In this document: one piece after another, positions 1 through 64,000 of the stretch
How the letters are laid out: every line of letters starts with the position of its first letter
How positions within the stretch are numbered: position 1 is the stretch's first letter
DNA from: Escherichia coli
Lineage (GTDB): Bacteria > Pseudomonadota > Gammaproteobacteria > Enterobacterales > Enterobacteriaceae
DNA length: 64,000 nucleotides
Assembly (NCBI RefSeq): GCF_965641715.1
Contig: NZ_OZ282453.1
Strand: one strand, 5' to 3'
Program-made: the position numbers and the translations under genes
Notes under the pieces: model-generated
The model's database searches: none
The model's input: only the letters and a program-made list of their open reading frames with translations
What the model was told of the DNA's origin: nothing

Positions 1-374
1 GACAAGACCATGCAGAACGCAAATTTTTTGTCGGTGGACTTGGTAACTACCAGTTTGGTTTTTACATGATTAATAACTCAAGGACAGCCAATGGCACCGA
101 TGGTCAGGCGTACATGGACAATAACGGTAACTGGCTTTGTGGCTCGCAAGTTATTCCTGGCAACTATGGCAATTTTGATTCCAGATATGTGAGAGATGTT
201 CGCCTGGGTACGCGAGTTGTTCAATTGATGGCGCGTGGTGGTCGTTATGAAAAAGCCGGACACGCAATTACCGGATTAAGAATCATTGGTGAAGTAGATG
301 GCGATGATGAAGCCATCTTCAGGCCAATACAAAAATACATCAATGGCACATGGTATAACGTCGCACAGGTGTAA
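1..374 (+). CDS. Silent alternative tail-fibre C-terminal segment, promoterless; frame is open from position 3, first Met at 66
   Basis: 102-aa track ORF ends ...RPIQKYINGTWYNVAQV, parallel to the C-terminus of the expressed tail fibre (...[17 protein letters not shown]); opposite strand to the expressed fibre and followed by its own assembly gene. Confidence 0.5.
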   Translation, partial: QDHAERKFFVGGLGNYQFGFYMINNSRTANGTDGQAYMDNNGNWLCGSQVIPGNYGNFDSRYVRDVRLGTRVVQLMARGGRYEKAGHAITGLRIIGEVDGDDEAIFRPIQKYINGTWYNVAQV

Positions 375-905
375 ATGATGCAGCATTTAAAAAATATTAA
401 GTCTGGAAATCCTAAAACGAAAGAACAATATCAGCTAACAAAGAATTTTGATGTTATCTGGTTATGGTCCGAAGACGATAAAAACTGGTATGAGGAAGTG
501 AAAAACTTTCAGCCAGACACAATAAAGATTGTTTACGATGCAAATAATATTATTGTCGCCATCACTAAAGATGCCTCCACGCTTAACCCTGAAGGTTTTA
601 GCGTCGTTGAGGTTCCTGATATTACAGCCAACCGCCGCGCTGATGATTCAGGAAAGTGGATGTTTAAGGATGGAGCTGTAGTTAAACGGATTTATACGGC
701 AGACGAACAGCAACAACAAGGCGAATCACAAAAGGCCGCATTGCTTTCCGAAGCTGAATCAGTCATCCAGCCGCTGGAACGCGCTGTCAGGCTGAATATG
801 GCAACAGACGAGGAACGCACACGACTGGAAGCATGGGAACGCTACAGTGTTCTGGTCAGCCGTGTGGATACGGCAAATCCTGAATGGCCACAAAAGCCTG
901 AATAA
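375..905 (+). CDS. Tail fibre assembly protein, alternate copy
   Basis: 176 aa; N-terminus [25 protein letters not shown] is a clear paralogue of the 177-aa assembly protein at 934-1467 on the other strand. Confidence 0.8.
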
Positions 906-933
906 AAATTAAGGCCCGCGATCGGGCCTTGTC

Positions 934-1467
934 TCATTCAGGTTGTTCGGGAAATGTTACTGGCAGGCTGGAGGTGTCTGTAGATTCGACTTTCTGCGCA
1001 TAGAGCATCCACTCGGTTAATTTTTGTTTATTCTCGTCGGAAATGATGCCCAGCCGTAGCTGTGAGTCCCATAGCTGGGTTTTATCCCTAACGAGCTGTA
1101 GCAGGCTTTGCTTTTCATTTTCCGCCTGCTGCCTCTGCTCTTCCTCGGTATAAGTTCGCTTTACCACTACGCCATCTTTGAACATCCATTTACCAGAAAT
1201 ATCAGCCCGGCGATTTGCTGTAATATCAGGAACCTCAACGACGCTTGCGCCTTCTGGATTAATTGCTGAAACATCCTTTTCAATACAAATAATAACGTTG
1301 TTGTGGTCATAGACCATTTTCAACGTATCAGGCTGAAAGTTCTTTTGTTCCTCATACCAGTTTTTCCCATCCTCTGTATAAAGCCATTTGATGTTAAATT
1401 GTTTCGTTAGCTGGTATTGCTCTTTTGTTTTAGGGTTGCCAGCAGTAATATTTTTTAAGTGCATCAT
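934..1467 (-). CDS. Tail fibre assembly protein (P2 gpG-like)
   Basis: 177 aa directly downstream of the tail fibre gene, same strand; Tfa-like N-terminus [20 protein letters not shown]. Confidence 0.85.
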
Positions 1468-1469
1468 AA

Positions 1470-3698
1470 TTAAATACTCCCCGCGTTATACCACGTCCCA
1501 TTAATGCAATACTGAATTGGCCTTGCCTGAGTTGTATCAATTAATTCATCACGGTTTCCGTTAACTGAACCCGTAACGACATAACCTGACCTGTCAGACC
1601 AGCCGGGACCATTCCATGTCTGAACAGATGACAGACCGCCAAGGCGAATACCTGTAATAAACCTTGAGTTACATTCTGCCTGCGTGTATGCACCAACATC
1701 TCCCGCAGAGGGTTTGCGGGTCGTGGTGTAAAACTCTGACCAGTTAGCCTCAAATCCATAACCATCACGCGCTGAACGATAAAAAATACCGCCGTTCCTG
1801 TAATTCACGCGGAACTGTACAGCAGGGCAGCTCCCCGTATTCATATTGAAGTGGAGGATTAATGTCGATGCACCGCTGATATCTGCATCATAAACACCGC
1901 TATTCCAGTTCCAGCCAACAGCTTTATCATTTGCAACCCTGCTTCCTGTTTGCCCTAAAGCAAATGCAGGCTGCTGGTTTTTCGTGTTGTAGTCTCTTCG
2001 CCAGCCAGGAGCATAAGCATCACCATGATTAATATAAGTGAATTGAGCGTTAGAGGTGCCGCCTCCGGTGGAAGTGCTTGGTGTTGTTACACGGATGGTC
2101 ATGGCACCTTTATTACCCATAACCTCAATAACGCAACCTGCAAGATGAATAGTTCCACAGCCAGTATCGGTAATAATTTTATTATTGCCGTATGACCATG
2201 AACATTTGCACATCCAGTATGGGTGATTGAATGCCCCTTGAGAATCCAGCCATTCAATCAATTGTGCCGTTGTCCAGTTCCCTGCCCCTGTACTAATAGC
2301 ACTGTGAAAAGCGCGACATGCACCAATATTTTTTGTGAAGGTATCTTTTCCTGGAATATCTGCGCCGTTCTGGTTTTTCTGTAATGCGCCAGAAGCCTGA
2401 TTTACCGTTTCTTGTAAACCGAGGTATTCGATAACGGCAGCAACGGTCGATTTCGCAAGAATATCCCGCCCGACTTTTGTCAGGGTTGCCAGGCTGGCGA
2501 CATCATTCCCCGTAAAATACGGAAACCTGTCTGCCGCAGTAGCAAGCCCGGCCAGCGCCGTCAGGGTGGCATCTTTCGGTTGCTTACCCGCAAGCGCGTT
2601 AGTCATGGTGGTCGCAAAATTCGGGTCGTTTCCCAGCGCCGCCGCTAACTCGTTCAGCGTATTCAGTGCGTCAGGTGACGAATCTACAAGGGCGGCAATC
2701 GCAGCCATAACGAAAGCCGTGCTTGCGATTTGGGTATTATTCGTTCCCTGTCGCGCAGTTGGCGTTGTTGGCGTTCCGGTCAGCGCAGGACTGTTTAAGG
2801 GCGCTTTCTTGTTCGTTTCATCCATTACCGCCTTAACCGCTTTCGATGTCGCGGCCAGTGTTTCAGACGTGCTGTTGGTGGCACTACTGAGCTGGACTAT
2901 CCCTTTTTGTGCCGTCGTGGCGTCCTGAGCGGTATATTTTGCGTTAGCAAGGTCATACGCGGCCTTTACTGCTTTCGGCGTTGCAGCCTGCGTTTCAGAC
3001 GTGCTGTTGGTGGCGCTACTGAGCTGAACTATCCCTTTTCGCGCAGTGGTAGCGTCCTGTGCGGTGTATTTGCCATTAGCCAGGTCATATGCCGCCTTAA
3101 CAGCCTTTGGCGTTGCCGCAAGCGTTTCAGACGTGCTGTTAGTGGCGCTGCTAAGTTGAACAAAGCCTTTTGCGGTCAGCGAGGCGTCCGGGTGACGTCG
3201 TGAGTGTTCATGCTCTTTCAGTTTGTCATCCACGTAATCCACTGTGGCCATTACCATGGTGTTATCCACGGTAAGCGCCACGGTGGCAGTGCTGGATACG
3301 GTCAGAATGGTGCGAAATGTTTGTGCACGTCCTGACCCTTCGGCAACGGTTGGCTTGTAACTTTCGGCAGTATTGCCTACTGCGATTAAATCGCCGTGCT
3401 CATCAAACACACCAATTTCCCGGATCCAGAATCCGCCCGTTTCTGGAGGAATAACCAGCTCCGCAATAATGCGGTTCTGATGTGTTGCGTCCAGGATGAC
3501 GCGATTAACAGTGTGTCGCCACACCTCATGCACCAGACGGGTCTGCTTACTGTCTGGTGTGGGCAACGTGCCGCCACCGTCGCCCACGGCCATATGAGTC
3601 AGGCGGACAGGCTTACCATCTGGCGCGGCTGCCTGAGCTAATTTTTTTGCACCCGTATCGGTGATAACGGTTTTAAATTTTCGTGTTGTGGTACTCAT
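1470..3698 (-). CDS. Tail fibre protein (P2 gpH-like)
   Basis: 742 aa; conserved fibre N-terminus, three internal 44-aa repeats ([10 protein letters not shown]...), C-terminus ...[11 protein letters not shown]; sits between gpI-like and assembly genes. Confidence 0.85.
2830..3215 (-). repeat. Three tandem 132-bp repeats (44-aa units) inside the tail fibre gene
   Basis: Motif gtttcagacgtgctgtt(g/a)gtggc recurs at 2860, 2992 and 3124, period 132 bp; protein repeat ...[13 protein letters not shown](L/Q)AATPKAVKA... Confidence 0.8.
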
Positions 3699-3700
3699 GC

Positions 3701-4231
3701 TTAATCGTCCGGATAAATGGTAATGACTTCACCGTCGTAAGTTGCTGCCGCCGCGAAAATATCTCCCGGGATCTCCTGAATGATATTCAGCCCTGTCATG
3801 TGGCGGCTGACCGGGCGGGCATCAGCAATCAACCGCTCCATTTCCAGATACATTTCCTCCGTCACGCCACTGTCCAGCGTGCCGACTTCAACGGTAAATG
3901 TTCCCGGTTCTCCGTCGAACTCCCACCACTCAGACACGCGAATGAGGTATCCCAGCGGCTCAATGGCCCGGCGCAGTGCGCTGATGGTCCCTTTGTGTCG
4001 GTGTATCAGCCATGCATCACGAATCACCTGTCGCTTTGTCTCTTCCGGCCAGTTGCGATCCCAGCGGTCAACGGAAAATGCCCAGGCGAGATAAGGCAGC
4101 AAATGCACCGGGCAGGTGTCCGGTGACCACAGCGTGTTGAGGTCTACCGGGATGTCTGTAATGCGCGCTCCGACAGCTTCGGCGCAACGCATGAAACGGC
4201 TGGCTGATGGCGGTAACAGTGAATTACTCAT
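3701..4231 (-). CDS. Baseplate/tail protein gpI-like; start moved to internal ATG at 4231
   Basis: Track ORF 3701-4264; the sequence from MSNSLLPP... resembles P2 gpI as I recall it (LLPYLAWAFSVDRWD motif); ATG at 4231. Confidence 0.75.
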   Translation of the reverse strand: MSNSLLPPSASRFMRCAEAVGARITDIPVDLNTLWSPDTCPVHLLPYLAWAFSVDRWDRNWPEETKRQVIRDAWLIHRHKGTISALRRAIEPLGYLIRVSEWWEFDGEPGTFTVEVGTLDSGVTEEMYLEMERLIADARPVSRHMTGLNIIQEIPGDIFAAAATYDGEVITIYPDD

Positions 4232-5120
4232 TGCGCCCACCTTCGCTGATGGTGAATGACTCACAGCGCGCCGCCTGTATGTCGCTGATGGCCAGATTCT
4301 GTGTGGGTTCGATTATCTCCACGCGTTGCACACCGTGCACATGCAGTGCGGCAGCAATGGCGGACAACGCCACGTCCTGACCGATAAGCCCCTGCTCAGC
4401 CAGCCACTTCCTGAACGACGATTCAGCCGCCGCCAGAATAGGTTCGGATTCCGGGCCGGGGTAAAAGTACAGTTTTGCATTCAGCCGCCATGTCACGATT
4501 CTGGCACTCTGTACGGTCAGGCGGTCGGCCACCGGGCGGGTATCCTCTGCATTCAGAACGGCGCGAACGGTATTAAGCAACGCCTCCGTTGCTGTGCCGT
4601 CGCCCTCAGTGGACAGGATGGAAACCGTCACGTTGGCCGGAGACGGGCTGATGGCCCGCGCATCGCGCACCAGACCGCTGGCGCTGCGTGCAAAATACTC
4701 GTATGCGCCTGACGGGCCAGCAACACTCAGACCATCATACGCCCGTTGCGCCCGCAGTCTCAGCGAGGTGTCGCTCTCCATCACCGCGTCGGTGGTATCC
4801 GTTGCCGGAGTGATAACCAGGCGCTTTGTGTTCATATTGCCCGCGAGGTTGTCCAGGTCTGTTCCGGTGCTGTGGCTCAACATGCAGGCGCGTGCGCCCT
4901 CGTTAACCCGCTGGCGTAACAGCATTTCACGAAACGACATGGTTTGAGCGATAACGTTCAGGGGTTCCGATTCCAGCTCCAGCGCGGCGGAGACGGCTTC
5001 ACGCTGTTCGGCGGGATAAGCCGCAATCATCATGGCCTTTGTGTCAGCCAGAATTGCTTCAAAGTCAGGCTCCGCGATGATGGCGGGTTCCGGTAACTGG
5101 GAAAGGTCAACGGCAGGCAT
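4224..5120 (-). CDS. Baseplate assembly protein gpJ-like
   Basis: 298 aa; position between W and I and size match P2 gpJ. Confidence 0.8.
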   Translation of the reverse strand: MPAVDLSQLPEPAIIAEPDFEAILADTKAMMIAAYPAEQREAVSAALELESEPLNVIAQTMSFREMLLRQRVNEGARACMLSHSTGTDLDNLAGNMNTKRLVITPATDTTDAVMESDTSLRLRAQRAYDGLSVAGPSGAYEYFARSASGLVRDARAISPSPANVTVSILSTEGDGTATEALLNTVRAVLNAEDTRPVADRLTVQSARIVTWRLNAKLYFYPGPESEPILAAAESSFRKWLAEQGLIGQDVALSAIAAALHVHGVQRVEIIEPTQNLAISDIQAARCESFTISEGGRNE

Positions 5121-5123
5121 GAT

Positions 5124-5474
5124 TTACTCCCTCAGCGTGATGGTTAATTCAACATTCTGCATGGTCTGCATGACAGTACCCGACAGCGTCACCCCGGCGC
5201 GGCCTCCTGCTTTCCAGACAACGTCGATGGCATCCAGGGCAATGCGGGGTTCCCATCGCGTCAGTGCAATCACGGCAGCACTCATGCATTGCAGACGCGT
5301 GGTGTTATTCATGGGTTCGTCAATTAAATCAGGCACAAGGCTGCCATATTCCCGTCGCATAACCCGGCTTGCCAGCGGGGTGATCAGGATGTCCCTGACT
5401 GACTGTTTCAGGTGCTCCATATCGTTCAGGTTTCCCGTCCCGTCCGGGTTCATTCCTGTGTAGCGGGTTGTCAC
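5124..5474 (-). CDS. Baseplate protein gpW-like (GPW/gp25 family)
   Basis: 116 aa; size and position between V and J. Confidence 0.8.
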   Translation of the reverse strand: MTTRYTGMNPDGTGNLNDMEHLKQSVRDILITPLASRVMRREYGSLVPDLIDEPMNNTTRLQCMSAAVIALTRWEPRIALDAIDVVWKAGGRAGVTLSGTVMQTMQNVELTITLRE

Positions 5475-6052
5475 TGCGGGCCTCCTGTCGAATCGCTGCC
5501 ACCTTTAACGCCACCGTGTTTATGCGTATGCACTGTGATGCCGTTTGAGGTGAAATCGCCGCCGCTGTGCGTGATATTGCCGCTCATCTTTCCCCCTTTT
5601 GTGACGTCAAGCGTCGCTGTTCTCAGAAGGTCTGTGCATTCCACGACAGGCGTGTCCAGTGTCACACTGACGGATGCCTGCAGGGTGGCCGTTTTCATGC
5701 CGCTGGCGCTCAGTGCGCCTGCGTCTGCGTCGTAGCGGAACACCGCGCCATCCGGCGCGCTGACCACGATTTCTTTCAGGCTTTTGCCTGGGGCCGGAAT
5801 GGCATCACTCCACAGGCTGCCAATTATCATGGCGGTTTCCGGGTTGCCGCCAATGCAGGCAATGACCACCTGTTCGCCTGGTGATGGCGGCAGCCACACA
5901 TTGAAGGCTCCCGCGCGCGTGGTGTTCCAGCGCAACCAGCCTGTTTCCAGTTCGCCGCTGCGAACGCGCACGCGCCAGGACTTCTCATCAACTTCAGAGA
6001 TGATCCCGGTGCGGATGATATTGCTCAGTAGCCGCATGAGTTCTGCGCTCAC
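5471..6052 (-). CDS. Baseplate spike protein gpV-like
   Basis: 193 aa; position upstream of W; gpV-like N-terminal fold pattern. Confidence 0.75.
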   Translation of the reverse strand: MSAELMRLLSNIIRTGIISEVDEKSWRVRVRSGELETGWLRWNTTRAGAFNVWLPPSPGEQVVIACIGGNPETAMIIGSLWSDAIPAPGKSLKEIVVSAPDGAVFRYDADAGALSASGMKTATLQASVSVTLDTPVVECTDLLRTATLDVTKGGKMSGNITHSGGDFTSNGITVHTHKHGGVKGGSDSTGGPQ

Positions 6053-6693
6053 CGTACAGCCTCCGCAATCCGGCCCAGCACCGTGTTATAAATCAGGCGC
6101 TCATCTGCCTGGCTGATACCCAGCAGCTCACGTACCGGGTAATCGGTGAAAATGCCCGGCGCAACCTGATCGCGCTCACCGAACTGATGAACGCGTGCAA
6201 TACGTGCGGCCACGCCGCTGTAACCCACCGTCACACCGGAAGCATCTGCACGGGCTTTCAGGTAGCGGGCGGTGCGCAGTTTTACGAACATGGGGACGCG
6301 CCTGGTGCTGTCCTGGTTGATGCGCCGGGTGCGTATTTCCAGAAAGCGGTCGATGTCATCCCGGTAAAACGTGCGGATGCTGTTTTTATCCTCATCCCAC
6401 CCGGTGATGGTTCGCCCGTATTTCCCCGTGTCGTGATGCCAGTTTTTCAGCGTGCGTGCTTCGTTATTCCAGATAAAGCGAATGCGCTCCTGTATCCGGG
6501 TTACGCGGCGTCTGCGTGGTGTCCATGCGGTCCCGTCCGGCGCTTTCTGTGACCGGATGCGCGCCTGCTGGGCGCGGCGTAAATCCTGTGCCAGCTTTCT
6601 GGCGATGTTATTGATGGCCTGCTGATTCAGGCTGTCGCGGATGGCCTCAAAGGTTTCATCCACGCGGGTGAATGCCTTATCCATCGCTTTCAC
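6049..6693 (-). CDS. Phage virion morphogenesis / tail completion protein (gpS-like); start uncertain
   Basis: 214-aa track ORF in the R-S position; overlaps the R-like ORF by 17 nt, so the true start may be internal. Confidence 0.55.
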   Translation of the reverse strand: MKAMDKAFTRVDETFEAIRDSLNQQAINNIARKLAQDLRRAQQARIRSQKAPDGTAWTPRRRRVTRIQERIRFIWNNEARTLKNWHHDTGKYGRTITGWDEDKNSIRTFYRDDIDRFLEIRTRRINQDSTRRVPMFVKLRTARYLKARADASGVTVGYSGVAARIARVHQFGERDQVAPGIFTDYPVRELLGISQADERLIYNTVLGRIAEAVR

Positions 6694-7144
6694 CCCACGT
6701 CACATCCTGGAATACATGCGACCAGTCGCCTTCGGAGGAGGGCAGGCGGGGTTTTGGCTCCGGCAGGTGTTCTGCCTGCGGTGTCCCCTGACTGTTGCGC
6801 GTGATGCGAACGCGTTCCCGCAGGGGGAGCGTAAACAGGAGATCGGCGCTGTCATCGTCATTGATAACGGCGGAAAATTTGATGTCCTGATTACACTCCG
6901 GATTAAGCAACAACTGTGGCTGATTTTCGGATAACCACGCCAGCAGCGGCAGCGTGAGGTCGTCCAGCTCTCCGGCGTAATCCATGACAAACATCACCAT
7001 CTGATAGCGGTAAACAAACGAGGGCGTTTCTCCGGTCGTTTCAATGTTGCCGCTCTCCACGAAAATGGTGAATTTTTCCGGGTTGGCCTGACACCATCGG
7101 CATGAACGGGTCATGGCTTCACGCAGGGAATCAGTTTTCAGCAT
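6677..7144 (-). CDS. Tail completion protein gpR-like
   Basis: 155 aa; MLKTDSLR... and LAWLSENQP motifs resemble P2 gpR as I recall it; no TM segment, so not a spanin. Confidence 0.6.
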   Translation of the reverse strand: MLKTDSLREAMTRSCRWCQANPEKFTIFVESGNIETTGETPSFVYRYQMVMFVMDYAGELDDLTLPLLAWLSENQPQLLLNPECNQDIKFSAVINDDDSADLLFTLPLRERVRITRNSQGTPQAEHLPEPKPRLPSSEGDWSHVFQDVTWGESDG

Positions 7145-7184
7145 GGTTGTTGTCCTCGTTATTCACTTGTTGCAGTTCATGAGG

Positions 7185-7730
7185 TTACAGGGCTACACGT
7201 TCTTTCATCCAGCCATAGACAAACGACTCGTTAGCCTCGCGTTTCTCTGCCAGCTCCAGATAGCGTTCGCCCTGCGTACAGTTCATTGCAGACAACATCA
7301 CCATCTCGCCGTCCCGACCGCGTTTTTCCAGATATGCACGCAATGCGTTAATCGTGCGTGGGCCAGTGCGTCCGTCCGTGTCCATATCGGGATACAGTTT
7401 CCCGCCCTGATTGAATACGTTCAGCCAGCGCTGAAGCATTCTGGTTGCCACAGACGGCCCCATATTTACTCCGGTGTCACACAGTTCTGCGGCAATATCC
7501 GGGGACAGCTTCGCTATCTGATCAAAACGCGGTCCGTACCAGTAATCAGCTTCAAGGATTTCCAGTGCCTGTCCGCGAGTTAAATCACGCATATCGCCAC
7601 GGTATCCGTGCGCCCGTGCCACCTTTTCAGTGATGCCCCATTTTGTCGGACCGCCTCTGTCATCCGGGTGATTGACGTAGCCGCCTTCTTTGCCAAGAAC
7701 GACATCAAAAATTTCGTCTTTCGATTTCAT
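7185..7730 (-). CDS. Endolysin, glycoside hydrolase family 108 with peptidoglycan-binding domain
   Basis: 181 aa; motif GGYVNHPDDRGGPTKWGIT typical of GH108 muramidases; located after the holin. Confidence 0.8.
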   Translation of the reverse strand: MKSKDEIFDVVLGKEGGYVNHPDDRGGPTKWGITEKVARAHGYRGDMRDLTRGQALEILEADYWYGPRFDQIAKLSPDIAAELCDTGVNMGPSVATRMLQRWLNVFNQGGKLYPDMDTDGRTGPRTINALRAYLEKRGRDGEMVMLSAMNCTQGERYLELAEKREANESFVYGWMKERVAL

Positions 7731-7784
7731 TTCGTCACCTCTGTGAATGATTTTTATGGTGATTACCGGCTTTAAGCCTGCGAC

Positions 7785-8108
7785 TTATTCATCTCCCTTT
7801 TGGGTTATGCGGTTAAAGGCGGCAATGATCTTGTCGCGTGCTTTTTCTGCGCCCATAAAACCGATAGATGCGCCGAAAAACGTCACGGCATCTTCAGGAA
7901 CTCCGAAGAAGCGCAACGACCCGGCCACGGCCATGGCAAGAACGCCGCACGCCAGCGATCCCGTTACGGTCTGAACCAGCGTTCGTCCGTCATAAAGACT
8001 CATCAGCGCGGAAATGCTGACTGCCGCGCCTGCTGCATACACCGTTGGCAGGTGGTCAAAGAGCCACGCAATAACCTGCTCTGTGATCCCTGTTTGAATA
8101 GTGCTCAC
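7785..8108 (-). CDS. Holin (class I-like); start proposed at GTG 8108 after GGGGGAG
   Basis: Track ORF 7785-8327 overlaps gene X in another frame; internal GTG at 8108 with upstream Shine-Dalgarno gives a 107-aa product with about three hydrophobic segments. Confidence 0.5.
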   Translation of the reverse strand: MSTIQTGITEQVIAWLFDHLPTVYAAGAAVSISALMSLYDGRTLVQTVTGSLACGVLAMAVAGSLRFFGVPEDAVTFFGASIGFMGAEKARDKIIAAFNRITQKGDE

Positions 8109-8110
8109 TA

Positions 8111-8317
8111 CTACTCCCCCCACAACTGAATCATTTCTCGTTTCTTCTTCTCCGGCTCCGGCATCTCCACGTCCTGCCCGGGGTCCAGAAATACCTGCTG
8201 ACAGAGTCCGGGGTTGGCATCCAGCACCTTTTCGGTGACGCCCTGCGTCGTGCCGTAGTACCGGAAACAGAGCGAATCCACGGTGTCGCCTTCCAGTGCC
8301 TTCACTTTCATCAGCAC
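8111..8317 (-). CDS. Tail protein X-like
   Basis: 68 aa; ...LEGDTVDSLCFRYYG... pattern resembles P2 gpX as I recall it; position between L and holin. Confidence 0.7.
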   Translation of the reverse strand: MLMKVKALEGDTVDSLCFRYYGTTQGVTEKVLDANPGLCQQVFLDPGQDVEMPEPEKKKREMIQLWGE

Positions 8318-8805
8318 AACTCCGCAAAGATTCGCGGTCGTCCCAGAATGTCAGAGATGGCCCAGCTCACATCGCGCCACAAATCCGATGTCTGTATATC
8401 CAGTGCGTCCGCCCGGCGGTCGCCCTTATCCGTTGTGTCCGCATCGCGGTAACGCTCCAGAATCAGGGCGCGTGTGGCGGTATAAACGGCATTGCGCCAG
8501 TGCCAGAGATTGACGCTTTCTCCGTTAATTACGGGTGCCGGAACATCGGCCAGCGTCTGGTGGCCAGCCGCCTGCTGTTCCTGCTGCCACGCTTCCAGCT
8601 CGCGGGTAACGTGTGCCACGGCCCCGGTGGCGGTATGCAGCAGGCGGGAGGTGGTCACACGGCCCGGCAGTCGTATCGCCAGACGCAGCTCACGCAGCAC
8701 AATATCCGGCCAGAATGCGCCCGCTGAAATACGGGTATCACCATCATCGGTATCGGTGATGTCGTCCTCTGCGGGGCCGGGGTTGGTTCTGGCAACCATA
8801 CTCAT
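8311..8805 (-). CDS. Head completion protein gpL-like; start moved to ATG 8805
   Basis: Track ORF 8311-8814 starts at GTG; the ATG at 8805 is preceded by AGGAG; position after M. Confidence 0.7.
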   Translation of the reverse strand: MSMVARTNPGPAEDDITDTDDGDTRISAGAFWPDIVLRELRLAIRLPGRVTTSRLLHTATGAVAHVTRELEAWQQEQQAAGHQTLADVPAPVINGESVNLWHWRNAVYTATRALILERYRDADTTDKGDRRADALDIQTSDLWRDVSWAISDILGRPRIFAELC

Positions 8806-8906
8806 GGGGTTCACTCCTGAAAAAATCGGGCGGTGGGTGCGCGGTGTAAACGGTCACGGAGTCAAACCGGAACACCGTGCACGCCGCCCGCTGACGGGGT
8901 CAGTCG

Positions 8907-9707
8907 TTAAACGCGCTTCGCCTTCTGCGTCGCGGTGGTTTTTCGTGTTGCAGGCTTCCGCGTTGTCTTTTTACTTTTGCTGCTTTCGTCCTGCGCCTGC
9001 TGTGCGCTGGCGTCATCTGGGGCGGCTGCGGAATCGGCTTTTTTCAGGGCGCGGGAAAGGGTTGCAATCTCGCGTTTCACACCTGCGTTCGGGTTCAGGT
9101 GCATCGCTTCGCGCAGCAGCTTCAGTGACAGGGCCATGCTGTCCGCATCGCTCAGGCCACGGCGGGCAAAGGCGCACGCCTTGCATAATTTGGCGCGTAC
9201 TTCGTCCGGCATATCCTGGTCGGTGACAATCTCCCGGAGGGTGTCCAGTGGTTCGATAAAGGCGGACAAATCCGCGTCGGCATCCGTCCCGGCCTGCGTC
9301 AGTACCGGGTTGCAGATTTCTTCGGTCAGCACTGTGGCAGCAGTACGGCCAAAGTTATCCGGCATGATGAGGTTGTGACGGACCACATACGCACCAATAC
9401 GCAATGCCAGCGGAAGATCGCCACAGTCAATCGCCCACACCATCAGCGTGGCAATCACCTCATCCTGCTGCCCGCCGTCAGCCTCCAGCGTTCCTTCAAT
9501 CCAGCCAGAAAAGTCCGGTAACAACTCTTTTTTGATGGCGGCTTTGGCGCTTCTGGCCTGTACGCCCTTAAGTCGGGCCTGTGCCAGACGCAGACGATAC
9601 AGCACCTCTTCATGCGCGGTACGTGCGGCGTGATCCACGCCTTCATTCGCCCGGCCTGCGCGCTGCGCCATCACGTTCTGCCAGTGTTGCTGTGCAGGGG
9701 TAATCAT
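8907..9707 (-). CDS. Terminase small/endonuclease subunit gpM-like
   Basis: 266 aa; position between N and L as in P2. Confidence 0.75.
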   Translation of the reverse strand: MITPAQQHWQNVMAQRAGRANEGVDHAARTAHEEVLYRLRLAQARLKGVQARSAKAAIKKELLPDFSGWIEGTLEADGGQQDEVIATLMVWAIDCGDLPLALRIGAYVVRHNLIMPDNFGRTAATVLTEEICNPVLTQAGTDADADLSAFIEPLDTLREIVTDQDMPDEVRAKLCKACAFARRGLSDADSMALSLKLLREAMHLNPNAGVKREIATLSRALKKADSAAAPDDASAQQAQDESSKSKKTTRKPATRKTTATQKAKRV

Positions 9708-9752
9708 TCTTTCTCTCCGTTACAGGCGGGCATGATGCCCGCCGTGAGTTGA

Positions 9753-10805
9753 TTAGCTGTCGGCGAACTTCAGGCCAGTGACCATCGCGCACTTGCCATA
9801 GTCTTCAACGACATAAGCGTCATTGATGGACTGGTAAGTGGCGATGCGGTTGTATTCCGGCTCGTCTTTCATCAGGCGACGCATTGAGCCTCTCTGCCAG
9901 TAAATTGACAGGTTGTTGAATGAGGTAATCAGCATCGTTGCATCCGGGAAGAACGGCGCAAGGAATACATCCAGCCCGCCAATGGTGCGCGATGACAGGA
10001 TGAGCTGTCCGGCGAGTAATTCCGCATTGGGATTCTGGCCGCTGATGCTGTTCAGAACGGGCAGACGCAGCGAGTTAAACAGGTTGCGCCCCATAATCAC
10101 CACGAGGTCGTCTGCTTCCTTGTGCCATTCATCCAGCAGGGATGAGCGCGCGTCCTGTACGAGTGCATCAGCGTTCGCATACTTACCCGCGTGCGCCACG
10201 GTGTTGTCCATGTTGCGGGAAGTCAGCGTCACGTCATTCATTACGCGTTCACTGGCATCGGTTCTGATGTGCTCCAGCCAGCCCACGTTAACGTCCTGAA
10301 GCAGCTTGTTGGTGCTGAAATTGGATTTTTCCGCGTGTGATGTGCCGTTAAAGCCGATCATGATGCGGTCAAGCGCCACCTGCCGGGCAATCTGTGTGCT
10401 GATGCGCGACTGAAAATCGCTGTGAGCCGCCCAGGCATCAAGCTTCGGATACGAAATAAAGGTGTCGTAGTTCACCTGTTCACACTGGTACTGACGAGCC
10501 TTCATATCGACAGCGTTAATCGGATTACGGCGATCTGTGCCGTCATAACTGGTATTCGTGCGCGCAATCGGCCCGGTGGTGTCCAGGAGAACTTTTTCGC
10601 CTTTCTGGTCAGTTACACCGATTACGTTAATTCTTTTCGTAAATTCGGTACTTTCCTTTGAAGCGTTTTCAAAACGCTGTTGTACCGATGGATTGACGGT
10701 AAATCGCGATACCAGCGCAGAAACCGGGATATTGTTAAGCGACGCCTGCTGCGTCATGTAGCAGCCCAGCTTGTTACGGGCATTATCTGACATCACCAGA
10801 TTCAT
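9753..10805 (-). CDS. Major capsid protein gpN-like
   Basis: 350 aa; strong resemblance to P2 gpN (GFNGTS, NLSIYW regions); position after scaffold. Confidence 0.9.
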   Translation of the reverse strand: MNLVMSDNARNKLGCYMTQQASLNNIPVSALVSRFTVNPSVQQRFENASKESTEFTKRINVIGVTDQKGEKVLLDTTGPIARTNTSYDGTDRRNPINAVDMKARQYQCEQVNYDTFISYPKLDAWAAHSDFQSRISTQIARQVALDRIMIGFNGTSHAEKSNFSTNKLLQDVNVGWLEHIRTDASERVMNDVTLTSRNMDNTVAHAGKYANADALVQDARSSLLDEWHKEADDLVVIMGRNLFNSLRLPVLNSISGQNPNAELLAGQLILSSRTIGGLDVFLAPFFPDATMLITSFNNLSIYWQRGSMRRLMKDEPEYNRIATYQSINDAYVVEDYGKCAMVTGLKFADS

Positions 10806-10828
10806 AAAAATTTTGCTCCTTTGTCTTA

Positions 10829-11665
10829 TCAGAAGTCAGCCAGTTGGTCGGAGGCTGCGCCCGTTGCGGTGAACCGGTTCTGCGGATCGCCGTCCTGCGT
10901 GCGCAGTTTTTCCTTCAGTGCTGTCAGCTCTGTGGTCAGTGACGTGATTTTCTGACGGTCCTGCTTATGGCGGGCTTCCAGTGCATTAAAACGGTCGATA
11001 ATGTCGGCCTGTGACGTTGCGACGCCTTCCACCGCTTCCTGAATACGGGAAAAACTGGCGTCATCCGCTTTGCGGCCACGGCCAATAATTCCCATTACGC
11101 GGTTAAACCACTGGGTGCCTTCTTCCTGGCGTTGTTCTGCCATTTCGATGATTTCAGACTCGATGGCTTCGGAGATAAGCGGAGCCTCACCCTGGACACT
11201 GTTGAATTTCATCACTGCCTGACGTTGCTGTGCCGTGAATTTCAGACGTTCAGTGCCCAGGCTTGCCGGGGTGTCGGTCATCGCCAGCCCGACCAGATAG
11301 GCGCGCCCGTTAACGGAGAACTGCGGGTGCAGTTCGATACTGGAATAAATTTTCTTGCCGTCAGCGACAAGCTTCTTCATGCGCTCGGTCGGTTCGATTT
11401 CTGCATACAGCGCAGTACGCCCGGCCAGCGGACCTTCCGTAATGTCTTCCGTACTCAGTGCGGTGACATCGCCCATTGCGGAAAATTCGCTTGACGGGCA
11501 TGGCGAGAGATAGTGCTCAACGTTCACGCGGGCAGCGTAAACATCCGGGTCGAAGTTCTCAGCAGCTTCACGCAGATGCACCGGACTGATTTCGCGGCCA
11601 TCAACAGTTGATCCGGAGACAGCCACGCGAAACTTTTTGCGTGATGTCTTTTTTTCATTAGCCAT
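10829..11665 (-). CDS. Capsid scaffolding protein gpO-like; start proposed at ATG 11665
   Basis: Track ORF runs to 11698; from MANEKK...FRVAVSGSTVDGREISP it parallels the P2 gpO N-terminus; LVGLAMTDTPASLGTE motif. Confidence 0.85.
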   Translation of the reverse strand: MANEKKTSRKKFRVAVSGSTVDGREISPVHLREAAENFDPDVYAARVNVEHYLSPCPSSEFSAMGDVTALSTEDITEGPLAGRTALYAEIEPTERMKKLVADGKKIYSSIELHPQFSVNGRAYLVGLAMTDTPASLGTERLKFTAQQRQAVMKFNSVQGEAPLISEAIESEIIEMAEQRQEEGTQWFNRVMGIIGRGRKADDASFSRIQEAVEGVATSQADIIDRFNALEARHKQDRQKITSLTTELTALKEKLRTQDGDPQNRFTATGAASDQLADF

Positions 11666-11819
11666 AGTTTTTGCCCCTCTGACTGGTTCTTCAGTCATGA
11701 TGGCAAAGCGTAACAGGCTGATACAAAGGGCTTTTGTTGTAAGAAAATGGCCAGAACAGGGGGTTAAGGAGAACGGTTTCGCGCGCGGGTAATCTTCCTG
11801 TAATTACTCAGGGGGAGCA

Positions 11820-13571
11820 ATGATTCAGGACGCTTTTGTGCGCCAGCGTGCGCGACAACTTTACTGGCAGGGTTATCCGCCCGCTGAAATATCACGTCTG
11901 ATGGGAATAAACCCGAACACGATTTATGCGTGGAAAAAACGCGACCAGTGGGATGAAACGCCACCCGTGCAGCGTGTCACGCAGTCCATCGATGCGCGCC
12001 TCATCCAGCTTACTGAAAAACAGAATAAAACAGGCGGTGACTTTAAGGAAATAGACCTGCTGACCCGGCAGCTTAAAAAACTGCATGATGGCCAGCCGGA
12101 TGCGACGGCCACAGGAAAGAAAGGCCGGGCGAAAAAGCTTAAAAATCATTTCACGCCGGAACAGATTGCCGCACTGCGGGAAAAAATCATCAGCAGGCTG
12201 GAGTGGCATCAGCGGGGCTGGTTTGACTCCCTGACCCTTTGCAGGGAAGCCGGGATACGTAACAGGATGATCCTGAAATCCCGACAGATTGGGGCGACCT
12301 GGTATTTTGCACAGGAAGCACTGCTGATGGCGCTGCGTGACGATGTGGCGCAACCTTACCAGCGTAACCAGATTTTTTTGTCTGCGTCGCGTCGTCAGGC
12401 GTTCCAGTTTAAAAGCATTATTCAGAAGGCTGCATCTGAAGTTGATGTGGAGCTGAAAGGGGGCGATAAAATCATCCTCTCCAACGGCGCAGAGCTGCAT
12501 TTTCTCGGCACTTCTGCTGCGACGGCACAGTCCTACACAGGCAATTTTTATTTTGATGAATTTTTCTGGGTCAGTCGCTTTGCTGAACTGCGCAAGGTGG
12601 CTGGCGCTATGGCAACCCTCAGCGGGCTGCGACGCACCTACTTCTCCACGCCATCAACCGAAACGCACGAGGCATACGTCTACTGGAACGGCGACCGCTG
12701 GAACGAGAAAAAGGCCGCGCATAAACGCCAGCGTTTTTCTGTGGACTGGAAAACGCTGCATAACGGGCTTATCTGCCCCGACCGGACGTGGCGGCAAATT
12801 GTCACGCTGGAAGATGTGGTTAATCACGGCTGGAAACACACCGATATTGATGAAATTCGTGATGAAAACACCGAAGACGAGTTCCGCAATCTCTATATGT
12901 GTGAGTTTGTCCGCGAAGGGGAATCGGCATTTAACCTGAATATCCTGATTGGCTGCGGTGTTGACGGATACGACGACTGGAAAGACTGGAAACCTTTTGC
13001 TCCCCGCCCGATGGGGAATCGTCCGGTATGGATTGGGTATGACGCAAACGGCAGCAGTGGAAACGGCGACAGTGGCGCGGTGTCCGTGGTGGTTCCTCCG
13101 GCTGTTCCTGGTGGCCGTTTTCGAACGGTGGAGACGCGACGCGTTCAGGGGCTGGAGTTTGAAGAACAGGCCAGAGTCATTGAAGAGTTCACGTGTCGCT
13201 ACAACGTGGAACACATCGGCATTGATGTGACGGGCGGGAACGGGGAGGCTGTTTATCAGATAGTGAAACGGTTTTTCCCTGCCGCTATTCCGTACACCTT
13301 CACGCTGTCATCAAAACGGTCGCTGGTACTGAAAATGCTGCAAATAATGCGTGCCGGGCGGTGGGAATACGATCGCGCCGAACGCGAGCTGGTCGCGGCC
13401 TTTAACGCCGTGCGTAAGGTGAAAACACCGGGCGGCTTTATCACTTACGAAACGGACCGCGCGAGGGGGATCAGCCACGGCGACCTTGCGTGGGCAACCA
13501 TGCTTGCTGTCATTAACGAACCAATTGGCGGCGAAGGAGAAAACGAGCGTTTCACGGTTATGGAGTTCTGA
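11820..13571 (+). CDS. Terminase large (ATPase) subunit gpP-like
   Basis: 583 aa; divergent from O as in P2; ATG preceded by GGGGGAG; terminase ATPase region. Confidence 0.9.
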   Translation: MIQDAFVRQRARQLYWQGYPPAEISRLMGINPNTIYAWKKRDQWDETPPVQRVTQSIDARLIQLTEKQNKTGGDFKEIDLLTRQLKKLHDGQPDATATGKKGRAKKLKNHFTPEQIAALREKIISRLEWHQRGWFDSLTLCREAGIRNRMILKSRQIGATWYFAQEALLMALRDDVAQPYQRNQIFLSASRRQAFQFKSIIQKAASEVDVELKGGDKIILSNGAELHFLGTSAATAQSYTGNFYFDEFFWVSRFAELRKVAGAMATLSGLRRTYFSTPSTETHEAYVYWNGDRWNEKKAAHKRQRFSVDWKTLHNGLICPDRTWRQIVTLEDVVNHGWKHTDIDEIRDENTEDEFRNLYMCEFVREGESAFNLNILIGCGVDGYDDWKDWKPFAPRPMGNRPVWIGYDANGSSGNGDSGAVSVVVPPAVPGGRFRTVETRRVQGLEFEEQARVIEEFTCRYNVEHIGIDVTGGNGEAVYQIVKRFFPAAIPYTFTLSSKRSLVLKMLQIMRAGRWEYDRAERELVAAFNAVRKVKTPGGFITYETDRARGISHGDLAWATMLAVINEPIGGEGENERFTVMEF

Positions 13572-14617
13572 TGAGCAGAAAAAATAAAAAAGTGCGCATG
13601 AGTTCACGCATTGATCTCGCTGATGCGCTCAGGAAAGAATCGTCGCTCAGTGCATTCACATTTGATGGTCCTTACCGCCTGACCGGGCATGACCTGCTGG
13701 ACAATATGTACTGTGCTGATAACGGGCGGTGGTATGAAACCCCGGTGGACTGGTACGGTCTGGCAAGAGCCGCCCGGCAAACGTCCTGGCATCAGTCTGC
13801 GCTTTACTTTAAGCGCAATGTATTGCTCGGTTGCTACATCCCGCACCCGCTGCTTTCCCGGCAGGATTTCTCGGCGCTGGCGCTGGACTGGTTTGTGTTC
13901 GGTAACGCATTCCTTGAGCTTCGGAGCAATATGCTCGGCGAACCACTTAAATTACGGCACGCACTGGCGAAATACATGCGACGCGGAAGCGATCTTGAAT
14001 CATGGTGGTATGTGCAGGATGGCAAGGACGCGTTTCAGTTTCGCCCTGGCAAAGTGTGCCACCTGATGAATCCGGACATTAACCAGGAAATTTACGGCAT
14101 GCCGGAATATCTTGGCGCATTACTCTCGGCCAGCCTGTCTCATTCGGCGGACATGTTCAGAAAACTGTACTACGACAATGGATCCCACGCCGGGTGCATC
14201 ATCTACATCGGTGCAGCGCAGGTAAACCGCGAAAGCATGGACTCCCTGAAGGAAACGCTACAGGGTGCGCGTGGTGGTGGTGCATTTAAAAACGTGCTCA
14301 TTCACGCGCCCAACGGGGGCAAAGAAGGTGTGCAAATTTTGCCGTTCCAGCAGATCACCGCAAAGGATGAGTTCATGAATGTTAAGGCGGCATCCCGTGA
14401 TGATGTGCTGGCTGCGCACCGCGTTCCGCCGCAACTGATGGGGGCGATGCCGGGCGAAAAAAGTGCGTTTGGTGATGTGGAGAAGGCAGCGCGGGTTTAC
14501 GCAATTAACGAGCTGATGCCCGTCATGGAGGCCATGAAGCATATCAATGACTGGCTTGGCGAAGAGGTGATCCGCTTTAACCCTTACGCACTGCTGGACA
14601 CCCAGCCCACATCCTGA
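13571..14617 (+). CDS. Portal protein gpQ-like
   Basis: 348 aa; start overlaps the P stop (ATGA); P2 portal-like. Confidence 0.9.
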   Translation: MSRKNKKVRMSSRIDLADALRKESSLSAFTFDGPYRLTGHDLLDNMYCADNGRWYETPVDWYGLARAARQTSWHQSALYFKRNVLLGCYIPHPLLSRQDFSALALDWFVFGNAFLELRSNMLGEPLKLRHALAKYMRRGSDLESWWYVQDGKDAFQFRPGKVCHLMNPDINQEIYGMPEYLGALLSASLSHSADMFRKLYYDNGSHAGCIIYIGAAQVNRESMDSLKETLQGARGGGAFKNVLIHAPNGGKEGVQILPFQQITAKDEFMNVKAASRDDVLAAHRVPPQLMGAMPGEKSAFGDVEKAARVYAINELMPVMEAMKHINDWLGEEVIRFNPYALLDTQPTS

Positions 14618-15141
14618 CGCGCTTCGCTTGTCTGCTGCTTCGCCGGGGCATAAAAAATTTATGCCCCGACTCTCCAGCTCCTGTATCAATCAGATAATTT
14701 CACGACGTCTTCCAGCTTATCGCCATCATCGACGGTCAGGCTCTTACGCAATCCCACCGCGTTGACTGCATGTTCTTGCCGCCTCAGTGCGATTTTGACG
14801 GCCTTATCTGTCACCCCATCAAATCAAAAGCCCTCACGCCTTTTTCACGCTCAGTGTGAGAAATACAGCCATTCTGTTGTGTCGCTGCGACATCGTTCAG
14901 GGAATGCTATTTACCCCCTGAAACGCGGGCTGTTCCCCCGTCACCTGCGCGCAGAAAAAACGCGTTTTTTTGTGCACGCACGGATCCTTGACGGATCCAG
15001 TCGCCACGCGGGCCGGAAGGGTAAAAAGTTGTTCAAAAAAATTGTGCAAATTTGTGCACTATTGTGCGGTGTATAAAATGAAAATATGGCGGTGTTATTA
15101 CTGCCCAACAAGCCGTTATACTTACGTTATGGGCGTGCATA
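14618..15141. other. Non-coding interval where cos and the packaging site are expected by P2 synteny; cos itself not identified
   Basis: Lies between portal stop and phd start; contains inverted repeat GGGGCATAAA/TTTATGCCCC (14645-14667), palindromes CTGCGCGCAG and A6CGCGT6 (14945-14970), two GGATCC sites 11 bp apart and TTGTGC repeats. Confidence 0.3.
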
Positions 15142-15498
15142 ATGGAAATGAATATGAAAACTGTAACTGATGATGAATTTCGTGAGAACCTGAGTGAAAT
15201 TCTGGATTACCTTTCTTCCGGTGGCAGTGTCGTTATCACGGCGCAGGGAGGGAAGGATGTTGTTCTTGCTGGTTCTGATCTTAGTCCTGAAATACGGGCT
15301 GTCCTTGGCAAAACCAAAAAACTGCGGGATCAAATAAACAAAATGAAGCAACCACTCTTAATAAATGCAGTGAGAGATCTGGAAAAACGTCATCCAGCTC
15401 TTGTCGCACAGAGAAAAAAAGGATTGTCTTTTGAAGATGCAATGAAGCGTACAAGAGAAAAACATGCGGATATCATTAAAAAGCTTGAGGATAACTGA
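15142..15498 (+). CDS. phd: Phd/YefM-family antitoxin (118 aa, C-terminally extended)
   Basis: N-terminus ...KTVTDDEFRENLSEILDYLSSGGSVVITAQGGKDVVLAGSD has the Phd/YefM pattern; stop overlaps the doc start (ATGA at 15498). Confidence 0.7.
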   Translation: MEMNMKTVTDDEFRENLSEILDYLSSGGSVVITAQGGKDVVLAGSDLSPEIRAVLGKTKKLRDQINKMKQPLLINAVRDLEKRHPALVAQRKKGLSFEDAMKRTREKHADIIKKLEDN

Positions 15499-15905
15499 TG
15501 GACATAGTGTTTTTGTCAAAAGAACAAGTAGAACGTATCCATGCTGAAACTTTACCCCAGAGCGGAAATGCCAATGACGGGCTACTTGAAGGTGCTTTAA
15601 ATCGCGTCAGGACACTACACTACTATGAAGGGGTTGATGATATTCATGCTCTGGCTGCTATGTATTTGATTGGTATAGCCAAGGCTCATGCCTTTCATGA
15701 TGGGAATAAACGCACAGCTTTTCAGGCTGCATCAATATTTTTAATGATGAACTCTTCCGAACTTTCAAACTCCCTGCTGCTGGTTAAATTAACGGTGTTT
15801 TCAGCAATGGGGATAGCTACCCTTGAGGAAGTTACCTTTGCTTTGAAATTGCTGTCTGATTATGGCAATGAATTAATCAGCGACTACGAAGAAGATTATA
15901 TTTAA
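15498..15905 (+). CDS. doc: Doc-family toxin (Fic fold)
   Basis: 135 aa; Fic/Doc signature HAFHDGNKRTA present; coupled to the upstream antitoxin. Confidence 0.85.
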   Translation: MDIVFLSKEQVERIHAETLPQSGNANDGLLEGALNRVRTLHYYEGVDDIHALAAMYLIGIAKAHAFHDGNKRTAFQAASIFLMMNSSELSNSLLLVKLTVFSAMGIATLEEVTFALKLLSDYGNELISDYEEDYI

Positions 15906-16071
15906 TGCTGGCATACTCTGTCGTGTTAAGACAACAGCCTTTGCGGAGACAGGGCAGGGTGCCAGACTTGCCCGCAGCGCGTCTGACATGAGCAGTTATT
16001 CATCTTTTTTATTGTTTTTCTCCATGCAGGGCGACAGTGCGCCCCGATAAAATTAAAAGCCGTCAAATTCG

Positions 16072-16407
16072 TCATTCATGCGTTTTTTCTTCATGGTCTG
16101 TCACTTCTCTCCTGATAACTTCATTGCACAAATCAACGCACTCATTGCAGATGTAAACAGACGGTCCGGCAATCACCTTTGTGACTTCGTACTGGGATTT
16201 ATTGCAGAAGCTGCAATAAATCGTCTCCTCACCTGAAGTCCATGTTTTGCTGGTTTCGCCAGACATCAGTTGTTTGAGGTCTTTTTCACGACGAAGAACT
16301 ATCTGGCCACATTCAGCTATTTTTTGGATGTTGACATTTTCTTCTTTCGCCAGCGCTTCCATCCGCTCAATCAGTCGCTGCGCTTTTTCTCTGTCAATGC
16401 GTTGCAT
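16072..16407 (-). CDS. Small protein with C-terminal ClpX-type C4 zinc-binding domain
   Basis: 111 aa; C-terminus [36 protein letters not shown] matches the ClpX N-domain (LYCSFCGKSQHEV...YICDECVDLCNDII); N-terminal half predicted helical/charged. Confidence 0.7.
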
Positions 16408-16470
16408 TGTGTCCCCCTTGTTTATGTTCCCGGGTTAAAGTCATCAGGGCGGATGCGCCCTGATGTTGTG

Positions 16471-16782
16471 TTATTCGGGAAATAACGCCCGGATATTTCC
16501 GGCCATCTGACTGGTTATCTGTGCGGTTGATACTGGCTGTGACGCGGGGCGTTCTGTCCTGGTTTGTGTCACTGATAACGCTTCATCATCAGCCCATGCA
16601 GCCAGTCGGTAAGCCTCTGCCGGATTCATTTTCAGAAGTGCCAGCCCGGCCAGAAAAGCCACGCGTTGGCCGCTTTTGCGCGCTTCTGGTGTAAGGCTGT
16701 CCAGCCAGGCGCATGCTTCACCTTCGTTCTTGACGGCGGCGGGCTTCAGATAGAAACTTATCCGTCTGGTTGGAGTCGTCAT
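16471..16782 (-). CDS. parR: ParR-like DNA-binding partition adaptor; start at ATG 16782
   Basis: 103 aa from MTTPTRRISFYLKPAAV...; aligns with what I recall of R1 ParR (RRTIAFKLNPDV...LDS...AGLAL); ATG lies 5 nt after the parM stop, with AGGAG upstream. Confidence 0.55.
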   Translation of the reverse strand: MTTPTRRISFYLKPAAVKNEGEACAWLDSLTPEARKSGQRVAFLAGLALLKMNPAEAYRLAAWADDEALSVTQTRTERPASQPVSTAQITSQMAGNIRALFPE

Positions 16783-16786
16783 TGGT

Positions 16787-17746
16787 TTACTCCTTGTCCA
16801 TTGCGTACAGCCCATTAACCAGAGCAAACTGTGGCACCCCGTCCGCGATGAAAGTCGCATTAACTCCGCAGGCTTCGCGGATAGCGGGTGCCACAATCTC
16901 CGCCCCGCCACCGACAACCATCACCCGCCCGTAACCCGAAAAAACCGCCAGCGCGCGGATCACGCGTTGTTTCAGTGTTTCTTCCTTTTCACGAATAACC
17001 GCCATCAGGCTGGCGTAATGCGCGTCATTGTGGATGTGCTGGCGCAACCAGGCTTCATCATGGCGATGTTCGATAATGGTATTGGCGATGTGGTGACTGA
17101 TACGCATACCGTTAGTGGCCATCACCGACAGTACGGCATCGGCCATCAGGGAAACGCCTACGTGTGGATCGCAAAACACCTGGCTGATACCTGCCAGTTG
17201 CCCCTGAACCTTTGCCACATCCAGTGTGGTTCCGCCCAAATCCACAATCAGCAGGGATTCAAGCGGACTCATGTCAGCCAGTGCTTTAAAGCCAGCCGGA
17301 ATGGATTCAGGCATAACCCGTACGTTACGGATAGTGAATGTTTCGCCGTTCTGGTACTCCACCGGGCGCATAACGTTCGCTTTTTTGCGGCTGATGTTGG
17401 CCATGTCCGGCTGTGCGTTTGTGTCGAAATACTCGCTCAATGGCAGGGTGACAACCACATCCACCTCCTGTGGCGTGATGCCTGATTTGACCAGCGCGTG
17501 ATGAATGGCAATGACATTCACATCGCTGTACTGGTATTGCGTGTCGGTCGTCTGGACAAAGCGATCGCTGACCGGATCAAAACCATAGCGCACGCCATCA
17601 AGCATGTAGTTCGCGGGCTGCGAGCCACCGAACGGCGCAGACCATTCCGACTTGAAGCTGTTCGGGCTGATGGCGTTGCGGCGTTCGCCGTTCTCAGTCC
17701 ATGCCAGCTTGATGTTGGTGGAGCCGTCGTCGATACAAATTTTCAT
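16787..17746 (-). CDS. parM: ParM/StbA actin-like partition ATPase
   Basis: 319 aa; MKICIDDGSTNIKL..., ISPNSF, YSDVNV, KKAN, FTI.NV.VMPESIPAG, DLGGTTLD and VMV.GGGAE blocks parallel plasmid R1 ParM. Confidence 0.9.
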   Translation of the reverse strand: MKICIDDGSTNIKLAWTENGERRNAISPNSFKSEWSAPFGGSQPANYMLDGVRYGFDPVSDRFVQTTDTQYQYSDVNVIAIHHALVKSGITPQEVDVVVTLPLSEYFDTNAQPDMANISRKKANVMRPVEYQNGETFTIRNVRVMPESIPAGFKALADMSPLESLLIVDLGGTTLDVAKVQGQLAGISQVFCDPHVGVSLMADAVLSVMATNGMRISHHIANTIIEHRHDEAWLRQHIHNDAHYASLMAVIREKEETLKQRVIRALAVFSGYGRVMVVGGGAEIVAPAIREACGVNATFIADGVPQFALVNGLYAMDKE

Positions 17747-17783
17747 GTCGCTTTTCCTTATGTTGATTAATTAATCGTTTACA

Positions 17784-17890
17784 GGATTTTTAAATCCCGC
17801 TTTTGCCTGTTTTGTGCGCGCTTCATATATCGCGGCACGTTTTTTGCTCATTTATGGGATTTGTGAATCCCGTTTCTGTCTGTTTTTTGT
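17784..17890. repeat. Two imperfect 33-bp direct repeats, each with a GGGATT/AATCCC hairpin and T-run, upstream of parM and overlapping the 3' end of gene A
   Basis: GGATTTTTAAATCCCGCTTTTGCCTGTTTTGTG (17784-17816) and GGATTTGTGAATCCCGTTTCTGTCTGTTTTTTGT (17857-17890). Confidence 0.5.
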
Positions 17891-20645
17891 TTCCACTGGT
17901 CAGGCCACCCCGCAGCAGGTCTGCTTTGCGGCTGGCGCGTTCAGTGGTTTCACTGATTCTCTGTGCGTGCTCTGCGTCGCGGATGGCGCGCAGCATGTCA
18001 GAAAGCACGGTAACGGGTGTTTTCATGGTGTTCTGGTCCTGCTGAAGTGTGGATGCCAGGCGTGCGGCGGCTTCAGGGTCTGATGCCCCCAGCTGTGCCA
18101 GATAGCTGGCGACCGGGTTATGGCGGATCTCCGTGCTGCTTACGCCATGATTACGGCTCAGGCGCTGCCAGAGCTGCGTGATTCGGCTGTCCGGGCGGGT
18201 ATCCGGTTTGCGTACAATTTCAAATCCCTGCGGTGCAATGATGCTGCCGTCAACGTACAGACTGCCGCCCCGTAACAGGTGCTGCATCTGTTGTTCACCG
18301 ATATGCAGGCCGAGAGATTCAGCAGACTCCCGCCATTCTTTAGCGAGTAATTCGTGGTTATCAGGCAAAGGCCGTGGCTGTTTGCGGCTCTGTGTCCAGC
18401 TCTGCATTTCATCACTGCTGTTTTTTGCCTGTTTGTCACGAAGCGAACGCATCAGCGCCCGGCGTTCGTGCCGTTTCAGTGAGCGCATCCATTCGTTCAC
18501 GTCAACGCCGTCAGGAAGCTGCGGCCACGGTGCTGGCCGTTCTTTCGACTGTTCTGTCCCGCTGTTGCCTGTTTCCTGTACACGGGGACAGTTATTGCCA
18601 CGAGTCCAAGGGGCGGCAGGGCCGCCCTGAAGGTCAAAACCATTTTCGCGGGCGCTGTCTTCCGTTTCCGGTTTACGTCTTACCAGTTTCCAGTTATCCG
18701 GATGCGTGCACACACGGGAGGATTCCCCGATGAGTGGTGACCAGATCCCGTAAATCTGTACGCTCTGTTCGCCGTAATCATTCAGCTCATCTGCGAGGTC
18801 GTAGGCGGTGCGAATCAGGTAGTCTTTGCGTGGAACAAGTACGCCGCCCTGTTTTTCAATGTAGGTGGCAAAACACCCGGCATCGGCGGCAGCGAGTACC
18901 GCATCCATTGCGTCATCTTTCAGTCGTTGCGGGCCTTCCGGGTTGCGTGCCATCTGGCTGGCAAGGCGGCGCAGTTCACGCCACACCTGACGGGAGGGGA
19001 TGCCAAAGAACTGGAACTGGCGGACCCGATGAAGGCGCGCCCAGCCGATGGCGCGCTCCACACTCTCGGCCATTGATTTTCCGGTTTCGTGGTCAACGCG
19101 TGGCTTGCCCGTTTTCGGGTCGATGCCATCCACGGCGCGGCTGTCCAGGTTCTTTCCGATGTAGGTCGCGATATAGCTGGTTGGTGTGCCTTTTGAGCCG
19201 TCGACATACTCCGCCTTAAAGCGCGGAGTAATATCATTGCCCAGCTCGTGGCGGTCTTCCTGAATGGCAATATCGCGGGTGATGGCCACGATGCTGTCGA
19301 TTTCTTCCGGATGAGCAAAGACCATCATATGCCAGTGCACGGTGCCGTCATGGTGAGGCTCCACCGTGCGGATGCCATACCAGCGAAGACCGTCGCGGTT
19401 CAGTTTTTTGCGGACCGCCGCAAAAAACGTGTTAACCAGGTAATCGCTGGAGTCGCGCATGGTGGCCCCGTTCCATTTGGGATTCGGATGACCGTTCTCT
19501 GTTGTGGCGTGGTATTTTGACGGGCAGGTGACAGTCAGAAACACCGCTTTGTCGCCACGGGCTTCGGCCAGAAGTTCCAGCCCCTTCATGGTGGCCATCA
19601 TTTCTGCCTTACGGTGAACCGGGTTACTTACTCCCGCGTAATACACCGTCTCGAGATCAATCGTGAACCCGTCTTCATTTTCCAGCATGAAACTTTTCAG
19701 GAAATCGCGTGTTTTCTCGCGCTGTGCGCGAAACTCGCTTAACGCGTCCTGGCTCAGATAGGGCGATGTTTTTCTGGAAACCAGACAGGCGGCGCGGAGT
19801 TGTTCTTCTCTCCACTCGCAACGTAACAGCCACAGTTTGCGTTTCCACCATTCTGCACAGGTCAGGCGAAGGATTGCGCCCGGCAGCAGCTCCGTGTCCG
19901 GTTCGTTCCTCTGGTCTTTGTCTGTTGTCAGTGCGTCATAATGTGGAGGCATGGCGTGCAGGTGTAACGCCATGCGGGCCAGCATCTGATACGCCTTCAG
20001 CGTTACATCCATGGTCAGTTCGCCATCGGTCGCGCCAAAGCCATCGCAGAGTTTTTCGAAGGTGCTGCTGAACATCGCCGCCGTCATGGTGGCCAGTGTC
20101 TGTATCTGGTGTTTGTTGAGCTGCGGCAGGTAAAGCAAATCGTCCAGGCGTTCGCGTCCGGCAAGGGAGCGATAACCCTGTGTCAGCCAGCGGTGATCGG
20201 TGCGCTCCAGACGTTCGAATATTTTGCGCAGGTTTCCGCGCGCGTAGCGTTCAGCCTGCCAGCTCTTTTTGCCTTTCTGACGATCGGCTTCCTGTTTTTT
20301 GCGCAGGAAGGAGAGGTGGCGAATAAGCGGATCGCGCAGATAGGACGGCAGCAGGCGCAGCGAGGCCATGGCTTCATCCACCGCGCCGCGTGCCTGTTTT
20401 CTGGCATCTCCTGCCAGTGTGATGGTTTTGTCCTGTTTTTCCTGTGCGTCCAGGCTTTTATTAATCAGGTTGCCCAGCGGCGTTGCGGAGAACGCCGCAT
20501 CAGCCATTTCCTGGCGGTGCTCGTTCTCTACCCGGTAGGCATCCAGCCAGGAGGAAAGCGCGGATTCAGGAGCGGGGATCCCCGTTCCTTCACGCCCCAC
20601 TGCGTGGCGCGGTTGTTGCCAGTCCCTGATGTACTCTGCCGTCAT
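17823..20645 (-). CDS. Replication initiation protein (P2 gpA-like rolling-circle endonuclease)
   Basis: 940 aa; P2 A position; HUH-like motif ...HHDGTVHWHMMVF...; translationally coupled to the upstream 121-aa ORF. Confidence 0.65.
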   Translation of the reverse strand: MTAEYIRDWQQPRHAVGREGTGIPAPESALSSWLDAYRVENEHRQEMADAAFSATPLGNLINKSLDAQEKQDKTITLAGDARKQARGAVDEAMASLRLLPSYLRDPLIRHLSFLRKKQEADRQKGKKSWQAERYARGNLRKIFERLERTDHRWLTQGYRSLAGRERLDDLLYLPQLNKHQIQTLATMTAAMFSSTFEKLCDGFGATDGELTMDVTLKAYQMLARMALHLHAMPPHYDALTTDKDQRNEPDTELLPGAILRLTCAEWWKRKLWLLRCEWREEQLRAACLVSRKTSPYLSQDALSEFRAQREKTRDFLKSFMLENEDGFTIDLETVYYAGVSNPVHRKAEMMATMKGLELLAEARGDKAVFLTVTCPSKYHATTENGHPNPKWNGATMRDSSDYLVNTFFAAVRKKLNRDGLRWYGIRTVEPHHDGTVHWHMMVFAHPEEIDSIVAITRDIAIQEDRHELGNDITPRFKAEYVDGSKGTPTSYIATYIGKNLDSRAVDGIDPKTGKPRVDHETGKSMAESVERAIGWARLHRVRQFQFFGIPSRQVWRELRRLASQMARNPEGPQRLKDDAMDAVLAAADAGCFATYIEKQGGVLVPRKDYLIRTAYDLADELNDYGEQSVQIYGIWSPLIGESSRVCTHPDNWKLVRRKPETEDSARENGFDLQGGPAAPWTRGNNCPRVQETGNSGTEQSKERPAPWPQLPDGVDVNEWMRSLKRHERRALMRSLRDKQAKNSSDEMQSWTQSRKQPRPLPDNHELLAKEWRESAESLGLHIGEQQMQHLLRGGSLYVDGSIIAPQGFEIVRKPDTRPDSRITQLWQRLSRNHGVSSTEIRHNPVASYLAQLGASDPEAAARLASTLQQDQNTMKTPVTVLSDMLRAIRDAEHAQRISETTERASRKADLLRGGLTSGNKKQTETGFTNPINEQKTCRDI

Positions 20646-20651
20646 AGTGAT

Positions 20652-21017
20652 TTACTTCGTCATGCCATTCAGGGTGTCGCGGCAGACTGTAGCCAGCCGC
20701 TGAATTTCCAGCACGGTGTCTTCTGTGTCGGCATGGCGATGTGTGATGCGGATGCTGTCGGCAATCACATCGACGATTGCAGAGGATGGGCGCTGGTAAA
20801 TGCCAATAACGGACGGGGTGCCACCTTCAATGCGGTAAAGCCTGTAATTTCCCTCGTGGCTGTCAATCATGTAGCGACCATCAATAACAATCTTTCCGTC
20901 AGCGAGCTGCGGTACAGGCAGGGATTTCAGGTACATGTCATAACGATCACGCACGCGAGCGGCAAGATCACGTTCTGTGTTGAGCAGGTATTCAAGAAAG
21001 TCGTTGGCGAGAATCAT
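20652..21017 (-). CDS. Hypothetical early protein
   Basis: 121-aa ORF with ATG and upstream AGAGGA; ends 7 nt before the A start. Confidence 0.5.
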   Translation of the reverse strand: MILANDFLEYLLNTERDLAARVRDRYDMYLKSLPVPQLADGKIVIDGRYMIDSHEGNYRLYRIEGGTPSVIGIYQRPSSAIVDVIADSIRITHRHADTEDTVLEIQRLATVCRDTLNGMTK

Positions 21018-21089
21018 TGCGGCAATCCTCTTGTTACAGATGTGCGAAGGCCTCCCGCCGCAAGGTGCAGGAAAGGCCCGGAACAGGAG

Positions 21090-21320
21090 TTAATGGAGTT
21101 TGTTTTGCTGCTGGATGAGCTGTTGAAGCTCGTGCAGATCATCCGCCAGATAGCTGAAAACAGAGGCGGAATAAATGTTTGATAGTGCGTGGCTGCGCTC
21201 ATGCAGCATATTGATGTGCATGATTTGCGCGACGCGTGATGCGCGGGAAAGTCTGCGGTTGATTTCAGTCTGGATGTGACGACGCTCCGCGATAGCGCGG
21301 TGTGGTTTGCGGTTTGCCAT
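21090..21320 (-). CDS. Hypothetical basic small protein
   Basis: 76-aa ORF (MANRKPHRAIAERR...); preferred over the overlapping low-complexity 205-aa ORF in another frame. Confidence 0.4.
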   Translation of the reverse strand: MANRKPHRAIAERRHIQTEINRRLSRASRVAQIMHINMLHERSHALSNIYSASVFSYLADDLHELQQLIQQQNKLH

Positions 21321-21642
21321 GGTGTGGCCCCTTGTGTAGTAAGTTGTGAAAACTCACCATCCAGAGCTGCGAAACTGTGGGTGGCGAGACGTACGAGGTT
21401 CGCAGTACCGGCTACACAAGAACCCGGCCCGACCGAAGTCGGCCCCGTACGCCCCGCCATAATTCTGACGCGAAAAAAACGTGGCAATACAGTACGCACA
21501 AAAAAACCGCTGGCGCGGTTGTGCGCTTGTGTAGTCAGCAGGCTGCGAAACCCGGCACCCGTTTTGTGAGGTGCAGCGGAAATGTAACCTGACTGATTGC
21601 GGCATGGCAAGCGGTTTTTTTGTGTGTGCATGTTCTGGTTTC

Positions 21643-21942
21643 TTAGTGGTTCAGAAAAAAATCAAAAACCTTGTCAATGCGTTGCAGCAGCTCTTGCTGT
21701 ATTGCTTCCGGCGTTTCCGGTTCGCCTGGCGCCTCCAACGTCGCGCAGAAATCCTCGATTTCATGACGGAGCGTCAGGCGAATGGCGAGAGGTGTGGTTC
21801 TGGCGTGCTCCAGCTCATCCAGCAGCGCCAGCACAGCAGACGGCGAGAGCATTGCGCGAAACGCCAGTAATTTTTGAGGCGTTGCCATTCGTTGCAGGTC
21901 AGTCGCCAGTTCGCGTAATTCCTGGTGGTTGATGGCGCTCAT
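21643..21942 (-). CDS. Hypothetical early protein
   Basis: 99-aa ORF; start overlaps the stop of the upstream ORF. Confidence 0.5.
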   Translation of the reverse strand: MSAINHQELRELATDLQRMATPQKLLAFRAMLSPSAVLALLDELEHARTTPLAIRLTLRHEIEDFCATLEAPGEPETPEAIQQELLQRIDKVFDFFLNH

Positions 21943-22184
21943 GCTCTGGCTTCCTTCAGTAGCTGGTTAAACATGTTGGTAAGTGGATTGCCGCACCCGA
22001 ACGGCATCGGGTTTATCTGGTAAGAAAAGCGACCGCCTGTTTTGCGCTCTTTTCTTATGACTGAACCGCTGCGCCAGAGTCGGCGTAACTCCGCATTAAT
22101 GGCTGTGGTTGGGGTATTCAGTGCTGCGGCGATTTCTCCACCGCTACACCCCGGATTGGCGGCGATATAGTCCAGAATGGTCAT
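21939..22184 (-). CDS. Hypothetical early protein, possibly a winged-helix DNA binder
   Basis: 81-aa ORF in a coupled chain; weak HTH-like pattern. Confidence 0.45.
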   Translation of the reverse strand: MTILDYIAANPGCSGGEIAAALNTPTTAINAELRRLWRSGSVIRKERKTGGRFSYQINPMPFGCGNPLTNMFNQLLKEARA

Positions 22185-22384
22185 CTGCGTGACTCTTGTA
22201 CCTGTCGGATAAGGTTCACCCGCACCACATTCGTGGCGCAGAAGTAAGTGCCGTCAGTGAGATAGATGTGATGTGCATCCTTTTCTGAACGGTGTTTGTC
22301 GATTGTGGTAATCAGGCGTTCGTCGACTTCGTATTCACGCCCTCTGGAGGTAAAACGAACGACAGGAAAATGCTTAATTGCCAT
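22181..22384 (-). CDS. Hypothetical early protein
   Basis: 67-aa ORF, coupled to the downstream gene. Confidence 0.45.
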   Translation of the reverse strand: MAIKHFPVVRFTSRGREYEVDERLITTIDKHRSEKDAHHIYLTDGTYFCATNVVRVNLIRQVQESRR

Positions 22385-22469
22385 TACGCCTCCTTGGCGT
22401 GTGCGAATACCTCCGCGAATGCGGATTGTTTTACATTTTCTTATTTAATCTGTGGTTTTATTTGCTCTG

Positions 22470-22583
22470 TTATTCGCCAGTGAAAAAGCGTTCAATCTTT
22501 TTTATTGAATGAATAATTCGCATAATCCCAATAGCGCAGGCCACCGAAATAATCAGAACAAGCCATGAGATAAATATACTCAT
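22470..22583 (-). CDS. Unannotated 37-aa hydrophobic peptide (MSIFISWLVLIISVACAIGIMRIIHSIKKIERFFTGE)
   Basis: My own translation; ATG overlaps the stop of the upstream 81-aa ORF (ATGA); one predicted TM helix plus a basic tail; below the track length cutoff. Confidence 0.35.
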   Translation of the reverse strand: MSIFISWLVLIISVACAIGIMRIIHSIKKIERFFTGE

Positions 22584-22825
22584 GCGATATTCCCCAGCTT
22601 ATACGGTTCAATATGTTCCCCGCACTCTGCGGCACAGATCAGCTCGGAAAGTTCGTTAAGTGCATCCAGATCATCAGCGTAAAAAGCCACGTCATACAGA
22701 CTTCGGATTGCTCTGGTCAATGAGTCACGGGCCGCACGTTCAGCATGAGCGCCTGATGCACTTAAGCGAAAATAAAAACGCTCAAGTGCTTTGTTAATGA
22801 GAGTTTTATATTCTTTGCCCATCAC
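22580..22825 (-). CDS. Hypothetical early protein
   Basis: 81-aa track ORF. Confidence 0.45.
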   Translation of the reverse strand: MMGKEYKTLINKALERFYFRLSASGAHAERAARDSLTRAIRSLYDVAFYADDLDALNELSELICAAECGEHIEPYKLGNIA

Positions 22826-22833
22826 AACGCCCT

Positions 22834-23121
22834 TTAATCTGCTTTCTGTATTTCAGCTTCTGAATCCATACAAATAATTTCGATATAGGGTTCATCGCCA
22901 TTAACCTGGCGTGCCTTTTCAGCTTCGCTAATGATTTCTCGTACGGTCTGGTACGGAAGTTCCACAAGCAGTCGCGTGCCGTTCAGATAAACGTAAGTGG
23001 CTTCGTCGGCTCCGTTTTTACCCGCCGGAGTTACTCCGTCAATAGCGGATGCACGTAATAACAGTTCACCGCGAAAATCAATAAAACGGATAAATACACC
23101 TTGTGCATGGTCTTTGGTCAT
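22834..23121 (-). CDS. Hypothetical early protein; start moved to internal ATG 23121
   Basis: Track ORF 22834-23235 overlaps the upstream gene by about 100 nt; the internal ATG removes the overlap. Confidence 0.4.
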   Translation of the reverse strand: MTKDHAQGVFIRFIDFRGELLLRASAIDGVTPAGKNGADEATYVYLNGTRLLVELPYQTVREIISEAEKARQVNGDEPYIEIICMDSEAEIQKAD

Positions 23122-23131
23122 AAAGCACCTG

Positions 23132-23473
23132 TTATAAATCAGCCTGTTTAATAAAACTTTGCCCGCGAAGCAGACGATCAACCGTGCGAAGTGCTTCGTA
23201 TAATGTGAAATCCTGCCCGAACTGATTGTCGCCACTGCTTAGAGCAAAAATGCGGTTTCCGGTAAACGGATTGCGTGGGCATTTGTGGATCACGATTCCA
23301 GCTTTCTCAATCAGCCAGGCATGCTCGCCGATTTGTTTTACTGGGTAGCCATCCGGCGTTGCATGTGTATCACTCAGGCTGTAGCGGATGTTGCTGCGTG
23401 ATGCACTGGTAGCAAAACGGTTAGCGTGGCGTTCTGCACCATTGCGAAAGCGTGAATTACGTTGCTGTTTCAT
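23132..23473 (-). CDS. Hypothetical early protein
   Basis: 113-aa track ORF. Confidence 0.45.
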   Translation of the reverse strand: MKQQRNSRFRNGAERHANRFATSASRSNIRYSLSDTHATPDGYPVKQIGEHAWLIEKAGIVIHKCPRNPFTGNRIFALSSGDNQFGQDFTLYEALRTVDRLLRGQSFIKQADL

Positions 23474-23474
23474 G

Positions 23475-23582
23475 TTAAAGACTCTGTACAGATTTAATTA
23501 TTCCGGCATAGAGGCCGAACTCAAAATATTTGCGATTAAATCGCATCGCATTGTTTTCACGTTTTGCGGACTGCTGGTTCAT
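23475..23582 (-). CDS. Unannotated 35-aa basic ORF (MNQQSAKRENNAMRFNRKYFEFGLYAGIIKSVQSL)
   Basis: My own translation; GGAGG 8 nt upstream of the ATG; its TAA stop lies 1 nt before the ATG of the 113-aa ORF. Confidence 0.3.
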   Translation of the reverse strand: MNQQSAKRENNAMRFNRKYFEFGLYAGIIKSVQSL

Positions 23583-23725
23583 TTTCGTTTGCCTCCGCAC
23601 ATGAGAATTGCGCCGCTTAAGAGGTAACCGAAGTTAATTGATAGTATTACAATTAACATAAGGTCCAATTTGTCCATGCCACACATAATTACCCTCATTG
23701 CAGTAGTTGCGGGTTGTCAGGTTTC

Positions 23726-23932
23726 TCACCCGATAAACCAGATAACAAACGCTATAAACATCGCCCCAATAGCTGCCGGGAAAAGTCCTTTGGTATAAGC
23801 GGCGATATATTCAATGCTGAGTTCAATAAAGCGTTCTTCATGTCCCGTTAACTTGCGAAACAAATAGATCTCTATTACGCCTATCTCAATAAAAACAAGG
23901 GTCAGAATGGCGCTGATGATATGGCTGGTCAT
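23726..23932 (-). CDS. Small membrane protein
   Basis: 68 aa with two hydrophobic segments; immediately downstream of cox. Confidence 0.5.
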   Translation of the reverse strand: MTSHIISAILTLVFIEIGVIEIYLFRKLTGHEERFIELSIEYIAAYTKGLFPAAIGAMFIAFVIWFIG

Positions 23933-23938
23933 TTATGA

Positions 23939-24226
23939 CTAAAGTCCCAGCCACAACAACCATGCGTCGCGGCGTTCTTTCGGTTGCTCAAAAAACGCTT
24001 TGCGCATGCCTTCGTTAAATGCTGGCAGATATACCCAGTTTTCTGATGCACGCGTCTTTACTGAACCTGGTTTCACAAAGTCAATTGTCGGTAGCTTTGC
24101 TGCGTCAATCATGGTTCTGACTGTGGATTCCTTGCGGCCGATCATCTTGGCGAATAGTTGATATGGCACCGCTTCAAGTGGATATGGTGCTACCTGAATG
24201 AACCCCCCAAGCTCTGATTCGCTCAT
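23939..24226 (-). CDS. cox: Cox-like regulator/excisionase
   Basis: 95 aa; PYQLFAKMIGRKESTVRTMID...LPTIDFV...NWVYLPAFNEG...RDAWLLWLGL parallels P2 Cox as I recall it; divergent from C. Confidence 0.8.
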   Translation of the reverse strand: MSESELGGFIQVAPYPLEAVPYQLFAKMIGRKESTVRTMIDAAKLPTIDFVKPGSVKTRASENWVYLPAFNEGMRKAFFEQPKERRDAWLLWLGL

Positions 24227-24339
24227 TGTGGTAATCTCCCTAATTCGTTCGAATGGCTCAAAATGGCTTATATCGGCTTATTTGAGTGTTTTTATGTTTG
24301 TGCCCGATGTGGCATGTTGCGATGGAGGATATGCCCGAT
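24227..24339. promoter_or_regulatory. Lysis-lysogeny switch region (divergent early and repressor promoters) with candidate operators
   Basis: Between cox and C; three GGCT(C/T)A repeats at exact 10-bp spacing (24255, 24265, 24275); two palindromes TGCCCGAT(G/A)TGGCAT (24301-15, 24332-46). Confidence 0.5.
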
Positions 24340-24660
24340 ATGGCATCTTTGTCAAGCATGGGTGAAAAATTTCGCCTGATTCGTGAAGCAGAAGGTATGA
24401 CCCGCCAGGAGTTTGCGGATTGTGTTGGGCTGCCTTATGGGACGGTAACTAACTATGAGGTGAGGGGGAAGCAAGTAACAGAGGGTGCCTTACTTAAGGT
24501 TACGAAACACCCTAAATTTAAGAAGTATGCTTATTGGTTATCAACAGATGAAACGATGCCGGAGGTCGGGCAAATTTCTCCGGCTCTCTCTCTTGATGGT
24601 TCCTGCAATTCGGAGGGAGATCGCGTTTCAACCGAAAAAATCCAAAAATTATCCCGCTGA
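24340..24660 (+). CDS. C-type immunity repressor (HTH); start among in-frame ATGs 24322/24331/24340
   Basis: HTH segment QEFADCVGLPYGTVTNYE and ...KYAYWLSTDETMPEVGQISPAL resemble P2 C as I recall it; same strand as int. Confidence 0.7.
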   Translation: MASLSSMGEKFRLIREAEGMTRQEFADCVGLPYGTVTNYEVRGKQVTEGALLKVTKHPKFKKYAYWLSTDETMPEVGQISPALSLDGSCNSEGDRVSTEKIQKLSR

Positions 24661-24756
24661 GGCCAGAAAACTGGTTAGACCTGCTTTTTGTCTGGTCTGA
24701 TTATTGCTGGAAAGAGGCTGGAGAAATTGTAGAGCGGTTCATTGGAGGGCTTCGTA

Positions 24757-25761
24757 ATGTCGATTAAGAAGCTCGAAGATGGTCGTTATTTGCTGGACAT
24801 CAGGCCGAACGGACGCAAGGGAAAGCGCGTGCGTAAGGTATTTGACAAAAAATCGGTAGCGGTGGCCACTGAACGCTACATCATGGCGAACGCTGAAAAG
24901 CGGGAATATATACAGGGCTACCGTGATCGTCGAACGCTAAATGATTTGCTTGAGTTGTGGTGGATGTATCACGGCCAGCACAGGCGTAAGGCGGAAGAAG
25001 ACCGAAAACAACTGCGCAACATAATCAATGAGCTTGGCGCTGATATGCAGGCTGTGGATCTTGATAAGCTGAAAATTATCGCGTGGCGTTCTCAAAAGAT
25101 AGCTGAAGGATTGAAACCGTCATCTGCTAACAGGTACATGAATCGGTTATCCGGAATGTTTACCGTGCTGAAAAAAATAGGTCTTTGGGATGCAGAACAT
25201 CCAGTAAGGGGAATTTCTATTCTTTATGTATCTCCACGAGAAATGGCGTTCCTGTCACAGAAGGAAGTGGCGCTATTGCTCGATACACTGGAGGGCGACT
25301 ACTGGCGTGTTGCGCTTTTGTGTTTAAGCACAGGGGCGCGCTGGAGTGAAGCTTGTAAGCTTCGTGGTGAACAGATAGTTCATAACCGTGTAACGTTTCT
25401 TGAAACCAAAAATGGCCGGAAGAGAACAGTGCCAATTTCGCAGGCAGTTTGTGAGGCGATCAAAACCAGAGAAACAGGCGGCTTGTTTGAGGTGAAGTAC
25501 CGGGAATTCTGCCTGGCGCTGAAAAGAGTTAAGCCCGACTTACCAAAAGGCCAGGCTGCACATGTGCTGCGGCATACGTTCGCCAGCCATTTTGTGATGA
25601 ACGGAGGAAACATTATTGCGCTTCAGAAGATTCTTGGTCACGCAACCATTCAGCAAACAATGGCATATGCGCATTTTGCACCGGATTACCTGCAGGATGC
25701 GGTGGCCCTTAATCCGCTGAAAGGTGGCGTAAGTGTCCACGCAGTGTCCACGGGGGATTAA
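24757..25761 (+). CDS. int: Tyrosine integrase, P2 type
   Basis: MSIKKLEDGRYLLDIRPNGRKGKRVRKVFDKKS... parallels the P2 Int N-terminus; ATG 24757 preceded by GGAGGG; C-terminal catalytic region HVLRHTFASHFVMNGG...LGH. Confidence 0.9.
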   Translation: MSIKKLEDGRYLLDIRPNGRKGKRVRKVFDKKSVAVATERYIMANAEKREYIQGYRDRRTLNDLLELWWMYHGQHRRKAEEDRKQLRNIINELGADMQAVDLDKLKIIAWRSQKIAEGLKPSSANRYMNRLSGMFTVLKKIGLWDAEHPVRGISILYVSPREMAFLSQKEVALLLDTLEGDYWRVALLCLSTGARWSEACKLRGEQIVHNRVTFLETKNGRKRTVPISQAVCEAIKTRETGGLFEVKYREFCLALKRVKPDLPKGQAAHVLRHTFASHFVMNGGNIIALQKILGHATIQQTMAYAHFAPDYLQDAVALNPLKGGVSVHAVSTGD

Positions 25762-25919
25762 TTTTATATAGCCTGAAACGGCTTAAAGGGCGATACTGAA
25801 TAACAATTTTTCAGTATTGCCCGTCTAAATGGTTATGTTGTTATCTGTATGATTATTAATGTTTTTTCAGATTAAACAGCAGTTTGCAAATGGGCGTTTG
25901 TTGATAAAGGAGCCTTAGA

Positions 25920-27077
25920 TTGTCAGAGACTGAAAAAGGGTTAAAAATCCTTGTTGATGAAAATATGCCTTATGCCCGCGACTTATTTAGCCGTTTGGGT
26001 GAGGTGACCGCGGTTCCCGGGCGTCCAATCCCCGTCGCTCAACTGGCAGACGCGGATGCGCTGATGGTGCGTTCGGTCACGAAAGTGAATGAATCTTTGC
26101 TGGCAGGAAAACCCATTAAATTTGTTGGCACTGCCACTGCGGGGACCGACCATGTCGATGAAGCATGGTTGAAGCAGGCGGGAATTGGTTTTTCCGCTGC
26201 ACCTGGCTGTAATGCGATTGCGGTGGTGGAATATGTTTTCTCCTCCCTGCTGATGCTTGCCGAACGCGATGGATTTTCACTGCACGAGCGTACCGTGGGG
26301 ATCGTGGGCGTTGGTAATGTTGGTCGGCGTTTACAGGCACGACTGGAAGCGTTAGGGATTAAAACCTTGCTTTGCGATCCGCCTCGCGCTGACCGTGGGG
26401 ATGAGGGTGATTTCCGCTCGCTGGATGAATTAGTTCAGCATGCGGATATTCTGACTTTCCATACGCCACTTTTCAAAGACGGGCCGTACAAAACGCTGCA
26501 TCTGGCGGATGAAAAACTGATCCGTAACCTGAAGCCAGGAGCGATTCTGATTAACGCCTGCCGTGGCGCAGTCGTCGATAATACCGCGCTGCTGACCTGC
26601 CTGAATGAAGGCCAGAAGTTAAGCGTAGTGCTGGATGTCTGGGAAGGCGAACCGGAACTTAACGTGGAGTTGCTGACAAAAGTGGATATCGGCACGCCGC
26701 ATATTGCAGGCTATACCCTGGAAGGTAAAGCACGCGGTACTACGCAAGTGTTTGAAGCCTATAGCAAGTTTATTGGGCATGAACAGCACGTTGCGCTGGA
26801 TACATTACTACCCGCGCCAGAGTTTGGTCGCATTACACTGCATGGCCCGCTCGATCAACCGACGCTGAAAAGGCTGGTGCATTTGGTGTATGATGTGCGC
26901 CGCGATGACGCACCGCTGCGTAAAGTCGCCGGGATACCGGGTGAGTTCGATAAACTGCGCAAAAACTATCTTGAGCGCCGTGAATGGTCATCTCTGTATG
27001 TAATTTGTGATGACGCCAGTGCGGCATCATTGCTGTGTAAACTGGGTTTTAACGCCGTTCATCATCCGGCACGTTAA
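25920..27077 (+). CDS. pdxB: Erythronate-4-phosphate dehydrogenase; start codon uncertain (TTG 25920 or ATG 25965)
   Basis: Near-identity over ...[21 protein letters not shown]... to E. coli PdxB as I recall it. Confidence 0.9.
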
Positions 27078-27142
27078 TCTCTTCTTCATGCTCTCTGCTG
27101 TAACATTGGCAGGGAGCTTTGCTATTTCTGGAGTAAACCACC

Positions 27143-28156
27143 ATGTCTGAAGGCTGGAACATTGCCGTCCTGGGCGCAACTGGCGCTGTGGGCGAAGCCC
27201 TGCTTGAAACGCTGGCTGAACGTCAGTTCCCGGTTGGGGAAATTTATGCACTGGCACGTAACGAAAGCGCAGGCGAACAACTGCGCTTTGGTGGTAAGAC
27301 AATCACCGTGCAGGATGCTGCTGAATTCGACTGGACGCAGGCGCAGCTGGCATTTTTTGTCGCAGGCAAAGAAGCTACCGCTGCCTGGGTTGAAGAAGCG
27401 ACCAACTCAGGTTGCCTGGTGATCGACAGCAGCGGACTGTTTGCTCTCGAACCCGACGTACCGCTGGTGGTGCCGGAAGTAAACCCGTTTGTACTGACCG
27501 ATTACCGCAACCGGAATGTCATCGCCGTACCGGACAGTCTGACCAGTCAGTTGCTGGCGGCACTGAAACCGTTAATCGATCAGGGCGGTTTATCACGTAT
27601 CAGCGTTACCAGCCTGATTTCAGCCTCCGCCCAGGGCAAAAAAGCGGTCGATGCGTTAGCGGGGCAGAGTGCGAAATTGCTCAACGGCATTCCGATTGAC
27701 GAAGAAGATTTCTTCGGGCGTCAGCTGGCGTTCAACATGCTGCCGTTACTGCCGGATAGCGAAGGTAGCGTGCGTGAAGAACGTCGTATCGTTGACGAAG
27801 TACGCAAAATCCTGCAGGACGAAGGGCTGATGATTTCGGCAAGCGTCGTCCAGGCACCGGTATTCTACGGTCATGCCCAGATGGTCAACTTTGAAGCACT
27901 GCGTCCGCTGGCGGCAGAAGAAGCGCGTGATGCGTTTTCTCAGGGCGAAGATATTGTGCTCTCTGAAGAGAACGAATTCCCGACTCAGGTAGGGGATGCT
28001 TCGGGTACGCCGCATCTTTCTGTTGGCTGTGTGCGTAATGACTACGGTATGCCGGAGCAAGTCCAGTTCTGGTCGGTGGCCGATAACGTTCGCTTTGGCG
28101 GCGCGCTGATGGCAGTAAAAATCGCCGAGAAACTGGTGCAGGAGTATCTGTACTAA
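27143..28156 (+). CDS. usg: USG-1 protein (aspartate-semialdehyde dehydrogenase paralogue)
   Basis: 337 aa; position between pdxB and truA. Confidence 0.9.
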
Positions 28157-28968
28157 TGTCCGACCAGCAACAACCGCCAGTTTATAAAATTGCGCTGGGC
28201 ATTGAGTACGACGGCAGTAGGTATTACGGCTGGCAACGGCAGAATGAAGTCCGCAGTGTGCAGGAGAAGCTGGAAAAGGCGCTCTCCCAGGTGGCGAACG
28301 AACCGATCACCGTCTTCTGCGCCGGGCGTACTGACGCAGGGGTACACGGTACCGGGCAGGTGGTGCATTTCGAAACAACCGCGCAGCGCAAAGACGCTGC
28401 GTGGACGTTGGGCGTAAATGCGAATTTACCTGGTGACATCGCCGTGCGTTGGGTTAAAGCTGTACCTGATGATTTTCATGCCCGATTTAGCGCCACGGCT
28501 CGCCGTTATCGCTACATCATCTACAATCATCGGCTGCGCCCGGCGGTACTGAGTAAAGGGGTAACCCATTTTTACGAACCGCTGGACGCTGAACGGATGC
28601 ATCGGGCTGCGCAATGCTTGCTGGGCGAGAATGATTTCACCTCGTTCCGTGCGGTGCAGTGCCAGTCCCGAACCCCGTGGCGCAACGTTATGCATATTAA
28701 TGTCACGCGTCACGGTCCTTATGTGGTGGTTGATATCAAAGCGAATGCCTTTGTACATCATATGGTCAGGAATATTGTCGGCAGCCTGATGGAAGTCGGT
28801 GCCCACAACCAGCCGGAGAGCTGGATAGCAGAGTTGCTGGCGGCAAAGGACAGAACGCTGGCGGCAGCAACGGCAAAAGCGGAAGGGCTGTATCTGGTCG
28901 CGGTGGATTACCCTGACCGGTATGATCTTCCAAAACCGCCAATGGGCCCGCTATTTCTGGCGGACTAA
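28156..28968 (+). CDS. truA: tRNA pseudouridine(38-40) synthase
   Basis: 270 aa; TruA sequence; conserved locus. Confidence 0.95.
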
Positions 28969-29050
28969 CGAGAATAATGCTCGGAACATTTCAGGCTGTA
29001 GCCAACGTAGTTACAGCCTGAAAGATGACGAGTACAAGGCATAGGCAAAT

Positions 29051-29710
29051 ATGGACCTGATTTATTTCCTCATCGATTTTATCCTGCACATTGACGTGCA
29101 TCTGGCAGAGCTGGTCGCGGAGTACGGCGTCTGGGTTTATGCCATTTTGTTCTTAATTTTGTTCTGTGAAACCGGTCTGGTGGTAACGCCGTTTTTACCG
29201 GGTGATTCATTGCTGTTTGTTGCCGGAGCGTTGGCATCACTGGAAACCAACGATCTCAACGTCCATATGATGGTGGTGCTGATGCTGATCGCCGCGATTG
29301 TGGGTGACGCGGTCAATTACACTATCGGGCGGTTGTTCGGTGAAAAGTTATTCAGTAATCCCAATTCGAAAATTTTCCGTCGCAGTTATCTCGACAAAAC
29401 CCATCAGTTTTATGAGAAACATGGCGGCAAAACGATTATTCTCGCCCGTTTTGTGCCGATCGTCAGAACGTTCGCCCCGTTTGTTGCGGGAATGGGCCAC
29501 ATGTCGTACCGTCATTTCGCTGCTTATAACGTGATCGGCGCACTGTTGTGGGTACTGCTTTTTACCTACGCAGGCTATTTCTTCGGTACAATCCCGATGG
29601 TTCAGGATAACCTTAAGCTGCTGATCGTCGGGATTATTGTGGTTTCTATTTTGCCGGGCGTCATCGAAATAATCCGTCACAAACGCGCTGCGGCACGCGC
29701 CGCAAAATAA
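29051..29710 (+). CDS. dedA: DedA-family inner membrane protein
   Basis: 219 aa hydrophobic; conserved locus. Confidence 0.9.
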
Positions 29711-29865
29711 AAAGTAACTCCGCGGTTCGACCACTTTTTTATCCAAAGTTTCGGGCTGTTATGTTTTAATGTGCAACATTCATGGTCTGTTGGGGGCAAA
29801 AATGGCATTATGCGTCCCCAAAGATAAAACTGGCATCGAACCAGGTTCAGACAGAAAGGTCCCTA

Positions 29866-30780
29866 ATGAGCTGGATTGAACGAATTAAAAGCAACATTAC
29901 TCCCACCCGCAAGGCGAGCATTCCTGAAGGGGTGTGGACTAAGTGTGATAGCTGCGGTCAGGTTTTATACCGCGCTGAGCTGGAACGTAATCTTGAGGTC
30001 TGTCCGAAGTGTGACCATCACATGCGTATGACAGCGCGTAATCGCCTGCATAGCCTGTTAGATGAAGGAAGCCTTGTGGAGCTGGGTAGCGAGCTTGAGC
30101 CGAAAGATGTGCTGAAGTTTCGTGACTCCAAGAAGTATAAAGACCGTCTGGCATCTGCGCAGAAAGAAACCGGCGAAAAAGATGCGCTGGTGGTGATGAA
30201 AGGCACTCTGTATGGAATGCCGGTTGTCGCTGCGGCATTCGAGTTCGCCTTTATGGGCGGTTCAATGGGGTCTGTTGTGGGTGCACGTTTCGTGCGTGCC
30301 GTTGAGCAGGCGCTGGAAGATAACTGCCCGCTGATCTGCTTCTCCGCCTCTGGTGGCGCACGTATGCAGGAAGCACTGATGTCGCTGATGCAGATGGCGA
30401 AAACCTCTGCGGCACTGGCAAAAATGCAGGAGCGCGGCTTGCCGTACATCTCCGTGCTGACCGACCCGACGATGGGCGGTGTTTCTGCAAGTTTCGCCAT
30501 GCTGGGCGATCTCAACATCGCTGAACCTAAAGCGTTAATCGGCTTTGCCGGTCCGCGTGTTATCGAACAGACCGTTCGCGAAAAACTGCCGCCAGGATTC
30601 CAGCGCAGTGAATTCCTGATCGAGAAAGGCGCGATCGACATGATCGTCCGTCGTCCGGAAATGCGCCTGAAACTGGCGAGCATTCTGGCGAAGTTGATGA
30701 ATCTGCCAGCGCCGAATCCTGAAGCGCCGCGTGAAGGCGTAGTGGTACCCCCGGTACCGGATCAGGAACCTGAGGCCTGA
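29866..30780 (+). CDS. accD: Acetyl-CoA carboxylase carboxyltransferase beta subunit
   Basis: Starts [18 protein letters not shown]... with the CDSCGQ...CPKCDHH zinc finger; the track ORF is extended upstream to 29782. Confidence 0.95.
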
Positions 30781-30790
30781 TAACTGATAA

Positions 30791-30817
30791 GGGCAGGGCC
30801 ACTGGCTCTGCCCTTTT
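30791..30817 (+). terminator. Possible intrinsic terminator after accD
   Basis: GGGCAGGGCC/GGCTCTGCCC stem followed by TTTT. Confidence 0.4.
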
Positions 30818-30849
30818 GCTATTCTCACCGTAACGAATCAGCGGATACC

Positions 30850-32118
30850 ATGATTATCAAACGCACTCCTCAAGCCGCGTCGCCTCTGGCTTCGTGGCTT
30901 TCTTATCTGGAAAACCTGCACAGTAAAACTATCGATCTCGGCCTTGAGCGCGTGAGCCAGGTCGCGGCGCGTCTTGGCGTTCTGAAACCAGCGCCATTTG
31001 TGTTTACCGTTGCGGGTACGAATGGCAAAGGCACCACCTGCCGTACGCTGGAGTCGATTCTGATGGCGGCAGGGTACAAAGTGGGCGTCTACAGTTCGCC
31101 TCATCTGGTGCGTTATACCGAGCGCGTACGTGTGCAGGGTCAGGAATTGCCGGAATCGGCCCACACCGCCTCTTTTGCGGAGATTGAATCGGCACGCGGT
31201 GATATTTCCCTGACCTATTTCGAGTACGGTACGCTGTCGGCGTTGTGGCTGTTCAAACAGGCACAACTTGACGTGGTGATTCTGGAAGTAGGGCTGGGCG
31301 GTCGTCTGGACGCAACCAATATTGTCGACGCCGATGTCGCGGTAGTAACCAGTATTGCGCTGGATCATACCGACTGGCTGGGGCCAGATCGCGAAAGTAT
31401 TGGTCGCGAGAAAGCAGGCATCTTTCGCAGCGAAAAACCGGCAATTGTCGGTGAGCCGGAAATGCCTTCTACCATTGCTGATGTGGCGCAGGAAAAAGGT
31501 GCACTGTTACAACGTCGGGGCGTTGAGTGGAACTATTCCGTCACCGATCATGACTGGGCGTTTAGCGATGCTCACGGCACGCTGGAAAATCTGCCGTTGC
31601 CGCTTGTCCCGCAACCGAATGCCGCAACAGCGCTGGCGGCACTGCGTGCCAGCGGGCTGGAGGTCAGTGAAAATGCCATTCGTGACGGGATTGCCAGCGC
31701 AATTTTGCCGGGACGTTTCCAGATTGTGAGCGAGTCGCCACGCGTTATTTTTGATGTCGCGCATAATCCACATGCGGCGGAATATCTCACCGGGCGTATG
31801 AAAGCGCTACCGAAAAACGGGCGCGTGCTGGCGGTTATCGGTATGCTACATGATAAAGATATTGCCGGAACTCTGGCCTGGTTGAAAAGCGTGGTTGATG
31901 ACTGGTATTGTGCGCCACTGGAAGGGCCGCGCGGTGCCACGGCAGAACAACTGCTTGAGCATTTGGGTAACGGCAAATCATTTGATAGCGTTGCGCAGGC
32001 ATGGGATGCCGCAATGGCGGACGCTAAAGCGGAAGACACCGTGCTGGTGTGTGGTTCGTTCCACACGGTCGCACATGTCATGGAAGTGATTGACGCGAGG
32101 AGAAGCGGTGGCAAGTAA
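30850..32118 (+). CDS. folC: Dihydrofolate synthase / folylpolyglutamate synthase
   Basis: 422 aa; FolC sequence; conserved locus. Confidence 0.95.
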   Translation: MIIKRTPQAASPLASWLSYLENLHSKTIDLGLERVSQVAARLGVLKPAPFVFTVAGTNGKGTTCRTLESILMAAGYKVGVYSSPHLVRYTERVRVQGQELPESAHTASFAEIESARGDISLTYFEYGTLSALWLFKQAQLDVVILEVGLGGRLDATNIVDADVAVVTSIALDHTDWLGPDRESIGREKAGIFRSEKPAIVGEPEMPSTIADVAQEKGALLQRRGVEWNYSVTDHDWAFSDAHGTLENLPLPLVPQPNAATALAALRASGLEVSENAIRDGIASAILPGRFQIVSESPRVIFDVAHNPHAAEYLTGRMKALPKNGRVLAVIGMLHDKDIAGTLAWLKSVVDDWYCAPLEGPRGATAEQLLEHLGNGKSFDSVAQAWDAAMADAKAEDTVLVCGSFHTVAHVMEVIDARRSGGK

Positions 32119-32770
32119 GTTTCAGAATCGGTTAGTGGGCACGATCGTGCTGGTGGCGCTGGGGGTGATTGTACTTCCAGGGCTGCTGGACGGGCAGAAA
32201 AAACATTATCAGGATGAGTTTGCGGCTATCCCGCTGGTGCCAAAAGCGGGCGATCGCGATGAGCCTGATATGATGCCAGCCGCCACCCAGGCGTTGCCGA
32301 CGCAGCCGCCGGAAGGCGCAGCGGAAGAGGTGCGGGCAGGTGATGCCGCAGCACCGTCGCTCGATCCGGCCACTATTGCAGCCAATAACACCGAGTTTGA
32401 ACCGGAACCTGCACCGGTCGCCCCACCGAAGCCGAAACCGGTGGAGCCGCCTAAGCCGAAGGTTGAAGCACCACCTGCGCCGAAGCCAGAACCGAAGCCG
32501 GTCGTGGAAGAAAAAGCAGCGCCAACGGGTAAAGCCTATGTTGTGCAACTGGGCGCGCTGAAAAATGCCGATAAAGTGAATGAGATTGTCGGTAAGCTGC
32601 GCGGTGCCGGTTATCGGGTTTATACGTCGCCATCCACGCCAGTGCAGGGTAAAATTACCCGTATTCTGGTTGGGCCAGATGCCTCGAAAGATAAGCTGAA
32701 AGGATCGCTTGGCGAACTGAAGCAGATCTCTGGTTTGAGCGGCGTGGTGATGGGCTACACGCCGAATTAA
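32108..32770 (+). CDS. dedD: Cell division protein DedD (SPOR domain); GTG start at 32108
   Basis: Matches DedD from ...ASKFQNRLVGTIVLVALGVIVLPG...; Pro/Ala-rich linker. Confidence 0.9.
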   Translation: MASKFQNRLVGTIVLVALGVIVLPGLLDGQKKHYQDEFAAIPLVPKAGDRDEPDMMPAATQALPTQPPEGAAEEVRAGDAAAPSLDPATIAANNTEFEPEPAPVAPPKPKPVEPPKPKVEAPPAPKPEPKPVVEEKAAPTGKAYVVQLGALKNADKVNEIVGKLRGAGYRVYTSPSTPVQGKITRILVGPDASKDKLKGSLGELKQISGLSGVVMGYTPN

Positions 32771-32779
32771 TACGGTTTT

Positions 32780-33230
<451 letters not shown>

Positions 33231-33392
33231 CATTGCACGATGCCGCAAAGGCATAAAAAGTCGATGGCGTTGAATATTTTTTCAGCGCCATTTTTATTGA
33301 TGCGCGGGAAGGAAATCCCTACGCAAACGTTTTCTTTTTCTGTTAGAATGCGCCCCGAACAGGATGACAGGGCGTAAAATCGTGGGACACAT

Positions 33393-33881
33393 ATGGTCTG
33401 GATTGATTACGCCATAATCGCGGTGATTGCTTTTTCCTCTCTGGTTAGCCTGATCCGCGGCTTTGTTCGTGAAGCGTTATCGCTGGTGACATGGGGGTGT
33501 GCTTTCTTTGTTGCCAGTCATTACTACACTTACCTGTCAGTCTGGTTTACGGGCTTTGAAGACGAACTGGTTCGAAATGGGATTGCCATCGCGGTACTAT
33601 TTATCGCTACCCTGATCGTTGGTGCTATTGTGAACTTCGTGATAGGCCAGCTGGTGGAGAAAACGGGGTTGTCAGGCACCGACCGGGTGCTGGGCGTCTG
33701 TTTCGGTGCGTTGCGCGGTGTGTTGATTGTTGCTGCCATTCTCTTCTTTCTCGACTCCTTTACCGGGGTGTCGAAAAGCGAAGACTGGAGCAAATCACAG
33801 CTGATCCCGCAGTTCAGTTTTATCATCAGATGGTTTTTTGATTATCTGCAAAGCTCGTCAAGTTTCTTGCCCAGAGCGTAA
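33393..33881 (+). CDS. cvpA: Colicin V production membrane protein
   Basis: 162 aa; conserved locus upstream of purF. Confidence 0.9.
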   Translation: MVWIDYAIIAVIAFSSLVSLIRGFVREALSLVTWGCAFFVASHYYTYLSVWFTGFEDELVRNGIAIAVLFIATLIVGAIVNFVIGQLVEKTGLSGTDRVLGVCFGALRGVLIVAAILFFLDSFTGVSKSEDWSKSQLIPQFSFIIRWFFDYLQSSSSFLPRA

Positions 33882-33917
33882 GTGCTCTGAGATGTGGCTT
33901 AACGAGGAAAAAGACGT

Positions 33918-35435
33918 ATGTGCGGTATTGTCGGTATCGCCGGTGTTATGCCGGTTAACCAGTCGATTTATGATGCCTTAACGGTGCTTCAGCATCGCGG
34001 TCAGGATGCCGCCGGCATCATCACCATAGATGCCAATAACTGCTTCCGTTTGCGTAAAGCGAACGGGCTGGTGAGCGATGTATTTGAAGCTCGCCATATG
34101 CAGCGTTTGCAGGGCAATATGGGCATTGGTCATGTGCGTTACCCCACGGCTGGCAGCTCCAGCGCCTCTGAAGCGCAGCCGTTTTACGTTAACTCCCCGT
34201 ATGGCATTACGCTTGCCCACAACGGCAATCTGACCAACGCTCACGAGTTGCGTAAAAAACTGTTTGAAGAAAAACGCCGCCACATCAACACCACTTCCGA
34301 CTCGGAAATTCTGCTTAATATCTTCGCCAGCGAGCTGGACAACTTCCGCCACTACCCGCTGGAAGCCGACAACATTTTCGCCGCCATCGCTGCTACAAAC
34401 CGCTTAATCCGCGGCGCGTATGCCTGTGTGGCGATGATTATCGGCCACGGTATGGTTGCTTTCCGCGATCCAAACGGTATTCGTCCGCTGGTTCTGGGAA
34501 AACGTGATATTGACGAGAACCGCACAGAATATATGGTCGCTTCCGAAAGCGTAGCGCTCGATACGCTGGGCTTTGATTTCCTGCGTGATGTCGCGCCGGG
34601 CGAAGCGATTTACATCACTGAAGAAGGGCAGTTGTTTACCCGTCAATGTGCTGACAATCCGGTCAGCAATCCGTGCCTGTTTGAGTATGTATACTTTGCT
34701 CGCCCGGACTCGTTCATCGACAAAATTTCCGTTTACAGCGCGCGTGTGAATATGGGCACGAAACTGGGCGAGAAAATTGCCCGCGAATGGGAAGATCTGG
34801 ATATCGACGTGGTGATCCCGATCCCGGAAACCTCGTGTGATATCGCGCTGGAAATTGCTCGTATTCTGGGCAAACCGTACCGCCAGGGCTTCGTTAAAAA
34901 CCGCTATGTTGGCCGCACCTTCATCATGCCGGGCCAGCAGCTGCGTCGTAAGTCCGTGCGCCGTAAACTGAACGCCAACCGCGCCGAGTTCCGCGATAAA
35001 AACGTCCTGCTGGTCGACGACTCCATCGTCCGTGGCACCACTTCTGAGCAGATTATCGAGATGGCACGCGAAGCCGGAGCGAAGAAAGTGTACCTCGCTT
35101 CTGCGGCACCGGAAATTCGCTTCCCGAACGTTTATGGTATTGATATGCCGAGCGCCACGGAACTGATCGCTCACGGTCGCGAAGTAGATGAAATTCGCCA
35201 GATCATCGGTGCTGACGGGTTGATTTTCCAGGATCTGAACGATCTGATCGAAGCCGTTCGCGCTGAAAACCCGGATATCCAGCAGTTTGAATGCTCGGTG
35301 TTCAACGGCGTCTACGTCACCAAAGATGTTGATCAGGGCTACCTCGATTTCCTCGATACTTTACGTAATGACGACGCCAAAGCAGTGCAACGTCAGAACG
35401 AAGTGGAAAATCTCGAAATGCATAACGAAGGATGA
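33918..35435 (+). CDS. purF: Amidophosphoribosyltransferase
   Basis: 505 aa; starts MCGIVGIAG... Confidence 0.95.
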
Positions 35436-35529
35436 TGCCTTCGCTCAGGGTGTCGGTCTGGCACCCTGACTTGCAACTCCCGCCGAAATCCTGCAAAGTC
35501 TGCCTGCAAGTCTGACAGGGCAACTATTT

Positions 35530-36099
35530 ATGAAACGACTCATTGTAGGCATCAGCGGTGCCAGCGGCGCGATTTATGGCGTGCGTCTATTACAGGTTCT
35601 GCGCGATGTCACAGATATCGAAACGCATCTGGTGATGAGCCAGGCGGCGCGCCAGACCTTATCCCTCGAAACGGATTTTTCCCTGCGCGAAGTGCAGGCA
35701 TTAGCTGATGTCACGCATGATGCGCGCGATATTGCCGCCAGCATCTCTTCCGGTTCTTTCCAGACACTGGGGATGGTGATTTTACCCTGTTCAATCAAAA
35801 CCCTGTCCGGCATTGTCCATAGCTATACTGATGGCTTACTGACCCGTGCGGCAGATGTTGTGCTGAAAGAGCGTCGCCCGTTGGTGCTCTGCGTGCGTGA
35901 AACACCATTGCACTTAGGCCATCTGCGTTTAATGACGCAGGCAGCAGAAATCGGTGCGGTGATTATGCCTCCCGTTCCGGCGTTTTATCATCGCCCGCAA
36001 TCCCTTGATGATGTGATAAATCAGACGGTTAATCGTGTTCTTGACCAGTTTGCGATAACCCTTCCTGAAGATCTCTTTGCCCGCTGGCAGGGCGCATAA
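35530..36099 (+). CDS. ubiX: Flavin prenyltransferase UbiX
   Basis: 189 aa; UbiX sequence. Confidence 0.95.
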   Translation: MKRLIVGISGASGAIYGVRLLQVLRDVTDIETHLVMSQAARQTLSLETDFSLREVQALADVTHDARDIAASISSGSFQTLGMVILPCSIKTLSGIVHSYTDGLLTRAADVVLKERRPLVLCVRETPLHLGHLRLMTQAAEIGAVIMPPVPAFYHRPQSLDDVINQTVNRVLDQFAITLPEDLFARWQGA

Positions 36100-36280
36100 C
36101 TCCGCTGTTGCCCTGTTTCAGGGCAATTTTGCAACCGCGATCAAATCCTCGACATTTTGTTTCTGCCATTCAATCGAAACGCTGCGATTCAACCGCTATA
36201 CCTGCTATCTTCAACTTTAGGACAATAATGCAACGTCTTATTAACATATTTAACGTTGAATGTTACTGTTGTCGTCAAGA

Positions 36281-36296
36281 TGGCATAAGACCTGCA
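36281..36296 (+). promoter_or_regulatory. Sigma-54 (-24/-12) promoter of argT
   Basis: TGGCATAAGACCTGCA fits TGGCAC-N5-TTGCA with GG and GC 12 nt apart, 68 bp upstream of the argT ATG; argT is known to be nitrogen-regulated. Confidence 0.6.
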
Positions 36297-36363
36297 TGAA
36301 AGAGCCTGCAAACACACAACACAATACACAACATAAAAAGCCATTTTCACTTGAGGGTTATGT

Positions 36364-37146
36364 ATGAAGAAGTCGATTCTCGCTCTGTCTTTGTTAGTCG
36401 GTCTCTCCGCAGCGGCTTCCAGCTATGCGGCGCTACCGGAGACGGTACGTATCGGAACCGATACCACCTATGCGCCGTTCTCGTCGAAAGATGCTAAAGG
36501 TGATTTTGTTGGCTTTGATATCGATCTCGGTAACGAGATGTGCAAACGGATGCAGGTGAAATGTACCTGGGTTGCCAGTGACTTTGACGCGCTGATCCCC
36601 TCACTGAAAGCGAAAAAAATCGACGCCATTATTTCGTCGCTCTCCATTACCGATAAACGTCAGCAGGAGATTGCTTTCTCCGACAAGTTGTACGCCGCAG
36701 ATTCTCGTTTGATTGCCGCCAAAGGTTCGCCGATTCAGCCAACGCTGGATTCACTGAAAGGTAAACATGTTGGTGTGCTGCAGGGATCAACCCAGGAAGC
36801 TTACGCTAACGAGACCTGGCGTAGCAAAGGTGTGGATGTGGTGGCCTATGCCAACCAGGATTTGGTCTATTCCGATCTGGCTGCAGGACGTCTGGATGCT
36901 GCACTGCAGGATGAAGTTGCTGCCAGCGAAGGATTCCTCAAACAACCTGCTGGTAAAGACTTCGCCTTTGCTGGCTCATCAGTGAAAGACAAAAAATACT
37001 TCGGTGACGGCACCGGTGTAGGGCTACGTAAAGATGATGCTGAACTGACGGCTGCCTTCAATAAGGCGCTTGGCGAGCTGCGTCAGGACGGCACCTACGA
37101 CAAGATGGCGAAAAAGTATTTTGACTTTAATGTCTACGGTGACTGA
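36364..37146 (+). CDS. argT: Lysine/arginine/ornithine-binding periplasmic protein
   Basis: 260 aa with signal peptide; ArgT sequence. Confidence 0.95.
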
Positions 37147-37366
37147 TACGTCGCAGGGAAGCTGTACCTGATGGAATGATCATCATGGTGCACGCCAGGT
37201 TTGTTGCACTATCGTGGTGCATTGAAATGCATACTTAAGCATTTTTAATGAAAAATAATACGTCTAACGGGGCGGGATATTTTGCCTTGATGGTCAATTT
37301 TATGGCACGATAAGTGTAACAAACCTGTAAATATTCCCTATAAAAAGACTGTCAGTTGAGGACATT

Positions 37367-38149
37367 ATGAAAAAACTGGTGCTATCGCTCTCTCTGGTTC
37401 TGGCCTTCTCCAGCGCAACTGCGGCATTTGCTGCGATTCCGCAAAACATCCGCATCGGTACCGACCCGACCTATGCGCCATTTGAATCAAAAAATTCACA
37501 AGGCGAACTGGTTGGTTTCGATATCGATCTAGCGAAGGAGTTGTGCAAACGCATCAATACGCAATGTACGTTTGTCGAAAACCCACTGGATGCGTTAATC
37601 CCGTCCTTAAAAGCGAAGAAGATTGACGCCATCATGTCATCGCTTTCCATTACGGAAAAACGTCAGCAAGAAATAGCCTTCACCGACAAACTGTACGCTG
37701 CCGATTCTCGTCTGGTGGTGGCGAAAAATTCCGACATTCAGCCGACAGTCGAGTCGCTGAAAGGCAAACGGGTAGGCGTATTGCAGGGCACCACCCAGGA
37801 GACGTTCGGTAATGAACATTGGGCACCAAAAGGCATTGAAATCGTCTCGTATCAGGGGCAGGACAACATTTATTCTGACCTGACTGCCGGACGTATTGAT
37901 GCCGCGTTCCAGGATGAGGTCGCTGCCAGCGAAGGTTTCCTCAAACAACCTGTCGGTAAAGATTACAAATTCGGTGGCCCGTCTGTTAAAGATGAAAAAC
38001 TGTTTGGCGTAGGGACCGGCATGGGCCTACGTAAAGAAGATAACGAACTGCGCGAGGCACTGAACAAAGCCTTTGCCGAAATGCGCGCTGACGGTACTTA
38101 CGAGAAATTAGCGAAAAAGTACTTCGATTTTGATGTTTATGGTGGCTAA
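37367..38149 (+). CDS. hisJ: Histidine-binding periplasmic protein
   Basis: 260 aa; HisJ sequence; paralogue of argT. Confidence 0.95.
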
Positions 38150-38238
38150 TCGCCATCGGTGAAAGAAAGCCCGCTCCCTTCGGGTAACCGGAGGGAGACA
38201 AGAGGCGGTAATTCACCACACACGACAGGACAGGCTGC

Positions 38239-38925
38239 ATGTTGTATGGGTTTTCAGGTGTTATTTTACAGGGTGCGCTCGTCACGCTGGAGCTGGCTAT
38301 CAGCTCTGTAGTGCTCGCTGTAATCATCGGTTTAATTGGCGCTGGCGGTAAGCTCTCGCAAAATCGGCTTTCGGGGCTGATTTTCGAAGGGTACACCACG
38401 CTGATTCGTGGCGTGCCGGACTTAGTGTTGATGCTGCTGATTTTCTACGGTTTGCAGATTGCGCTAAACACGGTGACGGAGGCGATGGGCGTCGGGCAGA
38501 TTGATATCGATCCGATGGTCGCTGGTATTATCACTCTCGGTTTTATCTACGGTGCTTATTTTACCGAAACGTTCCGTGGTGCTTTTATGGCAGTGCCGAA
38601 AGGACATATAGAGGCGGCAACGGCGTTCGGTTTTACTCGTGGGCAAGTGTTTCGGCGGATCATGTTTCCGGCGATGATGCGTTACGCCCTGCCAGGCATT
38701 GGCAACAACTGGCAGGTGATCCTCAAATCTACCGCACTGGTTTCGTTACTCGGCCTGGAAGATGTGGTCAAAGCCACGCAGCTGGCAGGCAAAAGTACCT
38801 GGGAACCGTTCTATTTCGCTATCGTCTGTGGCGTGATTTACCTGGTTTTCACCACCGTTTCCAATGGTGTGCTGCTGTTCCTTGAGCGCCGCTACTCCGT
38901 GGGTGTGAAGAGGGCTGACCTGTGA
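38239..38925 (+). CDS. hisQ: Histidine ABC transporter permease
   Basis: 228 aa. Confidence 0.95.
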   Translation: MLYGFSGVILQGALVTLELAISSVVLAVIIGLIGAGGKLSQNRLSGLIFEGYTTLIRGVPDLVLMLLIFYGLQIALNTVTEAMGVGQIDIDPMVAGIITLGFIYGAYFTETFRGAFMAVPKGHIEAATAFGFTRGQVFRRIMFPAMMRYALPGIGNNWQVILKSTALVSLLGLEDVVKATQLAGKSTWEPFYFAIVCGVIYLVFTTVSNGVLLFLERRYSVGVKRADL

Positions 38926-39638
38926 TCGAAATCTTACATGAATACTGGAAACCGCTGCTGTGGACCGACGGTTATCGCTTTACTGGTGTGGCGATCACTC
39001 TGTGGCTGCTTATTTTGTCGGTAGTGATAGGCGGAGTCCTGGCGCTGTTTCTGGCGATTGGTCGTGTCTCCAGTAATAAATACATCCAGTTTCCAATCTG
39101 GTTATTTACCTATATTTTTCGCGGTACGCCGCTGTATGTTCAGTTGCTGGTGTTCTATTCCGGCATGTATACGCTGGAGATTGTTAAGGGGACCGAGTTT
39201 CTTAACGCCTTTTTCCGCAGTGGCCTGAACTGTACCGTGCTGGCGCTGACGCTTAACACCTGCGCTTACACTACCGAGATTTTTGCTGGGGCAATCCGTT
39301 CGGTTCCGCATGGGGAAATTGAAGCCGCCAGAGCCTATGGCTTCTCGACTTTTAAAATGTATCGCTGCATTATTTTGCCTTCTGCGCTGCGTATTGCGTT
39401 ACCGGCATACAGCAACGAAGTGATCCTGATGCTGCACTCTACTGCGTTGGCATTTACTGCCACGGTGCCGGATCTGCTGAAAATAGCCCGCGATATTAAC
39501 GCCGCCACGTATCAACCTTTTACCGCCTTCGGCATTGCCGCGGTGCTCTATTTAATCATCTCTTATGTCCTGATCAGCCTCTTTCGCAGAGCGGAAAAAC
39601 GCTGGTTGCAGCATGTGAAACCTTCTTCAACGCACTGA
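38922..39638 (+). CDS. hisM: Histidine ABC transporter permease
   Basis: 238 aa; overlaps hisQ stop. Confidence 0.95.
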
Positions 39639-39645
39639 GAATACG

Positions 39646-40419
39646 ATGTCCGAGAATAAATTAAACGTTATCGATTTGCACAAACGCTATGGCGAACACG
39701 AAGTGCTGAAAGGGGTGTCACTGCAAGCGAATGCCGGGGATGTCATAAGCATCATCGGATCGTCGGGATCGGGGAAAAGTACCTTTCTGCGCTGCATTAA
39801 CTTCCTCGAAAAACCGAGTGAAGGGGCGATCGTGGTCAATGGCCAGACGATCAATCTGGTACGCGACAAAGACGGTCAACTCAAAGTCGCCGATAAAAAT
39901 CAACTGCGCTTACTGCGCACACGCCTGACGATGGTATTCCAGCACTTCAATCTCTGGAGCCATATGACGGTGCTGGAAAACGTCATGGAAGCGCCGATTC
40001 AGGTGTTGGGCCTGAGCAAGCAGGAAGCGCGCGAGCGGGCGGTGAAGTATCTGGCAAAAGTCGGGATAGACGAACGTGCACAGGGGAAATATCCGGTGCA
40101 TCTTTCCGGCGGTCAGCAACAGCGTGTTTCTATCGCGCGGGCGCTGGCGATGGAACCGGAAGTTTTACTGTTTGATGAACCTACCTCGGCGCTCGATCCT
40201 GAACTGGTAGGCGAAGTGTTGCGCATTATGCAGCAACTGGCAGAAGAGGGGAAAACCATGGTGGTAGTGACTCACGAAATGGGCTTTGCTCGTCATGTTT
40301 CTACTCACGTCATTTTCCTCCATCAGGGGAAAATAGAGGAAGAAGGCGCGCCGGAGCAGTTATTTGGCAACCCGCAAAGCCCTCGTCTGCAACAGTTCCT
40401 TAAAGGTTCGCTGAAATAA
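39646..40419 (+). CDS. hisP: Histidine ABC transporter ATP-binding protein
   Basis: 257 aa; Walker [10 protein letters not shown]. Confidence 0.95.
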
Positions 40420-40425
40420 TTGCCT

Positions 40426-40456
40426 CTCCGGTGGCTAACGCTGCCGGAGTATTTTC
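40426..40456 (+). terminator. Possible terminator after hisP
   Basis: CTCCGG...CCGGAG stem followed by TATTTTC. Confidence 0.4.
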
Positions 40457-40615
40457 AAGGGGAATTTGCGAGTCAGCTTCCGCTGAAATGTAAAAGTTGC
40501 AGTCCGCTAAAAATACTTCTGAATTCGCTGTCCAAAGATAAAAACTGCCTGCTGCATTGGGTGTTAATCGTGGTTATTGTCGCGTCATCTTAAATTTGAG
40601 GGGTGACGGAACGCC

Positions 40616-41506
40616 ATGACAATATCGACAACTTCCACGCCGCATGATGCGGTATTTAAATCTTTTTTACGCCATCCAGACACCGCGCGGGATTTTATTG
40701 ATATTCATCTTCCCGCGCCGCTGCGCAAACTGTGTGATTTAACGACGCTTAAACTGGAACCAAACAGTTTTATAGATGAAGACCTGCGGCAATATTATTC
40801 CGACCTCTTGTGGTCTGTGAAAACGCAGGAGGGAGTGGGTTATATTTATGTAGTGATAGAGCACCAAAGTAAGCCGGAAGAATTAATGGCTTTTCGCATG
40901 ATGCGTTATTCCATTGCGGCAATGCAAAACCATCTTGATGCGGGCTATAAAGAGCTTCCATTGGTGATCCCGATGCTGTTTTATCATGGTTGCAGAAGTC
41001 CTTATCCTTATTCACTCTGCTGGCTTGATGAATTTGCCGAGCCTGCGATTGCCCGTAAAATATATTCATCGGCTTTTCCGTTGGTGGATATTACCGTGGT
41101 GCCGGATGACGAGATTATGCAACATCGCAAAATGGCGCTGTTGGAGTTAATTCAGAAACATATTCGTCAGCGCGATCTGTTGGGATTAGTCGACCAAATT
41201 GTTTCGCTGCTAGTTACAGGGAACACTAATGACAGACAGCTAAAAGCCCTGTTTAATTATGTATTACAAACGGGAGATGCCCAGCGTTTCCGTGCATTTA
41301 TTGGTGAGATAACAGAACGCGCACCACAAGAAAAGGAGAAACTGATGACCATTGCTGACAGATTACGTGAAGAAGGCGCAATGCAGGGCAAACACGAAGA
41401 AGCTCTGCGTATTGCTCAGGAGATGCTGGAAAAAGGATTTGACCACGAAGTCATCCTGACGCTGACCCGACTTTCACCAGACGATCTTATCGCGCAAAGC
41501 CACTAA
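40616..41506 (+). CDS. rpnB: Recombination-promoting nuclease RpnB (YfcI, transposase_31 family)
   Basis: 296 aa; [18 protein letters not shown]... Rpn-family N-terminus; conserved position after hisP. Confidence 0.8.
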
Positions 41507-41553
41507 CCCTGTAACACCGGGAGTTAACTGGCGGATGTTTGCAGTAAACCACA

Positions 41554-42447
41554 TCAGCGAACGACATCCGCCAGCGCCTCTTCTAAATCGTACCAGCGAA
41601 ACGCAAAACCCGCTTCTTCCAGCCGTTTAGGCAGCGCGCGTTGTCCACCTAATACCAGTACTGAAGATTCGCCCATTAACAGCCGAATGGCGGTTGCGGG
41701 GACGCGCAAAATAGCCGGGCGATGCAGCGCATGACCGAGCGCATGGGCAAATTGTTCATTGCGTATCGGGTAGGGTGAAACCATATTAAATGACCCGCGC
41801 AGCTCGTTATCCAGCAGCCAGAGAATGCCGTTGACCATATCATCGATATGAATCCAGGCCAGATACTGCCGACCGGAACCAATCGGCCCGCCCAGGCCAA
41901 GACGAAACGGCGGCAGCATTTTACCGAGAATACCGCCATCCGGTGCCAGCACTACGCCGGTACGCAGCAGGCACACTCGCGTTTTGTCACTTTGCGCCCG
42001 GCAGGCAATTTCTTCCCAGCGGGCGCAGAGTTTATGGGTAAATTCGTTATGCGGCGGTTCCTCTTCGGTAACCACCACTTCACCTAAGTCGCCATAATAG
42101 CCCGTTGCCGAGCCGGAAATGAGTACCGACGGTGGCGTGTCGCTGGCATTAATCAAATCGACCAGTTTTTGCGTGATATTCCAGCGGCTTTGGCAGAGAC
42201 GCTCTTTTTGCTCGTGAGTCCAACGTTTATCAGCAATCGGTTCTCCGGCCAGGTTGATTACCGCATCAACGCCGTTGAGGTTGCTTTGATCGGCAAGCCC
42301 TTGCCATAGTGTCACCCGAGGGCCGAGAACGGAACTGGCTTTCTGCGGGTTACGCGTCATTACCGTGATTTGATGGCCCAGCTCCAGCAAACGTGGAATC
42401 AAATGGCGACCAATTAATCCCGTCCCTCCGGTGATCACTATGTTCAT
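41554..42447 (-). CDS. yfcH: Epimerase-family protein YfcH
   Basis: 297 aa; Rossmann motif ITGGTGLIG. Confidence 0.85.
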
Positions 42448-42467
42448 GCAGCCTCCCGATATGGCGG

Positions 42468-42830
42468 TTAACGCTGCCAGCTTAAGGTCATGGATACCGA
42501 ATCGGCGTAGCGCAGCGCGTGCAGTTTATCGATCTCCACTTCAGCATACGTCACCCAGTGATGTTCACGTGCGATATCGAGCACATCCTGAGTTAATTTT
42601 TCCAGCAAAGAGAAACGGTTATTCTCTACATGCTGAATAATGTTTTTCGTTACGGTGCGATAATTCAGCGCATCGTTGATATCTTCGCTGGTGCGCGCTT
42701 TATCGGCGGGGTAGTGGATCGTCACATTGATAACAATATCCTGACGGTTGTTAATTTCTTCTTCCTTAATTCCGATAAATGTACGTAAACGAAGGTTCTT
42801 TATACGAATAATAGCGGCAGGTTGTGCCAT
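42468..42830 (-). CDS. folX: Dihydroneopterin triphosphate 2'-epimerase
   Basis: 120 aa; FolX sequence. Confidence 0.9.
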
Positions 42831-42886
42831 TGCAGGTTCTCCGTTGTTTTACTTAGGATGAAATAATACACGAGAACCTGTTTCTG

Positions 42887-44363
<1,477 letters not shown>

Positions 44364-44366
44364 TGA

Positions 44367-44921
44367 GTGATGAAACTGATGTTTGCATCGGACATTCATG
44401 GGTCGTTACCGGCGACGGAACGTGTTCTGGAGTTGTTTGCCCAAAGCGGTGCCCAGTGGCTGGTGATCCTTGGCGACGTGTTGAATCACGGCCCGCGTAA
44501 TGCTTTACCGGAGGGTTACGCGCCAGCCAAAGTCGCTGAACGGCTTAATGAAGTGGCACATAAGGTTATCGCTGTGCGCGGCAACTGCGACAGCGAAGTG
44601 GATCAAATGCTGCTGCATTTCCCGATAACCGCGCCGTGGCAACAGGTATTACTGGAAAAACAACGTCTGTTTTTGACGCATGGTCATCTTTTTGGCCCGG
44701 AAAATCTGCCTGCTTTAAACCAGAACGATGTGCTGGTGTACGGCCATACCCATCTGCCAGTGGCAGAACAGCGGGGGGAGATTTTCCACTTCAACCCCGG
44801 CTCGGTGAGTATTCCGAAAGGCGGTAATCCGGCGAGTTATGGCATGCTGGATAATGACGTACTTAGTGTAATCGCACTCAATGATCAAAGTATCATTGCG
44901 CAGGTCGCGATTAATCCGTAA
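44367..44921 (+). CDS. yfcE: Phosphodiesterase YfcE (calcineurin-like)
   Basis: 184 aa; DIHG and GNCD motifs. Confidence 0.85.
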   Translation: MMKLMFASDIHGSLPATERVLELFAQSGAQWLVILGDVLNHGPRNALPEGYAPAKVAERLNEVAHKVIAVRGNCDSEVDQMLLHFPITAPWQQVLLEKQRLFLTHGHLFGPENLPALNQNDVLVYGHTHLPVAEQRGEIFHFNPGSVSIPKGGNPASYGMLDNDVLSVIALNDQSIIAQVAINP

Positions 44922-44978
44922 TTTACCCACAACTCATAATGCGCCGTAAGAGCGCCAGAAAAAGAAGGTTTCCTGATA

Positions 44979-45521
44979 ATGGAACAGCGTCGTTTGGCAA
45001 GTACTGAATGGGTGGATATTGTCAATGAAGAGAACGAAGTCATTGCACAAGCCAGCCGGGAACAAATGCGGGCACAGTGTCTGCGTCATCGTGCAACTTA
45101 CATCGTCGTGCATGATGGCATGGGCAAAATTCTGGTCCAGCGTCGTACCGAGACAAAAGACTTTTTACCCGGCATGTTAGATGCGACCGCAGGCGGTGTG
45201 GTTCAGGCCGATGAGCAACTGCTGGAATCCGCGCGTCGCGAAGCGGAAGAAGAGTTGGGCATTGCCGGTGTCCCCTTTGCCGAGCACGGGCAGTTCTATT
45301 TCGAAGATAAAAATTGCCGTGTCTGGGGCGCGTTGTTCAGCTGCGTCTCTCACGGTCCCTTCGCCCTACAGGAAGATGAAGTCAGTGAAGTTTGCTGGCT
45401 GACGCCGGAAGAAATCACCGCACGCTGCGATGAGTTCACTCCAGACTCGCTGAAAGCGCTGGCGTTGTGGATGAAGCGCAATGCCAAAAATGAAGCCGTA
45501 GAGACTGAAACGGCAGAATGA
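44979..45521 (+). CDS. yfcD: NUDIX hydrolase YfcD
   Basis: 180 aa; Nudix box region. Confidence 0.8.
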
Positions 45522-45555
45522 AAAAAGAGCCGCAATTGCGGCTCTTAACATTTTT
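45521..45555. terminator. Bidirectional intrinsic terminator between convergent yfcD and yfcC
   Basis: AAAAAAGAGCCGCAATTGCGGCTCTTAACATTTTT: perfect hairpin flanked by A-run and T-run. Confidence 0.7.
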
Positions 45556-47074
45556 AGTGGTAGCCCATCAACTGAGCGCCGATCACCACGACGCTGGACA
45601 TAATAAACAGCAGTCCAAGCAGGGTCGCGCCCACCTTCAGCCAGTTACGGAAGTCCACCCGGCAAACACCGAGCGTCGCCATTAACGAAGCTGAGGTCGG
45701 GTAAATGATGTGACTGAAGCCATCACCAAACTGGAAAGCCAGCACGGTAACCTGACGGTTAACACCGACCAGATCGCCAAGCGGTGCCAGTAACGGCATG
45801 GTTAACGCCGCCTGACCAGAACCGGACGTCACGAAGAAATTAAATACCGCCTGGAAGAGCAACATAAACCAGGCCGCGACCGCGTTGTCCAGACCGCTAA
45901 TGGCATTGGCAATGCTGTTGAGGATAGTATTTAACACGCTGGCATCACCCGCTTCACCATTACCGACCAGCAGCAAAATCCCTTTGGCGAAACCCACCAG
46001 CAGGGCAGGGGCGATCATCATTCGCGCCCCTTCGGTGAAGGATGAAGCCATGGTATTAACCGTCATACCGTTAAGGCGGAAAACAACGCCGATGATGCCA
46101 ATCACCAGACCCATGGTGAAGAACTGGCTGGCAATTTCTGGAATAAACCAGGCATTAACGATCACGCCCCAAATCACCCAGACCATTACGGCAGTCAGGA
46201 CAATCAATACCAGCCAGTCACCAAAGGTAAACGGACGTTGTTCAACATCCGCCTGCTTTTCACGAAAGAAGCGGTCGGACTCATGCACGCGTGACAGAAG
46301 AGGATTCTTTTTCACTCGTGAGGCGTACACCATGGTAAAGATCAGGCCAATCAGAGTGGCGATAACCCACACCACGATGCGCAACCCGGAGCCAGAAAGC
46401 ACCGGAACGCCGGCAATCCCCTGAGCAACAACCACACAAAACGGGTTCATCCACGAACTGGCAAAACCGATTTGCGTGGCAATATAGGTCACCAGGACGG
46501 TGGTAATACTGTCATAGCCCAGCCGGACCATTAGCGGTGCGATGATAATGGCAAAGGCGACGGCCTCTTCCCCCATACCAAATACCGCGCCGCCAAGTGA
46601 AAACAGAATAAACAGCGCAGGAATAAAGAGAATTTCATTCCCGCGGGTATGGCGAATAAGCGCCAGGATACCGTTATCAATGGTTCCTGTACGCATCACA
46701 ATGCCAAACGCGCCGCCAATCACCAGCATAAACATGATGATGCCAACGGCTGTCCCGTATTTCGATCCTGAGGTTAACCCTTCAAACGGGAAGTTCATCA
46801 GGCCCGGGCGTTCATCGCCCGTCGTGAACAGCTGTACGCGGTGATACTCAGGTTCGCCTGCTTCGTTAGTCAGAATGCGAAATGAGTGTGGATCTACGAC
46901 TTTGCGTGTTTTTGTTTGACCATCAACCTGATACTGCACTTCCTGACTGTCAAACATCCCCACCGGAACTACCCAGGTGGCAAGGCTGGTTAAAATAGCA
47001 ACAAAAAAGATAATCACCAACGTATCGGGCATTGCCCATCTTCTTGTTGGTTTGGATTCAGTGATTGCGGACAT
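45554..47074 (-). CDS. yfcC: Inner membrane protein YfcC
   Basis: Start set to MSAITESKPTRRW... (track ORF extends to 47095); polytopic membrane protein. Confidence 0.85.
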   Translation of the reverse strand: MSAITESKPTRRWAMPDTLVIIFFVAILTSLATWVVPVGMFDSQEVQYQVDGQTKTRKVVDPHSFRILTNEAGEPEYHRVQLFTTGDERPGLMNFPFEGLTSGSKYGTAVGIIMFMLVIGGAFGIVMRTGTIDNGILALIRHTRGNEILFIPALFILFSLGGAVFGMGEEAVAFAIIIAPLMVRLGYDSITTVLVTYIATQIGFASSWMNPFCVVVAQGIAGVPVLSGSGLRIVVWVIATLIGLIFTMVYASRVKKNPLLSRVHESDRFFREKQADVEQRPFTFGDWLVLIVLTAVMVWVIWGVIVNAWFIPEIASQFFTMGLVIGIIGVVFRLNGMTVNTMASSFTEGARMMIAPALLVGFAKGILLLVGNGEAGDASVLNTILNSIANAISGLDNAVAAWFMLLFQAVFNFFVTSGSGQAALTMPLLAPLGDLVGVNRQVTVLAFQFGDGFSHIIYPTSASLMATLGVCRVDFRNWLKVGATLLGLLFIMSSVVVIGAQLMGYH

Positions 47075-47194
47075 AGCGCAAATATTCCCTTGCACAAAAC
47101 AAAGTGGTAAGTATGCAAAGTGAAATGGCGCAATTCATTGATGCAGCGCAGTTAAGCAAGATAATCAGAAAGGATTAATGCAAATTAAGAGAAT

Positions 47195-47223
47195 AAAAAA
47201 CCGGAAATAGTGACTATTTCCGG
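47195..47223 (-). terminator. Intrinsic terminator of the ackA-pta operon
   Basis: On the minus strand, hairpin CCGGAAATAGTCACTATTTCCGG followed by TTTTTT; a second hairpin at 47231-47253. Confidence 0.7.
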
Positions 47224-47263
47224 TTCAGATATCCGCAGCGCAAAGCTGCGGATGATGACGAGA

Positions 47264-49408
47264 TTACTGCTGCTGTGCAGACTGAATCGCAGTCAGCGCG
47301 ATGGTGTAGACGATATCGTCAACCAGTGCGCCACGGGACAGGTCGTTAACCGGCTTGCGCATACCCTGCAGCATCGGCCCGATGGAGATCAGGTCGGCAG
47401 AACGCTGTACCGCTTTGTAGGTGGTGTTACCGGTGTTCAGATCCGGGAAGATGAACACGGTAGCGCGACCTGCAACCGGAGAGTTCGGCGCTTTAGATTT
47501 CGCAACGTCAGCCATTACCGCAGCGTCGTACTGCAGCGGACCGTCGATCATCAGGTCAGGACGTTTTTCCTGCGCCAGACGAGTTGCTTCGCGAACTTTT
47601 TCTACGTCGCTACCTGCACCAGAAGTACCGGTGGAGTAGGAGAGCATAGCAACGCGCGGTTCGATACCGAAGGCTGCAGCGGAATCAGCGGACTGAATCG
47701 CGATTTCTGCCAGCTGTTCTGCGGTCGGATCCGGGTTGATCGCACAGTCACCGTAAACGTAAACCTGTTCCGGCAGCAGCATGAAGAACACGGAAGATAC
47801 CAGGGAGCTGCCCGGTGCAGTTTTGATCAGCTGCAGCGGCGGACGGATGGTGTTTGCGGTAGTGTGAACAGCACCGGAAACCAGACCATCAACTTCATCC
47901 TGTTCCAGCATCAGCGTACCGAGCACCACGTTGTCTTCCAGCTGTTCGCGGGCAACGGTTTCGGTCATGCCTTTGTTCTTACGCAGCTCGACCAGACGAC
48001 CAACATAGCTTTCGCGAACCACTTCTGGATCAACGATTTCAATGCCTGCACCCAGTTCTACACCCTGAGACGCTGCAACACGGTTGATCTCTGCCGGATT
48101 ACCCAGCAGTACGCAAGTTGCGATACCACGTTCAGCACAGATAGCGGCTGCTTTAACGGTACGCGGTTCGTCACCTTCCGGCAGTACGATACGTTTGCCC
48201 GCTTTGCGCGCAAGTTCAGTCAGCTGATAACGGAACGCTGGCGGAGACAGACGACGGCTGCGCTCAGAAGTGGCAGTCAGAGAATCGATCCAGTCAGCGT
48301 TGATGTAGTTAGCAACGTATTCCTGAACTTTCTCGATACGCTCGTGATCGTCAACTGGAACTTCCAGGTTGAAGCTCTGCAGGCTCAGAGAAGTCTGCCA
48401 GGTGTTGGTGTTCACCATAAATACCGGCAGGCCGGTAGCGAAAGCACGTTCGCACAGTTTAGAAATGCGCGCGTCCATTTCGTAGCCGCCAGTCAGCAGC
48501 AGGGCACCGATTTCTACGCCGTTCATGGCAGCCAGGCAAGCGGCAACCAGCACGTCAGGACGGTCTGCGGAAGTCACCAGCAGAGAACCGGCACGGAAGT
48601 GCTCCAGCATGTGCGGAATGCTGCGTGCGCAGAAAGTGACGGATTTAACGCGGCGAGTATTGATGTCGCCTTCGTTGATGATGGTCGCATTCAGGTGGCG
48701 AGCCATATCGATCGCACGAGTCGCGATCAGGTCAAAGCTCCACGGCACAGCGCCGAGAACCGGCAGCGGGCTGGATTCTTGCAGCTTCGCCGGATCAACA
48801 TTGTTTACTTTAGCTTTGGAAGAGTCGTCGAAAATCTCGGACAGATCCGGGCGAGTACGACCCTGTTCATCAACCGGTGCGTTCAGTTTGTTAACGATAA
48901 CGCCGGTGATGTTGGTGTTTTTGGCACCGCCGAAGCTGTTGCGGGTCAGTTCGATACGCTCTTTCAGCTGTTCCGGGGTGTCAGTGCCCTGAGACATAAC
49001 GAAGACGATTTCCGCATTCAGCGTTTTAGCGATTTCGTAGTTCAGAGACTGGGCAAACTGGTGCTTACGTGTCGGGACCAGACCTTCAACCAGAACGACT
49101 TCAGCGTCTTTGGTGTTAGCGTGGTAGTTTGCGACGATCTCTTCCATCAGCACATCTTTCTGATTGCTGGAAAGCAGACCTTCAACGTAGCTCATTTTCA
49201 GCGGTTCAGCGGCCGTCGTGGTGGAAGAGTTCGCACGCACGATAGTCGTAGTCTGATCGGGCGCATCGCCACCGGTACGCGGCTGAGCGATAGGTTTGAA
49301 AACGCTCAGACGAACGCCTTTGCGTTCCATTGCACGGATCACGCCAAGGCTGACGCTGGTCAGACCGACGCTGGTTCCGGTAGGGATCAGCATAATAATA
49401 CGGGACAC
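47264..49408 (-). CDS. pta: Phosphate acetyltransferase
   Basis: 714 aa; starts [22 protein letters not shown]... Confidence 0.97.
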
Positions 49409-49482
49409 GGTTTATCCTCTTTCGTTACCGCCGATTTGGCGGGTTACAAAACAGCACCGCCAGCTGAGCTGGCGGTGTGAAA

Positions 49483-50685
49483 TCAGGCAGTCAGGCGGCT
49501 CGCGTCTTGCGCGATAACCAGTTCTTCGTTGGTTGGGATAACCACCGCAGGACGGGTACCTTCTTTGTTGATGAAACCAGATTTGCCGAAACGTGCAGCC
49601 AGGTTGCGTTCATGATCAACTTCAAAGCCCAGCACGCCCAGTTTGCCCAGAGACAGTTCACGAACCATCGCGGCATTTTCACCGATACCACCGGTGAATA
49701 CAACAGCGTCCAGACGACCATCCATCAGCGCAGTGTAGGCACCGATGTATTTCGCCAGGCGGTGGCAGTAAACGTCCATTGCGCGCTTCGCGTCTTCTTT
49801 CGTCGCGTAGTTGTCTTCAACATAGCGGCAGTCGCTGGTCACTTCGGTCAGACCCAGCAGGCCAGACTCTTTGGTCAGCAGTTTGTTGATTGCGTCAACG
49901 CTCATGCCCAGGGTGTCGTGCAGGTGGAAGATGATCGCCGGATCGATATCACCAGAACGGGTACCCATGACCAGACCTTCCAGCGGGGTCAGGCCCATAG
50001 AGGTGTCAACGCATTTACCGTTGCGGATAGCAGAAACGGAACCACCGTTGCCCAGGTGGCAGGTGATGATGTTCAGTTCTTCTACCGGTTTGTTCAGCAT
50101 TTTTGCCGCTTCCTGGGTTACATAGAAGTGGCTGGTGCCGTGCGCGCCGTAACGACGGATGCCGTGCTCTTTGTACAGGTTGTACGGCAGGGCGTAGAGG
50201 TAAGACTCTTCCGGCATAGTCTGGTGGAACGCGGTGTCAAATACAGCAACGTTTTTGTCTTTCAGCTGTGGGAAAGATTTCAGAGCTTCTTCGATACCGA
50301 TCAGGTGAGCCGGGTTGTGCAGCGGTGCAAAAGAAGCTGCATCTTTGATACCCTGAATAACAGACTCATCGATCACTACGGAGCTGGTATACTTTTCGCC
50401 GCCGTGTACGATACGGTGACCGATAGCAGTCAGCTGCGCAGACAGTTCTGGTTTTTGTGCCAGAATAGTATTAACGATAAAGTTGAGCGCTTCGCTGTGA
50501 GCGGCGCCTGCACCTAAAGCCGCTTCCTGTTTATTGCCGTCCATTTTCCATTTGATACGTGCTTCGGGCAGGTGGAAACATTCGGCTAAACCAGAAAGGT
50601 ACTCTTCACCATTTACTGCATCGATGATGGCAAATTTCAGTGAAGAACTACCGCAGTTCAGAACCAGTACTAACTTACTCGACAT
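49483..50685 (-). CDS. ackA: Acetate kinase
   Basis: 400 aa; starts [20 protein letters not shown]... Confidence 0.97.
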
Positions 50686-51022
50686 GGAAGTACCTATAAT
50701 TGATACGTGGCTAAAAAAACGTCAGGGAGCCATAGAGCGTAGCGCATGATGACACCGACATTTATGATTAACATCATGCACTGCAAATTTTTTTTGCATG
50801 ATGGAAGAAATATCTTGAGTCTATGCCATTTTGCGTAATTTTCAGCCAATGGCATAATGTATATGAATTTGACGACTCAATGAATATGTACTACTTAGGC
50901 CTTCAGGCTGCTAAAGGATACCTGATAGTGGGTATGGAAGACAAAATGTTTTGAACGTTGTCCCGCTGAGTTGTGAATTTGCACAAATTTTTGAATCTTT
51001 ATATGTGAAGTTGAGGTGAAGC

Positions 51023-51478
51023 ATGTCAACGCCGGATAATCGTTCTGTTAATTTTTTTAGCTTGTTTCGCCGGGGACAGCATTACTCAAAGACGTGGCCG
51101 CTGGAAAAACGCCTTGCCCCGGTCTTTGTCGAAAATCGCGTTATCAAGATGACGCGTTATGCGATCCGTTTTATGCCGCCGATCGCCGTATTTACTCTCT
51201 GCTGGCAGATTGCCCTGGGCGGTCTGCTTGGGCCGGCAGTTGCCACTGCCCTGTTCGCCTTAAGTTTACCCATGCAGGGATTGTGGTGGCTGGGCAAGCG
51301 TTCTGTCACGCCATTACCCCCTGCAATCCTCAACTGGTTTTATGAAGTTCGCGGTAAATTGCAGGAGTCTGGACAGGTGTTGGCACCCGTTGAAGGCAAG
51401 CCTGATTACCAGGCATTAGCTGACACGCTTAAGCGCGCCTTCAAACAACTGGATAAAACTTTCCTTGATGATTTGTAA
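51023..51478 (+). CDS. yfbV: UPF0208 membrane protein YfbV
   Basis: 151 aa; conserved position divergent from ackA. Confidence 0.85.
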
Positions 51479-51482
51479 TTGA

Positions 51483-52055
<573 letters not shown>

Positions 52056-52065
52056 GGAGGCCCGC

Positions 52066-52716
52066 GTGCGGTGCAAAGGTTTTCTGTTTGATCTTGATGG
52101 AACGCTGGTGGATTCCCTGCCTGCGGTAGAACGGGCGTGGAGCAACTGGGCCAGACGTCATGGGTTAGCGCCGGAAGAGGTGCTGGCTTTCATTCACGGT
52201 AAACAGGCGATCACCTCTCTGCGCCATTTTATGGCGGGCAAATCCGAGGCTGATATTGCCGCCGAGTTTACGCGTCTGGAGCAAATCGAGGCCACGGAAA
52301 CCGAAGGTATTACCGCGCTTCCGGGGGCAATCGCCTTACTCAATCATTTGAATAAAGCAGGTATTCCGTGGGCCATTGTGACTTCTGGCTCCATGCCGGT
52401 AGCGCGAGCGCGCCATAAAATAGCGGGGCTTCCCGCACCAGAGGTGTTTGTAACCGCTGAGCGAGTGAAGCGCGGAAAACCAGAACCTGATGCGTATCTG
52501 TTAGGCGCGCAGCTGCTGGGGCTTGCGCCGCAGGAGTGTGTGGTGGTGGAAGATGCTCCCGCTGGCGTGCTTTCTGGCCTGGCGGCGGGTTGCCATGTCA
52601 TTGCGGTTAACGCTCCGGCAGATACCCCGCGCCTGAATGAGGTCGATTTGGTCCTCCACAGTCTGGAGCAAATTACTGTGACCAAACAGCCAAATGGCGA
52701 TGTTATTATTCAGTGA
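52066..52716 (+). CDS. yfbT: HAD-family sugar phosphatase YfbT
   Basis: 216 aa; FDLDGTLVDS motif; GTG start. Confidence 0.85.
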   Translation: MRCKGFLFDLDGTLVDSLPAVERAWSNWARRHGLAPEEVLAFIHGKQAITSLRHFMAGKSEADIAAEFTRLEQIEATETEGITALPGAIALLNHLNKAGIPWAIVTSGSMPVARARHKIAGLPAPEVFVTAERVKRGKPEPDAYLLGAQLLGLAPQECVVVEDAPAGVLSGLAAGCHVIAVNAPADTPRLNEVDLVLHSLEQITVTKQPNGDVIIQ

Positions 52717-52734
52717 AACACCTGATCATGATTT

Positions 52735-52759
52735 AGCCCCGTCTCGTCGGGGCTTTTTT
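52735..52759 (+). terminator. Intrinsic terminator after yfbT
   Basis: AGCCCCGTCTCGTCGGGGCTTTTTT. Confidence 0.7.
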
Positions 52760-52802
52760 ATGGCAGAATCAAGTCATCCCCCTCAATTAACAAGGATAAG
52801 TT

Positions 52803-54635
52803 GTGAACGGTGAATTGATTTGGGTTCTTTCATTACTGGCCGTTGCCATCGTCTTGTTTGCGACGGGCAGAGTGCGTATGGATGCGGTCGCTTTGTTTGT
52901 TATTGTCGCGTTTGCATTAAGCGGAACGCTGACAGTCCCCGAAGTATTTTCCGGCTTTTCTGATCCTAACGTTGTCCTGATTGCCGCCTTGTTTATTATT
53001 GGCGATGGTTTGGTCCGTACCGGTGTTGCCACCGTAATGGGGACATGGCTGGTCAAAGTGGCGGGCAACAGTGAAATCAAAATGTTGGTTTTGTTGATGC
53101 TGACCGTCGCGGGGCTTGGCGCGTTTATGAGTTCAACCGGCGTTGTCGCTATCTTTATTCCCGTGGTGTTAAGCGTTGCCATGCGTATGCAAACTTCGCC
53201 GTCACGTCTGATGATGCCGTTAAGTTTTGCCGGGCTGATTAGCGGCATGATGACGCTGGTGGCGACGCCGCCGAACCTGGTAGTCAACAGTGAATTGCTG
53301 CGTGAAGGCTATCACGGCTTCAGTTTCTTTAGCGTAACACCTATTGGCCTGGTCGTGCTGGTGCTGGGTATTTTGTATATGTTAGTGATGCGTTTCATGC
53401 TGAAAGGGGATACCCAGACCCCGCAGCGCGAAGGCTGGACGCGTCGAACCTTTCGCGATCTTATCCGTGAATATCGACTGACCGGGCGTGCGCGACGTCT
53501 GGCTATTCGCCCCGGATCGCCAATGATTGGTCAACGGCTGGATGATCTCAAATTACGTGAGCGTTATGGCGCTAACGTCATCGGTGTTGAACGCTGGCGG
53601 CGTTTTCGTCGCGTTATCGTGAACGTTAATGGGGTTTCTGAATTTCGCGCGCGTGACGTTTTGCTTATTGATATGTCTGCGGCTGATGTCGATCTCCGGC
53701 AATTTTGTAGTGAGCAATTGCTGGAGCCGATGGTACTGCGCGGCGAGTATTTTTCTGACCAGGCCCTTGATGTGGGCATGGCAGAGATTTCATTAATTCC
53801 TGAGTCAGAACTTATTGGTAAATCGGTGCGCGAAATTGGTTTTCGTACCCGCTACGGACTGAATGTGGTGGGGCTAAAGCGCAATGGCGTGGCGCTGGAA
53901 GGTTCGCTGGCGGATGAGCCTCTGCTGCTGGGCGATATCATCCTGGTTGTGGGTAACTGGAAACTGATCGGTATGCTGGCCAAACAGGGCCGCGACTTCG
54001 TAGCGCTGAACTTACCGGAAGAGGTGAGTGAAGCATCGCCCGCGCACAGCCAGGCACCCCATGCCATTTTCTGTCTGGTGCTAATGGTGGCGTTAATGCT
54101 GACAGATGAAATTCCTAATCCTGTTGCCGCTATCATCGCCTGCCTGCTGATGGGGAAATTCCGCTGTATAGATGCTGAAAGCGCCTATAAATCCATTCAC
54201 TGGCCGAGCATTATTTTGATCGTTGGGATGATGCCGTTTGCTGTGGCATTACAGAAAACGGGAGGTGTCGCGCTGGCGGTGAAAGGGCTGATGGACATTG
54301 GCGGTGGTTACGGGCCACATATGATGCTGGGTTGTTTGTTTGTCTTGTCGGCGGTTATTGGGCTATTTATCTCTAATACCGCGACGGCGGTGTTGATGGC
54401 TCCGATTGCGCTGGCTGCTGCCAAAACGATGGGGGTGTCGCCTTATCCATTCGCGATGGTCGTGGCGATGGCAGCATCCGCCGCCTTTATGACACCGGTT
54501 TCTTCACCGGTTAACACACTGGTTTTAGGTCCGGGAAATTACAGCTTCAGTGACTTTGTGAAGCTGGGGGTACCGTTCACCATTATCGTGATGGCGGTTT
54601 GTGTGGTGATGATCCCGATGCTGTTTCCGTTTTGA
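52803..54635 (+). CDS. yfbS: Putative transporter YfbS (two TrkA-C-like domains between transmembrane halves)
   Basis: 610 aa; hydrophobic N- and C-terminal halves with a soluble central region; GTG start. Confidence 0.85.
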
Positions 54636-54640
54636 CAAGA

Positions 54641-54680
54641 GCCTGATGTCGCATCCGGCGCTTATTGCCTGATGCGACGC
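54641..54680. repeat. REP element between convergent yfbS and yfbR
   Basis: GCCTGATGTCGCATCCGGCGCTTATTGCCTGATGCGACGC. Confidence 0.5.
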
Positions 54681-54693
54681 AGACTCCCGCTGC

Positions 54694-55293
54694 TTACAGC
54701 GGTGAATCCTGGCTAATCTCATCGAGCGAAAGATGGAAGCTGGGAACAAATACTTCCATGAAGTAGTCCATCTCCTGGCTGCGACGCGCTTCAAGCGTCG
54801 CTTCCAGTCGCGTTTTTGCCAGCAAGAATTCATTATTTCCGGCCGCGAGTTCTTCCAGACATTTCAGATATGCACACAGTGCATCTGCCTGTTTCACCAG
54901 CGATTTTTCTTCATCGCTATATGCATGCTCGTCAATTAACGGCGCAAAGATATCCCGCAGCTCTTCCGGAACCATATCGACCAGTTTTTGCTGAGCGATT
55001 TTTTCAATAGCCTTGTACTCCTGAGCGATTTGCGAATTGAAGTATTTCACCGGAGTAGGGAGATCGCCGGTGAGCACTTCTGAGGCATCGTGGTACATCG
55101 CCAGTAAAGCGATACGTTCGGCGTTGACATTACCGCCAAATTTCCGATTTTTGATAGCTGCCAGCGCATGGGCGACCATCGCTACCTGCAAACTGTGTTC
55201 GGACACATTTTCCGTCCGCACGTTGCGCATGAGCGGCCAGCGGTTAATGAGTTTCAGGCGGGAGAGATGGGCAAAAAAATGGCTCTGTTTCAT
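54694..55293 (-). CDS. yfbR: 5'-deoxynucleotidase YfbR (HD domain)
   Basis: 199 aa; HD motif region ...[12 protein letters not shown]... Confidence 0.9.
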
Positions 55294-55376
55294 AGTGACC
55301 TTACGTATGATGACATCATCAGGTCATTGTGGCGGGATAACACTGCCGGATGCAATCTCCGGCAGTGAAATTAAGA

Positions 55377-56594
55377 TTACAGCTGATGATAACCAGAAAG
55401 GAAACGCGCGAACTTGCTCAAAGACAGCTCGATATCATCGACACGCGGTAGCGTGACAATGCGGAAGTGATCCGGCCACGGCCAGTTGAATGCCGTCCCT
55501 TGCACCAACAGAACTTTTTCCTGCAACAGGAAATCCAGCACCATTTTCTGATCGTCGTGAATGTTAAAGCGTTTGGCGTCGATTTTCGGGAACATGTACA
55601 GCGCACCACGAGGTTTCACGCAGGAAACGCCCGGAATATCGTTGATCAATTCCCACGCGCGGTTACGCTGCTCATAAAGACGACCGCCAGGGGTAATAAA
55701 TTCACTGATGCTCTGATAACCACCCAGCGCGGTCTGAATGGCGTGTTGCGCAGGAACGTTAGCACACAGGCGCATTGAAGCCAGCATTTCCAGACCTTCG
55801 ATGTAGCCTTTGGCGTGTTTTTTCGGCCCGTTCAACACCATCCACCCCTGACGGAAGCCTGCAACGCGGTACGTTTTCGACAGTCCGTTAAAGGTAATGG
55901 TCAGCAGGTCAGGTGCCAGCGGCGCAATTGAGTGATGCTCAGCGTCGTCGTAGAGAATTTTGTCATAAATTTCATCGGCGAAGATAATGAGATTATGCTG
56001 ACGTGCAATCTCCACAATCTCCATTAAAAGCTCTTTGGAATATACCGCGCCGGTTGGGTTATTTGGGTTGATAATAACGATCCCACGCGTACGAGGCGTA
56101 ATTTTAGCGCGAATATCATCGAGGTCCGGGAACCAGTCAGAGGATTCATCGCAAAGATAATGCACCGCTTTACCGCTGGAAAGCGAAACCGCCGCGGTCC
56201 ATAGTGGGTAATCTGGTGCAGGAACCAACATTTCGTCCCCGCTGTTCAGCAATGCCTGCATTGCCTGAACGATAAGCTCCGATACACCATTGCCGATGTA
56301 AATATCTTCCACGGTAACATCACACATGCCACGAGCCTGATAGTGCTGCATGATGGCTTTACGCGCGGAGTAAAGACCTTTGGAATCGCAATACCCTTGA
56401 GCGGTAGGCAGGTTGCGTATCACGTCAACGAGGATTTCATCTGGCGCGTCAAAACCGAACGGGGCTGGGTTGCCGATGTTCAGTTTCAGTACCTTGTTAC
56501 CTTCTTCTTCCAGGCGTTTTGCTTCTTTCAGCACCGGACCACGGATGTCATAACAGACATTCTCTAATTTGCTGGATTTTTCAATGGGGGACAT
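55377..56594 (-). CDS. alaA: Glutamate-pyruvate aminotransferase AlaA (YfbQ)
   Basis: 405 aa; class I aminotransferase; conserved locus. Confidence 0.9.
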   Translation of the reverse strand: MSPIEKSSKLENVCYDIRGPVLKEAKRLEEEGNKVLKLNIGNPAPFGFDAPDEILVDVIRNLPTAQGYCDSKGLYSARKAIMQHYQARGMCDVTVEDIYIGNGVSELIVQAMQALLNSGDEMLVPAPDYPLWTAAVSLSSGKAVHYLCDESSDWFPDLDDIRAKITPRTRGIVIINPNNPTGAVYSKELLMEIVEIARQHNLIIFADEIYDKILYDDAEHHSIAPLAPDLLTITFNGLSKTYRVAGFRQGWMVLNGPKKHAKGYIEGLEMLASMRLCANVPAQHAIQTALGGYQSISEFITPGGRLYEQRNRAWELINDIPGVSCVKPRGALYMFPKIDAKRFNIHDDQKMVLDFLLQEKVLLVQGTAFNWPWPDHFRIVTLPRVDDIELSLSKFARFLSGYHQL

Positions 56595-57510
56595 GAATCT
56601 TGACCTTTTTTGCTGTTATCGCCACTCCCTGCCGTGGAAGTCAGCTTAGAACAATGTACTCCCCCAGGACGGTGTTTTGAAGGTCTGCAGAATAAGATTT
56701 TGCCAGAGGGGAAGGCTCGATTGTGCTGTTAATAACTTAATAATGACAAAATAATGAGGTGTATATGCTTTACATGCAATGTTATATAGTGAATTGTTCT
56801 GATTCTTAATTGTAAGTCTGGTTTTTTTATCTGTAAGATAATTGTGTGAAAATGCCTCATTTAAGAATTCACTAATGAAACGCGATGATGATATTTCCGC
56901 ATTACGGAGAGTTTAACAGCGTGATGATTTCCGAGGTGTCGCAATGGGGGCAAGGTGTGAAACTATTGTTAAGCGGAATTAATGAATGAGGATGATGCTA
57001 ATTAATTATTATTTAATATTCAAAAAGGTTTTGATGTGCTTATTAATAATAGAAGATTACTTTGCCTAACATAACATAACTTTGCATCAGATAATTCGCA
57101 ATGACCCTTATAAATAAAAGGTTTTTGGGGTAAAATGCTCGCATAAATGACGGATCCCTGCTCTTGATGCCGCCTCACCATTGCTGTTTGTACGTGTTCG
57201 CGTATGACCAGCGATGCTGCACGAGAGTGGAACAAGGACTCACATTTACATTTATACAAACACGCGCATGTCATAAATAGAAAAGAGTGAGTAACTTAAT
57301 AGATATGCGATCCCTGAAGATATATTCTGTGATCTACTTCAGGCATTATAACGGAACAATGTGAGTCGCTTTTTTAGTGCAACTCATATGCATTTTTACT
57401 TTCGTCCGGGTTCCGGATGAAACTGCCAGGGAGGCACATTACAAATGGAATTGCTTGTTTGTGTGTGCACAGCATTAACCAGCTCAGTATGAGCCGCCAG
57501 TAAGTGATAA

Positions 57511-58452
<942 letters not shown>

Positions 58453-58495
58453 TCGACGGACGATAGATAATTCCTGAGACAATAGTGTAAAAAAC

Positions 58496-58535
58496 GAGCC
58501 GCTGGGGGTGTTTTAAACCCCAGCGGCTTTTTTTT
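58496..58535 (+). terminator. Intrinsic terminator after lrhA
   Basis: GCCGCTGGGG...CCCCAGCGGC 10-bp stem followed by eight T. Confidence 0.8.
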
Positions 58536-59082
58536 AGTAAAGAACCTTCTTCACATCGTGCAGAACGTACAAAACTGTTCATTTTTCAATCACCAGAGAT
58601 TCACGCCCCGTACGCACAAATAATCGCCTGAAAAAAATCACCTGCTACAATGATGTTAAAAAATACGTAAATTTGTTGCTGCGTTTTTGTTATGGAATGA
58701 CAAAAGCGTGTCACAGATCAAGAAAATACTCTCTTTTGGGGGGAGGAATCGACACAAATTCCTGTCAAAATAGACCCGTATTTTTTCCATTGCTTCACAA
58801 CGGACACGATTCAACAACATCTAATTATCCTGGAGTCGTCAAGGATCTGGGGTGAAAGGGCATTAAATGCTAATGGTGTTGATATTATGTAAACTAATGT
58901 GAAGAAACTTTTGTTAAAGTTGACAAAAGGTTATAGAAAGGAGTAAAAGACCACATCAATTAGCTGTATAAAAGAGTTTCTACAGTAATTGTAAGGTTTT
59001 TTTTATTCCTCCCCATGAATCGATGTGGCGTCCATCTGCCGTGAAGAGCAGTGAATCTGGCGCTACTTTTGATGAGTAAGCA

Positions 59083-59526
59083 ATGAGTATGTCAACATCC
59101 ACTGAAGTCATCGCTCATCACTGGGCATTCGCTATCTTTCTTATCGTTGCCATTGGCCTGTGTTGCCTGATGCTGGTAGGCGGTTGGTTTTTAGGCGGTC
59201 GCGCACGCGCGAGGTCAAAAAACGTGCCGTTTGAATCCGGTATCGACTCGGTCGGCTCCGCCCGCTTACGCCTGTCCGCCAAGTTTTATCTGGTGGCCAT
59301 GTTCTTCGTTATCTTCGACGTTGAAGCGCTGTATCTGTTCGCATGGTCAACCTCTATCCGCGAAAGCGGCTGGGTAGGCTTTGTGGAAGCTGCAATTTTT
59401 ATTTTTGTGTTACTGGCAGGTCTGGTTTATCTGGTGCGTATTGGCGCGCTGGACTGGACGCCCGCGCGTTCACGCCGCGAGCGTATGAACCCGGAAACGA
59501 ACAGTATCGCTAATCGTCAACGCTAA
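59083..59526 (+). CDS. nuoA: NADH-quinone oxidoreductase subunit A
   Basis: 147 aa. Confidence 0.95.
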
Positions 59527-59541
59527 CCGCGAGGCATTAAG

Positions 59542-60204
59542 ATGGATTATACGCTCACCCGCATAGATCCCAACGGTGAGAACGACCGTTACCCCCTGCA
59601 AAAGCAGGAGATCGTAACCGACCCTCTGGAGCAAGAAGTTAACAAAAACGTGTTTATGGGCAAGCTCAATGACATGGTTAACTGGGGTCGTAAAAACTCA
59701 ATTTGGCCGTATAACTTCGGTCTTTCCTGCTGTTACGTTGAGATGGTGACTTCGTTTACCGCGGTGCATGACGTGGCGCGTTTTGGCGCAGAAGTATTGC
59801 GTGCTTCGCCGCGTCAGGCTGACCTGATGGTGGTTGCAGGAACCTGCTTTACCAAAATGGCACCGGTTATTCAGCGTCTCTATGACCAGATGCTGGAACC
59901 AAAATGGGTTATCTCAATGGGTGCCTGTGCCAACTCTGGCGGTATGTACGATATTTATTCCGTTGTGCAGGGCGTCGATAAATTCATCCCGGTTGATGTG
60001 TATATCCCGGGCTGCCCGCCGCGTCCTGAAGCGTACATGCAGGCACTGATGCTGTTGCAGGAATCTATCGGTAAAGAACGTCGTCCGCTCTCCTGGGTGG
60101 TTGGCGATCAGGGCGTTTATCGCGCCAATATGCAATCAGAGCGCGAACGCAAGCGCGGTGAACGCATTGCCGTAACCAACCTGCGTACACCTGACGAGAT
60201 TTAA
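59542..60204 (+). CDS. nuoB: NADH-quinone oxidoreductase subunit B
   Basis: 220 aa; Fe-S cysteine motifs. Confidence 0.95.
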
Positions 60205-60297
60205 TTTGCGCCTGTCGGCAAAGGGATTTTTCTTCGCTTATTCCTAAATCTATTTCGCGAAGCTTACTGCGCCGACAGTCACCACGGACCATTTGCA

Positions 60298-62100
60298 ATG
60301 GTGAACAATATGACCGACTTAACCGCGCAAGAACCCGCCTGGCAGACCCGCGATCATCTTGATGATCCGGTAATTGGCGAACTGCGCAACCGTTTTGGGC
60401 CGGATGCCTTTACTGTTCAGGCGACTCGCACCGGGGTTCCCGTTGTGTGGATCAAGCGTGAACAATTACTGGAAGTTGGCGATTTCTTAAAGAAACTGCC
60501 GAAACCTTACGTCATGCTGTTTGACTTACACGGCATGGACGAACGTCTGCGCACACACCGCGAAGGGTTACCTGCCGCGGATTTTTCCGTTTTCTACCAT
60601 CTGATTTCTATCGATCGTAACCGCGACATCATGCTGAAGGTGGCGCTGGCAGAAAACGACCTGCACGTACCGACCTTCACCAAACTGTTCCCGAACGCTA
60701 ACTGGTATGAGCGTGAAACCTGGGATCTGTTTGGCATTACATTCGACGGTCACCCGAACCTGCGCCGCATCATGATGCCGCAAACCTGGAAAGGTCACCC
60801 GCTGCGTAAAGATTACCCGGCGCGCGCTACCGAATTCTCGCCGTTTGAGCTGACCAAAGCCAAACAGGATCTGGAGATGGAAGCCCTGACCTTCAAACCG
60901 GAAGAGTGGGGGATGAAGCGCGGCACCGAAAACGAGGACTTCATGTTCCTCAACCTCGGTCCGAACCACCCGTCGGCGCACGGTGCTTTCCGTATCGTTT
61001 TGCAGCTCGATGGCGAAGAGATTGTCGACTGCGTACCAGACATCGGCTACCACCACCGTGGTGCGGAGAAAATGGGCGAACGCCAGTCCTGGCACAGCTA
61101 CATTCCGTATACCGACCGTATCGAATACCTCGGCGGCTGCGTTAACGAAATGCCTTACGTGCTGGCGGTAGAGAAACTGGCCGGGATCACCGTGCCGGAT
61201 CGCGTTAACGTCATTCGCGTAATGCTCTCCGAACTGTTCCGCATCAACAGCCACCTGCTGTATATCTCGACCTTTATTCAGGACGTCGGCGCAATGACGC
61301 CCGTGTTCTTCGCCTTTACCGATCGTCAGAAAATTTACGATCTGGTGGAAGCAATCACGGGTTTCCGTATGCACCCGGCGTGGTTCCGTATTGGCGGTGT
61401 AGCGCATGACCTGCCGCGTGGCTGGGATCGCCTGCTGCGTGAGTTCCTCGACTGGATGCCGAAACGTCTGGCGTCTTACGAGAAAGCGGCGCTGCAAAAT
61501 ACCATTCTGAAAGGTCGTTCCCAGGGCGTTGCCGCCTATGGCGCGAAAGAGGCGCTGGAGTGGGGCACCACTGGCGCGGGCCTGCGTGCTACCGGGATCG
61601 ACTTCGACGTGCGTAAGGCGCGTCCTTATTCTGGCTATGAAAACTTCGACTTTGAAATCCCGGTTGGTGGTGGTGTTTCTGACTGCTACACCCGCGTAAT
61701 GCTGAAAGTGGAAGAGCTGCGCCAGAGTCTGCGCATTCTTGAGCAGTGCCTCAACAACATGCCGGAAGGCCCGTTCAAAGCGGATCACCCGCTGACCACG
61801 CCACCGCCGAAAGAGCGCACGCTGCAACATATCGAAACCCTGATCACCCACTTCCTGCAAGTGTCGTGGGGGCCGGTGATGCCTGCCAATGAATCTTTCC
61901 AGATGATTGAGGCGACCAAGGGGATCAACAGTTACTACCTGACCAGCGACGGTAGCACCATGAGTTATCGCACTCGTATCCGCACGCCGAGTTATGCGCA
62001 TTTGCAGCAAATTCCGGCGGCGATCCGCGGCAGCCTGGTGTCTGACCTGATTGTTTATCTGGGCAGTATCGATTTTGTTATGTCAGATGTGGACCGCTAA
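60298..62100 (+). CDS. nuoC: NADH-quinone oxidoreductase subunit C/D (fused)
   Basis: 600 aa; fused 30K/49K subunits as in E. coli. Confidence 0.95.
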
Positions 62101-62102
62101 TT

Positions 62103-62603
62103 ATGCACGAGAATCAACAACCACAAACCGAGGCTTTTGAGCTGAGTGCGGCAGAGCGTGAAGCGATTGAGCACGAGATGCACCACTACGAAGACCCGCG
62201 TGCGGCGTCCATTGAAGCGCTGAAAATCGTTCAGAAGCAGCGTGGCTGGGTGCCGGATGGCGCGATCCACGCGATCGCCGATGTGCTGGGTATTCCGGCG
62301 AGCGACGTCGAAGGCGTGGCAACGTTCTACAGCCAGATCTTCCGCCAGCCGGTTGGCCGCCATGTGATCCGTTATTGCGACAGCGTGGTCTGTCATATCA
62401 ACGGTTACCAGGGTATTCAGGCGGCGCTCGAGAAAAAGCTGAACATCAAACCAGGGCAAACGACATTTGATGGCCGCTTTACGCTGCTGCCAACTTGCTG
62501 CCTGGGGAACTGTGATAAAGGGCCAAACATGATGATCGATGAGGACACTCACGCGCATCTGACCCCGGAAGCGATCCCTGAACTGCTGGAGCGGTATAAA
62601 TGA
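62103..62603 (+). CDS. nuoE: NADH-quinone oxidoreductase subunit E
   Basis: 166 aa; 2Fe-2S cysteines. Confidence 0.95.
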
Positions 62604-63937
62604 AAAACATTATCCGTACTCCCGAAACGCATCCGCTGACCTGGCGTCTGCGCGATGACAAACAGCCAGTGTGGCTGGACGAATACCGCAGCAAAAACGG
62701 TTACGAAGGGGCGCGTAAGGCGCTGACCGGGCTGTCTCCGGACGAAATCGTTAATCAGGTAAAAGACGCTGGTCTGAAAGGGCGCGGCGGCGCGGGCTTT
62801 TCGACTGGCCTGAAATGGAGCCTGATGCCGAAAGACGAATCCATGAACATCCGTTACCTGCTGTGTAACGCCGATGAAATGGAGCCGGGCACCTATAAAG
62901 ACCGCCTGTTGATGGAGCAACTGCCGCACCTGCTGGTGGAAGGTATGCTCATCTCCGCGTTTGCGCTGAAAGCTTACCGTGGCTACATCTTCCTGCGTGG
63001 CGAATATATTGAAGCGGCAGTGAATCTGCGCCGCGCCATTGCCGAAGCGACTGAAGCGGGGCTGCTCGGCAAAAACATTATGGGAACAGGTTTCGATTTC
63101 GAACTGTTCGTCCATACCGGGGCAGGGCGCTACATCTGCGGTGAAGAAACAGCGTTAATCAACTCCCTGGAAGGGCGTCGCGCTAACCCGCGTTCGAAAC
63201 CGCCATTCCCGGCAACTTCCGGCGTATGGGGCAAACCGACCTGTGTCAACAACGTCGAAACCCTGTGTAACGTTCCGGCGATCCTCGCTAACGGCGTGGA
63301 GTGGTATCAGAACATCTCGAAAAGTAAAGATGCTGGCACCAAGCTGATGGGCTTCTCCGGTCGGGTGAAAAATCCGGGCCTGTGGGAACTGCCGTTTGGT
63401 ACTACCGCGCGCGAGATCCTCGAAGATTACGCCGGTGGTATGCGTGACGGTCTGAAATTCAAAGCCTGGCAGCCAGGCGGCGCGGGCACCGACTTCCTGA
63501 CCGAAGCGCACCTTGATCTGCCGATGGAATTCGAAAGTATCGGTAAAGCGGGAAGCCGTCTGGGTACGGCGCTGGCGATGGCGGTTGACCATGAGATCAA
63601 CATGGTGTCGCTGGTGCGTAACCTGGAAGAGTTTTTCGCCCGTGAGTCCTGCGGCTGGTGTACGCCGTGCCGCGACGGTCTGCCGTGGAGCGTGAAAATT
63701 CTGCGTGCGCTGGAGCGTGGCGAAGGTCAGCCGGGCGATATCGAAACACTTGAGCAACTGTGTCGATTCTTAGGCCCGGGTAAAACTTTCTGTGCCCACG
63801 CACCTGGTGCAGTGGAGCCGTTACAGAGCGCCATCAAATATTTCCGCGAAGAATTTGAGGCGGGGATCAAACAGCCGTTCAGCAATACCCATTTGATTAA
63901 TGGGATTCAGCCGAACCTGCTGAAAGAGCGCTGGTAA
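62600..63937 (+). CDS. nuoF: NADH-quinone oxidoreductase subunit F
   Basis: 445 aa; NADH/FMN-binding glycine-rich region and 4Fe-4S motif. Confidence 0.95.
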
Positions 63938-63989
63938 CCGAATTTCGATTAACGCTCAGTCTCTGACTGAGAAAACTGGAAGCATGCTA

Positions 63990-64000
63990 ATGGCTACAAT
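63990..64000 (+). CDS. nuoG: NADH-quinone oxidoreductase subunit G, first codons only (runs off window)
   Basis: ATG GCT ACA AT... encodes MATI..., the expected NuoG N-terminus, at the expected position after nuoF. Confidence 0.5.

Follow-up and report, generated by a model that had tools for sequence, protein, structure and literature searches.

A selectively maintained 37-codon gene overlapping DUF4754 in the putative early operon of P88-like prophages of Escherichia coli

The window analyzed here, a stretch of 64,000 nucleotides from an Escherichia coli contig (NZ_OZ282453.1), contains on its minus strand a 37-codon reading frame (22470..22583) whose 37-aa product is given in the ORF listing of the window as MSIFISWLVLIISVACAIGIMRIIHSIKKIERFFTGE. 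The gene immediately upstream encodes a full-length DUF4754 protein (PF15946, E=3e-54; phrog_2549), which RefSeq starts at the next ATG, one codon after the GTG given in Table 1, for a length of 80 aa. Across the junction of the two genes the minus strand reads ...GGGGAATATCGCATGAGTATATTT... (in a longer read, ...CTGGGGAATATCGCATGAGTATATTTATC...), and the ATG of the peptide gene and the TGA of the DUF4754 gene share three bases in an ATGA junction. The first-pass annotation of this DNA had placed the start of the peptide over the TGA of an 81-aa upstream ORF, and the sequence and the ORF listing bear out both this overlap and the exactness of its coordinates and peptide sequence. The 37-aa ORF is, with very little room for doubt, a real protein-coding gene; it is selectively maintained, already publicly annotated, and without a curated family.

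Table 1. Positions, within the window, of the peptide gene and of the surrounding features
Feature	Position	Strand	Details
Candidate Pe-type early promoter (promoter-like TTGACA-18-TATCCT)	24326..24355	-	upstream of cox; consensus match only
68-aa protein gene	23726-23932	-	directly after cox
Tiny ORF, 39-aa product	23579-23698	-	
Tiny ORF, 41-aa product	23475-23600	-	
Upstream DUF4754 gene	22580..22825	-	81 aa from GTG; TGA at 22582-22580
SD-like GGGGAA	22590..22595	-	within final DUF4754 codons, 6-8 nt 5' of peptide ATG
GTG ORF, 47 aa (rejected)	22492..22635	-	overlaps peptide gene
Peptide CDS	22470..22583	-	ATG 22583-22581, stop TAA 22472-22470; sequence read
Predicted TM segment	22521..22577	-	codons 3-21, IFISWLVLIISVACAIGIM; summed Hessa dG -2.9 kcal/mol, mean KD 2.68
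Predicted amphipathic net-positive helix	22482..22520	-	codons 22-34, RIIHSIKKIERFF; from sequence and conservation
A6 and T5 runs	22483..22503	-	A6 22498-22503, T5 22483-22487; sites of one-base losses
Hairpin TCCGC-NNNN-GCGGA	22412..22425	-	5-bp stem; in spacer 22385-22469, ~45 nt past peptide stop
isrK (Rfam)	21500-21574	-	64 bits
C4 antisense RNA (Rfam)	21377-21464	-	83 bits
"Derepression protein" gene	21090-21320		76 aa
205-aa ORF of some records	21014-21631		across C4/isrK

The element that carries the peptide gene is a P88-like (Xuanwuvirus, Peduoviridae, P2-like) E. coli prophage. The 1.6 kb surrounding the ORF are 100% identical to many E. coli chromosomes, and 93-99.7% identical to the Xuanwuvirus phages P88, P88_4B11, PhiR44_2 and Shae_phiSM (a Citrobacter phage). 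The corresponding prophage of E. coli MDR_56 adjoins pdxB and carries the integrase and a C-type repressor on one strand and the genes from cox to gpA on the other, in the order cox, 68-aa membrane protein, DUF4761, phrog_3800, DUF4754 and peptide, followed by a 67-aa protein, a MarR-type wHTH protein, an Ead/Ea22-like protein, a derepression protein, a 121-aa protein and a gpA-type replication endonuclease. These genes lie on a single strand with short gaps or overlaps, and at least four cistrons of the cox-to-gpA operon precede the peptide gene. The claim that it belongs with an early gene appears sound by synteny, since the gene layout matches that of the early (Pe) operon of P2; a candidate promoter of this type lies upstream of cox (Table 1).

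Several neighbors in this operon are themselves very small. The 68-aa protein (WP_000200503.1, hypothetical) contains two hydrophobic stretches, and its gene is kept, with divergent alleles, in 23 loci. Between this gene and DUF4761 lie two more tiny ORFs with a mutual overlap of 4 nt, one encoding a 39-aa TM peptide (35 aa from the second ATG; MRVIMCGMDKLDLMLIVILSINFGYLLSGAILMCGGKRK) and the other a basic peptide of 41 aa (35 from ATG). Both are annotated in P88_4B11 and PhiR44_2 and neither in RefSeq MDR_56, and divergent in-frame homologues were found among the fetched loci; given this absence from the MDR_56 annotation and these homologues, the two ORFs are the better candidates for unannotated micro-proteins. 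Taken with the peptide, the 68-aa protein and the 39-aa TM peptide imply that the early operon holds at least three small membrane proteins. On the other side of the peptide gene, strong Rfam matches to C4 antisense RNA and isrK, accompanied by a weak c4-a1b1 target match, adjoin the "derepression protein" just upstream of it, and the region looks like a C4/anti-repressor module of the P1/P7 or Gifsy type inside a P2-like prophage. Some records place across C4 and isrK a 205-aa ORF, whose homologue matches Pfam Phage_ASH.

The peptide gene had been described as unannotated, but public records (RefSeq, P88 and UniRef) already carry it. RefSeq holds a protein 100% identical to the window peptide (WP_000021652.1) and another in O157:H7 (WP_000021655.1), both as "hypothetical protein". 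Gene product gp07 of phage P88 (YP_009113050.1, "membrane protein") is the same gene, with equal position, length and ATGA overlap with DUF4754 and a single residue difference (I27V), and the gene is also annotated in P88_4B11, PhiR44_2, vB_EcoM-569R5 and Chuche. The exact peptide sequence occurs on at least 999 contigs, under names including "Prophage membrane protein" (UniRef) and "MULTISPECIES: hypothetical protein [Enterobacteriaceae]". The prophage region is present in 1384 of 5426 complete E. coli genomes, about a quarter, including O157:H7, O104:H4, UTI89 and ST131 strains, and of 60 evenly sampled genome rows, 58 have a PGAP call of a hypothetical protein next to DUF4754, the remaining two being truncated loci. 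No peptide match better than E=0.19 was obtained in Pfam, PHROGs, NCBIfam or PADLOC, and nothing significant among PDB sequences. A profile search of 1.84 billion representative proteins returned 17 matches, all of the same peptide family and all from Escherichia, Shigella, Salmonella or Citrobacter records. The window peptide carries the signature of this P88 gp07-like family, which comprises the start M-[SN]-[IV]-[FL]-x-S-W, G19, R/K22-I-I, K28-x-I-E, and an ATGA overlap after DUF4754. A literature search found no paper for DUF4754, for the sequence of the peptide or for its accessions, and the names Xuanwuvirus, P88 and CP-933T led to no functional information.

The DUF4754 profile was also scanned against one genome each of 100,044 species, with matches only in E. 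albertii and in a contaminated MAG, which indicates that the module is narrow and essentially confined to P88-like prophages of Escherichia and close relatives. The MAG locus (L107; JAIJJM010000267.1, "MAG: Collinsella sp.") is a 4-kb contig that contains a DUF4754 gene 99% identical to the E. coli prophage gene and the start of the peptide gene, and is almost certainly a binning contaminant.

Coding potential was assessed across 109 loci, of which ten are annotated phage or E. coli records gathered by DNA similarity, 92 were retrieved via DUF4754 rather than via the peptide (80 IMG/VR contigs, 10 places that hold three divergent DUF4754 proteins, and 2 from the species-genome scan), and seven are places that hold three divergent peptide representatives. 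Stops or indels in related prophages had been suggested as a check on the frame, and the core frame survives it: of 107 loci examined, 105 have the conserved 33 codons intact, and the two others are L009 (a phage record in which DUF4754 too carries several indels) and L025 (one base lost from the TATATTTAT run). In the set of 34 distinct core alleles, the peptide frame is the only one of the six that is open, with a stop in a single allele (Chuche, codon 31), and the remaining five frames, including all three antisense frames as candidates for antisense coding, contain stops in 18-34 of the 34 alleles. An ORF that is open in 105 of 107 loci, and is the sole open frame of six, is more than a chance occurrence. 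The overlapping 47-aa GTG ORF on the same strand was rejected, with stops in nearly all 34 alleles and pN/pS >1.

Synonymous-rate analysis, likewise proposed in the first-pass annotation, revealed purifying selection. The pooled pN/pS is 0.31 in the peptide frame. The mirror antisense frame, which is interrupted by stops in 18 of 34 alleles, has a value of 0.41, and the remaining four frames range over 0.83-1.59, with the two alternative sense frames at 1.12 and 1.41. Variable sites are distributed as 22/9/28 over the first, second and third codon positions (chi-square p=0.008). The most divergent of the close pairs has a dN/dS of 0.15-0.18 at dS ~1; in the comparison with the L096 lineage, the peptide core shows 12.5 synonymous changes over 22 sites and 12.5 non-synonymous changes over 77 sites, for a dN/dS of 0.18. 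In the more distant L100, L103 and L106, the peptide is 57-68% identical to that of the window, whereas DUF4754 is only 26-40% identical, and the ORF, its ATGA overlap and its position are unchanged. Hydrophobic and small residues are kept through 35-40% nucleotide divergence, and independent gene callers predict the gene in divergent loci. The ATGA overlap is found in every locus anchored on DUF4754, even in L025, which is frameshifted, and in L107, a cut contig. In every lineage the ATG is preceded, at a distance of 6-9 nt, by an SD-like purine run (GGGGA, GGGAG, AGAGG, GAGGAG or AAGGGGA), with a duplex dG of -4.2 to -8.5 kcal/mol in all of them despite the differing DUF4754 C-termini that encode it.

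Expression of the peptide as a fusion to DUF4754 by -1 frameshifting was considered and rejected, as no slippery site is conserved between the -1-frame TAA, six codons before the ATG, and the TGA. The sole candidate, G-GGG in CTGGGGAAT, is missing from L096 (CTTGGGAGC), L100 (ACAGAGGTG) and L103. Database "DUF4754" proteins of 103-128 aa (P0001, P0004, P0005, P0010, P0016, P0022, P0033 and P0037) are read-throughs into the non-peptide frame of this region (...ISHEYIYLMACSDYFGGLRHWDYANYSFSKKD). Fused proteins of 103-116 aa likewise follow that frame, which is the one of the 47-aa GTG ORF, or join the peptide frame for no more than their final ~10 residues. Two come from NCBI genomes and most of the others from read assemblies (Logan or ENA), and they were taken as frameshift artefacts, mostly of read assemblies, rather than as true fusions.

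Conservation of the frame applies to the core and does not extend to the last 4-9 residues, which vary by frameshift. One-base losses in the A6 and T5 runs, found in several backgrounds (L005, L011, L019, L026, L032, L044, L052 and L087), replace these residues with an alternative tail of 12-17 residues, yielding 45-aa variants (...KKIERFSLANNRANKTTG, ...KRLNAFSL...). The losses may represent real polymorphism, phase-like slippage or homopolymer sequencing error; such tail variants indicate that the last residues of the peptide are not constrained. Divergent lineages end in ...LFTGE(K/E)RRK at 41 aa, and the peptide of phage Chuche ends at residue 30. Past the stop codon, the spacer contains a hairpin that is present in all 53 distinct spacer alleles with loop variants ATTC, ATTA, ACTC, ACCC, ATCT, AACG and AACA; in its stem, one C-G pair is U-A in 2 of 12 rows and another is a G-U wobble in a third row. 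The hairpin has no sense-strand U-run, while TTGTTTT follows it on the opposite strand, where a scan rates it as terminator-like. The hairpin forms the downstream boundary of the conserved block, beyond which gene content differs by lineage, and it leaves the next SD unsequestered. A role for the peptide as an arrest or leader peptide for the next gene was rejected, since frameshifts alter its tail and the hairpin lies too far beyond the stop.

The first-pass annotation had predicted one TM helix and a basic tail, in agreement with the architecture found here. Two residues without charge precede the predicted TM segment (codons 3-21), whose dG in homologues is -3.3 to -4.1 kcal/mol. The segment is followed by R/K22 and the amphipathic pattern R-I-I-x-x-[IV]-K-x-I-E-x-[FL]-F, in a tail with 4 K/R versus 2 D/E in the window peptide and a net charge of +1 to +5 across the family. 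By the positive-inside rule, the uncharged N-terminus and net-positive tail point to an N-out/C-in topology, and the product is probably a membrane protein of this orientation. An AF2 model of a DUF4754-linker-peptide fusion renders the peptide as one continuous helix (pLDDT 54-81). A cleaved signal peptide or lipoprotein (lipobox [LVI][ASTVI][GAS]C) was rejected, as there is no K/R before the hydrophobic core and residue -3 is Ser; in homologues C16 changes to M, F or S and A15 to V, L or I, so there is no invariant lipobox Cys. Residues M1, S6, W7, L10, G19, I23, I24 and K28 are invariant in the 32 distinct peptides of the fetched loci, with I30 and E31 nearly so. Over twelve sequences chosen for diversity, two of them fragmentary or frameshifted database representatives that differ at I23 and K28, only M1, S6, W7, L10 and I24 are invariant. 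Sequence variability follows a helical period of ~100-105 degrees, a weak signal matched by 223 of 5000 shuffles (p ~0.045), and the conserved face that it implies comprises S6, L10, S13, A17, I20, I24, K28 and E31. This periodicity points, modestly, to a specific helix-helix interface over bulk hydrophobicity.

With its TM helix, net-positive tail and place in the early operon, the peptide fits the loose class of phage small membrane proteins to which it had been likened. It has in common with holins, antiholins and exclusion proteins that it is phage-encoded and, by prediction, embedded in the membrane. Its gene, which has DUF4754 and small early genes as neighbors, is located in the interval from cox to the replication gene and differs from holin and antiholin genes in lying outside and away from the lysis cassette; the product has one TMD and no PHROGs homology to these proteins, no PHROG or Pfam holin family matched it at E<0.1, and it is smaller than any holin known to us. 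T4 Imm and HK97 gp15 are superinfection-exclusion proteins, and exclusion proteins can be early products. Amongst cellular proteins, AcrZ, MgtS, MgrB and Caulobacter SidA are 30-50 aa long, cross the membrane once, with a short end in the periplasm and a charged tail in the cytoplasm, and bind a larger membrane protein through a helix face. The peptide shares with these four its size, its predicted one-TM layout and its putative helix-face mode. Unlike them it is phage-borne, in a lytic early operon and coupled to another gene, and there is no sequence similarity.

Among the explanations weighed for this gene, a membrane-damaging toxin or "kil"-type peptide, which would depolarize or permeabilize the inner membrane like TisB, Hok, Ldr or small viroporins and would result in host arrest or in the death of cells with a de-repressed early operon, is the leading rival, albeit an unlikely one. 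The peptide is short, with a single TM helix and a charged tail; its small residues S6, S13, A17 and G19 could line an oligomer, and it is encoded in a repressed early operon, so a lysogen would tolerate any toxicity. It had been called type I toxin-like, and at 37 aa with one TM helix it does fall within the size range of these toxins (under ~60 aa, one TM helix), resembling Hok/Gef, Ldr, TisB, Ibs, ShoB and Fst in being small, with one hydrophobic helix and a charged end. Beyond this short, hydrophobic shape, however, the likeness is not supported. Pfam toxin families gave no match (best peptide E-values 0.2, for DUF6007 and PET117); an Rfam scan of 20500-25000 at E<=10 returned no Sok/Sib/Rdl/IstR-type RNA, only C4 and isrK ~1 kb downstream in another module; and the plus strand from 21900 to 24700 contains no promoter-like site, although a novel RNA could escape both scans. 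Type I toxins are encoded at autonomous loci, each with a promoter and a structured leader of its own, whereas this gene lies inside an operon and its start overlaps the preceding stop. The conserved amphipathic residues I23, I24, K28, I30 and E31 also suggest more than bulk hydrophobicity. Far less probable still is the notion that the amino acids are irrelevant and that the frame is a chance ORF, or a translated spacer or leader that regulates downstream genes or mRNA stability (e.g., via the hairpin). The frameshift variation of the C-terminal residues and the conserved hairpin after the ORF are in keeping with such a role, but the selection on the protein described above (pN/pS 0.31) and the retention of its hydrophobic and small residues in divergent lineages argue against it, and the hairpin, ~45 nt past the stop, is out of reach of a terminating ribosome and leaves the next SD free.

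A membrane anchor or partner subunit, produced by coupled translation in a fixed ratio and serving to place the DUF4754 bundle at the inner membrane, is a special case of the explanation favored below rather than a full alternative, and is regarded as rather improbable. The peptide gene directly follows DUF4754 with a 4-nt overlap in every intact locus, and this arrangement is invariant in all sampled lineages even where flanks differ; the genes that come after the peptide vary by lineage, with products of 67, 137, 92, 71 and 162 aa. The tail of the peptide is predicted to be cytoplasmic, and DUF4754 is modeled with confidence as a soluble 3-helix bundle (pLDDT 90), whose flexible C-terminus is conserved in part (P73-Y74); a fold search with this model gave no PDB or BFVD match at E<0.5. 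Against the anchor stand the pairing of identical DUF4754 proteins with many peptide variants and the recombinant L101, in which an L100-type peptide follows a DUF4754 that is nearly the same as in L096, the DUF4754 of L100 itself being only ~40% identical. This mosaic implies a recombination point at or near the ATGA junction, indicates that the pair is not strictly co-adapted, and weakens DUF4754 as the specific partner, although a physical partnership of the two products is plausible.

The explanation that accounts best for the whole, which we hold at slightly less than even confidence, is a coupled early inner-membrane peptide that acts via its conserved helix face. The gene would be transcribed early from the rightward lytic operon that runs from cox through gpA, and the ATGA shared with DUF4754 would serve for translation of the peptide through coupling or re-initiation, aided by the SD-like purine run. 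The 19-residue helix (3-21) would span the inner membrane N-out/C-in, with helix 22-34 on or under the cytoplasmic face of the membrane. The conserved face would then mediate helix-helix association with another copy of the peptide, with DUF4754 or with a host inner-membrane protein. Specific association is suggested by the conservation of one helix face along the whole peptide, and a mechanism that depends on a specific partner is put forward more tentatively than the explanation as a whole. The likely role would be host takeover or exclusion in the early lytic phase rather than non-specific membrane damage. A bolder and quite improbable proposal is that DUF4754 and the peptide form an undescribed two-component, membrane-targeted early module, in which a viroporin-like or partner-binding helix recruits the 3-helix bundle to a host inner-membrane machine. 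If so, the division, transport or defense apparatus would be targeted and the cell reprogrammed before replication.

The case of this gene, which passes such tests, indicates that selection analysis of the specific frame is a quick way to validate sub-50-aa ORFs that overlap stop codons in the early operons of phages. The peptide is one of the more widespread uncharacterized micro-proteins of pathogenic E. coli, and if it targets a host membrane machine it would, like other phage early proteins, provide an added tool or target.

Follow-up and report, generated by a model that had tools for sequence, protein, structure and literature searches.

In the early operon of a P2-like prophage of Escherichia coli lies an open reading frame of just 35 codons. 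We consider it probable that this ORF is a genuine small-protein gene of P88-like prophages, carried on the early lytic transcript, with selection acting on the peptide itself. The ORF was found in a window of 64,000 nucleotides (the whole stretch of contig NZ_OZ282453.1 that was analyzed), and the argument for it is a comparative one. Relatives of the ORF occur in five different gene arrangements, and across these there is good evidence from the alignments that the 35-aa frame is a real, conserved small-protein gene whose protein sequence is under purifying selection, because the constraint is specific to this frame and because neither stop codons nor insertions and deletions interrupt its first 27 codons. 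A first-pass annotation had drawn attention to the ORF as a basic, unannotated frame with a strong ribosome-binding site, ending 1 nt before the next early gene. Much of this description stands. The ORF is present at 23475-23582 on the minus strand, its product (MNQQSAKRENNAMRFNRKYFEFGLYAGIIKSVQSL) is indeed basic (pI 10.2, six K/R against two D/E, net charge about +4, 4.1 kDa), it lies with its own Shine–Dalgarno sequence in an early operon (Pe/cox) that begins at cox, and the next gene, reached after a single nucleotide, is DUF4761. The GGAGG is there too, but the spacer to the ATG, given earlier as 8 nt, counts 9 nt.

The locus is the immunity/early region of a prophage that lies integrated beside pdxB and belongs to the P88-like group (Xuanwuvirus, P2 family). 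Integrase, C-type repressor, Cox, DUF4761 and DUF4754 stand in P2-like order, and the region matches Xuanwuvirus P88_4B11 at 99.8% identity and E. coli MDR_56 at 100%. The early genes, all on the minus strand, run from cox through orf68, a hydrophobic 35-aa ORF, the basic 35-aa ORF, DUF4761 and a 95-aa ORF to DUF4754 and further genes, with only weak terminator-like hairpins between them, and an early lytic transcript starting at cox would carry the small ORF (Table 1). Company of this kind is familiar in P2-like phages. Both P2 (orf78 and orf80-83) and phage 186 (fil, dhr) have short genes, mostly of unknown function, between cox/apl and the replication genes, expressed from Pe/pR. As a member of these small accessory early-operon genes of P2-like phages, with database entries as a hypothetical protein, the ORF is known already; it has no sequence similarity by PHROG or Pfam to the small accessory ORFs of P2 and 186, and the analogy with them is positional only.

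Table 1. Features of the prophage early region discussed in the text (window coordinates)
Feature	Position	Strand	Remarks
Integrase	24742-25761	+	HTH repressor also on plus strand
Candidate Pe, TTGACA-18-TATCCT (10/12), upstream of cox	24326..24355	-	Consensus match only; number of such sites equals chance expectation
cox (Cox-like excisionase/repressor), first early-operon gene	23939..24226	-	Annotation and profile matches
orf68, 68-aa two-helix membrane protein	23726..23932	-	phrog_14475
Hydrophobic 35-aa ORF, MCGMDKLDLMLIVILSINFGYLLSGAILMCGGKRK	23579..23686	-	TGA overlaps the ATG of the basic ORF (ATGA 23582..23579)
Shine–Dalgarno GGAGG of the basic 35-aa ORF	23596..23592	-	Followed by CAAACGAAA; spacer of 9 nt to ATG
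Basic 35-aa small-protein ORF	23475..23582	-	ATG 23582..23580, TAA 23477..23475
Conserved core, codons 15-27, F-x-R-x-Y-F-[E/K]-x-G-x-Y-[A/V]-G	23502..23540	-	Family alignment
Junction TAA-C-ATG, small ORF/DUF4761	23477..23471	-	1 nt between stop and DUF4761 ATG (23473..23471)
DUF4761 gene, 113 aa	23132..23473	-	Pfam DUF4761 (PF15958), E 2e-69

The hydrophobic ORF immediately upstream, whose stop overlaps the ATG of the basic ORF, had escaped the first-pass annotation. It has its own GAGGG Shine–Dalgarno sequence and an alternative ATG at 23698. Its product has one predicted transmembrane helix and a C-terminal GGKRK. We think that it is probably a real membrane micropeptide gene, because two other loci (L064/L065) have a 35-aa homologue, with ~60% of residues identical on visual comparison, in which the ATGA overlap with the basic ORF is preserved. 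The GGAGG of the basic ORF is embedded in Gly-Gly codons of this upstream frame. Other lineages of the family have GAGG 8 nt before the ATG, where it overlaps the orf68 stop codon, so that a Shine–Dalgarno sequence is kept before the small ORF across lineages as either GGAGG or GAGG.

Taken alone, a ribosome-binding site followed by an ORF is not beyond chance and is no proof of a gene. The pattern GGAGG-N5-10-ATG with an ORF of at least 30 aa occurs twice in the window, against a mean of 3.4 in composition-matched random sequences. One might then regard the ORF as a chance or remnant frame that is not translated, a leftover in a mosaic junction for example, and it is in keeping with this that PGAP makes no call, that frameshift alleles exist, that the region is a recombination hot spot and that the ORF has no match in Pfam, PHROGs, NCBIfam or the PADLOC defence models, its best PDB match having an E value of 0.84. 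What makes this very improbable is the behavior of the family, in which the Shine–Dalgarno sequence is conserved, purifying selection is specific to one frame and 27 codons are free of stops and indels over seven divergent haplotypes.

Relatives were gathered from DUF4761-anchored IMG/VR loci (n=80), a profile search, exact-protein look-ups and a DNA-pattern scan, and the loci of the five types came from IMG/VR, NCBI, ENA and Logan. The query for a word-indexed protein search was a 41-aa version of the ORF with a GTG start. Among 1.84 billion representative proteins, the profile search returned seven matches, all of them members of the small-ORF family (E 8.5e-20 to 4.8e-7). The family occurs in P88-like (Xuanwuvirus) prophages in five arrangements, which we call types A to E. 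Type A is that of the window: orf68, the hydrophobic ORF, the 35-aa ORF, TAA-C-ATG and DUF4761. A (near-)identical 35-aa protein in the same position, between the hydrophobic ORF and DUF4761, is recorded as P88_4B11 gp43, PhiR44_2 XSB42691.1 and ART17483.1/ART17484.1 (one for each of the two 35-aa peptides queried); all these entries are labeled hypothetical and give no functional information. In type B, represented by Citrobacter phage Shae_phiSM and by the protein cluster P0008, orf68 is followed by 36 homologous codons fused in frame to DUF4761. The Shae_phiSM protein (Shae_044, WOZ57157.1, 152 aa) and P0008 are homologous to the small ORF over their N-terminal 36 aa; identities number 13 in the first 29 residues and take in Y-F-E-x-G-x-Y-A-G. 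Shae_044 has the same place after orf68, but a 1-nt difference after codon 30 fuses it to DUF4761, and it lacks the hydrophobic ORF upstream. Type C (L088, L089) is a divergent lineage in which orf68 is followed by a stand-alone 35-aa ORF (MNKQQQNNETHNTKFCRNYFKHGRYAGKVKSVRSF), TGA-C-ATG and DUF4761. Type D (L090-93, L064/65) has a 62-aa ORF, with an opposite-strand 78-aa gene inserted after codon ~33 and DUF4761 further on. Type E (L094-97, L047, L066, L067) has a 48-aa version followed by an opposite-strand 146-aa gene, and L094-97 have no DUF4761 at all.

The constant companion in these arrangements is orf68, which lies directly upstream in 41 of the 43 ORF-bearing loci; of the other two, one is at a contig end and one has an apparent IS insertion. 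In the window, the hydrophobic ORF comes in between (146 nt). What stands upstream of DUF4761 is highly mosaic, with 42 distinct sequences among 88 loci, and phages Chuche, P88 and many others have no small ORF there. The breakpoints in types D and E and the frame switch between types A and B lie without exception immediately downstream of the YAG motif of the small ORF, a site that looks like a hot spot for moron insertion. The opposite-strand inserts themselves (78 aa, L090-L093 2591-2827, minus strand; 146 aa, L094-L097 2594-3034, minus strand) have no Pfam match on record. They give the small ORF a different C terminus and, in L094-97, stand in place of DUF4761. In L048, an IMG/VR prophage (about 1130-1260), what appears from translation alone to be the 3' end of an IS transposase lies upstream of the hydrophobic ORF, and orf68 and cox are gone.

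Conservation of the frame was the check that the first-pass annotation had proposed, and it comes out clearly in favor of a gene: relatives that differ at ~40% of nucleotides still keep the frame, and purifying selection is clear. Over the first 27 codons, all types can be aligned with neither gaps nor stops. The conserved core carries F15, R17, Y19, F20, [E/K]21, G23, Y25, [A/V]26 and G27, preceded by a variable, Q/N/K-rich N-terminal half and followed by a final six to eight residues that are lineage specific. The reading frame itself (frame 0) is stop-free in seven of seven haplotypes, and stops occur in four of the other five frames. NG86 dN/dS values among types B-E are 0.04-0.39; between type A and the others, dN is 0.38-0.51 and dS is saturated. 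Summed uncorrected pN/pS in frame 0 is 0.23 among types B-E and 0.36 for type A against B-E, with Fisher p values for single pairs of 4e-6 to 2e-3. The other two forward frames give 0.92-1.28, and the codon-aligned antisense frame, an open 79-aa ORF on the plus strand (23388..23627), gives 0.95-1.09. The antisense frame whose wobble positions match also has a low pN/pS, as expected, and is closed by stops. In codons 15-27, the variable sites fall 5/5/12 on codon positions 1/2/3, and synonymous changes occur at Y19, E21, G23 and G27. In the extension within the fused type B lineage, synonymous differences (Sd) number 5-7 of ~21 sites and nonsynonymous differences (Nd) 4 of ~84 sites.

Conserved sequence need not be coding sequence, and we considered whether the conserved stretch might be a cis-acting RNA or DNA element instead, such as an attenuator hairpin, a small RNA or a protein-binding palindrome. 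There is a perfect 6-bp inverted repeat inside the small ORF (TGCGAT-N8-ATCGCA at 23531-23550, followed by the short T-run AATATTTTGA), which was picked out as resembling a terminator on both strands. The window contains a single copy, which is within chance (expected in 32% of shuffles), and the other four family types compared lack it. An Rfam search gave no match, and RNA folding is no better than that of shuffled sequences (z -0.26). The substitutions follow codon periodicity, and we regard a noncoding element as a highly improbable explanation of the conservation.

Within type A, the picture is less tidy. At 21 usable loci, the small ORF has four nonsynonymous polymorphic sites and one synonymous site, a pN/pS of 0.98 on tiny counts; the same measure gives 0.07 for cox, 0.13 for DUF4761 and 0.77 for orf68. 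The value for the small ORF is compatible with relaxed constraint, and the counts are too small to decide. Across the two-ORF cassette (23475-23725), type A has one synonymous change in ~43 sites, against 20 in 75 for DUF4761, and the flanking genes cox (23939-24226) and DUF4761 (23132-23473) both stand at ~0.27 per synonymous site. Because the cassette has next to no synonymous diversity while its flanks have diverged, the comparison suggests that the two ORFs spread recently, by recombination into diverged phage backbones, rather than drifting neutrally for a long time. Broken alleles do exist. Both L007 (E. coli DG343-1) and E. coli TA008 have lost 1 nt at codon 23, as probably has H81 (DG351-2), where the match is 1 nt short. 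In L136, the small ORF is a decaying copy beside a DUF4761 that also has a nonsense codon. A single contig (P0001) has an insertion in an A-run that fuses both 35-aa ORFs. The first-pass annotation had held that disruption of the frame in close relatives would speak against the gene. Taken literally, such disruption is present in a small minority, but it is outweighed by conservation of the frame in far more distant relatives.

The geometry of the junction with DUF4761 had suggested translational coupling, and from that geometry and the apparently weak Shine–Dalgarno sequence downstream we give coupling of the small ORF to DUF4761 about an even chance. The small ORF would be translated from its own GGAGG by ribosomes terminating on the overlapping upstream ORF (ATGA), and its termination 1 nt before the DUF4761 ATG could then lead to reinitiation there. 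Reinitiation would matter most in type A, where the DUF4761 Shine–Dalgarno element appears to have decayed from GGAG to AGAG; GGAG is what is found in Shae-type B, type C, Chuche and P88. Textbook cases of translational coupling are trpE-trpD and trpB-trpA, pairs in which stop and start overlap or nearly abut and ribosomes terminate and reinitiate. The window resembles them in its ATGA overlap, in a stop 1 nt before an ATG, in a downstream Shine–Dalgarno sequence that looks weak and in a Shine–Dalgarno sequence lying inside the upstream coding sequence. Unlike them, it has a downstream initiation region that is unstructured (-12 kcal/mol per 100 nt, z +0.95), and the junction is not shared by all family members: types D and E are uncoupled, type B is fused and type C retains GGAG. 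Coupling through the unfolding of RNA structure at the DUF4761 start was discarded on account of that same unstructured region in type A. Since the region is A/U-rich as well, type A DUF4761 could initiate independently.

The one-nucleotide spacing is itself partly an inheritance from the DUF4761 leader. The last ~25 nt of the 35-aa ORF (AAATCTGTACAGAGTCTTTAAC) are homologous to the untranslated region that holds the DUF4761 ribosome-binding site in Chuche (AAATTTGTACGGAGTTTTTGAT), so that the tail and stop of the small ORF lie in the DUF4761 leader. The T(A/G)A before the DUF4761 ATG belongs to a conserved spacer of that ribosome-binding site, present also in Chuche and P88, which lack the ORF (...GGAGTTTTTGATATG). 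Types A and C both have a stop codon 1 nt ahead of the DUF4761 ATG.

All this invites the thought that the ORF is there purely as a leader, its translation serving to deliver ribosomes to the DUF4761 start and the peptide itself doing nothing. The geometry (TAA-C-ATG and ATGA) would suit such a role, as would the weakening of the DUF4761 Shine–Dalgarno element to AGAG in the only variant with this chain of ORFs and the neutral look of the type A polymorphism. We nonetheless think it unlikely. Against it stand the amino acid constraint specific to one frame, with synonymous changes at the conserved Y19, E21, G23 and G27, and the retention of the ORF both in type D, where an inserted opposite-strand gene splits it from DUF4761, and in type E loci that have no DUF4761. 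Type C, moreover, keeps GGAG before DUF4761. The preferred reading is that of a small-protein gene in which selection would act on the peptide itself, beyond the mere fact of its translation.

The fused proteins of type B raise a different question, namely whether the ORF is the N-terminal part cut off from a longer DUF4761 protein, separated by a gene-splitting frameshift or rejoined at a low level by a +1 shift at CUU-UAA-C. The natural in-frame fusion in type B points that way, and a +1 shift in type A would yield 149 aa, about the length of the type B protein (152 aa). The two proteins also begin alike (MNKQQRNS for the small ORF and MKQQRNS for DUF4761, with 11 identical nucleotides in type B), and both have RFR..NG. 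In three loci (L061, L073 and L077, about 1490-1520), DUF4761 begins MNKQQRNSSQQRF directly after the orf68 stop and Shine–Dalgarno sequence, which could reflect a deletion between the two similar 5' ends that removed the body of the small ORF and joined what was left. The likeness of the two N termini is not significant, because both are K/R/Q/N-rich, and the small ORF as a partial duplicate of the DUF4761 N terminus was kept as a possibility only, shuffle tests giving z <= 2.5. Against a detached piece, the fusion is the derived state, since the tail frame ..K-S-V.. is common to types A, C and D and type B differs from it by a 1-nt deletion after codon 30. The 35-aa ORF has no Pfam DUF4761 match. 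The model, from position 1 to 105, covers residues 9-113 of the downstream protein only and thus ends at the N terminus of the short form, and most of 145 DUF4761 homologues are 112-117 aa long. Add the particulars of the would-be shift site, and a detached piece of DUF4761 becomes, to our minds, quite improbable.

Those particulars are best seen beside the +1 programmed frameshift site of prfB (RF2), which is CUU UGA C with an AGGGGG-type stimulator 3 nt upstream. The junction in the window reads AGT CTT TAA C ATG, and the DUF4761 frame is open for eight codons before its ATG. Type A therefore shares with prfB a CUU codon, an in-frame stop followed by C and a +1 frame that enters the downstream protein; a slippery CUU-U, a stop and an open +1 frame are all present. 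It differs in that the stop is UAA and not UGA, and in place of a strong stimulator of the AGGGGG type 3 nt upstream there is only AGAG 1 nt upstream. Nor is the site conserved, for type C has the nonslippery UUC UGA C, and the tails of types D and E are unrelated. We rate it a long shot that CUU-UAA-C acts in type A as a prfB-like shifty stop, with some +1 slippage producing a 149-aa fusion of the small ORF and DUF4761. Were it true, one locus would give the peptide, DUF4761 and their fusion, and recoding would recreate what Shae_phiSM has fixed genetically.

What might the peptide do? On the reading we prefer, it would most likely be a cytoplasmic, basic, hairpin-forming microprotein that acts with orf68 and/or DUF4761 in early lytic development. 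The genomic associations suggest such a partnership, because fusion to DUF4761 in type B points to a common task by Rosetta-stone logic and because linkage to orf68 is nearly invariant; the link to DUF4761 is weakened by the persistence of type E without it. AlphaFold2 predictions for the natural fusion P0008 give a moderately confident alpha/beta core for DUF4761 (pLDDT 77-86) and, at residues 14-32, a low-confidence beta-hairpin (pLDDT 40-46) with no confident docking. Paired rows were part of the multiple sequence alignment for this model, and some of these had been made by artificially joining a small ORF to DUF4761. Fold comparison of the P0008 model gave no convincing match. An AlphaFold2 model of orf68 joined to the small ORF by a GS linker gave no confident structure or contact, with a mean pLDDT of 50 and ~45 for the peptide. 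A full-text literature search returned no paper mentioning DUF4761, and the term Xuanwuvirus was in no title or abstract of the papers that mention it.

The distribution of the family is narrow. None of 100,044 GTDB species-representative genomes had a small-ORF match in a DNA-pattern scan, and tblastn against 50,697 GenBank phage records placed the family in three phages only. The exact 35-aa peptide is present on at least 1,000 contigs, labeled hypothetical protein, and a 226-bp segment of the locus is found in 234 of 5,426 complete E. coli genomes (about 4%), with "none" as the annotation under the match in the 40 listed of these 234. Type B is represented by Shae_phiSM, by the 1,217 sequences of cluster P0008, by 10 of 36 pattern-matching IMG/VR loci and by ~76 of the 5,426 E. 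coli genomes, so that the fused form adds about 1.5% of complete E. coli genomes to the ~4% with the stand-alone ORF.

The claim that the ORF is unannotated needs splitting. It is true of RefSeq/PGAP, whose record for this locus (L001) has an annotation gap at both 35-aa ORFs, and false of GenBank phage and strain records and of UniRef. The P88_4B11 record has gp43 (YP_009877432.1) for the basic ORF and gp42 for the hydrophobic one, both hypothetical; the PhiR44_2 record likewise annotates both as hypothetical, the basic ORF being XSB42691.1. GenBank strain records and UniRef hold ART17483.1 and ART17484.1, one for each of the queried 35-aa peptides and again hypothetical, and the 41-aa GTG-start version of the basic ORF is on record as ECOK1_2558. 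For E. coli genomes of type B (L134, L135 531-638), PGAP starts DUF4761 at an internal ATG, giving 116 aa and leaving the conserved in-frame extension of 36 codons unannotated. The annotators of Shae_phiSM and metagenome gene callers chose the 152-aa fused form.

The practical weight of the finding thus lies in annotation, RefSeq systematically omitting the basic gene and the neighboring 35-aa membrane peptide. It has no bearing on a major open question as it stands. The family offers, within a P2-like early operon, a small-scale case of genes fusing and splitting and of a recombination hot spot. It is also a convenient test case for asking whether microproteins work with their neighbors, here the uncharacterized DUF4761 protein and orf68.

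In the 95-aa gene downstream of DUF4761, the frame (window 22834-23235, minus strand) is open for ~38 codons before the ATG and overlaps the 3' end of DUF4761. Four database proteins (P0093, P0109, P0113 and P0116), which may be real indel alleles, assembly errors or something else, are different 211-aa fusions of DUF4761 to orf95, in which the frame switches at four different points of the overlap; their sources, where named, are Salmonella enterica or E. albertii/E. coli.

Follow-up and report, generated by a model that had tools for sequence, protein, structure and literature searches.

The cox-C-int region of a P88-like prophage

The 64,000-nt stretch of Escherichia coli DNA analysed here (the window) carries, from about position 160 to 25965, a P88-like prophage (Xuanwuvirus, Peduoviridae; P2 family) integrated at pdxB. 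The right end of the phage DNA lies at approximately 25957-25965, inside the 5' end of pdxB. In this part of the prophage, cox and C are divergently oriented and int follows C, and the P2 record has a matching gene order. The cox-C-int stretch is 99.9% identical to that of Xuanwuvirus P88_4B11, and is also related to those of Citrobacter phage Shae_phiSM and Escherichia phage Chuche. Its genes are as follows.

23939-24226, minus strand: cox (95 aa), which opens the early (lytic) operon and is predicted to encode a Cox-family excisionase that also represses the C/int promoter Pc
24340-24660, plus strand: C (106 aa from the ATG at 24340), P2-type immunity repressor by homology
24757-25761, plus strand, co-oriented with C: int, annotated tyrosine integrase with Pfam Int_N and Phage_integrase domains

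The product of cox matches Pfam family Phage_Cox (PF10743, E = 1.3e-22) and PDB entry 4LHF (E = 3.5e-26), shares 56% identity with P2 Cox, and has a homologue in P88_4B11 that is annotated as Cox. The C product is related to P2 C (37% identity by BLASTP, E = 3e-23) and to PDB entries 2L49/2XCJ (phmmer, E = 4.6e-16), and gave a weak Pfam HTH_3 match under the gathering score. It can be aligned with the C proteins of P2, WPhi and PhiECO5, with 34-40% identity to P2 and WPhi C (40% for WPhi C) and 43% identity to the C protein of PhiECO5 (class IX). The initial annotation, which placed sequence motifs between divergent cox and C genes, was thus correct on the gene content, as the motifs are flanked by genes of the Cox and P2 C families with int located after C. 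A switch of this type was present in 226 of 5426 complete E. coli genomes (~4%).

Three further features of the prophage were observed. At the pdxB side (25762-25965), the phage provides an AAGGAG ribosome-binding site and a TTG start codon (25920) that stand in for the first pdxB codons, and pdxB is therefore probably still functional. The attachment-site arm holds, directly after int, a long inverted repeat (25788-25823; GGGCGATACTGAA...TTCAGTATTGCCC). It is identical or near-identical in four phages, and could be the terminator of the C-int transcript or the site of a recombination protein. The match of the tail-fibre segment (160-1968) to P88_4B11 is inverted relative to the remaining prophage, and a DNA invertase gene adjoins this segment in the P88_4B11 record, which suggests a host-range segment that can be inverted and is present here in its alternative orientation.

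Repeats and promoter elements between cox and C

The elements recognised in and around the intergenic region, named according to the functions proposed for them, are listed below.

24254-24262, minus strand: candidate Cox box 1, TTTGAGCCA on the cox-sense strand, holding GGCTCA
24264-24272, minus strand: candidate Cox box 2, TATAAGCCA on the cox-sense strand
24274-24282, minus strand: candidate Cox box 3, AATAAGCCG on the cox-sense strand
24301-24315, plus strand: O2, promoter-distal candidate C operator TGCCCGATGTGGCAT, around positions +5 to +19 in the predicted Pe transcript
24324-24329, plus strand: Shine-Dalgarno sequence GGAGGA for C, read from the sequence, overlapping the Pe -10 on the other strand
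24326-24331, minus strand: predicted Pe -10 TATCCT, from a promoter scan
24332-24346, plus strand: O1, promoter-proximal candidate C operator TGCCCGATATGGCAT, located in the Pe spacer and including the start codon of C
24350-24355, minus strand: predicted Pe -35 TTGACA, in C codons 4-6

Two near-identical 15-mers, the second overlapping candidate C start codons, had been noted previously, and both were recovered: TGCCCGATGTGGCAT occupies 24301-24315 and TGCCCGATATGGCAT occupies 24332-24346, where ATGs are found at 24331 and 24340. The two copies are identical at 14 of 15 positions and lie 31 bp apart, and the repeat finder reported an extended match of 18 nt with 89% identity. When the intergenic region was shuffled 2000 times with its dinucleotides preserved, a direct repeat of 14/15 identity at a spacing of 15-40 bp arose once. 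The 64-kb window was also searched for distant operators that could take part in looping, and contained no further copy of the 15-mer with fewer than three mismatches.

The best promoter-like site between cox and C has 10 of 12 matches to sigma-70 hexamers and an 18-nt spacer. Being on the minus strand and directed at cox, it is the candidate early promoter, Pe. O2 starts 11 bp past the predicted -10, and the 15-mers lie either side of this hexamer. On the plus strand, no sigma-70-like promoter that could serve as Pc was detected in type A (the immunity type of the window, see below) by a standard scan or by a lenient one, for which 7 or more of 12 matches, or an extended -10, sufficed. TATATC stands where P2 has the Pc -10.

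Three GGCT(C/T)A repeats at 10-bp spacing had likewise been reported, and are present as GGCTCA at 24255-24260 and GGCTTA at 24265-24270 and 24275-24280, with starts exactly 10 bp apart. The phased GGCTYA triplet gave a single match in the 64 kb, even with three mismatches allowed (0.18 expected). In P2, the cox-box consensus is TTAAA(G/C)NC(A/C), the starts of the boxes are 10-11 bp apart and the boxes overlap Pc; P2 has at least six, and DNA bending by its Cox requires more than four boxes (PMC3936717). The three boxes of the window score 4, 6 and 6 of the eight specified consensus positions, and have a P2-like orientation and position. The closest agreement is that of box 2, which differs from the P2 Pc box TATAAGACA (L004, 1965-1973) at the 'N' position of the consensus alone. 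The P2 boxes nearest to cox (TAAAAGGCA, TATAAGACA and TTAAACGCA) have the same strand and phasing as those of the window, and the distance from the end of the boxes to the cox ATG is 23 nt in P2 and 27 nt here. When the P2 consensus was applied with up to two mismatches, the three P2 Pc boxes were recovered and the window gave 1515 matches against 1421 expected. As matches to single boxes are at chance level, only phased arrays were used.

A position-weight-matrix scan also identified box-like motifs beyond int.

25766-25787: two box-like motifs in opposite orientation, ATATAGCCT on the plus strand and TTTAAGCCG on the minus strand

These motifs are found 5-26 nt after the int stop codon, and the P2 attP Cox site is annotated beside the 3' end of int. 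By analogy, they are possibly the Cox site of the attachment-site arm. As there are only two motifs, both moderate, the support they give is weak, and as the attachment arm is ~100% conserved among the relatives, conservation there is uninformative.

Immunity types and covariation of the repeats with C

Relatives that have a near-identical Cox together with the same boxes and cox leader carry C proteins that differ in the recognition helix. The paired repeats differ with them. In Shae_phiSM (type B) they are GATCACATATGATCC and TATTACATGTAACCC, 31 bp apart, and in Chuche (type C) they are TTTCTCATATGAGAAA and TTTCTCAAYTTAGAAA, 24 bp apart. Both pairs occupy sites equivalent to O1 and O2, either side of the Pe -10, and the hexamer at the -10 position reads TAAACT in type B, TATACT in type C and TATTAT in the divergent locus L045. 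Hence, in these heteroimmune relatives, the 15-mers are swapped together with the C gene while the GGCTYA boxes stay. The box array is common to types A, B and C, with a fourth phased box in types B and C, and loci with other Cox types have different phased repeats of ~10 bp preceding cox. Wherever Cox is shared the array is shared, whatever the C type, as seen in L059, L073 and L081 and again in L091 and L110. Since the array follows the Cox type and the 15-mers follow the C type, this comparison was taken to settle the proposed pairing of GGCTYA with Cox and of the 15-mers with C.

The sequences of the individual boxes agree with this pattern of constancy. Box 1 reads TTTGAGCCA, TTTGGGCCA or TTTTAGCCA in relatives of the three immunity types. 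Box 2 is nearly invariant among 27 distinct related sequences, the exceptions being TATAAGTCA in three type-B sequences and TATAAGCTA in Chuche. Box 3 is AATAAGCCT/C, AGTAAGCCT or AACAAGCCT, and is always 10 bp from box 2.

Conservation within type A was assessed in 21 IMG/VR loci representing 11 distinct sequences, with L045 left out. The operators are invariant among the 11 distinct relatives (0 of 30 positions vary, 0 of 15 in each), compared with 5 of 16 variable positions in the inter-operator spacer (Fisher p = 0.003) and 13 of 88 in the remaining intergenic region (p = 0.017). In the Cox boxes, 1 of 27 positions varies. The invariance of the operators would reflect purifying selection and supports a function for them. 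In L006 (CATCCT) and in L013 and L044 (both TGTCCT), the predicted Pe -10 is altered at positions equivalent to 24330-24331 and both operators are intact. These three loci may be locked or promoter-down, non-inducible prophages, or the Pe -10 may be misassigned.

The position of the C start was also evaluated across the types. RefSeq starts the C homologue of P88_4B11 at the ATG corresponding to 24358. The ATG at 24340 is, however, the sole start conserved across immunity types, and is probably the C start codon. It is preferred over 24358 because it holds a fixed place in O1 in types A, B and C and in PhiECO5 despite differing operator arms, because type B has no alternative in-frame ATG, and because GGAGGA is found upstream at 24324-24329. 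The GGAG of this Shine-Dalgarno sequence is kept in types A, B and C.

A fourth example is provided by PhiECO5 of E. coli UTI89, assigned to tentative immunity class IX (PMC3448106), in which the Pe/O1/O2 layout is as in the window with yet another repeat. At this locus (L058, 1100-1145), the Cox-family protein is far longer, at 173 aa by annotation, and other phased repeats, TGCGCTTGT twice and GGTTTGTTTT twice, are found upstream of cox. In addition, 29 C types were gathered with a C-protein profile and repeats were scored near the C start, and paired direct repeats were supported across the set (Fisher combined p = 1.6e-10).

Within one immunity class, C proteins are at least 95% identical (PMC3448106). 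With operators TGCCCGATRTGGCAT and a C protein this divergent, the window falls outside the P2 and WPhi classes. The comparison with P2 and WPhi operators that had been called for gave different sequences (TGCCCGATRTGGCAT as opposed to GTTTAGAT and GTCACCAATA). Judged by its sequences, the switch appears to have an immunity specificity of its own, set apart from those of P2, WPhi and PhiECO5 (class IX). The proposal that the motifs are candidate operators of a variant immunity specificity therefore gained support at the sequence level from the Pe geometry, the covariation with C and the match to Cox boxes. A simple code linking recognition helix to operator was considered and rejected: L067 has a near-identical helix 3 (YGTITNYE) and different repeats, and hence no code is claimed.

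Five of 41 related loci (L017, L038, L041, L042 and L043, all from IMG/VR) have a single ORF of ~200 aa with two C-type domains. In each, a Chuche-type N-terminal domain is fused in frame to a domain of the window type (L017) or the Shae type (the other four), with a homologous junction (...SEVxSxLGxKxRL...), and the Pe operators at these loci are of the Chuche type only. A tblastn search of 50,697 records of deposited phages found single-domain C genes only. The tandem product may be a dual-immunity repressor.

The 15-mers had also been described as palindromes with ATGCC/GGCAT arms. This is true of the second copy; the first does not have these arms, and the core shared by the two is TGCC-N6-GGCA only. 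Position 24331 is variable among close relatives. The palindromy of the window sites (5 of 7 or 6 of 8 pairs) is not above chance, as 801 of 2000 shuffles did as well for the 16-mer, and p = 0.9 was obtained at the near-identical locus L059. Palindromy was therefore not used as evidence for this locus. Across the 29 C types, palindromes of 16 bp are enriched (Fisher p = 7e-6) and the best palindrome overlaps the repeat unit in 21 of the 29. Perfect palindromes were seen at O2 of L080, where 20 bp are symmetric on inspection and the scan scored the central 16 bp, at O2 of L108 and L110 (both 16 bp), and at O1 of type C; P2-like members have no clear half-site palindromes. P2 C is a symmetric dimer and yet reads non-palindromic 8-bp repeats, and the seven P2-type immunity classes known at the time all seem to use direct repeats (PMC2995052). 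It is tentatively suggested, with the case nearly balanced, that in the P88/PhiECO5-like branch the half-sites are palindromes 14-20 bp long in direct repeat, that one C dimer reads each of them symmetrically, and that the proximal site is arranged around the C start. This branch-wide reading is not a finding for the window, as its own sites are weakly symmetric (TGCC/GGCA arms). If it is true, the palindromic branch would supply naturally occurring cases in which to test why asymmetric sites are tolerated by a symmetric C dimer.

A P2-type switch and its relation to known systems

The evidence supports the conclusion that the region is a P2-type lysis-lysogeny switch with its own operator specificity, the design of which is already well known and the specificity apparently new. 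In a literature search, no paper on operator mapping in P88-like phages was found. Taken as a whole, a bistable switch like those of P2 and WPhi, with the 15-mers as C operators and the GGCTYA repeats as cox boxes, is the likely reading. In such a switch, Pe would drive leftward transcription into cox. C dimers, probably one per repeat, would occupy O1 and O2, which at 31 bp apart are separated by about three helical turns, and cooperation between the two dimers would shut off Pe and confer immunity. Conversely, a Cox oligomer would occupy one box per helical turn and repress Pc, the rightward promoter of C and int, whose expected place, judging from P2, is beneath the boxes. We infer the binding, stoichiometry, cooperativity, transcription start sites and Pc position within this switch model.

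As both switch proteins of the P2 type bind direct repeats (PMC1904268, PMC3936717) and sequence alone labels neither site, the reverse assignment, with C on the phased GGCTYA repeats and Cox on the 15-bp repeats, was also weighed. It is extremely improbable given that the GGCTYA array is constant in relatives with one Cox and three different C proteins while the 15-mers change with C, that GGCTYA fits the P2 cox boxes in sequence, orientation and phasing, and that the 15-mers bracket the Pe -10 like the C operators of P2 and WPhi. Alternatively, the main role of the 15-mers could be at the RNA level, as hairpins in the C mRNA or in the leader of cox that might, for example, hide the C start codon, and not as DNA bound by protein. 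A stem of 4-5 bp is possible in each copy, and that of the second encloses the ATG at 24340. However, the folds are unremarkable on either strand (z-scores -0.9 to -1.4, with 18-40 of 200 shuffles folding as well or better), the window sites are no more palindromic than expected by chance, and hairpins would leave unexplained both the direct-repeat relation and the fixed place of the repeats around the Pe -10 across immunity types, making this role a very unlikely one.

For the GGCTYA repeats, the alternative is that they are part of Pc or sites for a host factor, with Cox binding elsewhere. There are three boxes only, Pc was not located in the promoter scans, and the fit of single boxes to the P2 consensus does not exceed that of chance sites. 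Nevertheless, the exact 10-bp triplet is unique in the 64 kb and has a P2-like orientation and distance to the cox ATG, there is a fourth phased box in types B and C, the arrays differ in sequence between Cox types, and a pair of similar motifs is found just past the end of int, the place of the attP Cox site in P2. On balance, a role unconnected with Cox is unlikely. Finally, the repeats might be chance features of an AT-rich intergenic region, as the palindromic aspect by itself would allow. With the direct repeat reproduced in 1 of 2000 shuffles, a triplet unique in the window, invariant operators and the family-wide p = 1.6e-10, the probability of this is considered negligible.

With the 15-mers assigned to C and the GGCTYA repeats to Cox, a 120-bp spacer without annotation becomes a testable map of Pe, O1, O2, three Cox boxes and the C start codon. 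Among Xuanwuvirus prophages, three or more immunity modules would be exchangeable while Cox and the cox boxes stay constant, which leads to a prediction of which of these prophages exclude one another. As the P2 C family is a model for symmetric dimers reading direct repeats, its clearly palindromic relatives offer comparison points.

Known switches resemble that of the window to different degrees. In phage 186, the CI/Apl system is like the P2 type in having face-to-face lytic and lysogenic promoters, and Apl, an excisionase and repressor, acts on direct repeats one helical turn apart (PMC7498355). However, 186 CI is about twice the size of C and likely of different origin (PMC3448106), and 186 additionally has cII. 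A 186-type CI/Apl/CII switch was therefore rejected for the window, where the repressor is a 106-aa homologue of P2 C and the annotation includes no cII-like ORF between cox and the next genes.

The restriction-modification controller C.Esp1396I is structurally similar to P2 C and binds directly repeated palindromes, one dimer to each (PMC2995052). This is the binding mode suggested above for relatives with clear palindromic half-sites. Unlike C, C.Esp1396I is not an immunity repressor of a phage, the centre-to-centre spacing of its sites is 15 bp, and the sites in the window are weakly symmetric.

WPhi (immunity class III) shares with the window the divergent cox and C genes, a repressor of the C family, and two direct half-sites that flank the Pe -10 about three turns apart. 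Both P2 and WPhi have their half-sites on either side of the -10, with centres 22 bp apart in P2 and 34 bp apart in WPhi (PMC1904268), compared with 31 bp in the window; two copies of the half-site GTCACCAATA were seen in the WPhi sequence. The WPhi operator is 10 bp long as opposed to 15-18 bp for TGCCCGATRTGGCAT, the WPhi repeats on the cox side (CCAGTCCCTTCTAGG type) are unrelated to GGCTYA, and the C start codon of the window is inside O1.

P2 has homologous C and Cox proteins, and as in the window the Pe -35 is at the 5' end of C, O1 is in the spacer and O2 follows the -10; in the P2 record, O1 is annotated at 25894-25901, the -10 at 25907-25912 and O2 at 25916-25923. The half-sites of P2 (GTTTAGAT), in contrast, have a length of 8 bp and a spacing of 22 bp, and are non-palindromic according to PMC2995052. 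At Pc, there are six or more cox boxes in P2 compared with three strong ones here, and the P2 Pc is annotated with a TATAAT -10 for which no counterpart is recognisable in the window. The C ATG abuts the -35 in P2, whereas it is within O1 in the window. The understanding of the P2-type switch is unchanged, and its known design is extended to an apparently new specificity.

Follow-up and report, generated by a model that had tools for sequence, protein, structure and literature searches.

The window, a 64,000-nucleotide stretch of Escherichia coli DNA, contains the integrase end of a prophage immediately upstream of pdxB (Table 1). The genes next to the junction are laid out as in the P2 family, with cox on the minus strand, then C and int on the plus strand, and then attP, and the relatives of this prophage carry ogr and P2-type structural genes. 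C lies upstream of int and is read in the same direction as int and pdxB. Downstream of pdxB, usg, truA, dedA, accD and folC follow in the K-12 order. A preliminary description of this DNA had placed the end of the integrase at 25761 and the opening of the pdxB frame 158 bp further on, at a TTG with AAGGAG upstream that adds MSETEKG to the protein. The sequence and its open reading frames bear this out (TAA 25759-25761, AAGGAG 25907-25912, TTG 25920), and the native initiator is now read as leucine.

The integrase has the Pfam domains Phage_integrase (PF00589, E 1e-22) and Int_N (PF24624), and the motifs GARWSE, HVLRH, LGH and AYAHF, which carry the R, HxxR, H and Y, are readable in the translation. 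A common core and an integrase catalytic domain, as belong to a tyrosine-integrase attachment system, were thus both found. The amino acid sequence is 100% identical to that of the P88_4B11 integrase, 98.5% identical to that of PhiSM and 53% identical to that of P2, and a tblastn search of phage records returned nothing between 56% and 97.9% identity. At the nucleotide level the int-attR segment is 99.7% identical to P88_4B11, 98.2% to PhiR44_2, 96.8% to Shae_phiSM and 92.3% to Chuche. The match to P88_4B11, together with the P2-type annotation of the related APEC37 prophage (ogr, capsid and terminase), places the element in the Peduoviridae, genus Xuanwuvirus. In blocks, the window is 87-98% identical to the APEC37 prophage.

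Table 1. Features of the prophage-pdxB junction (positions in the window)
Feature	Position	Strand	Remarks
cox-like excisionase/repressor gene	23939-24226	-	"Cox family DNA-binding protein" in the 99.9% identical APEC37 junction
C-type immunity repressor (helix-turn-helix)	24340-24660	+	Helix-turn-helix in APEC37; "C protein" in the PhiSM record
Tyrosine integrase, 334 aa, P2 Int relative	24757-25761	+	ATG 24757, TAA 25759-25761
Putative Int arm-type site, tandem TGTCCAC-N4-TGTCCAC	25734-25751	+	TGTCCACGCAGTGTCCAC, inside the int 3' end; P arm
Phage P arm of attR	25762-25943	+	All phage DNA from the int stop to the core; identical or nearly so in P88_4B11, Chuche and PhiSM
Hairpin, 13-bp stem, GGGCGATACTGAA-N9-TTCAGTATTGCCC	25788-25822	+	dG -21 kcal/mol; without U-tract; between int and core
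Phage Shine-Dalgarno sequence AAGGAG	25907-25912	+	TTG follows after 7 nt; no variation among the P arms examined
pdxB open reading frame in the lysogen, 385 aa	25920-27077	+	Phage MSETEKGL plus native residues 2-378
Phage TTG, most likely pdxB initiation codon (predicted)	25920-25922	+	In frame, open to 27077
TTA (Leu) at the position of the native GTG	25941-25943	+	Alignment of window and native locus
20-bp att identity block	25944-25963	+	pdxB codons 2-7 and first two bases of codon 8; >40 attL junctions
Internal ATG (native Met9), 370-aa product	25965-25967	+	Alternative start, used in most RefSeq annotations

The preliminary description had stated that in K-12 the divergent gene flk lies upstream of pdxB, had noted that flk is missing here, and had proposed an alignment with a prophage-free flk-pdxB region. 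In K-12 MG1655, strain 26561 and other prophage-free strains flk is indeed found 98 bp upstream of pdxB and is divergent from it, and blastn detected neither flk nor yfcJ sequence anywhere in the window. Alignment with the prophage-free regions showed that identity begins with codon 2 of pdxB, at 25944. In K-12 MG1655 and strain 26561 the native start codon is a GTG rather than an ATG, and its place in the window is taken by TTA (Leu). At the junction the native locus reads ...acaaacGTGAAAATCCTTGTTGATGAAAATATG, compared to ...aagggtTAAAAATCCTTGTTGATGAAAATATG in the window; the longer reading is ...caggtaacacaaacGTGAAAATCCTTGTTGATGAAAATATGCC for strain 26561 and K-12 MG1655 and ...gaaaaagggtTAAAAATCCTTGTTGATGAAAATATGCC for the window. 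The whole 98-bp flk-pdxB promoter region and the GTG are absent from the pdxB-side end of the prophage, while in lysogens they are intact at attL, where they are joined to phage DNA. The earlier suggestion that the insertion replaced the native promoter and the 5' end of pdxB is therefore upheld, and the opposite outcome, an intact promoter and start with the core lying further upstream, is excluded by the position of the core inside the coding sequence.

No similarity was seen when the P arm was aligned with the native flk-pdxB intergenic region and the start of pdxB. Because the P arm with its AAGGAG and in-frame TTG is present at attP in free phage genomes, it belongs to the phage and did not arise by rearrangement of host DNA. 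A megablast search with window positions 25500-26300 matched 5425 of 5426 complete E. coli genomes, about 302 of them (302-303) across the junction; the other genomes matched only from query position 445, which corresponds to 25944. A pdxB without its native promoter at this end is thus present in about 1 in 18 complete E. coli genomes and is accounted for by the prophage junction. By sequence comparison, 25762-25963 is the attR of a P88/PhiSM-like (Xuanwuvirus) prophage of the P2 family, located within the first codons of pdxB.

Four-way alignment defined a 20-bp block, AAAATCCTTGTTGATGAAAA (25944-25963), that is common to attB, attP, attL and attR. The arms on either side were exchanged as expected for site-specific integration, both in this alignment and in more than 40 attL and 2 attR junctions from IMG/VR. 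In the free phages P88_4B11, Chuche and PhiSM, attP consists of P arm, core and P' arm. The attL of this strain lies outside the window and the evidence on attL comes from other lysogens: in GN05064, TUM2820 and the more than 40 IMG/VR prophage ends, flk and the native intergenic region are followed by GTGAAAATCCTTGTTGATGAAAA and then by phage DNA. Phages of the P88_4B11 type have G in place of T at position 15 of the block, and the attL junctions L110, L113 and L135 keep the phage G. Strand exchange must therefore take place to the left of position 15, within the 14 bp from 25944 to 25957.

The left end of the prophage had been placed outside the window by the preliminary description, and this was supported by a search for the 24-nt stretch that begins with the core, which is present in a single copy even when up to 3 mismatches are allowed. 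A second copy of the core was sought in the window at the same threshold (<=3 mismatches) and only the attR copy matched. In the relative APEC37 the prophage measures ~37.6 kb from flk to pdxB, compared to ~25.9 kb of prophage in the window. The native promoter and flk are thus about 37 kb away, at the other end of the prophage and outside the window.

Tandem repeats flank the core on both sides. The repeat on the P arm lies within the 3' end of int, and in the attP of P88_4B11 a direct repeat, TGTCCACGCAATGACCAC, is found on the P' arm 276 bp from TGTCCACGCAGTGTCCAC; the same motif is present on the P' arm of attL. From their sequence and placement, the two repeats look like a pair of arm-type binding sites for Int, and the arm sites of P2 Int are similar direct repeats.

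Other features of the P' side were noted at attL of other lysogens (L003 3598-3745, L004 3598-3730). There the native pdxB promoter and GTG, cut off from their gene, lead into an open reading frame of 14 codons (MKILVDEKNDDLIY in GN05064), after which comes a long inverted repeat on the P' arm (GGTAACACAAAGCCCGT...ACGGGCTTTGTGTTATC in GN05064); in the attP of P88_4B11 the repeat is a perfect 19 bp. This inverted repeat would keep transcripts of the native promoter out of the prophage. Between phages, the 10 nt of the P' arm that adjoin the core vary far more than the P arm.

The principle of this integration is already known. Magaziner et al. (2019, J Bacteriol 201:e00638-18; PMC6456863) isolated PhiSM, lysogenised K-12 strains with it, and mapped attP and attB by random-primed PCR and Sanger sequencing to the 17-bp sequence ATCCTTGTTGATGAAAA in the 5' end of K-12 pdxB. 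This core is matched exactly at 25947-25963, inside the 20-bp block. They also noted the phage TTG, the AAGGAG, and a putative -35 (TTGCAA) and -10 (TAAAGG) (PMC6456863). The window prophage resembles PhiSM (Shae_phiSM, OR565851), a Citrobacter rodentium phage of the genus Xuanwuvirus, in having the same 17-bp core in the 5' end of pdxB, and the AAGGAG 7 nt before a TTG that opens an in-frame leader. It differs in that the window represents a natural E. coli lysogen and in that the P arm is changed at 3 positions, all of them upstream of the Shine-Dalgarno sequence. Relative to the published account, the present analysis lengthens the identity block to 20 bp, with retention of the AAA codon, corrects the native start from ATG to GTG, limits the crossover to 14 bp and puts the number of complete E. 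coli genomes with the junction at about 302-303 of 5426. The insertion of PhiSM in C. rodentium is in a traF-like gene, not in pdxB. In literature searches, the PhiSM paper was the only one to describe pdxB as an integration site.

Among other phages, the closest likeness is to P88_4B11 (NC_049391), PhiR44_2 and Chuche, also Xuanwuvirus, which are 92-99.7% identical from int to attP and have the same leader and core in attP. P88_4B11 differs by the T-to-G change at core position 15 and by its P' arm. The original P88 was reported with another attP, GCCACCCGAAGGTG (PMC5285337), and presumably has another integrase; the Int of a P88-named prophage record, PV468777, is 53% identical to that of the window. 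Phage P2 shares the arrangement of cox, C and int beside attP, an Int_N tyrosine integrase and tandem direct repeats on both arms, but its Int is only 53% identical and its core and target are different. To our knowledge, the preferred sites of P2 do not lie at the start of a coding sequence.

In the search for a promoter of pdxB, a consensus scan detected no good sigma-70-like site on the plus strand upstream of the TTG, and a lenient scan gave one weak candidate, with a -10 of TATGAT (25848-25853) and a poor -35. The terminator scan found no terminator-like site between int and pdxB. In P2-type phages C and int are co-transcribed in lysogens, and since pdxB lies on the same strand as these two, read-through into pdxB is plausible. 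Either C-int read-through or a weak P-arm promoter, or the two together, probably supplies the pdxB transcript.

The hairpin between int and the core is kept in all phage relatives; the one change in the stem, C to T, still allows a G-U pair. It was considered as a terminator for int and set aside, as it lacks a U-tract and was not called by the scan. Candidate roles are a weak terminator, an RNA-processing site or a protein-binding palindrome, and the hairpin might limit read-through from int.

A different source of the transcript would be the dedicated sigma-70 promoter of the PhiSM paper, which was predicted with phiSITE (PMC6456863). In the window its -35, TTGCAA, falls at 25884-25889 and its -10, TAAAGG, at 25905-25910, and both elements are invariant in all P arms. 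However, the -10 matches TATAAT at 3 of 6 positions, the spacer is 15 nt, and neither the lenient nor the consensus scan returned the pair. The -10 also overlaps the Shine-Dalgarno sequence at 25907-25912: transcription starting 6-8 nt downstream, at ~25916-25919, would yield a transcript that lacks it. In our reading of the sequence, the published promoter and the published Shine-Dalgarno prediction therefore cannot both hold as stated, and the -10/-35 pair was rejected as the source of an mRNA that contains the Shine-Dalgarno sequence. Transcription of pdxB from this promoter seems unlikely.

It is likewise doubtful, though conceivable, that the P arm is an evolved expression cassette that places PdxB under the C-int transcript of the prophage and couples vitamin B6 synthesis to the immunity state. 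If this were true, genes downstream in pdxB-usg-truA-dedA might be partly affected, and native control would return only on excision.

Translation of pdxB most likely begins in the phage arm. The TTG at 25920 is the sole in-frame ATG, GTG or TTG between the TAA at 25905-25907 and the ATG at 25965. The predicted anti-Shine-Dalgarno duplex has an energy of -7.9 kcal/mol for the phage sequence, compared to -3.9 kcal/mol for the native GTG and -2.4 kcal/mol for the ATG at 25965. The encoded 385-aa protein contains the Pfam domains 2-Hacid_dh, 2-Hacid_dh_C and DUF3410, and it matches Salmonella PdxB (3OET, E 5e-226) from residue 7 onward. When distinct P arms were collected, all 15 variable columns fell within the first 143 nt; the last 40 nt, with the Shine-Dalgarno sequence, the TTG and the leader, had none. 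By a hand estimate, this split has a chance probability of roughly 0.02-0.03, to be read with the fact that the sequences are related. The invariance of the last 40 nt could also partly reflect binding of Int to core-type sites, or recent spread, and not selection for pdxB expression. In dinucleotide shuffles of the P arm an in-frame, stop-free start with an equally strong Shine-Dalgarno sequence arose in 3.6%, and a chance origin of the pair is thus somewhat disfavoured.

Conservation of the leader was also sought across genera. The IMG/VR relatives of the integrase nearly all end at int, and those at 81-88% identity have another site or are incomplete; the nearest relative in a contig scan across genera was 82% identical, with a C-terminus unlike that of the window's Int.

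RefSeq/PGAP models of pdxB in lysogens are split between a 385-aa protein from the phage TTG (WP_000004836.1) and a 370-aa protein from the internal ATG; NZ_AP027946.1 and NZ_CP127303.1 are example records. In a spread sample of 40 lysogens the pdxB coding sequence extends into the phage arm in 10, one of which (VE-F10) was inspected directly and has the 385-aa model from the TTG. It does not do so in the remaining 30, and the four of these that were inspected, APEC37, AJ1, FDAARGOS_943 and 2014C-3011, have the 370-aa model.

Should the shorter model be correct, PdxB would be translated from the ATG at 25965 without residues 1-8, and the upstream TTG and Shine-Dalgarno sequence would be fortuitous. 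This is the start chosen by PGAP in the four strains named and in ~30 of the 40 sampled, a promoter-like TTGTCA-17-AAAAAT at 25920-25948 could give it a nearly leaderless mRNA, and an equally good upstream start did arise in 3.6% of the shuffles. Yet the internal ATG has no Shine-Dalgarno sequence (the -2.4 kcal/mol above), and the Shine-Dalgarno sequence, TTG and leader in front of it are invariant while the rest of the arm varies. A start there would also remove KILVDEN, a segment that is conserved among the PdxB structures of Salmonella, Vibrio and Pseudomonas and that coincides with the first positions of the Pfam catalytic domain; the alignment to the domain profile opens at residue 12 of the 385-aa protein, profile position 3. 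Alignments with Salmonella and Vibrio PdxB run from KIL(V/I)DENMPY, and that with P. aeruginosa PdxB (2O4C) from query residue 9, the same position. As the alignments begin at this segment, a start at Met9 would delete a conserved N-terminal part of the protein, and we regard it as improbable. From these comparisons the phage TTG is the more likely start. The junction explains why two incompatible models of pdxB exist in RefSeq, of which the 370-aa model probably cuts into the catalytic domain.

Taken together, the data are best explained by a recombination of attP with attB in codons 2-8 of pdxB by the phage integrase, after which pdxB is likely made from the phage Shine-Dalgarno sequence and TTG; we hold this account with high confidence. 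Sequence comparison shows that integration moved the native promoter and the GTG to attL, beside flk, and joined the remainder of pdxB to the P arm. The strong Shine-Dalgarno sequence and in-frame TTG of the P arm would then direct synthesis of a 385-aa PdxB in which an 8-residue phage-encoded N-terminus replaces Met1, and the phage-supplied start would keep the host able to make vitamin B6. Excision would restore the attB acaaacGTGAAAATCC, GTG-AAAATCC....

Consistent with this, MG1655(PhiSM) grows like the wild type in M9 glucose, from which the authors concluded that pdxB function is kept (PMC6456863). These prototrophy experiments used PhiSM in K-12 (Int 98.5% identical), not the window prophage; because the 3 differences between the P arms lie outside the Shine-Dalgarno sequence, the TTG and the leader, the result should transfer well. 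It is very improbable that pdxB is effectively inactivated and that lysogens depend on environmental vitamin B6 or on bypass pathways: the native promoter and start codon are physically removed, but K-12 PhiSM lysogens grow in M9 glucose although auxotrophy has been reported for pdxB mutants (PMC6456863), the reading frame that starts at the phage TTG is open, and among about 303 natural genomes with the junction every pdxB inspected is an intact coding sequence and not a pseudogene.

The junction provides a clear example of a phage that targets the 5' end of a housekeeping gene and in all likelihood makes good the loss with translation signals of its own. At the 3' ends of tRNA genes and, in the case of e14 and phage 21, in icd, there are elements that insert into a gene end and bring a replacement for it. 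The prophage resembles these elements in that the core lies inside the gene, the displaced part is supplied and the gene most likely stays functional. It differs in that the 5' end is replaced, and in that the new part, a Shine-Dalgarno sequence, a start codon and 7 additional codons, is unrelated to what was lost. Elements that duplicate a gene end carry a homologous copy of it; none was found here, the P arm being unlike the native upstream region and start of pdxB. Judged on sequence, the prophage works like the gene-end-replacing elements yet is not one of them.

Several other observations concern the prophage away from the junction. Between the portal and replication endonuclease genes is a cargo region (15067-17939) without a match in the APEC37 prophage. 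There is a gene for a Phd-like antitoxin (15142-15498, just under the Pfam gathering score) and one for a Fic/Doc toxin (15498-15905). On the minus strand, a small ClpX-type zinc-finger protein (16072-16407) and an actin-like segregation protein of the ParM/StbA family, at full length (16787-17746, E 3e-81), are encoded. In a P2-like prophage that integrates, a partition ATPase of this plasmid type is unexpected.

Integrases 81-82% identical to that of the window are present on IMG/VR contigs and in Escherichia sp. MOD1-EC7003 (L046-L050, L152). Their C-termini diverge, and downstream of them is not pdxB but a different region with repeated GCGGTTACAA motifs. This group looks like a sister lineage with another attachment site.

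In the APEC37 relative (L151 12271-12870) a gene of the recombinase family, resembling an invertase, lies beside fragments of alternative tail-fibre and assembly genes. The window begins inside the equivalent tail-fibre region, where open reading frames at 375-905 (plus strand) and 934-1467 (minus strand) are opposed. The arrangement in APEC37 and at 375-1467 of the window suggests an invertible segment that determines host range.
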